Shown piece by piece: positions 1-64,000 of a DNA stretch of 64,000 bases. The DNA comes from an uncultured Alphaproteobacteria bacterium. Its GTDB lineage: Bacteria > Pseudomonadota > Alphaproteobacteria > CAAHEQ01 > UBA3637. The DNA lies in the NCBI GenBank assembly GCA_944392125.1, contig CALXVP010000001.1:4325-68324 (forward strand), given 5' to 3'. The notes below the pieces were generated by a model. The model was not told the origin of the DNA. It saw only the letters and a program-made list of their open reading frames with translations, and searched no databases. Position numbers and translations under genes: made by a program. Numbering within the stretch: position 1 is the stretch's first letter; each line of letters begins with the position of its first letter.

Positions 1-55
1 GCACACTTGCAGTTGTATCCAGATATTTTTTCAGTGCGCGTAAAGAAACTTTCAT
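1..55 (-). CDS. pheT: Phenylalanine--tRNA ligase beta subunit, N-terminal 18 codons only (gene continues beyond window start)
   Basis: Reverse complement of 1..55 reads ATG AAA GTT TCT TTA CGC GCA CTG AAA AAA TAT CTG GAT... (MKVSLRALKKYLDT), matching the conserved PheT N-terminus pattern MKF(S/T)LxWLK. The ATG overlaps the pheS TGA stop (ATGA), and pheS-pheT is the canonical order. Confidence 0.6.
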   Translation of the reverse strand, partial: MKVSLRALKKYLDTTASV

Positions 56-1143
56 CGTTTTAATCCTCCGTTTAAACTTAATCCGCTTGTAATTGTCGGT
101 ATATCCAATGGTAAGAAGCCGTAATGTTTAATCCAGCGCATATCGGCGTCAAAGAAACTGCGTAAATCGGGAATGCCGTATTTAAGCATGGCAAAGCGGT
201 CAATTCCGCACCCGAAAGCAAATCCCTGATAAACGTTAGGGTCAAGCCCGCATGTGCGCAACACGTTCGGATGAACCATACCGCAACCCAATAATTCGCA
301 CCAACCGGCACCCGACTTAATTTTAAATTCGCCGTTTTCGCGCGAACATCCCACGTCTGCCTCGTAGGACGGCTCCGTAAATGGGAAGTATGACGGGCGG
401 AAACGTAATGCCACATCGTCTGTTTCAAAAAAGAGCTTCATAAACTCCATCAGCGTTGATTTTAAATGTGCGAGGTTTGTTTCGGTATCAATTACCAACC
501 CCTCAATTTGGTGGAACATCGGCGTATGCGTCATATCATAATCGCGTCGGTATGTTCGTCCGGGGGCGACAATTTTAATCGGCGGTTTCTTGTTTTCCAT
601 TGTGCGAATTTGCACGCCCGAAGTTTGTGTGCGCAACACAATGTTATCGGCATTTTCCATAAAGAATGTTGCCTGCATTTGGCGGGCAGGGTGCGCTGCC
701 GGAATGTTTAACGCCTCAAAATTATGGAAATCGTCTTCAATATCGGGCCCTTCGGCAACTTCAAATCCCATTTGCGCAAAAATGGTGAGCATTTCTTCCG
801 TTACTTGAGTAACGGGGTGAATGCGCCCCATGTTCGTGTTCGGACGAACAGGTAAGGTAATGTCCACACTTTCGTTTGCCAAACGCTCGTTCATTTCTTT
901 AAGTTCTAATTCTTGTTTTTTAGACTCAATCAACGTGCCGATTTCGTTTTTAAATGTATTTAAAACTTGTCCCGCCGTTTTGCGTTCGTCGGGGTTTAAT
1001 TTGCCGAGCCCTTTCATTAACTCCGTAACGGAGCCACTTTTCCCGAGTGTTTTAACGCGGATTTCATCAAGCGCAATCAACGTTTCGGCTTCCTGAATGG
1101 CTTTTACAAGAGCCGGTTTCATTTCTTCAATTTTTTGTTCCAT
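52..1143 (-). CDS. pheS: Phenylalanine--tRNA ligase alpha subunit
   Basis: 363-aa ORF with class II aaRS PheS motifs (FRPSYFPFTEPS, GWCELLGCGMVHPNVL, GFAFGCGIDRFAML). It overlaps the pheT start. Confidence 0.93.
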   Translation of the reverse strand: MEQKIEEMKPALVKAIQEAETLIALDEIRVKTLGKSGSVTELMKGLGKLNPDERKTAGQVLNTFKNEIGTLIESKKQELELKEMNERLANESVDITLPVRPNTNMGRIHPVTQVTEEMLTIFAQMGFEVAEGPDIEDDFHNFEALNIPAAHPARQMQATFFMENADNIVLRTQTSGVQIRTMENKKPPIKIVAPGRTYRRDYDMTHTPMFHQIEGLVIDTETNLAHLKSTLMEFMKLFFETDDVALRFRPSYFPFTEPSYEADVGCSRENGEFKIKSGAGWCELLGCGMVHPNVLRTCGLDPNVYQGFAFGCGIDRFAMLKYGIPDLRSFFDADMRWIKHYGFLPLDIPTITSGLSLNGGLKR

Positions 1144-1335
1144 GGTTCTTTCCTATCCGTTTATAGTTAAAGATGTGGATTATATAGCACACTTCCTTTA
1201 AAAAAGGAATAAAAAAATGAATATCCGCCACATAAAAAAACAAACTTTTTATCGGTAAAACACTTTATTTTAGCCATCAGGGGAAAACAAAGGAATGATA
1301 TCATGAATAAAATTCTTGCAGTTAAGGCAAAAATT

Positions 1336-1344
1336 TGGTATATT
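1336..1344 (+). promoter_or_regulatory. Extended -10 element (TGGTATATT) upstream of prfC, followed by an AAAAGGAAAAGGAAAAAAG ribosome-binding region
   Basis: TGn + TATATT located 37 nt upstream of the prfC ATG. The RBS is purine-rich. Confidence 0.3.
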
Positions 1345-1380
1345 CTGCGCATTTGATAAAGGAAAAGGAAAAAAGTTAAA

Positions 1381-2967
1381 ATGACGAACGAGTTATCAAC
1401 CATTGTATCTAAAAGACGCACATTTGCAATTATTTCGCACCCGGACGCAGGTAAAACAACGTTAACCGAAAAATTGTTGTTATTCGGAGGTGCCATCAAT
1501 CAGGCGGGCGCCGTGAAAGCGCGCGGGGAAAATCGCAGAGCGCGTTCCGACTGGATGAAGGTGGAGCAAGAACGGGGTATTTCCGTTGCGTCTTCCGTGA
1601 TGAGTTTTGAATATGGCGGGTGTTCGTTTAATTTGTTAGATACACCGGGGCACGAAGATTTCTCGGAAGATACGTATCGTGTGTTGACGGCAGTTGATTC
1701 GGCCGTGATGGTGATTGATTGCGCCAAAGGTATTGAGGAGCAAACGAAAAAGTTATTTGAAGTATGTCGGCTCAGGGATATTCCGATTATCACCTTTATC
1801 AACAAACTTGACCGCGAGGGGCAAGATCCGTTTGCCTTATTGGAAGAAATTGAACAAACGCTGGCATTAGATGTTTCGCCCGCCGTGTGGCCGATCGGCA
1901 TGGGGCGCGATTTTAAGGGGTGCTTTGATTTATTGAATGATCGGTTGAATCTTTTTGACAGAACGGCTGATAAGTCATCTTTACCGACAATCGGCGAAAC
2001 AATTAACGGCATTGATGATAAAAAGTTGGATACCGCGTTGCCGGCAGAGCAGGTATTGGCTTTGCGCGAGCAAGTTGAAATGGTGCGCGGACTTTGTCCG
2101 GCATTTGACAAAGAAGCGTATTTGAACGGCTCTATGACGCCGGTTTTCTTTGGTTCTGCCGTTAATAATTTCGGTGTGCGGGAATTGTTGGATGCGTTGG
2201 TAGCCTTTGCGCCGGCGCCCAGACCGCAAATAACCCCCACGCGCACCATAATGCCCGACGAATCAAAGGTAACGGGATTCATCTTTAAAATCCAAGCCAA
2301 TATGGACCCGAAACATCACGACAGAATCGCCTTTATGCGTGTTTGTTCGGGGCATTTTAAGCGGGGTATGAAACTATTTCACGAGCGTTCAAAAAAACAG
2401 ATGATATTGCATAATCCCGTTATGTTTTTAGCACAAGATAGAGAACTTGCCGAAGATGCCTACGCCGGCGATATTATCGGGTTACCGAATCATGGCGGAT
2501 ACCGTATCGGAGATACTTTTACCGAGGGCGAGATTTTGCAATTCAAAGGAATTCCCTCATTCGCACCGGAATTGTTAAAAAAAGTGCGTGCGGTTGACCC
2601 GCTCAAAGCAAAACACTTGGGTAAAGCACTGGAACAAATTGCAGAAGAGGGCGGTGCGAGTATTTTTAAGCCTATTCATGGATTTGAGTGGATTGTCGGC
2701 GTTGTCGGCGCCTTGCAATTTGAGGTGTTGGCCGATCGTATTCGCACGGAATTTGATGTGCCCGTTATTTTTGAAGCAACCTCTTACTACACGGCGCGTT
2801 GGCTGAAAGGGGATGTGTCAAAAGTCAAAAAATTTGCGGATATGAATGTTGCTACCATGGCAACCGATCATGACGGAGACTATGTCTTTTTAGCCCGCAA
2901 TGCTTGGCATTTAAATAAGTCAATGGAAGATAATCCCGAAATTTCATTCCTCAAAGTAAAAGAGTAG
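1381..2967 (+). CDS. prfC: Peptide chain release factor 3 (GTPase)
   Basis: 528 aa. N-terminus RRTFAIISHPDAGKTTLTEKLL, DTPGHEDF and NKLDR GTPase motifs, and a typical RF3 C-terminal domain. Confidence 0.93.
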   Translation: MTNELSTIVSKRRTFAIISHPDAGKTTLTEKLLLFGGAINQAGAVKARGENRRARSDWMKVEQERGISVASSVMSFEYGGCSFNLLDTPGHEDFSEDTYRVLTAVDSAVMVIDCAKGIEEQTKKLFEVCRLRDIPIITFINKLDREGQDPFALLEEIEQTLALDVSPAVWPIGMGRDFKGCFDLLNDRLNLFDRTADKSSLPTIGETINGIDDKKLDTALPAEQVLALREQVEMVRGLCPAFDKEAYLNGSMTPVFFGSAVNNFGVRELLDALVAFAPAPRPQITPTRTIMPDESKVTGFIFKIQANMDPKHHDRIAFMRVCSGHFKRGMKLFHERSKKQMILHNPVMFLAQDRELAEDAYAGDIIGLPNHGGYRIGDTFTEGEILQFKGIPSFAPELLKKVRAVDPLKAKHLGKALEQIAEEGGASIFKPIHGFEWIVGVVGALQFEVLADRIRTEFDVPVIFEATSYYTARWLKGDVSKVKKFADMNVATMATDHDGDYVFLARNAWHLNKSMEDNPEISFLKVKE

Positions 2968-3322
2968 GTTCTTTTGGGCAAAAACCGAGTTTTTTCTGAT
3001 AATGCGTTAAGATTGCGCAATAACACATTATCTTCGCGTGTTAAAATCTCCAAACCCAAGTTATCAAAGCAATTCGCAAGAAACGGATATTGTTATGCAA
3101 AAATGTCCCCTGTTTTTTTTATACTCTTGTTGATTTGACCAAATCGCCACGTCGTTCTGGCAGAATTGCTACTCAACGAACAAATCAGTCGATTCAAAAG
3201 ACGCAACATATCAGAGAGTAGTTCGGCAGTAGTATTTTTAAGACGACTAAAATCAAAAAATAAGTTGACATATTTCTTAATTGTGATACTCTTATAGTAT
3301 TAAATCAAGAAAAGGAGAAGAG

Positions 3323-4378
3323 ATGTTTAGCAAAACTCACAAAACTGAAGTGATTATATCGCAAGTTAATCCAACCCCAGTAGATGGAACGGACGCTAAC
3401 GGATTAACGGCTTTAATGCACGCAATCAGATCAAAAGACATAAAATCAGTCAAGCACTTGATTTTAAGGGAACATGCCAAAATAGATGTTGCCGATAAAA
3501 ACGGGCAGACACCATTGATTCATGCCGTAAAATCGGGGACAAATAGTATCGTGGAATATTTGCTTTACATGGGTGCCGATGCAACGAGACGTGACAAATT
3601 CGGGCGGACGGCATTGATGTATGCGGCATGGAAAGGATACCCTGAACTGATGGGGATTCTTTTGAGAAAGGATTCGTCAGACAGATATATAACCGATAAC
3701 AATGGGGCAAATGCCATTATGTATGCTGCTCTATCCGGTAATTTAGAATGCGTAGACAGACTGAACAGACAAGATGATGATTTGTTTGTTGAGGATAATA
3801 AGGGACGAAATTTACTGTGGTATGCGTGCAATTCGGGAAATCCGTCTCTTGTGAAAGATTTGGTTGATTCGGGCGTTGATATAGATCATCGGGCTGAAAA
3901 TGGAGAAACGCCGTTGATGCATGCCATTCGCGAAAGGAAAGTGATTGTATCGGACCGTTTGATTCAACTCGGCGCAGATGTAGATGCACAAGATAATAAC
4001 GGATTAACACCGCTAATGATCGGCATTGAGAATACGTTTATTTGCGAAAATTTGTTACGAGCAAATGCCGATCTTGATAAAAAGGATAATAACGGATGGA
4101 CGGCCGCCATGCATGCTGTTAATCTGCGTGAATTAAAAGGACTTGAAATCTTAATCAACGGTGGTGCAAATTTGCGTTTGACAAATAATGAGGATAAAAC
4201 TGTTTTTGAGATGATTGTCGATAAGAAGTTTAATGAAGCGGCTTGGACATTAAGGCATGCACTCAGAGAAGGAAAAGTATCTTATGACAGATTTTGCCGT
4301 ATTGAACCGATTATTAAAGTGCGGGTAGATATTTTTCGGCGCTTGAATGGTTATTATAATCAGCATACAAAATCATAA
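3323..4378 (+). CDS. Ankyrin-repeat protein (about 8 ANK repeats)
   Basis: Repeated G-(x)-TPLM(H/Y)A...G...(V/I)..LL..GAD(V/I)(N/D) units. Strong RBS AAAAGGAGAAG 5 nt upstream of the ATG. Confidence 0.85.
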   Translation: MFSKTHKTEVIISQVNPTPVDGTDANGLTALMHAIRSKDIKSVKHLILREHAKIDVADKNGQTPLIHAVKSGTNSIVEYLLYMGADATRRDKFGRTALMYAAWKGYPELMGILLRKDSSDRYITDNNGANAIMYAALSGNLECVDRLNRQDDDLFVEDNKGRNLLWYACNSGNPSLVKDLVDSGVDIDHRAENGETPLMHAIRERKVIVSDRLIQLGADVDAQDNNGLTPLMIGIENTFICENLLRANADLDKKDNNGWTAAMHAVNLRELKGLEILINGGANLRLTNNEDKTVFEMIVDKKFNEAAWTLRHALREGKVSYDRFCRIEPIIKVRVDIFRRLNGYYNQHTKS

Positions 4379-4454
4379 TGTGAGTGTATGGTATGATGCA
4401 CTTTAAAGAATATGCTGTGATTTAATTCAAAAAAGCCTTTATATCAAATAGGAA

Positions 4455-4480
4455 GCGGGAAGATTCTTTCCCGCTTTTTA
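4455..4480 (+). terminator. Rho-independent terminator after the ankyrin gene (GCGGGAA-gattct-TTCCCGC + TTTTT)
   Basis: 7-bp GC-rich perfect stem followed by a T-run. Confidence 0.55.
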
Positions 4481-4687
4481 TAATAATATGCAATTTATAA
4501 GATGATTTTCCCTTACGGATTTAGGCTGATAATTGTTATTAAAAAAACTTATATAAAAACGTATTGCAATTCACAACCTCAGATAAGATGTTGTTAATTA
4601 AATCTCTTGCCGTAAATTTTATGCATTTTTAAAAAATAGAATCAGAATAATTTGTTCATAGCGGTATAGATACCAAAACGCACCCAT

Positions 4688-4733
4688 ACAAAAACACCGC
4701 CTCTATCAAACAAATCAACAAACAGAGGCGGTG
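4688..4733 (-). terminator. Rho-independent terminator downstream of the 4758..5528 gene (CACCGCCTCT...AGAGGCGGTG stem, T-run on the minus strand)
   Basis: 10-bp perfect stem. On the minus strand it is followed by TTTTTGT. Confidence 0.5.
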
Positions 4734-4757
4734 CAAACGAAATGTTTAACGGATTGT

Positions 4758-5528
4758 TTAGATGGACTTTCCGCCGACCATGGACATAATATGCGCCGTC
4801 AAATTACCGTTTTCAAGCGCATTTGTCATAGCCTTTTCAGACTTTAAGCCTGCCATTTCACCCAGCAATTTTCCAATATAATTATCGGATGCTATTTTGT
4901 CATCGCCCGTCAGACGTTTTTGCAACTCTTCAATCAAATTCGGCATTTGCGCTTTAATTGATTCAACAGGATTGCTGATAAGTTGACTGAGCATTGCAAT
5001 ATAGCCTGTTGTTAAGCCGATACCTGTTAAATTGATAACATTGCGATTCGGCATCAGTTGCTCATCCGTGATAATGTTTTGCGAGGCTTGCCTGCGAGGC
5101 AATTCTTCAAATCCGACCTGCTTGACATCAGCCATATATTTTGATTTTTCTCGGGCTCGGCGCACGCGCTCTTGCACTTTTTCTATTTTATCATAGCATT
5201 TATACAGATGCTTTGTGAGCACCTCGGATGCTTTTTTATACGGGCTATCGGCCGGCAAGTGCTCGGCATAATTTGCTACACTGACCAATTCAACCAGTAT
5301 TTGCGATTTACAATTACAAACATCCATTAAATCGTTTTCGGAAACCGATTCATCATCAGCTAAAATTTTGCTTTCTAAATTTCCGATATAAGCATACCGT
5401 GCCGCTTGCAAGTTAATGGCTTTTTCTTCTTTTTCGGGGGTATTTTCGTTTTCATTTTCCCGTTCTTCTTCTGCCACAACTTCTTCCGCTTCCGTTTCCG
5501 CTGTTGATTTATTTTCCGTTTCTTCCAT
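4758..5528 (-). CDS. Hypothetical protein with a strongly acidic N-terminal 40 aa (E/T-rich). No family recognised.
   Basis: 256-aa ORF with RBS AAGGAGG 6 nt upstream. Probably co-transcribed downstream of the YceD-like gene. Confidence 0.6.
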   Translation of the reverse strand: MEETENKSTAETEAEEVVAEEERENENENTPEKEEKAINLQAARYAYIGNLESKILADDESVSENDLMDVCNCKSQILVELVSVANYAEHLPADSPYKKASEVLTKHLYKCYDKIEKVQERVRRAREKSKYMADVKQVGFEELPRRQASQNIITDEQLMPNRNVINLTGIGLTTGYIAMLSQLISNPVESIKAQMPNLIEELQKRLTGDDKIASDNYIGKLLGEMAGLKSEKAMTNALENGNLTAHIMSMVGGKSI

Positions 5529-5564
5529 AAGAGCCTCCTTGTTTTCTTTTTATTTTACTCTTTT

Positions 5565-6089
5565 TTAATCTTTTGTCAAGTGTTTAAGAACGGCAAACGG
5601 ATTTTCTTTGCTTAATTCTGCATTTTCTTCACGGTATTCAAACGGCTCATCCGTATTTTTCGGAAAAGGATCCAGCAATAACCCGAATTGTTCGGTAATG
5701 ATATCTTTAAAATAAATTTGTCCGCGTGGCAAAAATTCAATCGGCTCTTCATCTAAATCAATATCCGGCTTTTGTTGCTCTTTGATGGGGGAGGTAGAGA
5801 ACAAAAGTGTAAAATCGCCTGTTGCGGGTTGCGTAAATTCCTCCGCTGTAATCACGCATTCACGGCGTGTTATAATGGATAATTTTCCCTCTATAGTAAT
5901 GATATTTCCTTCCGAAAAAGCGGTTATATCTGCTACAACGGATAAAACGGCCGGAATTTCATACCATTCGGCCAATGCTCGACATTCCTCCTCTGTTGCC
6001 TCTAATGAAAAAGATGTTTTTTGCGGTGAAATTTTGCGTGCATCAAGCACAAACGAAATACCTTTTTTTAAAACGGTTGATTTTTCCAT
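5565..6089 (-). CDS. yceD: YceD/DUF177 family protein (large ribosomal subunit accumulation protein-like)
   Basis: 174 aa, acidic, with four Cys (metal-ligand candidates) and a C-terminal ...NPFAVLKHL motif characteristic of DUF177. RBS AAGAAAGGG. Confidence 0.55.
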   Translation of the reverse strand: MEKSTVLKKGISFVLDARKISPQKTSFSLEATEEECRALAEWYEIPAVLSVVADITAFSEGNIITIEGKLSIITRRECVITAEEFTQPATGDFTLLFSTSPIKEQQKPDIDLDEEPIEFLPRGQIYFKDIITEQFGLLLDPFPKNTDEPFEYREENAELSKENPFAVLKHLTKD

Positions 6090-6152
6090 TGACGAATGCC
6101 CTTTCTTTGGCTTATATATAACAATAGGTTCATTATAGCAAAGAAGAAAACA

Positions 6153-6611
6153 ATGTTCAAGAAACTTATTTACACATCTTTTATTTTAAGCGCCGTTTTA
6201 TTAAGCGGTTGCGGATTGGAAACGTATCAAAGCGGTGATTTGCCGAGCCAGAAACGGCTTGACTTAATGAAGCCGGGGTTTACGAAAGCCCAAACGGTGG
6301 ATTTATTGGGTGAGCCGAGCTTTAAGAATAAAATCGGCGCTGATGATTTTTACATTTATTCCAAAGTCATTAAAAAGAGTCAAATGTTTTTCGAGCCGAA
6401 AGAGGTTGAGCGGGATATTTATGTTATTTCCTTTAATCAACTCGGTATTGTCACCGATATTCAGCATTTAACGTTGAAAGACGGCAATAAAGTTGCCTTT
6501 GATGAAGATATAACGCGCGTGAAAGGCAAAGAGTTATCCGTAATGGAACAACTGATTAAAAACTTCGGGCGTTATGATGCCGGCGGGCTGGATAGTTCCG
6601 TGCGTCAATAA
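6153..6611 (+). CDS. bamE: Outer-membrane lipoprotein BamE/SmpA-OmlA family
   Basis: Lipoprotein signal MFKKLIYTSFILSAVLLSGC (lipobox LSGC) and the BamE motif GFTKAQTVDLLGEPS. The ORF-track start at 6096 is probably too far upstream. Confidence 0.6.
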   Translation: MFKKLIYTSFILSAVLLSGCGLETYQSGDLPSQKRLDLMKPGFTKAQTVDLLGEPSFKNKIGADDFYIYSKVIKKSQMFFEPKEVERDIYVISFNQLGIVTDIQHLTLKDGNKVAFDEDITRVKGKELSVMEQLIKNFGRYDAGGLDSSVRQ

Positions 6612-6941
6612 AAGATACGCTGGTTTATGCGAACTTCAACGGTTTTGATATACTTGGTTAAAAATAAAACGCCTCGTTTTGCGGGGCGTTTATGATTGAA
6701 TGAAATTGGAAGAACCGTGTTAAAGTTCGGCAGGTGAGGTAAATTGCCATATACAAATAACCTGTGAAAAAAAGCGCTATAATTAAGGTAAAATATCCGT
6801 CCCGTTAACATTGAATAAATGCATGAGATTACGATTTGTATATTTTGCAAAATTGAACCAAAATAAACTCTCTCGCGCTTATTGTAACCCGAGTTAAGAA
6901 GAAAAATTTTTGCACCGTTTTATAATTTTAAACTTACGCAA

Positions 6942-7868
6942 TTAAACGCGACTCAATCCGCCATTTTTGCGAATCAATTCGCGCAAGGCTTTTTGGGCGG
7001 TAATTCGTTTTTGTGCTTGCTTTTTCAAATACATTAAACGCCGTTCCTCAAAAGGAATGGACTGACGCGCTTGAATTTCTTTCTTTCGTTCTTGGTGCAA
7101 GAAACGACGAATTACTTGATTATGCGCCGCTTGTTCGGGCGTTTGGCCGTTGTTGTTCCGAATAGTTAAATCGGGCGCGATGGCGCTCGGTGTGTTGAAG
7201 AAGAGTTTTGCATTATCAACATTGTGTTGATAATCTAATAAGTGCAAAGCTGTTTCCCCGTTCGCATTTTGTTTGTTCGGATCAAAATGATGCGTCAGCA
7301 ACGTGCGAATAACTTTGGGGCCGGCATGCAAAACGGCAATATGCAAAAGGGAATTATTATCAATGTAATCATTATCTGCTTGAACTGTTTTTAGCTGTTC
7401 TTTTTTTAAATGCTCAAAATAAAGTTGCAATAATTCCGGTTTATTATAACGAACGGCACGATAGAGGGGTGAAAAATGATTCGAGGCTTTTAATGTTGGG
7501 TCGGCACCCGCCTCTAAGAGCACTTTTGTGCCTTTTAGCGATGAAATGCCGGCGCAATAATCCAATAGGCTCGAGCCATCTTGCAATAATTCATTTGCAC
7601 AATGCCAACGTTTCAAAATTTCATAAGCCGTATCGTATGATTTCTTTGTAATCATATCACAAACAAACATGACGGCTTTTTGCTTATTTTCGCTCGTTTT
7701 ATTTTCAATATCAGATAAATGCAACTCAACCGAACCGCCGATTTCATCATTGGCCGATACCGTTACTGTTTCTTCACTTATCTCTTGATTCAAGCCAGTT
7801 AATGTAAGTGTATCTGCCGTATTACCCGTATTTTCTTCATTAAAAGTCATTTGAATATTCTTATCCAT
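6942..7868 (-). CDS. Ankyrin-repeat protein
   Basis: 308 aa with ANK units (LLEAGADPTLK, NNSLLHIAVLHAGPKVIRTLL, NGETALHLL). RBS GAAAGGGTG. Confidence 0.8.
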   Translation of the reverse strand: MDKNIQMTFNEENTGNTADTLTLTGLNQEISEETVTVSANDEIGGSVELHLSDIENKTSENKQKAVMFVCDMITKKSYDTAYEILKRWHCANELLQDGSSLLDYCAGISSLKGTKVLLEAGADPTLKASNHFSPLYRAVRYNKPELLQLYFEHLKKEQLKTVQADNDYIDNNSLLHIAVLHAGPKVIRTLLTHHFDPNKQNANGETALHLLDYQHNVDNAKLFFNTPSAIAPDLTIRNNNGQTPEQAAHNQVIRRFLHQERKKEIQARQSIPFEERRLMYLKKQAQKRITAQKALRELIRKNGGLSRV

Positions 7869-8029
7869 CGTTGCACCCTTTCTTGTTTCATTTATCGGCA
7901 GTATATCATGTTTTTAGATTTTTTTCAACATTTTTTAATAAGAAAATTTCTTTTTTTTGCCTGAAAGCGGAATATGCTTGACATCATCTGAAACAACGTT
8001 ATACTTAAAAATCTGAACAAGGATAGAAA

Positions 8030-8482
8030 ATGAAAATTGTTTTACAACGCGTCATAAAAGCGTCCGTTTCGGTTAAGGGAGAATGTTGCGGTTCGTGCGA
8101 CAAGGGATTTTGTCTGCTTGTCGGCATTGAAAAAAGCGATACGTGCGATGATGTTGCTTATTTGGCGCAAAAAGTTGTTAATTTGCGCATTTTCTCTGAT
8201 GAAAACGGCAAGATGAATAAATCAATCGGCGATATCAACGGTTCGGCTTTAATTGTTTCGCAATTCACATTGTCGGCCGACTGTCGCACGGGGCGACGCC
8301 CTTCTTTTACAAATGCGGGCAGTCCGAAAAGGGCAAAGGAATTATTTGATTTGTTTGTGTCCTCTGTTCAAGAATACGGTATTCCCGTTCAGACGGGCAT
8401 TTTTGGGGCTGAAATGCTGGTTCAAATAGAAAATGACGGCCCGGCCACGTTTATTTTAGAAAGTCAAGAGCATGAAAAATAA
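8030..8482 (+). CDS. dtd: D-aminoacyl-tRNA deacylase
   Basis: 150 aa with MKIVLQRV...SQFTL...GPATF motifs typical of Dtd. Confidence 0.88.
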   Translation: MKIVLQRVIKASVSVKGECCGSCDKGFCLLVGIEKSDTCDDVAYLAQKVVNLRIFSDENGKMNKSIGDINGSALIVSQFTLSADCRTGRRPSFTNAGSPKRAKELFDLFVSSVQEYGIPVQTGIFGAEMLVQIENDGPATFILESQEHEK

Positions 8483-8675
8483 TCAAAAATCATCACCGGA
8501 ACAGAGCGATATTATTCAACAAACGGCTATGGAAAATTTGCATTTAACGGCCAAAAAAGCCGAATCTTTTGCAAAACAGGCAAGGGCATTGCAAAAAAAT
8601 CTTGCATTACGTAAGCGCCAAAAAGAAGCCCGCGAAGCTCGGCAAGATACCAAATTACAAACCGAACAAAAATAA
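8472..8675 (+). CDS. Small basic, probably coiled-coil hypothetical protein (67 aa)
   Basis: The ORF overlaps the dtd stop. Lys/Arg/Gln-rich. Calling it a gene is uncertain. Confidence 0.3.
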   Translation: MKNNQKSSPEQSDIIQQTAMENLHLTAKKAESFAKQARALQKNLALRKRQKEAREARQDTKLQTEQK

Positions 8676-8695
8676 CGCAATGAAAGGGAACGGCT

Positions 8696-9958
8696 ATGTA
8701 TGCATTTAAAATACAAGGCGGTAATCGTTTATTCGGAACGGTTGAGATAAACGGAGCCAAAAATGCCATTTTACCGATTATGGCAGGAGCATTGCTGACG
8801 GCGGAGCCGGTAAAATTGGAAAATATTTCTTATTTATCAGATGTAAAAGTATTATCACAACTGCTAAGCAGTTTGGGTATGAAAATACAAAACGAAACCG
8901 ATTCCCTTACATTAAGAGCGGATGATATTGTTTCAACACATGCAGATTATGAATATGTATCCAAAATGAGAGGCTCGTTTTGGGTTTTAGGGCCTTTACT
9001 CGGGCGTTTCCATAAGGCAGAAGTTTCATTGCCGGGGGGATGTGCCATCGGCACAAGGCCCGTGGACTTATATTTGATGGCCCTGCGTGAAATGGGGGCA
9101 GAGATTAAAATTGAAAACGGCTATGTTTGTGCAACGGGGCCCTTGCACGGCGCAGAGATATTTTTTCCGAAAGTATCCGTAGGGGCAACGCATAATACCG
9201 TGATGGCAGCTGTTTTAACGCCCGGTAAAACCGTGATTCACAATCCGGCATTAGAACCGGAAGTAATTGATTTATTGAATATGCTCGTCAAAATGGGCGC
9301 GGATATTAAAGGCATCGGCACCAAAACGTTGATTATTACGGGTGTGGAAAAATTGCACGGATGCAAGCACAAGATTATTCCCGATAGAATTGAAGCCGCC
9401 ACTTTTGCCATTGCGGGAGCCATGACACGCGGACGTATCTTTATGAAAGGGGCAAGGCTGAATTTAATGGAAGCCGTTGCCGATGTTTTGCGGGTAAGCC
9501 ATGTTGAGATAACGCAAGAACAAGAGGGTGTATTGGTAGATGCGACTCATGCAAAGCTGACGGCAACGCCGATAACCACGTGCGAGTATCCCGGATTCCC
9601 GACGGATGTGCAATCACTGATGACTTCATTATTGGCGATTGCGGAGGGAGACAGCGTTGTGGAAGAGCGTATCTTTGAGAATCGGTTTATGCACATACCC
9701 GAGTTGCAACGTATGGGTGCGCATGTGCGCAATATTAACGGCAATACAATTTTGATTACGGGCGTCCCCGAATTATCGGGAGCAACGGTGATGTCTTCCG
9801 ATTTGCGAGGGGGTGTCGGACTTGTTTTGGCGGCTCTGGTTGCAAAAGGACAATCCATCGTCAAGCGGATATATCATATTGACCGCGGGTATTATAGTCT
9901 GGAATCTAAACTCAGTGGGTTAGGGGCTGTCATTGAGCGGATTCATTTGGACGATTAA
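8696..9958 (+). CDS. murA: UDP-N-acetylglucosamine 1-carboxyvinyltransferase
   Basis: 420 aa with a typical MurA N-terminus (KIQGGNRLFGTVEINGAKNA) and the active-site Cys region LPGGCAIGTRPVDL. Confidence 0.93.
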   Translation: MYAFKIQGGNRLFGTVEINGAKNAILPIMAGALLTAEPVKLENISYLSDVKVLSQLLSSLGMKIQNETDSLTLRADDIVSTHADYEYVSKMRGSFWVLGPLLGRFHKAEVSLPGGCAIGTRPVDLYLMALREMGAEIKIENGYVCATGPLHGAEIFFPKVSVGATHNTVMAAVLTPGKTVIHNPALEPEVIDLLNMLVKMGADIKGIGTKTLIITGVEKLHGCKHKIIPDRIEAATFAIAGAMTRGRIFMKGARLNLMEAVADVLRVSHVEITQEQEGVLVDATHAKLTATPITTCEYPGFPTDVQSLMTSLLAIAEGDSVVEERIFENRFMHIPELQRMGAHVRNINGNTILITGVPELSGATVMSSDLRGGVGLVLAALVAKGQSIVKRIYHIDRGYYSLESKLSGLGAVIERIHLDD

Positions 9959-9992
9959 CAACTTGCCATCGGGGTTGTAAAATTTTTAAAAA

Positions 9993-18639: not shown

Positions 18640-20814
18640 CTATTTTTGTAGCACTTCTTTAACTTTATCTAATAATTGATTGAGTTCAAACGGCTTTGCT
18701 AAGAAATCAAGATCTTTATTTTCAGAGGATCCATGGCGCGCCATATCTTCCGAATAACCGCTCATTAAAAGCGATTTCATATTCGGATATGCCTCTCTTG
18801 CCTTTTTGATAAGCGTTTCGCCATCCATGCCCGGCATAATCATATCCGTCAGCAATAAATCAAAATCCGAGCGTTCGGTTAAAATTGTGAGGGCTTGCTC
18901 GGCATTAGCGCATTCCGTTACCTTAAAGCCTTTTGATTTTAATACACGCGAAACAACAAGACGCACGCCGTCTTCATCATCCACAAGCAAAATGGAAGGC
19001 GTTTGGACGGGTGCAAACACGGGCCTCATCGGGCGACTTTCCGTTTTAATAATAGGGTCTTGCTCAATGCGGGGCAGGTAGATGATAAACGTTGTTCCGA
19101 TGCTTTTTTCACTATCAACCGAAATATAACCGCCTGCACCCCTGATAACGCCGTAAACGGTGGAAAGCCCCAATCCCGTTCCCGAACCCGTGGAGCCACC
19201 TTTGGTTGTGAAAAACGGTTCAAAAATATGCGGTAAATGCTCGGGAGCAATACCGCATCCCGTGTCGGAAACAATAATTTTAATATAATCACCCGCTTGA
19301 ATCATATCGTTACCGCAGGCCTTTGCCTTTTTGAGTTTTTCTTTGGTTGCCGTAATTCGCAAAATACCGCCGTTTTTCATGGCATCTTTGGCATTAACGG
19401 CCAAATTTAAAAAAATCTGCGTGAGTTGGTTAGGATCAATTTTAACCCAGCCGAGATTGCGTTTTAAATCCGTTTTCAGCGTTACAAATGGCGCAATACT
19501 GCGTTGCAACAAAGCGGATAAATCAACAAACGCATCATGGAAATTTAATACTTGAATTTTGCTCGGTTGTTTACGCGAAAAAGTGAGCAGTTGACCGACT
19601 AACCCCGATGCTTTATTTGCATTTCCCTTGATTTGCATAATATCCAAGAAGGAGGGATCGTTCACTTTATGGCGTTGTAAAAGCAAATCGCAAAAGCCGA
19701 TAATTGCCGTTAAAAGATTATTAAAATCGTGCGCAACACCGCCCGCCAGTTGGCCGATGGCTTGCATTTTTTGTGCGTGCGCAAATTGAACTTCCAAATT
19801 CTTGCGTTCGGTGGCATCTATCAGGTAAAGAATAAACGCATCTTTTTCTTTGGTTGTGAATCCCACAAAAACATTAAATGTTTTTCCGCCGAATCTGGGA
19901 GCCGTCATCATTTCCAAACGCTCATTTTTTGTTGAACCCGCCAGTAGTTTGCTAAATCTGGTTTCCAAAAGTTCTTGGGTATTTTCGGAAAAAAGCGTAT
20001 TCACGTTAATATGATTGAAAGATTCATTTTCATCACCGCGAAATGCCGTTAAAAACGCATTGTTGGCGTATACAATCCGATGCTCCAAAGCATCAACCAC
20101 GATGGTGGGCAAGGGAGATTCTTGAAAAATATGCTCATCAACCGATGGGGCTACCGTTCGCAGCGGTTCAATAATGCCCGAATAAAACACAGAATCACCC
20201 ATTTCAAACGGGCGTTGATTGACTTCATACGGAATAACGCCGTTTTTTAACTTAAAATGGGTAATCCCGTGCCATATACCGTGAAAATCGGGAATATTCT
20301 CATCAATGTATTCAGCGAATAAATGGCCGAGAATATTTTTATATTCATCTTGAAACAACTCACAAAATGCCCGATTGACATACACCAATTTGCCGTTTGA
20401 ATCGGTTAAATAAACGGGGTGAATAAAGGTGCTTAACACGTCGGACATAAAATCTAACTGTTTCACGATACTGTTGTGAATGGCAAATTCGGGCGTTTTA
20501 TCTTTGGCAACAATCATCATTCCGTTCGGCAATTTACGAATTGAAATTTGAAAAATGCCATCCGGTGTTTTGATTTCCGTTTCAATAGATGAAAAAGAGC
20601 AAAAAGCATCAACTAACTTTTGAACGCTTTGTGTATCTTCGGCTTCATTTAGGAAAGAAAACGGATTTTCCTTTGTGCCGAATAATTCGTTCCCTTTTAC
20701 GTTGCCGGCAATCAGTTTGTTTTTAAACGACCGAATTTGACGGGCATCGTCTTCGGCATTTAAAAGATTTTCATAAATTTTTTTTGTTTTATTCCCAAAC
20801 ATATTGGGTATCAT
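18640..20814 (-). CDS. Hybrid sensor histidine kinase/response regulator (PAS-PAS-HisKA-HATPase_c-REC)
   Basis: 724 aa with an H-box (HDFNNLLTAI), a G2 box (GTGLGLS) and a C-terminal receiver with a D...DLLLTDMIMPGMDG phospho-acceptor region. Confidence 0.85.
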   Translation of the reverse strand: MIPNMFGNKTKKIYENLLNAEDDARQIRSFKNKLIAGNVKGNELFGTKENPFSFLNEAEDTQSVQKLVDAFCSFSSIETEIKTPDGIFQISIRKLPNGMMIVAKDKTPEFAIHNSIVKQLDFMSDVLSTFIHPVYLTDSNGKLVYVNRAFCELFQDEYKNILGHLFAEYIDENIPDFHGIWHGITHFKLKNGVIPYEVNQRPFEMGDSVFYSGIIEPLRTVAPSVDEHIFQESPLPTIVVDALEHRIVYANNAFLTAFRGDENESFNHINVNTLFSENTQELLETRFSKLLAGSTKNERLEMMTAPRFGGKTFNVFVGFTTKEKDAFILYLIDATERKNLEVQFAHAQKMQAIGQLAGGVAHDFNNLLTAIIGFCDLLLQRHKVNDPSFLDIMQIKGNANKASGLVGQLLTFSRKQPSKIQVLNFHDAFVDLSALLQRSIAPFVTLKTDLKRNLGWVKIDPNQLTQIFLNLAVNAKDAMKNGGILRITATKEKLKKAKACGNDMIQAGDYIKIIVSDTGCGIAPEHLPHIFEPFFTTKGGSTGSGTGLGLSTVYGVIRGAGGYISVDSEKSIGTTFIIYLPRIEQDPIIKTESRPMRPVFAPVQTPSILLVDDEDGVRLVVSRVLKSKGFKVTECANAEQALTILTERSDFDLLLTDMIMPGMDGETLIKKAREAYPNMKSLLMSGYSEDMARHGSSENKDLDFLAKPFELNQLLDKVKEVLQK

Positions 20815-20954
20815 AACAGTATTTTTTTTAAAAATCTACAAAAATAAGCATAAAACGGATATTTTTTTATCCTTATTTTCGGTAAAACAACAGCCTCTTT
20901 GCAACTGATTAACAAGGGTCTTTTGTCGCTGAAATAAGAATAGGGGGAAATGCG

Positions 20955-21470
20955 TTAGCGCATGCACCTGTTCAAAGAGCGGACAACGCTTTCTTCAACG
21001 GTTGACGAAACTGTTGTTGCCAACATATCATTGTATTTATATTCATCGCCCGAGTAAAGCAAACCGCATGTTGTGCGCAATTTTAAAAAGTAATTACCGA
21101 AAGAGGTGATATAAACTTGATGAACAAAGTTTGTATCGCCCGCCGTTGAGTTTGCCATATCTCGTTCGGATATTGTTTGCTGGTTTGCAATATCTTGCGC
21201 TGAAATACGGGGTAAATTCAAATTGTAAAGAAAAACGGAAACGGCGCAAAATTCGTTTTGATAGAGTTGGCTGTATCCCAATCCTTTCCCCGGATATTGA
21301 CGTTCGTAATTAACCATACCTCCGATTTTTCGCATCGGGTCTTGTATATGAACAAATGAAATCGTATCCGGCAAATTATCCATACACTGCTCGGTAGAAT
21401 TTGCAACCGCATTTTGCGCTGTTAATACAAAACTTAGTCCTGCAATAAAAGCAAAAATCTTTTTCTTCAT
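20955..21470 (-). CDS. Secreted hypothetical protein (signal peptide MKKKIFAFIAGLSFVLTAQNAVA)
   Basis: 171 aa. GGGGG RBS. Lies immediately downstream of uvrA. Confidence 0.6.
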   Translation of the reverse strand: MKKKIFAFIAGLSFVLTAQNAVANSTEQCMDNLPDTISFVHIQDPMRKIGGMVNYERQYPGKGLGYSQLYQNEFCAVSVFLYNLNLPRISAQDIANQQTISERDMANSTAGDTNFVHQVYITSFGNYFLKLRTTCGLLYSGDEYKYNDMLATTVSSTVEESVVRSLNRCMR

Positions 21471-24263
21471 CTATACCCCCTTTGATTGTTTTTTAAATAT
21501 GCGTTTTAAATATTGACCCGTATAACTGCGTGGATTTTCGGCCACTTGCTCGGGTGTGCCCGTTGCGACAACCGTGCCGCCGCCGTCACCGCCTTCGGGA
21601 CCCATATCAATAATGTAGTCGGCAGTTTTAATAACATCTAAATTATGTTCAATCACAACTACGGTATTTCCTTGTTCTACCAATGTATGCAACACATCCA
21701 ACAGTTTTTGAATATCGGCAAAATGCAAACCGGTTGTCGGTTCGTCCAAAATATAAAGTGTTTTGCCTTGGGAATGACGCGATAGCTCTTTTGAAAGTTT
21801 AATGCGTTGTGCTTCACCCCCCGAAAGCGTAACGGAAGATTGTCCCAAAGAAATATATCCGAGGCCGACTTTTTGCAATAGATTGCATTTTTCTTTCAAT
21901 GAAGGGATATTTTTAAAAAACTCGGCCGCTTCATCTACCGACATATCCAATACATCGGCAATGGATTTTCCCTTATATGTTACTTCCAACGTTTCGCGAT
22001 TATACCGCTTACCGCGACACGTATCGCATTGCACATAGACATCGGGCAAAAAGTGCATTTCAATTTTTAAAACGCCGTCGCCGTTGCAAGCCTCGCAACG
22101 CCCACCCTTAACATTAAACGAAAATCGGCCCGGTTTATAACCGCGCGCCTGCGCTTCCGGCAATCCGGCAAACCAATCCCGAATGGTGGAAAACATGCCG
22201 GTATATGTGGCCGGATTTGAACGGGGCGTGCGCCCGATGGGAGATTGGTCAACATCAATAATCTTGGAAATGTAGCCACACCCGTGAATGGCTTTACATG
22301 GTCCGGCTTTCTCGGCGGATTTATTTAAAATTTTATTCAAATTTTTATACAGCGTTTCAATCACGAGAGACGATTTTCCACCCCCGCTGACACCCGTGAC
22401 ACACGTAAACGTACCTAACGGAATTTGAACGGATACATTTTTCAAATTGTTAGCCGTAGCTCCCTCAATTTGAATAAATTTGCCGTTGCCTGGACGCCTT
22501 GTCTGCGGGATTAAAATTTTGCGCATACCTGAAAGATATTGTCCGGTTGTGGAAATCGGATTATCGATAATTTCCTGCGGTGTTCCTTTTGCAACAACTT
22601 TCCCACCGTATCTGCCGGCCTCGGGGCCGATATCCAACACATAGTCGGCAGCGCGAATGGCATCTTCATCGTGTTCCACAACGATAACCGTGTTTCCCAA
22701 ATCCCGTAAGTGCGTCAAGGTTGCGAGTAATTTATCGTTATCGCGCTGGTGCAATCCGATTGAGGGTTCATCTAAAACGTAAAGCACCCCCGTCAGACCC
22801 GAACCGATTTGGCTTGCCAGACGAATCCGTTGCGCCTCTCCGCCGGATAATGTGGCACTGATACGGTCCAATGTTAAATATCCGAGTCCGACATTATTTA
22901 AAAATGTTAATCGGTTAATAATTTCTTTTAAAATGCGTTTGGCAATTTCTCTCTTTTGCGGTGAGAGTGTTTCTTCCAGTGCCGAAAACCATTTCAAAGC
23001 TTCTTCAATGGAAACATGCGTTGCCTCCGAAATGTTTTTCCCGCCGACACGCACGGATAACGCTTCTTTATTTAATCGTTGTCCTTTACAAGCCTCACAG
23101 GGCGAAACAGCCTGATATTTTGAAATTTCTTCACGTATCCAATCCGAATCTGTTTCTAAATACCGTCTTTCCATATTCGGAATAACGCCCTCAAAATTCG
23201 GCGTGCCGTATAAAATGGCGTTTTTGGTTTCTTCACTCAGTTGATACCAAGGCGTATCCTCATTAAAATCAACATATTTCATCAACAATCGCAAAGGAGC
23301 GTCAAACCAATGAAATATCTCTCCGCCTTTGCTGACCCACGGTGCGATGGCTCCTTGTCTGATTGTTTTTTTGTCATTCGGTATCACCAGCGCCGGATCA
23401 ACATATTGTTTAAATCCCAACCCCGAGCAATCGGGGCAGGCGCCTTGCGGACTGTTAAAAGAAAATAAGCGCGGTTCTAATTCCGCAATCGTAAACCCGC
23501 AGACGGGGCAGGCCAATTTTGCCGAAAGGATTTTTTCTTCTTTTGCCGTCAAATTATCAAAAACAACTAAATCATCGGCAAGCGAAAGGGCTTTTTCAAT
23601 GGATTCGGCCAACCGCGATTCAATGCCTTCACGAATGACAAGCCTATCAATCACAAGCGCAATTTTATGATTTTGATTTTTGTTAAGAGCAGGGGTATTA
23701 TCTATTTCGTATAATTCCCCGTCTATCTTAACACGCGTAAAACCTTTCTTTTGCCATTCTGCCAATTCTTTTTTGTATTCGCCCTTGCGGTTTCTAACAA
23801 CGGGTGCCAATACCATAATTTTGGTTGATTCGGGATATTTCATGGCAATATCAACCATTTGCGAAACCGTTAACGCCTCAATCGGCAAACCCGTTGCCGG
23901 CGAATAGGGTACCCCGACTCGAGCCCATAATAACCGCATGTAATCATATATTTCCGTAACCGTTCCGACCGTGGAGCGCGGGCTTTTGCCCGTTGTTTTT
24001 TGCTCAATGGAAATGGCGGGAGATAATCCCTCAATTAAATCAACGTCGGGCTTTTTCATTAAATCCAAAAATTGACGCGCATAAGCGGAAAGACTTTCCA
24101 CGTATCTTCTTTGTCCTTCCGCATAAATCGTATCAAATGCGAGAGATGATTTCCCCGAGCCGGATAATCCCGTAATAACAACCAACTTGTCGCGAGGAAT
24201 ATCCACATCAATGTTTTTTAAATTGTGTTCGCGCGCACCGCGAATTTTTATAAACTGTTGCAT
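21471..24263 (-). CDS. uvrA: Excinuclease ABC subunit A
   Basis: 930 aa with two ABC ATPase modules ([25 protein letters not shown]), Zn-finger CxxC pairs and an N-terminus [32 protein letters not shown]. Confidence 0.95.
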
Positions 24264-24364
24264 CTTTTACCCTTTTAAAACGTATTTTATTGCAGTTTAT
24301 CATTTTACCTCTAAAAAAACAAGACGCTTTCCGGTGTTTCATTAAAAAAATATAAAGAAAAGAA

Positions 24365-24393
24365 TTGACAAGAATTTAATATCATGGTAAATA
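24365..24393 (+). promoter_or_regulatory. Sigma70-like promoter TTGACA-17-TAAATA upstream of the first GNAT-pair gene
   Basis: Consensus -35 hexamer, 17-bp spacer and an AT-rich -10, about 40 nt upstream of the ATG. Confidence 0.4.
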
Positions 24394-24432
24394 TAAGATA
24401 AATATAAAAAAATAAGAGGGAAAGGGAAAGAA

Positions 24433-25629
24433 ATGAGTTATCCGAAAAGTAATGTTGTTCATTTTATACCGCTTCGTATCGGTATGGTTAGTCCGCATGA
24501 TTTAATCCAGCTGAAAACATTGTATGATTTTAAAGGGGATGAAGAAACCTCCCTTTTATTGAATGTTGAAAAGGGGATGAAAGAAAAAGATTTCGTGCAA
24601 CAAATTTTTGCTCGTCAAAAAATTTGGAATGCCGAAAATAAAAGCGTTTATTTAATGCAAGATGATGAAGGAATTGTGAGGGGTGTTGCTTCTGTTATTC
24701 CCGTGCGGAAAGATGCGTATGCAGGTATAGCGGAATATGCGTTTGAAGCACTTTTGTGCGAGCCAGGTGAGGCAAAGCGTATGTGCTCCATGTTTGAGCA
24801 ACATCAGAGACTTCGCCTAATTCCCGAATTTTCAGATGCTTTATCCGAACAAGTTCGCTTTTTTGTGCCGTCTGCCGGTGAAAAATTGACTTCCGCTGTC
24901 AATTTATCGGAAAAGCAGTATGAAAATCTCAGAAATTCATATATGGAAACCCTCTTAAAAACAATGCCGACGGATATTTATTTAAGGCAATCGTATTTCG
25001 GCGTAAAAAAATTAACCCCGACTGTGGCGAACGCAACGCAGTTTTCGGAGTTTGTAGAAAGAAATAATCAATCCGCAAATGCGTTTTGGAAAGAACTTGC
25101 CGATGCATGCGCAAACCCGCAGGAAACCGCTTCGTTTTTGAAAGCAAAATCTCAAAAGGAGAATAAAAATCCCTCCGTTTTTTATGGGCTTTTTAAAGAT
25201 GAATCATTTATCGGCGTTTTTGAATGTTCCCCGCGGGATACAACGATTCATCTTAATATGATGGTAGATAAAGCGGTAACGGGGAAAGGCTATGCTTCAG
25301 AGGCTCTGCGTTTACTGGAACGAGAATTATTTAAACGGGGTGCGGAAGAAATTCGCATAGAGTGCTCCGGACATAATCGTGAGACGCCGATTATTGCAAG
25401 AAACAATGTGTATCGGCGTGCTGCGGCAGATCAACCGCATTTTTCCGATCAATTCTATCATCTGGATGCCGAAAGCCCCGAAGCAAAGACGTATTTTAAA
25501 ACCTTATCGGATTATGCCGACGGAAAATTCGGCAAAGAAAGTTTTTTGAAACAGGAAGGAATTAAAAAATCCGAATTATCTTCTTGTGCGAGACAGATGT
25601 TGGAAGAAAAAAGTAAATCACGTTCTTAA
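24433..25629 (+). CDS. Two-domain GNAT-like N-acetyltransferase family protein (paralog 1)
   Basis: 398 aa. The C-terminal half contains the GNAT motif A (VDKAVTGKGYASEALRLLERELF). The N-terminal half is paralogous to the N-terminus of the next gene. Confidence 0.55.
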   Translation: MSYPKSNVVHFIPLRIGMVSPHDLIQLKTLYDFKGDEETSLLLNVEKGMKEKDFVQQIFARQKIWNAENKSVYLMQDDEGIVRGVASVIPVRKDAYAGIAEYAFEALLCEPGEAKRMCSMFEQHQRLRLIPEFSDALSEQVRFFVPSAGEKLTSAVNLSEKQYENLRNSYMETLLKTMPTDIYLRQSYFGVKKLTPTVANATQFSEFVERNNQSANAFWKELADACANPQETASFLKAKSQKENKNPSVFYGLFKDESFIGVFECSPRDTTIHLNMMVDKAVTGKGYASEALRLLERELFKRGAEEIRIECSGHNRETPIIARNNVYRRAAADQPHFSDQFYHLDAESPEAKTYFKTLSDYADGKFGKESFLKQEGIKKSELSSCARQMLEEKSKSRS

Positions 25630-25794
25630 CTGATTCATCAACGCAATATATCATGCTGTTCGTAATACCGAAAGCGGGGCATGATTGGTTGCGTTTATGT
25701 GCATTGAGTTAGGCGCATTTGACAGATAATTAATGGGGCGATGATTAAATAAGCCGAAAGAAAAATGATACCGTTTTTGGCGGATAACGATTAA

Positions 25795-26949
25795 ATGGAT
25801 GGAAAAATGTTACACTTTGTTGAACTAAAAGAGTCTTTAATTACAATGGATGATGTTCTGGAATTGAAGAGCAGATGCGATTCCCCGAAACATGAAGATT
25901 TGTTGCTTTTGCTAAATGTGGCGCAAAATACGGATATTTTGCATTTTGTGCAACAATTATTTCATCAAATTAACGTCGGCAAAAAAGAGATGAAAACATT
26001 GTATCTTGCAAAAAACGGCGATAAAGATGTGCTGGGTGTCATTTCAATTCAACCGGTTTACTGCAATCCAGCCACCATGGAAATTGAGTATTGCTGGGAT
26101 TCGTATTTGACGGGAGATGATTCTTTAAAAGCCGTTAAAGAAGCATTTATCAAAGCCTACCGTGAGCAACCGCATGAGAGTGTTTATCAAGAAGTCAGAA
26201 ATAAAAAAGCCCGTTTTTTCGCCCCGCAACTGGCCGAAAAAGGTGTATTGCTACAAGAGCAAACAAAACCCGACATGTATCAAAAATTATCCCATTCAAA
26301 ACAATACATGATGCGATTAACCATGCCACAACAAATCGGATTGAACGGTTCTTCCTTTTCAATGCGCAGAATAAAAGGTAAAAAAGCGGAAGTTGAAGAT
26401 GTTTTTACGTTAATTCAAAGAAATCAGCCGGAAACGGAAAGATTTTTGCCTGCGTGGCAAGAGGAGTGTTCGTCGCTTTTAAAAACAGAGAATTTTCTTA
26501 AAAATCAAATGAATTTTAAAGAAAATATGTTGTCCGTCAGATACGGTATGTATGAAGCGGACAAACTCATCGGATTGCTTGAGTGTTGCGCAAGGGGAGA
26601 TGTGGCGCATCTCAATATACTGGTAGATAAGGATTCTGGCGCGAGAGGCTATGCATCGGAAGCGTTGCGCTTGGCAGAACGCGAAATTTTTAAACACGGT
26701 ATCAATGAAATTCAATTAGAATGCTCTGCTTACAATTATTTGTCTCCGCGCGTGGTTATTGCCAACGGATATAAACGAGCCGAATTGTATGATGAATATG
26801 ATTCAACGTATTATTATCATAAAGCAATCGGTGATTATCTGGCCGGCAATCGTGCTACCCATACATTATTAAAACCGAAAGAAAAAATCAAAGTTGTTCA
26901 AAGATATGTGCGGTGTCCGCTTATTGATAATGAATCTTATTCCAGATAA
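25795..26949 (+). CDS. Two-domain GNAT-like N-acetyltransferase family protein (paralog 2, tandem duplicate)
   Basis: 384 aa with VDKDSGARGYASEALRLAEREIF and a shared N-terminal LLLLNV...FVQQ(I/L)F...V(R/L)GV(A/I)S(V/I)(I/Q)PV pattern. The true start may be the Met of MLHFVEL at 25807. Confidence 0.5.
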   Translation: MDGKMLHFVELKESLITMDDVLELKSRCDSPKHEDLLLLLNVAQNTDILHFVQQLFHQINVGKKEMKTLYLAKNGDKDVLGVISIQPVYCNPATMEIEYCWDSYLTGDDSLKAVKEAFIKAYREQPHESVYQEVRNKKARFFAPQLAEKGVLLQEQTKPDMYQKLSHSKQYMMRLTMPQQIGLNGSSFSMRRIKGKKAEVEDVFTLIQRNQPETERFLPAWQEECSSLLKTENFLKNQMNFKENMLSVRYGMYEADKLIGLLECCARGDVAHLNILVDKDSGARGYASEALRLAEREIFKHGINEIQLECSAYNYLSPRVVIANGYKRAELYDEYDSTYYYHKAIGDYLAGNRATHTLLKPKEKIKVVQRYVRCPLIDNESYSR

Positions 26950-27119
26950 TTTACGGTAAGAAATCATTTATTGAGGCTCAATAACGCATTTAAATACCAC
27001 GCGTTTCATTGGATATAAATAATTATCCGAGCGAAATCAATTAAACAAATATAAAAAAGGGTTGATTTTTGAATGGTGTTTTGCTAAATTAGCCATATTA
27101 TCGGTAATAGGAGAAAAAG

Positions 27120-28937
27120 ATGAAAAAGCTTTTATGGTTGGTTTCTGTCTCATGTTTGGCAATCGGCACGGCTTTGCCGTCCATGGCACAAGTAACGAGT
27201 AATGCGGCGGCATTGCGCGAAGCCGCAAGAGTCGGTCGCCCGACGGCACGAGCAATACAATCAGCGCAACCATCCGCAGTGGTTCAAACCACTCAGCAAA
27301 AAGCTAGCTCATCTCAGTCGACGATTATTCCGGCGGCCTCATTGGGAGCCAGTGCCGTCCAGCAAGCATCGCGTCCGGCACCTGTTTTACAGCCGACCAT
27401 TCAAGAATATAACACAGAGACAGTGCCCGATATTTCATCAAATGAGCCGACAGGATTAAAACCGGTTGTGCAAGCCGTTCCGGCAGCCGAGAAAAAAATG
27501 CAATTACCAACGTATACAAAAGATGAAATTTTCTTTAATAACGGTGTGTTTTTTGTAAAAGCCGATAAAAAGCCGTTGACGGGTATTGTGCAAGAAAAAA
27601 GCAAGGAAGGAAAGTTGTTGGCGCGCACGCATTTCTTCAACGGGTTGCCACACGGCGAAAGTCGCACTTACTATACAAACGGGCAAATTCAAACCGTTGA
27701 AATTTATTACCAAGGTGTTTTGGTTGATACGGCGCGCTCTTACTATGATAACGGACAGTTGCAAAATGAAACAACTTTTCAAATGGGGCATCCGCATGGT
27801 GTTTCTAAGGTTTATTACCCTTCCGGAAAAATACACTTTGAAACAAATTATAATATGGGAATGAAAGACGGAGAGGATAAAATATATGCTGAAAACGGTC
27901 AAATGCTTATGATACGGCATTTTACGAAAGATCAGTTGAACGGAGAAGTGAAAGAATACTATCCGAGTGGGAAATTAAAAGGTGAAGGTCTTTTCCGCCC
28001 GAACGGACCGGAAGGAACGGTTAAAACATATTATGAAAACGGGCAGTTGCAAACGGAAGAAGAGTATAAAAACGGGCTGAAAAACGGATTTTCAAAAACG
28101 TATTATGATTTCGGTCAGTTGCAACAAGAAGAAAAATATGTTGCCGATTTAATTGACGGTGTCAGTAAATCATATTATCCCGACGGCAGTCTTGAAAAAG
28201 AATTGAATTATAAAAACGGAAAGCAAGAAGGGTCTGCCAAAGTTTATTATCAAAACGGGCAATTAAAAATGGCGTTGACATATAAGAACGATTTGCCGGA
28301 AGGTGAAATGAATACATATTACCCGGATGGTAATTGGCAATCGCACGCCGTTATGAAAAACGGCAGACCGGAAGGAAAAGTGCAAGAATATTATGAAAAC
28401 GGGCAACTCTCGCTTGAAAAAAATTTCAAGGATGGTTTGGAAGAAGGCCCTTCCATCGCCTATTATGAAAACGGGCAAGTAAAAACAACCGTTTTGTATA
28501 AGGCAGGGAAACAGAACGGGGAATTTGCAACATTTTATGAAAACGGCAAGTTAAATTCGCGCACCAATTTACTGGATGATAAACCGCACGGTGAATTTAA
28601 AGAATATTATCCGAGCGGAGCCATTCATATTGATGCCGCCTATATCAACGGCGAAATGCACGGGTTGCAAAAAATTTATTATCCGAACGGCAAATTGCAA
28701 AGTGAAGATGAATATAAGAATAATAAATTAGACGGTATCAGCAGAACATATTTTGAAAATGGCGTTATGCGTTCCGAAGCGCATTTTAAAGACGGAAAGA
28801 AAAACGGTGTGGCCAAAGTTTATGATGAAAACGGTAATCTCGTTTTGGAAATGAATTTTGAAATGGATGATTTAAAAAGCACGCAGACCTTTAAAAAACA
28901 TTCTGATGAAAGCGATGCCAAAGATTCAAAAGAATGA
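27120..28937 (+). CDS. Secreted MORN-repeat (YwqK-like 'MORN variant') protein
   Basis: 605 aa. N-terminal signal peptide, a low-complexity Ala/Ser/Gln linker, then at least 18 repeats of (K/R)xYYENGQL(Q/K)xExxYKNGxxxG. RBS AGGAGAAAAAG. Confidence 0.75.
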   Translation: MKKLLWLVSVSCLAIGTALPSMAQVTSNAAALREAARVGRPTARAIQSAQPSAVVQTTQQKASSSQSTIIPAASLGASAVQQASRPAPVLQPTIQEYNTETVPDISSNEPTGLKPVVQAVPAAEKKMQLPTYTKDEIFFNNGVFFVKADKKPLTGIVQEKSKEGKLLARTHFFNGLPHGESRTYYTNGQIQTVEIYYQGVLVDTARSYYDNGQLQNETTFQMGHPHGVSKVYYPSGKIHFETNYNMGMKDGEDKIYAENGQMLMIRHFTKDQLNGEVKEYYPSGKLKGEGLFRPNGPEGTVKTYYENGQLQTEEEYKNGLKNGFSKTYYDFGQLQQEEKYVADLIDGVSKSYYPDGSLEKELNYKNGKQEGSAKVYYQNGQLKMALTYKNDLPEGEMNTYYPDGNWQSHAVMKNGRPEGKVQEYYENGQLSLEKNFKDGLEEGPSIAYYENGQVKTTVLYKAGKQNGEFATFYENGKLNSRTNLLDDKPHGEFKEYYPSGAIHIDAAYINGEMHGLQKIYYPNGKLQSEDEYKNNKLDGISRTYFENGVMRSEAHFKDGKKNGVAKVYDENGNLVLEMNFEMDDLKSTQTFKKHSDESDAKDSKE

Positions 28938-29030
28938 ACTTACCTAAAAATAAGCCTTCTACCATAACGATGAGGTAATTTTATCGGCGCTTGTTTTTCT
29001 GTTTTTATAAATCAAAAAAATATATAATTA

Positions 29031-30752
29031 TCAATATGATTTTGATAAATCTTTTAGTAACACTTTATTGATAAATTTCTGCTTGTATGCCACGTGTGAT
29101 GCCGTATTTTCTTGTATTTTGTATGAAGTTATATCGAGGGATTGGATATTAAATTGATCATCTAATCCATACCCCAAATTTTTTAATACCGTATACGGGC
29201 TTTTATGTTCATTCATGGCAATCATCGCATTGATGATATTCTGTGCCACTTGATTTGCCGGAGCGGAAAGGTGTTGGAGAGTTGAAACAGGCGGAAAATA
29301 GGGATTATATTCTTGAATCCTGTTGTAGGCTACAAACACATTTTGAAATTTTTGCTCTTGAAAGCTTTTTTGCGCAAATTTGATGCTTTTAGCTGAAATA
29401 CCCGTATATTCATAAGATAAATCCATACATAAATGTTTATCATCTTCATGAGTGGTTTGTGTAATATATTTATCCGTTCTGACGGCTTTTAAAAAATCAC
29501 TTGTAAAGACCGCTGTCGGTGAAGCGGAAAGCCTAAGCTTTGTTTTTCGCGCCCATTGCCTATTTATATCATTAAAATCAATAAGCACGGTTGTAGAAGA
29601 TGGCGTGTTATCTGATAAAATCTGCGGAATGGAAGGTAAATAATATAAATTTTTCCAGTAATCCACCACCTCCATAAAGTTGTTAAACAAAGTCGGATTA
29701 AGATAGATATGTTTACTAATCAGTGAATCATAAGCATTTTGCCGAGATTTGGATAGTAAAAAATCGCAGAGTGTTTGAATGCAACGCTCTTCGGCTTGAG
29801 CCTGAATATATCGTTGAACGGTAGCAATCTTTTCTGATAGTGAGATATGACCGTTCATGGGAACCGAGTCATTCTCTTTGACTAACATTTTGAAAACATT
29901 GCGTTGATATTGCCGTATTAAAGACTGAATCGCTTTTGATTTGTGATTAAATGTTAAAAGATAGTAGGATTCTGCTTCGGCTTCCGTTACCATATTCATA
30001 GCAACCGATTCAACATTTTTTTTGTTTTTATCACCCCATAAATGATAGTGATATTGCAATACATGCCTCAGTTCATGCAGAAATGTGAACATGCGGGATG
30101 GAGAATTTTTTGAAATAAGCGGAAAAACCTTAATTATCAGTTGTCCGTTATTTTCTAAAACACCGCCGGCAGCCTCTTGATCATATAAACTTTGTTCAGC
30201 GAAAGGCGACATATCAATCGTTAATTTTTGAGAATGTTCCTCTTTGCTAATCTCATCATAAACACTTAAAAATTCATGAAAAATACGATTGATAATCGGT
30301 TGTGACGGTAAGTTTTCTTTTAAATATTGAACGAGTTCTTCAGCGTTTTTCTCGGCTTTATGTTTCTTGCGCTGCGTCTGCGGAGCATCTGGTGCCTCAT
30401 AAGCATATTTGACATGAATATGATTTTGAATCCGTTGCCATTCTTCTGCCGTTATATCATTATATTGTTCATACCACTCTGTCAATGATGTGACGGGCAT
30501 AGTTTCATGCAAAGTATCTTGAAATTGCTTACAAGCTTGTTGCAGATTCTTAAAATCATCGGCGGAAATAAGCAATTTCTCGGCTACTTCATTCTTGATT
30601 TGAAATTTTGCTTGAATGCCTAATTGTTCTAAAAACCATTTTATTTGATTCTTTTCTTGCTCGCTTTGATTATAAAGAGAAAAATAAACTGTTTGATTTT
30701 TAACCAAAAAGTGTTTGTTTGTGCCAAAATAATGAATTATATCGTCTATCAT
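29031..30752 (-). CDS. Large hypothetical protein with an HExxH motif (FLHELRHVLQYHYHLWG...E). Possibly a zinc-metallopeptidase-like protein.
   Basis: 573-aa ORF with no other recognisable domain. The HExxH assignment rests on a single motif. Confidence 0.35.
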   Translation of the reverse strand: MIDDIIHYFGTNKHFLVKNQTVYFSLYNQSEQEKNQIKWFLEQLGIQAKFQIKNEVAEKLLISADDFKNLQQACKQFQDTLHETMPVTSLTEWYEQYNDITAEEWQRIQNHIHVKYAYEAPDAPQTQRKKHKAEKNAEELVQYLKENLPSQPIINRIFHEFLSVYDEISKEEHSQKLTIDMSPFAEQSLYDQEAAGGVLENNGQLIIKVFPLISKNSPSRMFTFLHELRHVLQYHYHLWGDKNKKNVESVAMNMVTEAEAESYYLLTFNHKSKAIQSLIRQYQRNVFKMLVKENDSVPMNGHISLSEKIATVQRYIQAQAEERCIQTLCDFLLSKSRQNAYDSLISKHIYLNPTLFNNFMEVVDYWKNLYYLPSIPQILSDNTPSSTTVLIDFNDINRQWARKTKLRLSASPTAVFTSDFLKAVRTDKYITQTTHEDDKHLCMDLSYEYTGISAKSIKFAQKSFQEQKFQNVFVAYNRIQEYNPYFPPVSTLQHLSAPANQVAQNIINAMIAMNEHKSPYTVLKNLGYGLDDQFNIQSLDITSYKIQENTASHVAYKQKFINKVLLKDLSKSY

Positions 30753-30840
30753 TTTTATTCGCTTTAATGGTGCAATTATGTCAAGTTTATTGCCTATTTA
30801 ATAAATATACATCATGTTTTTTATTTTATCAAGATAAAAA

Positions 30841-31452
30841 TCAAGATTTCTCTTTTTGCAATAAAGAAAGTCCGATATGATAGGTTGTGTTTCGGAGCGT
30901 TTCATCTTCTATATGGCTGACTTTTGCTTCAAGCCGGCGAATTTCTTCTTTTGTCGGTTTACGAATCGGATGAATCGGCTCGGCATGCGGGAAAAGTAAT
31001 TTGCCTTGACTGATGTGAATTTTGGAAACGGCCGGATACCCGAAAAACGTATTGATTCGTTCAATAATTTGATTCTTTTGATGCTCAAATAAAACGGCAA
31101 AAGCCCCGCCGGCACTTTTTACATGCAATGTTCCATGGGTTCTGGAATCTTTTTCAAATGTTAATTTTTCAGGCCGTATCCCTTTTGCCATATCTTCACC
31201 GATTATATCATCCCAACATTCAATAATATCAAGTCCGGCAAAACCGCGGGTTGTCAGCACTTTTTTTGCGATTGATTTGACTTCGTATGTTAAGCGCTCC
31301 GGACCTGCAAATGTGCGTTTGCGAAAGCCCTGCGGATCATGTAAATCATCGCCCTTATCAAAAGCGCGTTCATCGGGCGCATAGGGTTCCGCTTCTCGCT
31401 TTTTTCTGCGCGTTCCGATAGATGATTTCCCGCCACTTGTTTTATTCGTCAT
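30841..31452 (-). CDS. DUF721/DciA-like protein
   Basis: 203 aa. The C-terminal region (GTLHVKSAGGAFAVLFEHQKNQIIERINTFFGYPAVSKIHI) follows the DUF721 pattern (L.V.V.s.a.a.EL....I...IN...G...V..I.F). Confidence 0.45.
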   Translation of the reverse strand: MTNKTSGGKSSIGTRRKKREAEPYAPDERAFDKGDDLHDPQGFRKRTFAGPERLTYEVKSIAKKVLTTRGFAGLDIIECWDDIIGEDMAKGIRPEKLTFEKDSRTHGTLHVKSAGGAFAVLFEHQKNQIIERINTFFGYPAVSKIHISQGKLLFPHAEPIHPIRKPTKEEIRRLEAKVSHIEDETLRNTTYHIGLSLLQKEKS

Positions 31453-31466
31453 TTCAGTGCGCGCCT

Positions 31467-32651
<1,185 letters not shown>

Positions 32652-32654
32652 TCA

Positions 32655-33407
32655 ATGGAAAAAGCGCAAAAGAAAGGTTTTTGGAGCAATTTTTGGGGGT
32701 TGTTTTGGGCGTTGATGATTGCACTCGGAATCAGAGCCTTTTGGTTTGAACCGTATAATATCCCCTCCGGTTCTATGATTCCGACATTGCTTGTCGGAGA
32801 TTATTTGTTTATTACAAAGTATGATTACGGCTATTCACGGCATTCGTTTCCGTTTTCGTTGCCGATTATCCCGTCGGGACGCATTTTTGAAAAAATGCCG
32901 AAGCAGGGCGATATTGTTATTTTTCGGATGACGCCCGAAATTCAACCGACTTTGCAAACTTCCATTGATTATATTAAACGCGTGATTGCCTTGCCGGGCG
33001 ATACCGTTCAGATGAAAAACGGACGCTTGTATATTAACGATGTTTTGGTTGAGCGCACAAAAATCGGTGAAGAAAAGATGAAACTTGAAGCCGGGAAAGA
33101 GATAACTTATACAAAGTATATTGAAACACTGCCCAACGGTATTCAACATGTTATTTTTGAAATCAACGATAATTTACAAGCGGATAATACCGAAAAAATG
33201 ACTGTTCCCGACGGTTATTTTTTCGCGATGGGCGATAATCGAGATAATTCATTGGATTGCCGTTTCTTCGGTCCCGTTCCGTTGGTTAATTTAGAGGGAA
33301 AAGCCCGATTTATCTTTTACTCAAATAACGGCGAAGGTTCTTTTTGGCAATTTTGGAAATGGAAAGATTTTATTCGCACGGATCGGTTATTCCGAAAGTT
33401 AATCTAA
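32655..33407 (+). CDS. lepB: Signal peptidase I
   Basis: 250 aa with the N-terminal TM, the SGSMIPTL catalytic Ser box, the GDNRDNSLDCRFFG box and the catalytic Lys region YIKRVIALPGD. Confidence 0.92.
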   Translation: MEKAQKKGFWSNFWGLFWALMIALGIRAFWFEPYNIPSGSMIPTLLVGDYLFITKYDYGYSRHSFPFSLPIIPSGRIFEKMPKQGDIVIFRMTPEIQPTLQTSIDYIKRVIALPGDTVQMKNGRLYINDVLVERTKIGEEKMKLEAGKEITYTKYIETLPNGIQHVIFEINDNLQADNTEKMTVPDGYFFAMGDNRDNSLDCRFFGPVPLVNLEGKARFIFYSNNGEGSFWQFWKWKDFIRTDRLFRKLI

Positions 33408-33442
33408 TCTAAATAATGAATTAAAAGGACATAAAGAAGTAA

Positions 33443-34132
33443 ATGAAATTACCGTTTTTACCAGCTGATATCAATACGGAATCGCCTTTATATGAACGAG
33501 CATTAACGTTAGCGAATCATCGTAAAAAAGCATTATACGAACGATTGGAATTTTTAGGCGATCGCGTGTTGGGTTTAATTGTTGCCGAAATGCTTTATCG
33601 GCATTTTAAGAACGAGCAAGAGGGTGATTGGGCGATGCGCTTTACACTGCTCGTGCGTGAAGAAACATTGGCGGAGGTTGCCCAAAAAATCGGCTTACCC
33701 GCTTTTTTAATTACCGAAGATAATTCCATGCGCAAAAATCAATCCGTTCTCTCAGACGTAATGGAGGCATTGATTGCAGCGATTTATTTGGATCAAGGAA
33801 TCGTAAAAGCCAAGAAATTCGTTGAAAATCTTTGGATGCCTTTATTAAACAGAGATCACGAAACAATTAAAGATGCCAAATCGGCTTTGCAGGAATGGTC
33901 GCAATCAAAAGTCGGTATCTTGCCGGTGTATGAGTTATTAGAGCGAACAGGGCCGGATCACGCACCGCATTTTCGCGTAAAAGTCAGCATTGAGGGATAT
34001 GGCTCGCAAATCGGTGAGGGCGGTTCCAAAAAAGAAGCAACACAGGTTGCGGCCGAAAAACTCTTATCGGTATTACCACAAAATAAAAAACAAAAGAAAA
34101 AACATCATTCAGGTTATAACGGAGCAAAATAA
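33443..34132 (+). CDS. rnc: Ribonuclease III
   Basis: 229 aa with the signature ERLEFLGDRVLG and a C-terminal dsRBD. Confidence 0.93.
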   Translation: MKLPFLPADINTESPLYERALTLANHRKKALYERLEFLGDRVLGLIVAEMLYRHFKNEQEGDWAMRFTLLVREETLAEVAQKIGLPAFLITEDNSMRKNQSVLSDVMEALIAAIYLDQGIVKAKKFVENLWMPLLNRDHETIKDAKSALQEWSQSKVGILPVYELLERTGPDHAPHFRVKVSIEGYGSQIGEGGSKKEATQVAAEKLLSVLPQNKKQKKKHHSGYNGAK

Positions 34133-34134
34133 GA

Positions 34135-35049
34135 ATGACGGACATTTTACCTGACGCATCAAATCAACATTTCGCTTTCGTAGCCATTTTAGGGGCTCCG
34201 AATGCAGGGAAATCAACACTTGTCAACCAACTCATCGGCGCAAAAGTTTCAATCGTTTCACCGAAAGTTCAAACAACCAGATCACGTATTCGCGGTATTT
34301 TGATTGAAGGAAATGCTCAACTCGTGTTGGTAGATACACCGGGTATTTTTCGCGCAAAACGGCGCTTTGATCGGGCAATGGTAGCCTCGGCTTGGACGGA
34401 ATCGGATGAATCCGATATGCGTTTATTAGTTGTTGATGCCCAAAAAGGTATTGATAAGAATACGAAAGACATTATTGATTCCTTAATCAAAAATAAAAAG
34501 AAAGCAGTTTTAATTATCAACAAGATAGATTTGGTTGTTAAAGAAAAACTTTTACCGTTAATTGCGGCACTGAATGATGCAGGTATCTTTACGGATACCT
34601 TTCTGATTTCCGCACAAACGGGCGAGAATGTAAATGAACTGAAAACGTATTTAAAAGAACATGCCCCGCAATCGCCGTGGATGTTTCCGAGCGATCAACT
34701 TTCGGATTTACCCAACCGACTGTTCGCCGCCGAAATCACGCGCGAGAAACTTTTTATGCTGTTGCAACAAGAATTGCCCTATACCATTGCCGTTACAACG
34801 ACGAATTGGCAAGAGAAAGAAACAGGGATACGCATTGAGCAAACAATCTTTGTTGAGCGGGAAGGGATTAAGCCGATTGTTGTGGGGAAAGGCGGTGCTA
34901 TGATTCGTAAGATTGGCGAAACGGCTCGGCGAGAACTTTCCCGACTGTTTGAAAAGCCGGTTCACTTGTTTTTAACCGTTCGCGTTAAAGAAAATTGGGC
35001 GGATGATCCGGCACGGTTCACTGAATGGGGATTGGATTATAACGTATAG
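34135..35049 (+). CDS. era: GTPase Era
   Basis: 304 aa with G1 GAPNAGKST, DTPG and NKID boxes and a C-terminal KH domain (VGKGGAMIRKIG). Confidence 0.93.
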   Translation: MTDILPDASNQHFAFVAILGAPNAGKSTLVNQLIGAKVSIVSPKVQTTRSRIRGILIEGNAQLVLVDTPGIFRAKRRFDRAMVASAWTESDESDMRLLVVDAQKGIDKNTKDIIDSLIKNKKKAVLIINKIDLVVKEKLLPLIAALNDAGIFTDTFLISAQTGENVNELKTYLKEHAPQSPWMFPSDQLSDLPNRLFAAEITREKLFMLLQQELPYTIAVTTTNWQEKETGIRIEQTIFVEREGIKPIVVGKGGAMIRKIGETARRELSRLFEKPVHLFLTVRVKENWADDPARFTEWGLDYNV

Positions 35050-35062
35050 GAAATTTGCTTAA

Positions 35063-35770
35063 ATGCCCTCATTTAAAATACAAAACGCTTTGTTATTGCA
35101 AGCGCGACCGTTAGGGGAAAAGTCTTATATGCTTTCTCTTTTTACACGTGAAAAGGGACGTTTTTTGGGCGTTGTTAAAGCGAAAAAAATTCCGGATATT
35201 GCTTCGTTTGTAGATGCCCGTTGGCAGGCAAGATTGGAAGAACAAGTGGGAACTTACTACTTGGATGATTTTCGTTCTTTCGCGGCGAACTTTTTGGACG
35301 ATAAGGAACGTCTGAATATTTTACTTAGTGTTTGCGAATTGCTGAATAAGCTGTTGCCCGAGCGACAGGCAAGCGAATTACTCTATGACCGGACCTTATC
35401 ATTGCTCAATCAATTAGACGGAAATTCTTTCATTGAACAATATCTGCGCTGGGAATTATTTTTATTGCATTCAATCGGGTTCGGGCTGGATTTTTCTTCT
35501 TTTGAAAGCGAGGAAACAGATGCTGTCCCAACGTATGTTTCGCCGAAGACGGGAAAAGTTGTGAGCCGTGAAGTCGGACTGCCGTATCATGATAAATTGT
35601 TAAAATTACCGCGGTTTTTGTGGTTTACAAAAGAGCAGGCATTATCAATGAATGATATTTTAAACGGATTTGCTTTAACGGGATATTTTTTAACAATGCA
35701 TGCGGGATTGGGGCATCTGCCTTATGCGCGTGAGGCTTTAATGCACGCAATTTTTATAAAAAAAGAATAA
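35063..35770 (+). CDS. recO: DNA repair protein RecO
   Basis: 235 aa. Its position after rnc-era is conserved and the N-terminal OB-fold pattern is present. Confidence 0.8.
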   Translation: MPSFKIQNALLLQARPLGEKSYMLSLFTREKGRFLGVVKAKKIPDIASFVDARWQARLEEQVGTYYLDDFRSFAANFLDDKERLNILLSVCELLNKLLPERQASELLYDRTLSLLNQLDGNSFIEQYLRWELFLLHSIGFGLDFSSFESEETDAVPTYVSPKTGKVVSREVGLPYHDKLLKLPRFLWFTKEQALSMNDILNGFALTGYFLTMHAGLGHLPYAREALMHAIFIKKE

Positions 35771-35813
35771 TAAATTGAAAGAGCCAAACGCATCAATAAA
35801 AGAACTATCGCAT

Positions 35814-35859
35814 CAAAAAAACACCCCTCGATGAAATACAACGGGTGTTTTTTGTTTTT
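35814..35859. terminator. Bidirectional rho-independent terminator (ACACCC...GGGTGT flanked by an A-run and a T-run) between recO (+) and the 35885..36544 gene (-)
   Basis: 6-bp GC-rich stem, AAAAAAA upstream and TTTTTTGTTTTT downstream. Confidence 0.55.
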
Positions 35860-35884
35860 GCAACAATCCATCAATGTAGTTTTG

Positions 35885-36544
35885 CTACATATCGCGCACA
35901 CGTTCTTTTTCATCCATTAAATAGTGCTCCAAACCGATGAGGCGGTTGAGTTCGTAGACGGAAAGCTGTTCCAGCTGTCTGTCTTGCAACTGTTCAATCA
36001 TAGCGTTAATTTTTGCTTCCCATTCGGCCCGTTCTTCGGGGGATAAGCGCGATAAATCCCGCCGAATGCGCGGTAACTCGGCTTGAATACGTTTTTCCGG
36101 AGTATCCAATTCTTTAAGCAAGTTCATTCCGGCCATAGAGGTTGTAATTTGAATAACTTTATCATCATTCAAAGCGATTTCCTCTTGGTATCTATCCCGT
36201 TCCGGCACAGACATCATTCCGGAAGCATTTTTCTCCTTTGCTTGTTTATATGCAAACTGCATAAACACATTGCACCGATGCAAGTGGTTTAATAATTTTT
36301 GCGTAGCTGCATATTGCGGTGCATTGTAATCCATTTTAAAGAAAATATCGGCTGCAATTTGATATTCAAGCAAAATATCTTTTTCAAGTGTTTCAATTTC
36401 CTGCAATTCGGTATCGGTGATAACATTATCCGAAAACGCGTTTTTAACAAGAATGATTAAATCCCGATAACGGCTTAAAATCGGCAATCGCGATCGACTT
36501 TTATATTCCGGGACAAGATCCGTATATTGGGCTTCTTCCGACAT
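35885..36544 (-). CDS. Hypothetical protein (219 aa, helical, charged)
   Basis: ORF with AAGGAGG RBS and no recognisable family. Confidence 0.55.
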   Translation of the reverse strand: MSEEAQYTDLVPEYKSRSRLPILSRYRDLIILVKNAFSDNVITDTELQEIETLEKDILLEYQIAADIFFKMDYNAPQYAATQKLLNHLHRCNVFMQFAYKQAKEKNASGMMSVPERDRYQEEIALNDDKVIQITTSMAGMNLLKELDTPEKRIQAELPRIRRDLSRLSPEERAEWEAKINAMIEQLQDRQLEQLSVYELNRLIGLEHYLMDEKERVRDM

Positions 36545-36682
36545 TTTTTACCTCCTTTTCCATCATTATCTCTGAAACTAATATAGAATAGTTATCAAAA
36601 AGAATCAACAAAAATCGAATTCGGAAGCAATAAAAAAAGATGCCCATAAAGAGCACCTTTTATTTTTGGAAAAGACTGCTTG

Positions 36683-36955
36683 TTAAGCAACAGCGTCTTT
36701 CAAGCCTTTACCGGCGCGGAATTTCGGTTGTTTTGAAGCCGGAATTTTAATTGTTTCACCTGTGCGCGGGTTACGTCCTTCCGTTGCGGCACGTTTTGCA
36801 ACGGCAAATGTTCCGAAGTTTGTAATGCGCACTTCATCGCCTTTCTTTAAAGCGCCGGCAATAACATCAACCGTCGCATCCAATGCTTTGGCGGCATCTG
36901 TTTTTGAGAGATTACCGGATTTTGCAATCGCATCTACTAATTCTTGTTTGTTCAT
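36683..36955 (-). CDS. hup: DNA-binding protein HU
   Basis: The start was set at MNKQELVDAIA..., preceded by AAGGAG. The sequence contains ...GFGTFAVAKRAATEGRNPRTGETIKIPASKQPKFRAGKGLKDAV, the HU signature. Confidence 0.88.
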   Translation of the reverse strand: MNKQELVDAIAKSGNLSKTDAAKALDATVDVIAGALKKGDEVRITNFGTFAVAKRAATEGRNPRTGETIKIPASKQPKFRAGKGLKDAVA

Positions 36956-37373
36956 AATAAACTCCTTTGTAGAATTTCTTGTGTTTGTTAGGTTGTGCAA
37001 GGATTCCCCTGAACAATTTTATCTTAACGGGGATTATATATGATTGTCAACAACCTTTTTCAAATTTTAAGCGAAAAAAAACAAAATTTTGTCTTTTTTT
37101 GTAAAATTTTCCGTATTTATTCGGGCGTGTTGATGTTTTTTTTGAATAAAAAGTCAAAAAAATAATTTTTTTTGAAAAATCAAGTGCTACTCCAAAAAGA
37201 AACCAAGAATTCATTAAATAAAAAGTGCTTAAACAATTTTTATTTATCCATAAAAATCAATAGATAAGAATTTCTTTAACGAATCGCTCAACGGCTAACA
37301 TCAGCAACTTTTTATGCGTTGCATCTCGAAAAACGTTTTTAATAGCAAAAAACGGTTTAAAAAAACAGCATCA

Positions 37374-37883
37374 TCAGCAAATCATACCGGAAGGCGGTAA
37401 CATTATATCCGATTTTTTATCGGCGTTCGTGGAAGAAACCTCTACCGTTGCATGCAGTTTCTTAAAGAAAGCAATTGTATCGGCATCATTATTTAAATGA
37501 GCGATTGAATCGGCCGTTTCTCCGTAATAATTCTTCATTGAAATTTGAACGTTCGGTTGTTTTAACAGATAGGAAATCATTTCCGTTTTGTTTGCGTTGA
37601 CGGCACACATCAAGGGTGTATTACCGTAGGAATCCCGCGCATTGATATCGCACCCCTCATCAAGCAAAAACGTCATAATCTCAACCGAGCCGTGTTCGGC
37701 AGCATAAACCGTTACGGGTTTTGCAACTTTGCGCCCGTTATCTTCATCCGCCTCAACAAAACTCAACCGTTTCAAGTCCATCAGAGCAGAAACATCTCGC
37801 AACGCGATTAAATCATCGTTATCAATCGCCTGTTGAATTTGTCGGGCCAACATCAAATAAGCATTTTCAATGTCTTGCATGGT
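37374..37883 (-). CDS. Ankyrin-repeat protein (small, about 3 repeats)
   Basis: Start set at MQDIENAYL, preceded by AGGAGGAGGA. Contains LLDEGCDINARDSYGNTPLMCAVNANKTEMISYLL. Confidence 0.7.
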   Translation of the reverse strand, partial: TMQDIENAYLMLARQIQQAIDNDDLIALRDVSALMDLKRLSFVEADEDNGRKVAKPVTVYAAEHGSVEIMTFLLDEGCDINARDSYGNTPLMCAVNANKTEMISYLLKQPNVQISMKNYYGETADSIAHLNNDADTIAFFKKLHATVEVSSTNADKKSDIMLPPSGMIC

Positions 37884-38015
37884 CCTCCTCCTTTGATAGA
37901 TTGTTCTATTATTATATGCTATTTTATGTTTATTGTCAATCAAAATACGGAAAATTGCCGATAACATATTATTTTAATTCAAAAAAAATTTTCTAATTTG
38001 TTTTCAAAAAAATGA

Positions 38016-38061
38016 TTGACAGGGCGATAACTCTATGCTAAAAAATGAGAACAAAAGATGA
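38016..38061 (+). promoter_or_regulatory. lexA promoter (TTGACA-17-TAAAAA) followed by a candidate LexA box (bottom strand TTTC-N7-GTTC, one mismatch from the alphaproteobacterial GTTC-N7-GTTC direct repeat)
   Basis: -35 at 38016..38021 and -10 at 38039..38044. GAACAAAAGATGAAA lies at 38047..38061, just downstream of the -10, as expected for autoregulation. Confidence 0.3.
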
Positions 38062-38082
38062 AAATTTGATATCGGAGGGATC

Positions 38083-38757
38083 ATGCTTACCAAAAAACAA
38101 CACGACTTATTATTGTTTATCGCATCAAATTTAAAAGACAAAGGCATTTGCCCATCGTATGAGGAAATGTGCACATTTTTAGGTTTGCATTCCAAATCCG
38201 GTATCAATCGACTTGTTAAAGCTTTGGAAGAACGAGGATTTATTCGCCGATTGCCGAACAAAGCACGTGCATTGGAAGTTTTAACCATGCCGGAAGAAAA
38301 GGTCGGGGGTTCAAACAATCAGAAATTGATAAATAATCGGCTACAAGAAATGGAAATGGCTGTTGCAAATGATAATCTGGCAGAAATTCCATTATGCGGT
38401 AAAATTGCTTGCGGAACGCCGATTGAGGCTGTTCGCATCAATGAAACGGTTTGTGTGCCGACGCAGATGATGGGCGTTGGTGAGCATTATGCCCTTACGG
38501 TAGAGGGTGATTCTATGAAAAATATCGGTATAATGGATGGGGATACGGTGATTATTCAACGAACAGACACGGCACAAAACGGAATGATTGTGGTTGCTTT
38601 GGTTGATGGATACGAGGTTACATTAAAACGGATACGCATACAAGGGAATAAAGTTGCTTTAATTCCTGAAAACGAGGCATACGAAACACGCATATTGGAT
38701 GCAGACAGAGTGTCTGTGCAGGGGCGCTTAGTCGGCTTATTAAGGAAATATCATTGA
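38083..38757 (+). CDS. lexA: LexA repressor
   Basis: 224 aa with an N-terminal winged HTH, the catalytic Ser in VEGDSMKNIGIMDGD and the Lys in TLKRI. Confidence 0.9.
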   Translation: MLTKKQHDLLLFIASNLKDKGICPSYEEMCTFLGLHSKSGINRLVKALEERGFIRRLPNKARALEVLTMPEEKVGGSNNQKLINNRLQEMEMAVANDNLAEIPLCGKIACGTPIEAVRINETVCVPTQMMGVGEHYALTVEGDSMKNIGIMDGDTVIIQRTDTAQNGMIVVALVDGYEVTLKRIRIQGNKVALIPENEAYETRILDADRVSVQGRLVGLLRKYH

Positions 38758-39281
38758 ATATTGTGTCAAGGTGAAACAAAGCAGTGCGTATGGATTGGCG
38801 GAAGGAGGGTGTGCCATTTGTGAATAATGGTAAATTCATCGCCGAGATTGACCGGTTCGCAGTTATGCAAAGCATCTGTTGCCTGTTTAAGATTTAATAG
38901 GCGAATTATAATTGCTATGTGATATTCAATATGGCATCATCGTATTTTGTGAATTTTAGGATTAAAATTACAGAGAGTGAAATAGAGAAGTTGTGCTGTG
39001 CCACAGTAATATATCGTTCCATTAGAATAGCAAAACAGTTGTATCAATGTGGGCGCAATATCAAGATAGTTAAAGATTGTATAAAAGAGAAGAAGTTGAT
39101 GCAAATATAAAAATTTGCAATGGATTCTTTTGCGCAATTCAACAAGACATCGTTTCCGATAAAGTAGAAAAACAATCGTTTTCGGCGTCTGCTTTTAGCT
39201 TCGTATCTGCTGAATATGATTTAATTGTTTTCGGCGACATTTTTTTATTTCTTTTTTATTTTTATGTGGTATAATGAACGC

Positions 39282-46798: not shown

Positions 46799-49294
46799 TT
46801 ATGATTTGATATTATAATTTAATTTACAATATCCGTTTTCATATATCCGTGTATTCAGGCATTTTTGGCACTCTTCTTCGGTGGATTTTACGTGGATTGA
46901 GATATTGCAAGGATAGCAATTATTGTCAGCTCCCAAAAGTTGATTCTGTGTAGAACATTTAAGTCGAACACAATATCCATTCTGCTCTGCCCGATTAGGA
47001 CAAGTTTCTTCACAAGGTTTGCTTAAAAGAGCCATTGGAACGGGGAGTGAGTAGTCACAAGAATCACAACCAGAGGTATTTATTCTTAACGGCGTTTCAG
47101 CGCTACATTTTTGAACACAAACATAATTATATAAAAAATCTCTTGTCGGACAGAGAGTTTTACATAAATACGGAGTATACACTCCGGATTGATTAATTAT
47201 ATCGGCATCATCGCAACTTTTGCATATACCATATGAATCATGAAACAAAGGTTTGTCTTCGACAGGTGTTCCCTTTACACCACACAACGTACAGTAATTT
47301 ATTCCATTATAACCTCCTCCTAAGTAACGTTTAGGACATACTGAGCAATTTTCCGTAAATTTACCCACATCAACACCGTTGATTTCATCGCAACTGTAAC
47401 AGTTTCCATATCTGTCTTTTAACGGTTTTCCTTCAGTTGGTGTTCCTTTTATATCACAATCTAATATGCAATAATTTGTATTAGAATCCTCTTGTATGAT
47501 ACGTTCATTACAAACATCACAAAGTTCTGGATATCTTCCAACGTTGACAGCTTTTATTTCACTACAAGCATAACAACTTCCGTTAGCTCCTTGAAGTGGC
47601 TTATTTTCTGTGGATGTTCCGGGAATGCCACAGATAGAACAACACGTTCTGTCTGTATAACCTGTTGATGAAAACTGATTCGAACAAACCGAAAGATACG
47701 TTGAAATTGTATCCGCATTAAGCTCATCACACGTATGGCAGTTTCCTTCTTTATCAACAAGGGGTTTGTTTTCATAAGCAGAATTTTTAAGTCCGCAGGG
47801 AAGTGTGCAATAATTAACACCTGAAACGGTTTCTATATGCCGTTCTGGGCATACATCGCAGTATTCCGGATAATTGCCGACATTTATTCCCGTAATCTCC
47901 GAACAACTGTAACATGCACCATTTTTATCTTTAAGGGGTTTATCGTTCGGACAAGTTTTAAGTATACAATATCCGTTTTTTTCTTCTCGGTTAGGACAGA
48001 TATTTTCACAAGGTTCAGTTAATAGTCCTATGGCAACAGCCGAAGGGTAATTACAAGAATCGCAACTCGAAGTATTTATTCTTAACGGCGCTTCAGCACT
48101 ACATTTTGGAGTACAAACATAATTATACAAAAAATCTCTTTCCGGACAGAAAGTTTTACATAAATATGGACTATATATCCCTGTTTGATTAACTACTCCC
48201 GTATCATCACACCCTTTACATACCCCATAGGAATCATGAAATAATGGCTTATCTTCTACAGGCGTTCCTTCTACACCGCATAAAGAGCAATAATTCCGTC
48301 CGTTATAACCGCCACCCAGATAACGTTTAGGGCAAGTGGCACAATTACCCGCATATTCCCCAACATCAACACCGTTCATTTCATCGCAACTGTGGCAATT
48401 ACCGTCTTTATCCTGCAATGGTTTCTCTGTTGGGCAACATCTGCCTTCGCGATTGCAACATTGCCCGTCTGCCGTTACGGAGGCACAACAAAAATCGCCG
48501 ACAATATAATCCTCATCACAACATACCATCCAACGCGAATCATCATAGTCTTTTTTGCATGTTTGTGAATCTAAACAATATGACTCGCAAAGTCCGGTAT
48601 CTGTATTGCATGTTCCGCAAATACAATGGCTATCCTGCTTACACCGCATGATTTCATGCCGATTATCTTCGTCAATTTCATCTTTTGATGACATGTCTTT
48701 ATAAAATTCATACGCGAGTTCTACTGTTTCCGCTTGCTCGCAAATACCAATGCTTGCCTCAAATTCTTCTACACCGACGAAGATAGAGTAGGGCACTCGC
48801 CACGGCATTCGTAACAGTTCTTTGCATACATCCGTCGGAACATTACTGACAAATATCTCAAAATAATCTATATATTGCGGACTTATTCTCGCTCTAATCG
48901 GATACCCCATGCGTGTGATGGGCCCCATTTTCATTTCTATATCACCACTATAATTATTTTCAATCATAGCTTCCATATCAAAAGAAATATCGCGTGCGCG
49001 CAGATTGATTTCGTTAATGGTTTCATTGGCAATATATTTTGTCATCGCATACCGATAACCCAAAATAGCCGTTACGGATAATACCCCAATTATCGCCAAC
49101 ACGCCGAGCATTTCCACCATACTCCGCCCGTACTCAGCCGACTGCGCAGACAAATTCTCGGTGGTTGACATAGATAAATTTCCTATCTTTTGCGCGGTAT
49201 TTTTTCCGCAAAAATAGCGATTCGCGTAAAATACCTCGTTTTTAAGACTTTTCATTGATTGAGATAACTTGATAACTAACTGTTTTATATTCAT
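46799..49294 (-). CDS. Giant cysteine-rich protein with a type-IV-prepilin-like N-terminal domain (paralog B)
   Basis: The N-terminal region reads ...SAQSAEYG|RSMVEMLGVLAIIGVLSVTAILGYRYAMTKY, and about 150 aa of the N-terminus is homologous to paralog A. The C-terminal ~600 aa are built of CxxC...CxxC modules with an internal near-identical ~130-aa duplication. The start was moved to the ATG at 49294 (MNIKQLV), preceded by GGGGAGAAA. Confidence 0.6.
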   Translation of the reverse strand: MNIKQLVIKLSQSMKSLKNEVFYANRYFCGKNTAQKIGNLSMSTTENLSAQSAEYGRSMVEMLGVLAIIGVLSVTAILGYRYAMTKYIANETINEINLRARDISFDMEAMIENNYSGDIEMKMGPITRMGYPIRARISPQYIDYFEIFVSNVPTDVCKELLRMPWRVPYSIFVGVEEFEASIGICEQAETVELAYEFYKDMSSKDEIDEDNRHEIMRCKQDSHCICGTCNTDTGLCESYCLDSQTCKKDYDDSRWMVCCDEDYIVGDFCCASVTADGQCCNREGRCCPTEKPLQDKDGNCHSCDEMNGVDVGEYAGNCATCPKRYLGGGYNGRNYCSLCGVEGTPVEDKPLFHDSYGVCKGCDDTGVVNQTGIYSPYLCKTFCPERDFLYNYVCTPKCSAEAPLRINTSSCDSCNYPSAVAIGLLTEPCENICPNREEKNGYCILKTCPNDKPLKDKNGACYSCSEITGINVGNYPEYCDVCPERHIETVSGVNYCTLPCGLKNSAYENKPLVDKEGNCHTCDELNADTISTYLSVCSNQFSSTGYTDRTCCSICGIPGTSTENKPLQGANGSCYACSEIKAVNVGRYPELCDVCNERIIQEDSNTNYCILDCDIKGTPTEGKPLKDRYGNCYSCDEINGVDVGKFTENCSVCPKRYLGGGYNGINYCTLCGVKGTPVEDKPLFHDSYGICKSCDDADIINQSGVYTPYLCKTLCPTRDFLYNYVCVQKCSAETPLRINTSGCDSCDYSLPVPMALLSKPCEETCPNRAEQNGYCVRLKCSTQNQLLGADNNCYPCNISIHVKSTEEECQKCLNTRIYENGYCKLNYNIKS

Positions 49295-49495
49295 TTTATT
49301 TCTCCCCATTCTACATAAACGTCCGTTTATGTAGAGGGGATATAGCGCAACATCGCTCTGCAAAAAGAAATTTTAAAAAATTCTTATTTTACAATGAGAT
49401 ATTTATATTTAAATTTTTGCTTGATTATTTTAAAAATACCTTTATAATCTGATTTATGCTATATCATCTAGACGGACGTTTATGTAGAGTCCGTT
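49295..49495 (-). promoter_or_regulatory. Conserved ~200-bp regulatory region upstream of paralog B. It contains the 12-bp-arm perfect inverted repeat TCTACATAAACG-TC-CGTTTATGTAGA (49310..49335) and a second motif CATCTAGACGGACGTTTATGTAGAG (49465..49489).
   Basis: About 90% identical to 12870..13070, with the same motif order and spacing. Confidence 0.55.
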
Positions 49496-49545
49496 TTTTT
49501 GTATTTATAAAAAACAGCGTATGGATTGGTAAGAAAGAAATAAAT

Positions 49546-49579
49546 AAAAAACCGCAAGCGATTTGCTCACGGTTTTTTT
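49546..49579. terminator. Bidirectional rho-independent terminator (A6-CCGCAAGCG-ATTTG-CTCACGG-T7) at the 3' end of the 2-hydroxyacid dehydrogenase gene. It insulates the paralog-B regulatory region.
   Basis: 8-bp stem (two G·U pairs on the minus-strand RNA) flanked by A-runs and T-runs. Confidence 0.5.
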
Positions 49580-49597
49580 GCTTATATTGCGCTTTTT

Positions 49598-50611
49598 CTA
49601 CTTTACAACATTATTAACAATAACGCCGTCTAAATAACTCTTAATGTTATCAAAGGTTGTTTGATTGATACGATTGATGGCATCAATGGAGTTAAAGGCA
49701 ATATGCGGTGTGGCAATCACATTTTTAAATTGTAATAATTTTAAGTTCATTGCCGAATCCAATAAGAAGTCTGTATCATTCACACGTCCCGATGTATCTA
49801 CTTCATCATGCAATAAGAAGTCTTCGTTTTCCAAAACATCTAATCCCGCACCGCCGACAATACCTTGTCTTAATGCCCAGTAAAGGGCTTGCGTATCAAT
49901 TAAATCACCGCGTGCCGTATTCACAATGATAACACCGCGTTTCATCATATCAAACGCTTCTTTATTGATTAAATGGAAGTTTTGCGGTGTTGACGGAACA
50001 TGCAACGAAATAATATCTGCATTTTTATAAATTTCAGATAAATCAGATACATAGAAATCTTTTAATTCGGGATTTTGATACGGATCATACGCCAAAATTT
50101 TCATGCCGAAACCTTGCGCAATTTTAATCATATGTCGTCCGATAGAGCCGGTTCCGATAATACCGATTGTCTTCCCAAGTAAGTCAAATCCCATATATTT
50201 TTCAATCTCAATATGATTATGAGCCATGGCATTGCGCCCTTGAATAATTTTACGCGACAGCGCCAAGAGCATACCAAAAGCAAACTCTGCAACGGTTGCT
50301 TCACCGTAACGAGGCACATTTAAAACAACGATACCCCGTTTTTTGCAATAGTCTAAATCAATGTGGTTAAACCCTGTTGACCGCGTGGCAATCACTTTTA
50401 AATTCGGGAATAAATCCAAGCGCGCATTATCTACTGTTTCGGAATGAACAAACAACGAGATAATTTCGCAATCACGGTAAGCCTCAATTTTTTTGGTAGA
50501 AATACCGTTTAAACTTTCTTCAAACAACACAAAATTCAATCCTTCAATCGGATGCGATTCGGCGAATTGTTTGAAAATTTCATCAACATCAAAAAAGACT
50601 ATATTCTTCAT
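49598..50611 (-). CDS. D-isomer-specific 2-hydroxyacid dehydrogenase family protein (NAD-binding)
   Basis: 337 aa with the Rossmann motif GIIGTGSIGRHM, the catalytic R...E...H triad region (NTARGDLID...H) and a typical D-2-HDH fold pattern. Confidence 0.8.
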   Translation of the reverse strand: MKNIVFFDVDEIFKQFAESHPIEGLNFVLFEESLNGISTKKIEAYRDCEIISLFVHSETVDNARLDLFPNLKVIATRSTGFNHIDLDYCKKRGIVVLNVPRYGEATVAEFAFGMLLALSRKIIQGRNAMAHNHIEIEKYMGFDLLGKTIGIIGTGSIGRHMIKIAQGFGMKILAYDPYQNPELKDFYVSDLSEIYKNADIISLHVPSTPQNFHLINKEAFDMMKRGVIIVNTARGDLIDTQALYWALRQGIVGGAGLDVLENEDFLLHDEVDTSGRVNDTDFLLDSAMNLKLLQFKNVIATPHIAFNSIDAINRINQTTFDNIKSYLDGVIVNNVVK

Positions 50612-50749
50612 TTGGTTTTCCTTTCAATTTGTTCCGTTTATATAGGTCTTGTTTTTATAAATGCAAGAGTTCATACGATAATAAGCATAAAAAAACTACC
50701 GATAAAATCGCCTTTGCATTGCGATAACTGAAATCGGTAGCTTTTTTCC

Positions 50750-51592
50750 TTATTGTAATAAGTCTAAAATATTTATAATCGTATTGCGTAAATCCTTTCT
50801 GTGCACGACTTGATCAATCATACCGTGTTCCAAAAGATAACTTGCCTGTTGGAAGTTGGAAGGCAATTTTTCGCGCACGATTTGCTCAATAACCCGTTTC
50901 CCCGCAAATCCGATAGCAGCACCCGGTTCCGCAAGGCTGATATCACCCAGCATGGCAAATGAAGCCGTAACACCGCCCATTGTCGGGTCGGAAAGAATCG
51001 TAATATACGGTAATTTCTTACTGCGTAATTTCTTAACGGCAATTGTTGTGCGCGCCATCTGCATTAAAGAAAGCATTCCTTCCTGCATGCGTGCACCGCC
51101 CGAGGCCGGCACCAAAATTAACGAGGCTTCTTGCAACAGAGCCAACTGAGAAGCAGTTACAATCGCTTCACCGACGGCCGTTCCCATGGAACCACCCATA
51201 AATCCGAAATCAAATACACCGACAACGGCCGGATGACCACCGATTGTGCCGTGTGCCACCACAATGGCATCTTCGTTTTTTGATTTTTTGCGTGCCCGTT
51301 TTAACCTATCGGTATACTTCTCAATATCGGCAAATTTAAGCGGATCTTCCTTGACTTTCGGCAACTGGATTTGAGTATATTCCTGTCTGTCAAACAACAT
51401 ATCCAAGCGTCTGAGAACGGGTAGGCGGAAATGGTGGTCGCAATACGGACACACATAATCCGACTTTTCAATCTCGGCATGATAAAGCATTGCGCCACAA
51501 TCAGGACATCTATCCCAAAAATTATTCGGTATATCCTTCTGCGCTGCCGCAACTTTTACCGTCGGACGCGTCAGGCGAGTCAACCAATTCAT
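50750..51592 (-). CDS. accD: Acetyl-CoA carboxylase carboxyltransferase beta subunit
   Basis: 280 aa with the N-terminal Zn-ribbon CPDCGAMLYHAEIEKSDYVCPYCDHH and the carboxyltransferase domain (GGSMGTAVGE). Confidence 0.92.
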   Translation of the reverse strand: MNWLTRLTRPTVKVAAAQKDIPNNFWDRCPDCGAMLYHAEIEKSDYVCPYCDHHFRLPVLRRLDMLFDRQEYTQIQLPKVKEDPLKFADIEKYTDRLKRARKKSKNEDAIVVAHGTIGGHPAVVGVFDFGFMGGSMGTAVGEAIVTASQLALLQEASLILVPASGGARMQEGMLSLMQMARTTIAVKKLRSKKLPYITILSDPTMGGVTASFAMLGDISLAEPGAAIGFAGKRVIEQIVREKLPSNFQQASYLLEHGMIDQVVHRKDLRNTIINILDLLQ

Positions 51593-51596
51593 TCTG

Positions 51597-51878
51597 CTAT
51601 GCCTTTTTGTTTAATGCATCGTTGATGGATTTACCAGCTTTGAAAAACGGAACACGTTTGGCATTCACGCTTACTTTTGCGCCCGTTTTCGGATTGCGAC
51701 CCTGACGTGCTTTTCTCTCGCGAACGGATAACACACCGAACCCACGCAACTCAACACGATTGCCGGCAATCAATGCTTTTGTAATTTCATCAAAAACAGT
51801 GGAAACAATCCGTTCCGAATCGGATTTACTCAAATTTGTTTGTTCTGCCAATTTCGCAACCAATTCTGATTTAATCAT
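51597..51878 (-). CDS. ihfB: HU/IHF family DNA-binding protein, most similar to IHF beta
   Basis: 93 aa with MIKSELVAKLAEQ..., NRVELRGFGVLSVRERKARQGRNPKTGAKV and VPFFKAGK, a pattern closer to IHF-beta than to HU. Confidence 0.7.
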   Translation of the reverse strand: MIKSELVAKLAEQTNLSKSDSERIVSTVFDEITKALIAGNRVELRGFGVLSVRERKARQGRNPKTGAKVSVNAKRVPFFKAGKSINDALNKKA

Positions 51879-52854
51879 AGTGAACTCCTTTCTTTTTTCG
51901 GTTTGTTTGCTTGCCTTTGTTTTTATCTTGTTTTTTTATGTTTGTCAAGGCGGAAATAGGGCTTTTTTTCTTTTTTTTAACGCTGGTTGCACCCGAAACG
52001 ATGTCTATTAACTCATTTGTGATATTGGTTTGTCGCTCTTGTGCATAAATTAAATTCATTTCTTCCAATTTCTCATCGATATTCTTTTCGGATTGTTGCA
52101 TATGTATCATACGCGTATAATGTTCGGAAGCCAACGAAGAAACAATCGCTTTTGAAACAGCAATCATAATATATTCATGAATCAACGCGTTAAGTAATTC
52201 TTTATGCGACATGCTTAACATCGGAAACGATGGTCCGTCCCAGATTTTTTTCTGAACCGAAAGAGCGGGCAGGGTGAAAGGAATAAGCGTTTGTTGATAA
52301 ACGTGTGCCGTTTCGCCGATTTTTTTATTTGCAAAAATTTCAACGCGTTCAATCTCTCTTTGAGCAATTTCTTTTTGAATTAAGGCAATCAAATGCGAAG
52401 CACTGCCGGCAATTTCATCCGGATTATGTGCAATCGGAAACGCATGCAACAGATTAAATTTTTCATATTCCGCCATACCACATAACCGTCTTCCCAAGCC
52501 GATACAAGGGGTTTCGGCGCGTCTCAGTTGATTATTTTTTATAAACTTATCGGCCTTTAATAAAATCCCTTTATTGAAAGACCCAACCAGCCCGTTATCC
52601 GAGCCGATTAAAAGCAAAAGCGTTTTTCCGTTTCCGGGTGTATTCCGATAGGAAGTGTTTTTCCGAAACGGCAAGACTCCGTTTGCAACCAGTGCTTTAA
52701 ATCCTTCCGTAAGCGTGTCGGTATAATGTTTTAACCCCGTTTCGGCGCGTGTATATTGCGTAACACTGACGGATGAAAGCATTTTCATCGTGGAAACGAT
52801 ATTGCGCAAATCGCTTGTGGTTTGAATACGTTTATTAAGTTGTTCCAGTGTCAT
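51871..52854 (-). CDS. atpG: N-type ATPase gamma subunit
   Basis: 327 aa. It is the last gene of the atpDCQRBEFAG operon and overlaps atpA by 4 nt. The C-terminal helix pattern is typical of F1 gamma. Confidence 0.8.
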   Translation of the reverse strand: MTLEQLNKRIQTTSDLRNIVSTMKMLSSVSVTQYTRAETGLKHYTDTLTEGFKALVANGVLPFRKNTSYRNTPGNGKTLLLLIGSDNGLVGSFNKGILLKADKFIKNNQLRRAETPCIGLGRRLCGMAEYEKFNLLHAFPIAHNPDEIAGSASHLIALIQKEIAQREIERVEIFANKKIGETAHVYQQTLIPFTLPALSVQKKIWDGPSFPMLSMSHKELLNALIHEYIMIAVSKAIVSSLASEHYTRMIHMQQSEKNIDEKLEEMNLIYAQERQTNITNELIDIVSGATSVKKKKKSPISALTNIKKQDKNKGKQTNRKKKGVHYD

Positions 52855-54365
52855 ACGCTTTCTTCCCGAAACGGCCGAACGGCTTGTATAAAGGCTTCTT
52901 TTAAACGATGTTTCGTTTCTTCGCCGAAATTTTTGATTCCCTCACGGATTTCTTTTGCCGTTGATTGAAATTCCGTATTCATTAAATCAGCAACGGCTTG
53001 TTGTGCAGATTTCATATTTTCTTCGGGTATATTATCAAACAATCCCTCGGTTGCCGCGGTAAAAACGGCAATTTGCTCCGGCGCACTCATCGGTTGACAA
53101 CGCGGTTGTTGCAAAACGGCACGAATGGCTCGCCCGCGTTTTAAACGTTGCTCACTTTCGGCATCTAATTGTGTGCTAAATCGCGCAAATGATTCCAACT
53201 CCTCAAATTGGGCGTAAAATAATTTTAATGCCCCGACTAATGACCGATATGCCGGTAACTGCGCATCACCGCCGACACGCGAAACCGAACGTCCCGTATC
53301 AATGGCCGGCAAAATGCCTTTTTGAAACATCTCGGCGGAAAGGTAAATTTGTCCGTCGGTAATAGAAATAATATTCGTGGGAATGTAAGCCGAAATGTTG
53401 CCGGCTTCCGTGGAAACGATCGGTAACGCCGTTAAAGAACCACCGCCGAAGTTATCACGCAAATGTGTTGCCCGTTCTAAAAGGCGCGCATGGATATAAA
53501 AAATATCTCCGGGAAAAGCTTCGCGTCCGGGTGGGGTGCGCAAGAGGAGAGATAGTTGACGATACGCCCGCGCATGCGCCGTTAAATCATCATAAACAAT
53601 CAAAACATCTCTTCCTTTTTCCATAAAGTATTCCCCGATAGAGGTGGCCGCATACGGCGCAATATATTGCAATCCGGCCGGTGCATCACCGCCCGCTACA
53701 ACCACAATCGTGTTATCCATTACTTTGTTCGTTTTCAATTCATCAATCACTCGCGCCGTTGCCGTTGCTCGTTGCCCGACAGCACAGTAAATACAAATAA
53801 CTCCCGTTTCTTTTTGATTGATAATGGTATCAACGGCAATGGCGGTTTTGCCTGTTTGTCTGTCGCCCAGAATCAATTCACGTTGTCCGCGACCAATCGG
53901 CACAAAAGCATCAACGGCTTTTATTCCCGTTTGTAACGGCACATTTACGGGGGCTCGGTGCATAATCGGTGTTGCCGGCCGTTCGATTGGAAAAGACTGC
54001 ACACAGGCCGGCGCTTGTTTCCCGTCCAAAGGCTCACCGAGCGGTGTTATCACTCTGCCGAGCAACGCTTCACCGACGGGCACACTCAATACCGCTCCCG
54101 AGCGTTCGGCAATATCTCCCGGTTGGAGCGCATCTGCCTGCGTCAATAAAACAACACCGATTGTTTCTTGTGTTAATGTTTGTATCATACCGCGCATACC
54201 GTCTTTAAAAACAAGAACCTCATTCATCTCGGCATTCGGTAAGCCGGTGATTTCCGCCGTTCCGGCCGAAACCGATTTGACAACTCCGACTTCTCCCGTC
54301 TGTATGGTAGCCGATGCCGTTTGCAAGGCTTTTTTGATTTTGGCAACAGATGTATTTTCCGTCAT
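52851..54365 (-). CDS. atpA: N-type ATPase alpha subunit
   Basis: 504 aa with the P-loop GDRQTGKTAIA and alpha-type features (non-catalytic site, DDLT... region). Confidence 0.9.
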   Translation of the reverse strand: MTENTSVAKIKKALQTASATIQTGEVGVVKSVSAGTAEITGLPNAEMNEVLVFKDGMRGMIQTLTQETIGVVLLTQADALQPGDIAERSGAVLSVPVGEALLGRVITPLGEPLDGKQAPACVQSFPIERPATPIMHRAPVNVPLQTGIKAVDAFVPIGRGQRELILGDRQTGKTAIAVDTIINQKETGVICIYCAVGQRATATARVIDELKTNKVMDNTIVVVAGGDAPAGLQYIAPYAATSIGEYFMEKGRDVLIVYDDLTAHARAYRQLSLLLRTPPGREAFPGDIFYIHARLLERATHLRDNFGGGSLTALPIVSTEAGNISAYIPTNIISITDGQIYLSAEMFQKGILPAIDTGRSVSRVGGDAQLPAYRSLVGALKLFYAQFEELESFARFSTQLDAESEQRLKRGRAIRAVLQQPRCQPMSAPEQIAVFTAATEGLFDNIPEENMKSAQQAVADLMNTEFQSTAKEIREGIKNFGEETKHRLKEAFIQAVRPFREESV

Positions 54366-55141
54366 GTATTTAACCCTTCATCAATTAAAGTTGCCGTTCT
54401 GTCATGAAACTGTCGGCGAATATCATTGAAATACATTTTTACGTTCCAATCGGCGAAATAGGCTCCGATTTGGAGGCGAAATCCGAAAATCAATTCATCG
54501 TTTTTTAAAAATTTAAGTTGTCGAATATCGCTGTTCAGCGCATTTGCAACAATCTGATTGATTTCTTTTTTTTGCTCTCCGCTTAACGTATGCGGTGTGT
54601 AGATAACAGGGATTTCGCCTTCGTTTAATGCAGTCTGCATTTTATTTTTTTCAGCTGACGGCATTTTTTTGAGTGCCTTTTGAAAGAGACGGATATTTTT
54701 ATCAACCGATGAATCAACGGCAAAATCGCTTGCCAATTTATTCAGTAAATCAATTACGCATAATTCTGCAACGGATTGAATATGCGCCGAAACAACATCG
54801 CGTTGACGAAATAATTCTTCTTTGGCAACGGTCAATTGTTTGCGATATTCCTCTTTAAATGCCTGCTCGTGCGTGAGTTGAAATTCCTTATTTTTACGAA
54901 GCGTTTCATCCCACTGCGTTTTTTGCTGTTGAGCAAAAAGCGTTTGTTTCTCGTTCAGAAGTTCATTTTCTTTTTCCCACCGCGCTTTTTCATCTTCGGC
55001 TTCTTTGATTCTTCGGTGAATATAGGCTTGCCGTTGATCTACGGCTCGCACAATCGGTGTATAAAGAAAACGCTTCAAAAGCCATACCAGAATAGCAAGG
55101 TTGATAATTTGCGCAATAAAGGTAACCGTATCAAATCCCAT
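54362..55141 (-). CDS. atpF: N-type ATPase b subunit (long form)
   Basis: 259 aa with an N-terminal TM helix followed by a long charged coiled-coil. No separate delta gene is present, as in described N-ATPase operons. Confidence 0.7.
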   Translation of the reverse strand: MGFDTVTFIAQIINLAILVWLLKRFLYTPIVRAVDQRQAYIHRRIKEAEDEKARWEKENELLNEKQTLFAQQQKTQWDETLRKNKEFQLTHEQAFKEEYRKQLTVAKEELFRQRDVVSAHIQSVAELCVIDLLNKLASDFAVDSSVDKNIRLFQKALKKMPSAEKNKMQTALNEGEIPVIYTPHTLSGEQKKEINQIVANALNSDIRQLKFLKNDELIFGFRLQIGAYFADWNVKMYFNDIRRQFHDRTATLIDEGLNT

Positions 55142-55160
55142 AAATGCTACATCCCGTTAT

Positions 55161-55439
55161 TTATTTCCCGGCCACTTCAATGGCATAATTCCAAAACGGA
55201 TTAAAATACAGCAATAAAACCGTAATCACGAATGAATAAATTGCCGTTGATTCAATCATTGCCATGGCAACAAACAAAGTGCGGGTAATCGTCGGCGCTT
55301 CGTCCGGTTGTTGTGCCATGGCCTGCAGAGCGGCTGCCGCTGCGTTTCCTTCGCCGATACCCGAGCCCAATCCACCGATTGCGATACATAATCCAGCCGC
55401 TAAAGCCGACATTGCTCCGATAAGTGTAATTGCATCCAT
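55161..55439 (-). CDS. atpE: N-type ATPase c subunit (proteolipid)
   Basis: 92 aa. Two-helix hairpin with the GxGxGxG packing motif and ...MIESTAIYS... in helix 2 (E-S-T..Y ion-ligand spacing). Confidence 0.85.
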   Translation of the reverse strand: MDAITLIGAMSALAAGLCIAIGGLGSGIGEGNAAAAALQAMAQQPDEAPTITRTLFVAMAMIESTAIYSFVITVLLLYFNPFWNYAIEVAGK

Positions 55440-55457
55440 ATTTGTTCACTCCTTTCT

Positions 55458-56162
55458 TTAATTTATATATTTATCATTTTGAAATTTATCAATATATTTT
55501 GTTTCAGGACTTACTGCCGAAATGTAAACAATGGCCAGTAGCGCAAAAATATAGGCTTGAATCGTTCCCGTCAATAATCCCAAAATCTGCATGGGCAAGG
55601 GCAACAAAAACGGTGCCAGCGTGATTAAAACCGAACCGATGATAGCTCCGCTCAACACATTCCCGTATAAACGAAATGCCAGAGAAAACATAGATGAAAA
55701 ATCGCTGAGGATATTCATAGGCAACATAATGGGAGTCGGGTCAATATATTTTTTCAAATATCCGATAAATCCGGCATTTCTAATGCCATAAAACGGCATA
55801 GCCAGGAACACACATAAAGCAAACGCGGCCGTTGTGCTGAGTGATGATGTCGGCGCTTTAAATATCGGAATAATTGTTAATAAATTGCTCAATCCGATAA
55901 AGAGAAAAAACGTGCCGATAATCGGTAGATATTTGGCCGGATTATCGTTGCTGACTTCATAAATTTGTTTGCGAACCCCCATCACAATCATTTCCAATGC
56001 AGTTTGCCAACGAGATACATATAACCCCGTTTTAAGCCGACGCGTAATCAGCCAAGAGCCTCCTGCCAATAAAGCCATTACAATCCACGTATAAAACAAG
56101 GTGGCGTTTATTGGGAACATCCAAATTTGAAAAATAATAAGGGTGTCTAAATTTTCAATCAT
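55458..56162 (-). CDS. atpB: N-type ATPase a subunit
   Basis: 234 aa polytopic membrane protein. The conserved Arg is in the ...LAFRLYGNVLSG... helix (stator Arg context LxxRLxxNxxxG). Confidence 0.85.
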   Translation of the reverse strand: MIENLDTLIIFQIWMFPINATLFYTWIVMALLAGGSWLITRRLKTGLYVSRWQTALEMIVMGVRKQIYEVSNDNPAKYLPIIGTFFLFIGLSNLLTIIPIFKAPTSSLSTTAAFALCVFLAMPFYGIRNAGFIGYLKKYIDPTPIMLPMNILSDFSSMFSLAFRLYGNVLSGAIIGSVLITLAPFLLPLPMQILGLLTGTIQAYIFALLAIVYISAVSPETKYIDKFQNDKYIN

Positions 56163-56165
56163 CTA

Positions 56166-64000: not shown

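What the first reader, a model, noticed from the sequence alone, without database searches (positions are those of the whole stretch)
46799..49294. Second paralog of the prepilin-like cysteine-rich giant protein, 34 kb away, with a divergent Cys-module region
Paralog B shares the cleavage-site context (SAEYG|RSMVEMLGVLAIIGVLSVTAILGYRYAM) and ~150 aa of N-terminal domain with paralog A. It carries a different arrangement of Cys modules (CxxCDE(M/I)NGVDVG..., C(P/S)xCPKRYLGGGYNG...). A conserved anchor domain plus a variable Cys-rich 'payload' is what one expects of a diversifying surface-exposed family, for example for antigenic or host-receptor variation. Two copies in 64 kb suggests the genome may hold more.
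Basis: seen in the sequence. Interest (0 to 1): 0.75.

Follow-up and report, generated by a model that had tools for sequence, protein, structure and literature searches.

The report
Variable cysteine-rich pilin-like surface protein family
This gene is one of many copies of an undescribed family in uncultured gut Alphaproteobacteria, in which a type IV pilin-like "carrier" end is fused to a long disulfide-rich repeat tail that is swapped between copies, much as in variable surface-adhesin repertoires.

Summary
Window 46799-49294 (-) encodes an 831-aa protein. It has a leader, an invariant G|RSMVEMLGVLAIIGVLS motif, a head about 150 aa long, and about eleven 6-Cys modules. Paralog A (10056-12869, -) shares the N-terminal region; overall identity is 26%.

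AlphaFold models the N-terminus as a pilin "lollipop" (pLDDT 83). Its best PDB matches are type IVb pilins, but the scores are weak. The Cys super-repeat folds very confidently (pLDDT 95) and has no Pfam or PDB relative.

The family is large: 5,084 50%-identity clusters at E<=1e-10. All named relatives come from gut or rumen Alphaproteobacteria MAGs, with several copies per genome. A third copy lies 2.6 kb outside the window.

Tails are mosaic. B and the third copy share a 5' block of 1.2 kb at 97% identity, followed by unrelated tails. A's core cannot be aligned with its syntenic ortholog, although the flanks have dS of about 0.2. dN/dS is below 1 throughout, so the variation comes from segment replacement, not point selection.

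Best reading: modular type IV pilins that display variable adhesin or coat rods. No pilus machinery or prepilin peptidase was found in the sequence I could reach, so processing and assembly are inferred, not shown.

The parts
46799..49294 (-). Paralog B coding sequence (831 aa from MNIKQ; an alternative in-frame ATG is at 49309)
   Evidence: ORF list and sequence. A near-identical 831-aa protein, P0001, was called on a 369-kb scaffold.
49127..49294 (-). Unusually long hydrophilic, basic leader (56 aa) ending in E-Y-G
   Evidence: Most family members have leaders of 6-15 aa. Leaders of 56-83 aa are seen in this genus, and the frame stays open in all of them.
49064..49126 (-). Class III signal-like hydrophobic tract: RSMVEMLGVLAIIGVLSVTAI (Glu at +5)
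   Evidence: Invariant GRS..E in 223 members. Sub-threshold Pfam N_methyl match. PDB profile hits are pilins aligned in register.
48665..49126 (-). Pilin-like module: long alpha-1 helix (48959-49141) and a beta-sheet head (48701-48901) with two family-invariant Cys (codons at 48824-48826 and 48740-48742)
   Evidence: AlphaFold pLDDT 83, pTM 0.73. Foldseek top hits are CofA, TcpA and PilS. Invariant C110/C138 in alignment A2.
48434..48643 (-). Cys-dense linker ('knot') between the head and the repeat array (RCKQDSHCICGTCN...CCNREGRCC)
   Evidence: Conserved within the closer half of the family.
46802..48436 (-). Array of about eleven 6-Cys modules of ~50-58 aa each (consensus CP..KPL....G.C..C...C..CPNR....C)
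   Evidence: Cys spacing. Alignment A3 invariant columns. AlphaFold pLDDT 95. No Pfam or PDB relative.
47942..48445 (-). Super-repeat copy 1 (three modules, residues 289-456 counted from the 49309 ATG); this is the segment that was modelled
46934..47461 (-). Super-repeat copy 2 (internal duplication, 996 nt from copy 1; the 300-nt core is 77% identical)
48380..49567 (-). 5' block (upstream region plus about 310 codons) that is 96.9% identical to paralog C just outside the window; the tails differ beyond it
49310..49450 (-). Conserved 140-nt upstream element shared by all family members of this genus, including the promoter-like hexamers TTTAAA-16-TAAAAT (49413-49386)
   Evidence: 89% identical between A and B, and 86-96% identical to the sister-genome copies. 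Promoter scan.
49303..49340 (-). Stable 5'-UTR hairpin that pairs CCCCUC... with the GGGGAG Shine-Dalgarno sequence
   Evidence: dG -21.7 kcal/mol, z -5.6. The palindrome is present at every copy in this genus.
46746..46777 (-). Intrinsic terminator of gene B. With the upstream gene's terminator at 49546-49578, it makes B monocistronic.
10056..12869 (-). Paralog A coding sequence (937 aa from MKIKQ; an alternative ATG is at 12884)
12885..13025 (-). Paralog A's copy of the conserved upstream element and hairpin (hairpin about 12874-12920)
10706..11618 (-). Hypervariable core of A: blastn cannot align it with the syntenic ortholog, whose flanks are 90-93% identical

Best explanation
B is a modular type IV pilin-like protein. 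A pilin module acts as carrier and is fused to a rod of disulfide-bonded 6-Cys repeat modules.

Proposed mechanism, step by step:
1. The protein inserts into the inner membrane through its class III signal-like N-terminus. This step is inferred.
2. A prepilin-type peptidase cuts after the invariant Gly. This step is inferred.
3. The alpha-1 helix, with its invariant Glu5, docks the protein into a type IV filament. That filament would be built from the short pilin-only members of the same family, with the large members at the tip. This step is inferred.
4. The Cys-rich tail is displayed outside the cell as a protease-resistant adhesin or coat element. This step is inferred.

What is shown:
- The genome carries several complete, separately transcribed copies.
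- The copies in this genus share a promoter/5'-UTR element and the same 5' coding block.
- The tail arrays are replaced, duplicated and exchanged between loci.

The result is a repertoire of alternative tails on one conserved carrier. Its likely use is variable binding to host or partner-cell surfaces, or escape from immunity or proteases, in the gut.
For: **Motif**
- G(-1), R+1, S+2 and E+5 are invariant in 223 members. Leaders are 15 aa or shorter in 111 of them.

**Fold of the N-terminal module**
- AlphaFold gives pLDDT 83, with a helix at residues 5-65 followed by a beta-sheet.
- All top Foldseek hits are type IVb pilins: CofA (E=0.014, prob 1.0, TM 0.48), then TcpA and PilS.
- Every top hit of the profile against PDB sequences is a pilin aligned in register; the best E-value is 0.024.
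- Sub-threshold Pfam matches: N_methyl in 17 of 38 members, PilS_N in 3.

**Pilin-only members exist**
- Complete family members of 149-218 aa are present.

**The tail is extracytoplasmic and oxidised**
- 192 of 223 mature proteins have an even number of Cys (p=1.5e-29).
- The same Cys module also sits behind Sec and lipoprotein signal peptides in other proteins.
- Some relatives carry teneurin-type EGF modules in the tail instead.

**The tail is a real, ordered domain**
- pLDDT 95, pTM 0.82.

**Repertoire and mosaicism**
- At least 3 copies lie in about 70 kb of this genome. Other MAGs hold up to 8 among the best 80 loci.
- The family has 5,084 clusters at E<=1e-10.
- B and C share 1189 nt at 96.9% identity, followed by unrelated tails.
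- At the locus next to pheT, the sister genome carries a B-like tail where this genome carries a different one.
- A's core has saturated dS, against a genomic baseline dS of 0.19-0.33.

**Independent transcription units with a shared regulatory element**
-.
Against: - No prepilin peptidase, assembly ATPase, platform protein or secretin was seen. I checked the 64-kb window, 83 kb of the scaffold, and about 0.6 Mb of family neighbourhoods in about 33 relatives. I could not search the whole genomes.
- Family genes are never clustered with machinery genes.
- Pfam N_methyl is below its threshold (10.3-12.6 bits against a cut-off of 21.2), and NCBIfam finds nothing.
- The fold-search E-values are only about 0.01.
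- Arg at +1 is unusual for a prepilin peptidase substrate (my own knowledge).
- The 56-83 aa leaders in this genus are longer than any prepilin leader I know of (my own knowledge).
- An array of about 11 modules must pass the outer membrane; nothing here shows how.
- No window has dN/dS above 1.
- No expression or localisation data exist.
Confidence: 0.6

Rival explanations
1. Uncleaved signal-anchor. The pilin-like N-terminus is only a membrane anchor, a vestige of a pilin. It tethers the Cys-rich ectodomain to the inner membrane facing the periplasm, and no filament is involved.
For: - No type IV filament machinery was found in any sequence I could read.
- The genes are dispersed among housekeeping genes.
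- Pfam N_methyl is below threshold.
- The leaders in this genus are long, and +1 is Arg.
- A paper on reduced-genome gut lineages reports type IV pili for a different lineage and not for the Alphaproteobacterial order Rs-D84 (PMC12306168). I could not establish whether this window belongs to that order.
Against: - A simple anchor would not need an invariant Gly(-1) and Glu(+5), nor a conserved beta-sheet head with two invariant Cys, across proteins about 30% identical elsewhere.
- Pilin-only members with no payload would have no purpose.
- The same Cys module already uses ordinary Sec and lipoprotein signals where plain export is enough.
- An array of about 11 modules (three modules make up 168 aa) would probably be too long for a periplasm. 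This is inference; I did not measure the model.
Confidence: 0.2
2. Minor pseudopilin or secreted substrate of a type II secretion-like system. The protein primes a short periplasmic pseudopilus or is released from the cell, rather than being displayed on a long pilus.
For: - It has the same class III-type N-terminus and pilin fold.
- Large minor pilins at filament tips are known in both T2SS (GspK) and T4b pili (CofB), as discussed in PMC8179133.
Against: - Several to many paralogs per genome with hypervariable tails fit a displayed ligand-binding repertoire better than a structural secretion part.
- No gsp genes were seen.
- The best structural matches are T4b major pilins, not GspG-K.
Confidence: 0.1
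3. Metal-binding zinc-ribbon-like repeats. The regularly spaced CxxC pairs chelate Zn or Fe rather than forming disulfides.
For: - CxxC pairs recur every ~13-20 residues.
- There are weak sub-threshold Pfam matches to zf-HC3 and Zn_ribbon_19 (E 0.005-0.1).
- Giardia VSPs, which are also CXXC-rich, are reported to bind metals (my own knowledge).
Against: - The module always follows an export signal: pilin-like, Sec or lipoprotein.
- 86% of mature proteins have an even Cys count.
- No significant match to any zinc-finger family or structure.
- Extracellular metal binding on top of disulfides is not excluded.
Confidence: 0.07
4. Assembly or binning artefact: the two copies are a collapsed or duplicated repeat, or contamination.
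For: The third copy is interrupted by a 100-N scaffold gap, so repeats do trouble the assembler here.
Against: - A and B are only 26% identical overall.
- Both lie on one 369-kb scaffold among housekeeping genes.
- A has a syntenic ortholog in an independent assembly, with flanks 90-93% identical.
- Hundreds of related loci exist in other MAGs.
Confidence: 0.01

Closest known systems
Modular type IV pilins (Streptococcus sanguinis PilB with a vWA module and PilC with a lectin module; Raynaud et al. 2021, PMC8179133)
   Same: - An N-terminal class III signal plus a small pilin module serves as carrier.
- A bulky functional module is grafted on the C-terminal side and is expected to sit at the filament tip and mediate adhesion.
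- The paper notes that such pilins are widespread and that many payloads lack database signatures.
   Different: - The payload here is a long array of a previously unannotated 6-Cys repeat.
- The N-terminus fails the N_methyl/IPR012902-type signature that the paper used to define the set.
- There are many hypervariable paralogs per genome rather than one or two.
- The host is presumably a diderm (BamE is encoded nearby).
- The machinery is not identified.
Type IVb pilins and their large minor pilins (ETEC CofA/CofB, Vibrio cholerae TcpA/TcpB)
   Same: - The best structural matches of the N-terminal module are CofA, TcpA and PilS.
- The +1 residue is not Phe, and the leader is longer than in type IVa pilins (my own knowledge).
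- CofB and TcpB are multi-domain minor pilins located at the tip (PMC8179133 for CofB; my own knowledge for TcpB).
   Different: - The matches are weak (E about 0.01, TM <=0.48).
- T4b genes sit in one operon with their machinery; these genes are dispersed and monocistronic.
- The tail fold is unrelated.
R64 PilV shufflon and Neisseria pilE/pilS antigenic variation (my own knowledge, not tested here)
   Same: A constant pilin N-terminal part is combined with alternative C-terminal segments, which gives variable binding specificity or antigenicity. Conserved 5' sequence serves as the homology block.
   Different: - No invertible segments, recombinase or promoter-less silent cassettes were found.
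- All copies are complete genes with their own promoter, hairpin and terminator.
- The exchange seen here is between species and between loci on an evolutionary timescale. It is not shown to be programmed.
Giardia variant-specific surface proteins (VSPs) and other protist CXXC-rich coat proteins
   Same: - Multigene families of gut organisms.
- About 10% Cys with many CXXC motifs.
- Variable ectodomains on a conserved anchor.
- A protease-resistant coat is reported for VSPs (PMC6341118 abstract).
   Different: - No detectable homology: neither A nor B hits Pfam VSP at E<=1.
- The anchor is an N-terminal pilin module, not the C-terminal transmembrane helix and conserved cytoplasmic tail of VSPs (VSP anchor from my own knowledge).
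- This is a bacterium. The resemblance is an analogy only.
Lineage-specific expansions of pilin-like proteins in Planctomycetes (prepilin N-terminus + DUF1559) (my own knowledge, not tested)
   Same: Many paralogs per genome share a prepilin-type N-terminus, have unknown function, and are dispersed away from the machinery genes.
   Different: Different N-terminal signature, different C-terminal domain, no Cys-rich repeats, different phylum.

Membership tests
Type IV pilin / type IV filament subunit | Hydrophilic leader ending in Gly (or Ala) | tested here: met
   Gly is invariant in 223 members. The leader is 15 aa or shorter in 111 of them and 56 aa in B.
Type IV pilin / type IV filament subunit | About 21 mostly hydrophobic residues after the cleavage site, with Glu at +5 | tested here: met
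   RSMVEMLGVLAIIGVLSVTAI. E+5 is invariant. Arg at +1 is atypical.
Type IV pilin / type IV filament subunit | Alpha-1 helix of about 50 residues protruding from a beta-sheet head | tested here: met
   AlphaFold helix at residues 5-65 plus 4-5 strands; pLDDT 83. Top Foldseek hits are pilins, but with E about 0.01-0.03. This rests on a prediction, not a solved structure.
Type IV pilin / type IV filament subunit | Curated sequence signature (Pfam N_methyl PF07963 or the NCBIfam prepilin N-terminal domain) | tested here: not met
   10.3-12.6 bits against a cut-off of 21.2. Sub-threshold in 17 of 38 members. No NCBIfam hit.
Type IV pilin / type IV filament subunit | Cognate prepilin peptidase and assembly machinery (ATPase, platform, secretin) in the same genome | not testable with these tools
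   None seen in the window, in 83 kb of the scaffold, or in about 0.6 Mb of related loci.
Type IV pilin / type IV filament subunit | Cleavage after Gly, N-methylation, and incorporation into a filament | not testable with these tools
   Needs proteomics or microscopy.
Modular type IV pilin (sensu Raynaud et al. 2021) | A pilin module followed by one or more extra modules not specific to pilus biology | tested here: met
   Pilin-like module, then the Cys-repeat array. The same module occurs on non-pilin export signals. Relatives carry EGF modules instead. Membership depends on the pilin rows above.
Flp/Tad (type IVc) pilin | G|XXXXEY motif, a very small mature protein (~40-60 aa), and a match to Pfam Flp_Fap | tested here: not met
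   +6 is Met or Ile, not Tyr. The mature protein is 775 aa. No Flp_Fap or TadE hit at E<=1.
Giardia VSP family | A match to Pfam VSP, and a C-terminal transmembrane helix with a conserved tail | tested here: not met
   No Pfam hit at E<=1. The protein ends in ...GYCKLNYNIKS with no hydrophobic C-terminus.
Furin-like / EGF / TNFR cysteine-rich repeats | Significant sequence or structural match to these folds | tested here: not met

The most novel reading that the evidence does not exclude
These gut Alphaproteobacteria may run a bacterial counterpart of protist VSP-type coat variation. Each genome would hold a repertoire of complete genes that share one promoter, one SD-sequestering hairpin and one 5' coding block. 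Each gene would encode a pilin-carried, disulfide-rich rod of a fold with no solved relative. Tails would be reshuffled between loci through the conserved 5' and 3' blocks. Expression might be restricted to one or a few copies at a time through the shared hairpin. The purpose would be to vary attachment to host or protist cells, or to evade immunity and proteases.

An even stranger variant is also not excluded: the genomes lack any type IV filament machinery, and the invariant GRSMVEML signal feeds a processing or export route that is still unknown.
Probability: 0.2. Interest if true: 0.85.

Novelty: new variant of a known kind. Interest (0 to 1): 0.66.

Why it matters
- **A large unannotated family.** More than 5,000 clusters at 50% identity have no Pfam or NCBIfam model and no name. 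They are confined, among named sources, to uncultured host-associated Alphaproteobacteria from human, ruminant and rabbit guts. Ankyrin, MORN and T4SS genes nearby suggest that these organisms interact with eukaryotic cells.
- **A likely main surface interface.** Each genome carries several 0.5-3 kb copies with fast-changing tails. That makes the family a strong candidate for the organisms' principal surface interface.
- **It extends the modular-pilin idea.** The concept would now cover a multigene, recombining repertoire.
- **A probable new fold.** The disulfide-rich repeat is confidently predicted but structurally unmatched. It is likely protease-stable.
- **Practical value.** The invariant GRSMVEMLG motif is a handy marker for finding these organisms and their surface repertoires in metagenomes.

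Tried and rejected
**Searches that found nothing significant**
1. Pfam and NCBIfam on full-length A and B.
3. Rfam on the window: only tRNA-Val. The shared 5' element is not a known RNA family.
4. Promoter-less silent cassettes of the pilS type: tblastn of A and B against the window and its flanks found none.

**The hunt for pilus machinery**
5. I looked for pilus or T2SS genes next to family members. Clustering the ORFs of 80 loci found no conserved neighbour.
6. Motif scans for GspE/PilB/VirB11 Walker A boxes and for the A24 peptidase GGGD box over about 0.6 Mb found nothing.
7. Pfam annotation covered the whole window and +/-10 kb beyond it.
8. The contexts of short pilin-only members were housekeeping genes or tiny contigs.

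**Taxonomy**
9. I tried to place the MAGs in a GTDB order through the supplement of the ruminant MAG paper. The genome names were not found. Whether the window belongs to Rs-D84 or RF32 remains open.

**Hypotheses considered and set aside**
10. Positive selection. Sliding-window Nei-Gojobori dN/dS stayed below 1 everywhere (0.03-0.55), and dS was saturated in the variable parts.
11. The long leader as untranslated sequence. A and B differ there only by in-frame indels, and the frame stays open in every copy from this genus. I kept it as probably translated, but this is unproven.
12. Resemblance of the leader (N-E-S-G) to Flp-type leaders of Alphaproteobacteria. This came from memory only. There was no Flp_Fap or TadE hit, so I did not pursue it.
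Full report
**The observation**

The window holds an ORF at 46799..49363 on the minus strand. It sits 7 nt after a GGGGAG Shine-Dalgarno sequence, and a second in-frame ATG (MGRNK) lies at 49309. The quoted strings are all present: SAEYG|RSMVEMLGVLAIIGVLSVTAILGYRYAM, CHSCDEMNGVDVG..., and CPKRYLGGGYNG... twice.

Paralog A is at 10056..12884 (-). BLASTP of A against B gives E=2e-36 and 26% identity overall, with the clear homology in the first ~200 aa. B has 77 Cys (9.2%) and 19 CxxC motifs. It contains a large internal duplication spaced 996 nt apart at 77% nt identity.

The copies are far too divergent to be an assembly artefact. Both lie on one 369-kb metagenome scaffold among housekeeping genes.

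**The N-terminal part**

Pfam and NCBIfam give nothing above threshold; N_methyl scores E=0.57. A protein search returned 243 relatives, all unnamed or labelled 'hypothetical protein [Alphaproteobacteria bacterium]'.

In 223 family members, Gly(-1), Arg+1, Ser+2 and Glu+5 are invariant. Glu at -3 is present in 184. The leader is 15 aa or shorter in 111 of them. This fits the published definition of a class III signal peptide: a hydrophilic leader ending in Gly, then 21 mostly hydrophobic residues with Glu5 (PMC8179133).

An alignment of 38 N-terminal regions shows two further invariant Cys in the head. AlphaFold on that alignment gives pLDDT 83 and pTM 0.73, with a helix at residues 5-65 followed by a beta-sheet, the pilin 'lollipop' shape.

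The comparisons with known pilins all point the same way, and all are weak:
- Foldseek against the PDB ranks only type IVb pilins at the top: CofA (E=0.014, prob 1.0, TM 0.48), then TcpA and PilS.
- The profile against PDB sequences gives only weak hits (best E=0.024), but every top hit is a pilin aligned in register.
- Pfam N_methyl is sub-threshold in 17 of 38 members, and PilS_N in 3.

I therefore treat the module as pilin-like in motif and predicted fold. It fails the curated sequence signature.

**The tail**

The tail is an array of about eleven modules of 50-58 aa. Each has six Cys, with the consensus CP..KPL....G.C..C...C..CPNR....C. A three-module super-repeat, modelled with 45 homologous segments, gives pLDDT 95 and pTM 0.82.

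No known relative turned up:
- No Pfam family matches.
- No PDB sequence matches.
- The best Foldseek hit has E=0.95. The non-significant hits are megalin, R-spondin furin repeats and the IGF1R Cys-rich region.

Three observations indicate that the tail is an exported, disulfide-bonded domain:
- 192 of 223 mature proteins have an even Cys count (p=1.5e-29).
- The same module occurs behind ordinary Sec and lipoprotein signal peptides in other small proteins of related MAGs.
- Some relatives carry teneurin-type EGF modules in its place.

**Size and distribution of the family**

A profile of the N-terminal region against 1.84 billion representative proteins finds 6,198 hits at E<=1e-3, 5,084 at E<=1e-10, and 438 at E<=1e-30. 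The listed hits are 158-1000 aa long. All sampled tails are Cys-rich, at 4-15.5%. Only 4 of 93 sampled representatives have any Pfam domain in the tail.

A scan of species-representative genomes found more than 599 motif matches, 582 of them confirmed by tblastn. The 80 loci that were returned and listed come from gut or rumen MAGs of humans, sheep, deer, buffalo and rabbit; all but one carry an Alphaproteobacteria label. Even within these best 80, single genomes contribute up to 8 loci.

Complete members range from 137 to 1064 aa. They include pilin-only proteins of about 150-220 aa, which could serve as major subunits.

No neighbouring gene is conserved. The family is dispersed.

**Copies in this genome and how they vary**

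A third paralog, C, lies 2.6 kb beyond the left edge of the window, after pheT. It was not called as a gene because a 100-N scaffold gap interrupts its repeats.

- B against C: the first 1189 nt of C, counting about 260 nt upstream, are 96.9% identical to window 48380-49567. The tails are then unrelated, and the last 119 nt are 80.7% identical again.
- The pheT locus in the sister genome (CALXWZ01): the gene there (L003) shares its head with C, but its tail shares 80-95% blocks with B. Tails have therefore moved between loci.
- A against its syntenic ortholog L020: the flanks are 90-93% identical at the nucleotide level, and about 900 nt in the middle cannot be aligned by blastn.

Flanking housekeeping genes set the baseline at dS 0.19-0.33 and dN 0.003-0.03. 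Codons 1-120 and 781-942 of A sit near that baseline, with dS of 0.16-0.53. Codons 121-780 have dS from 0.8 to saturation and dN of 0.14-0.73.

dN/dS is 0.03-0.55 in every window with measurable dS. The excess divergence is therefore best explained by replacement with divergent segments, not by point-wise positive selection.

No promoter-less silent cassettes exist in or near the window.

**Regulation**

B is monocistronic. The upstream gene ends in a terminator at 49546-49578, and B's own terminator is at 46746-46777.

The 140 nt upstream of A and of B are 89% identical, far more conserved than the coding regions. The same element precedes every copy in the sister genome at 86-96% identity. 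It contains:
- promoter-like hexamers;
- a stable hairpin, with dG -21.7 kcal/mol and z -5.6 in B, and dG -19.1 in A. The hairpin pairs CCCCUC with the GGGGAG Shine-Dalgarno sequence.

It matches no Rfam family. Its function was not tested.

**Mechanism and its weak point**

The best-supported reading is a modular type IV pilin. A conserved pilin carrier would be cut after Gly, docked into a filament through alpha-1 and Glu5, and would display a variable, protease-resistant disulfide rod for adhesion or as a coat.

The shown parts are the motif, the predicted folds, the exported nature of the tail, the gene repertoire and the mosaicism.

The inferred parts are cleavage, filament assembly, surface display and binding.

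The main weakness is that I found no prepilin peptidase, assembly ATPase, platform protein or secretin in the window, in 83 kb of the scaffold, or in about 0.6 Mb around relatives. I could not search whole genomes. Arg at +1 and the 56-83 aa leaders of this genus are also atypical.

The leading rival is an uncleaved membrane anchor. It explains the missing machinery. It does not explain the invariant Gly and Glu, the conserved head, or the pilin-only members.

**Comparison with known systems and verdict**

- The closest concept is the modular pilin of Raynaud et al. 2021 (PMC8179133).
- The closest structures are type IVb pilins.
- The logic of variation resembles R64 PilV and Neisseria PilE (my own knowledge), but without shufflon sites or silent cassettes.
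- The tail chemistry and multigene layout resemble Giardia VSPs by analogy only. There is no Pfam VSP hit, and literature searches found no description of this bacterial family.

I class the finding as a new variant of a known kind: an unannotated, very large, recombining family of pilin-carried Cys-repeat proteins in host-associated gut Alphaproteobacteria.

Noticed in passing
L086:13790-15731 (scaffold ERZ28614501 scaffold_5, about 2.6 kb beyond window position 1): A third family member (98.5% identical to P0003 over 525 aa) sits after pheT. No gene was called there because a 100-N scaffold gap interrupts its near-identical internal repeats. Repeat-rich family members are probably under-counted in MAG annotations.
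   Followed up: yes
window 49303-49340 and 12874-12920 (-): A conserved 16-bp hairpin in the shared 5' element pairs with the Shine-Dalgarno sequence of every family copy in this genus (dG -21.7 and -19.1 kcal/mol). It might gate translation or stabilise the mRNA. It matches no Rfam family.
   Followed up: partly
window 49127-49294 and 12657-12869 (-): Leaders of 56-83 aa, basic and rich in Lys, Asn and Gln (MNIKQIVN..NRAKQ..LKNNQKA..), occur only in this genus. Other family members have leaders of 6-15 aa. The frame stays open in every copy examined. The purpose is unknown.
   Followed up: partly
window 39225-43202 (+): A VirD4-like type IV secretion coupling protein (T4SS-DNA_transf, TraG-D_C) lies directly after a 576-aa pentapeptide-repeat protein. 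No VirB genes are nearby.
   Followed up: no
window 3323-4378 (+), 6942-7868 (-), 37374-37967 (-), 27120-28937 (+): Three ankyrin-repeat proteins and a 605-aa MORN-repeat protein. These eukaryote-like repeat proteins are typical of bacteria that interact with eukaryotic cells.
   Followed up: no
P0250, P0257, P0258, P0261: The same 6-Cys module occurs in small proteins that have Sec or lipoprotein signal peptides instead of the pilin module. One of them is labelled 'Rickettsiales bacterium'. The module is therefore an independent exported domain.
   Followed up: partly
L083:10001-10477 and L083:19058-19549: Two complete pilin-only family members (158 and 163 aa) lie 9 kb apart in a 421-kb scaffold of a related organism, among tRNA synthetase genes. 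They are candidate major subunits.
   Followed up: partly
window 46550-46626 (+): tRNA-Val lies about 120 nt beyond B's terminator. I did not establish whether the B locus is an insertion next to the tRNA, because the sister-genome locus was not recovered.
   Followed up: no
window 45136-46445 (+) and 24433-26949 (+): Tandem paralog pairs: two HAD-family hydrolases whose ORFs overlap by about 50 nt, and two ~390-aa GNAT acetyltransferase-domain proteins.
   Followed up: no
window 29031-30752 (-): A 573-aa ORF with no Pfam match at E<=1e-5.
   Followed up: no
window 48590-48600 region (residue in CGTCN(T/I)DTGLC): The database protein P0001, encoded on scaffold_5, reads CNIDTG where the window reads CNTDTG. 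Paralog C also reads CNIDTG. The window therefore differs by at least one residue from that scaffold's B gene; this may be strain variation or a small conversion tract.
   Followed up: no
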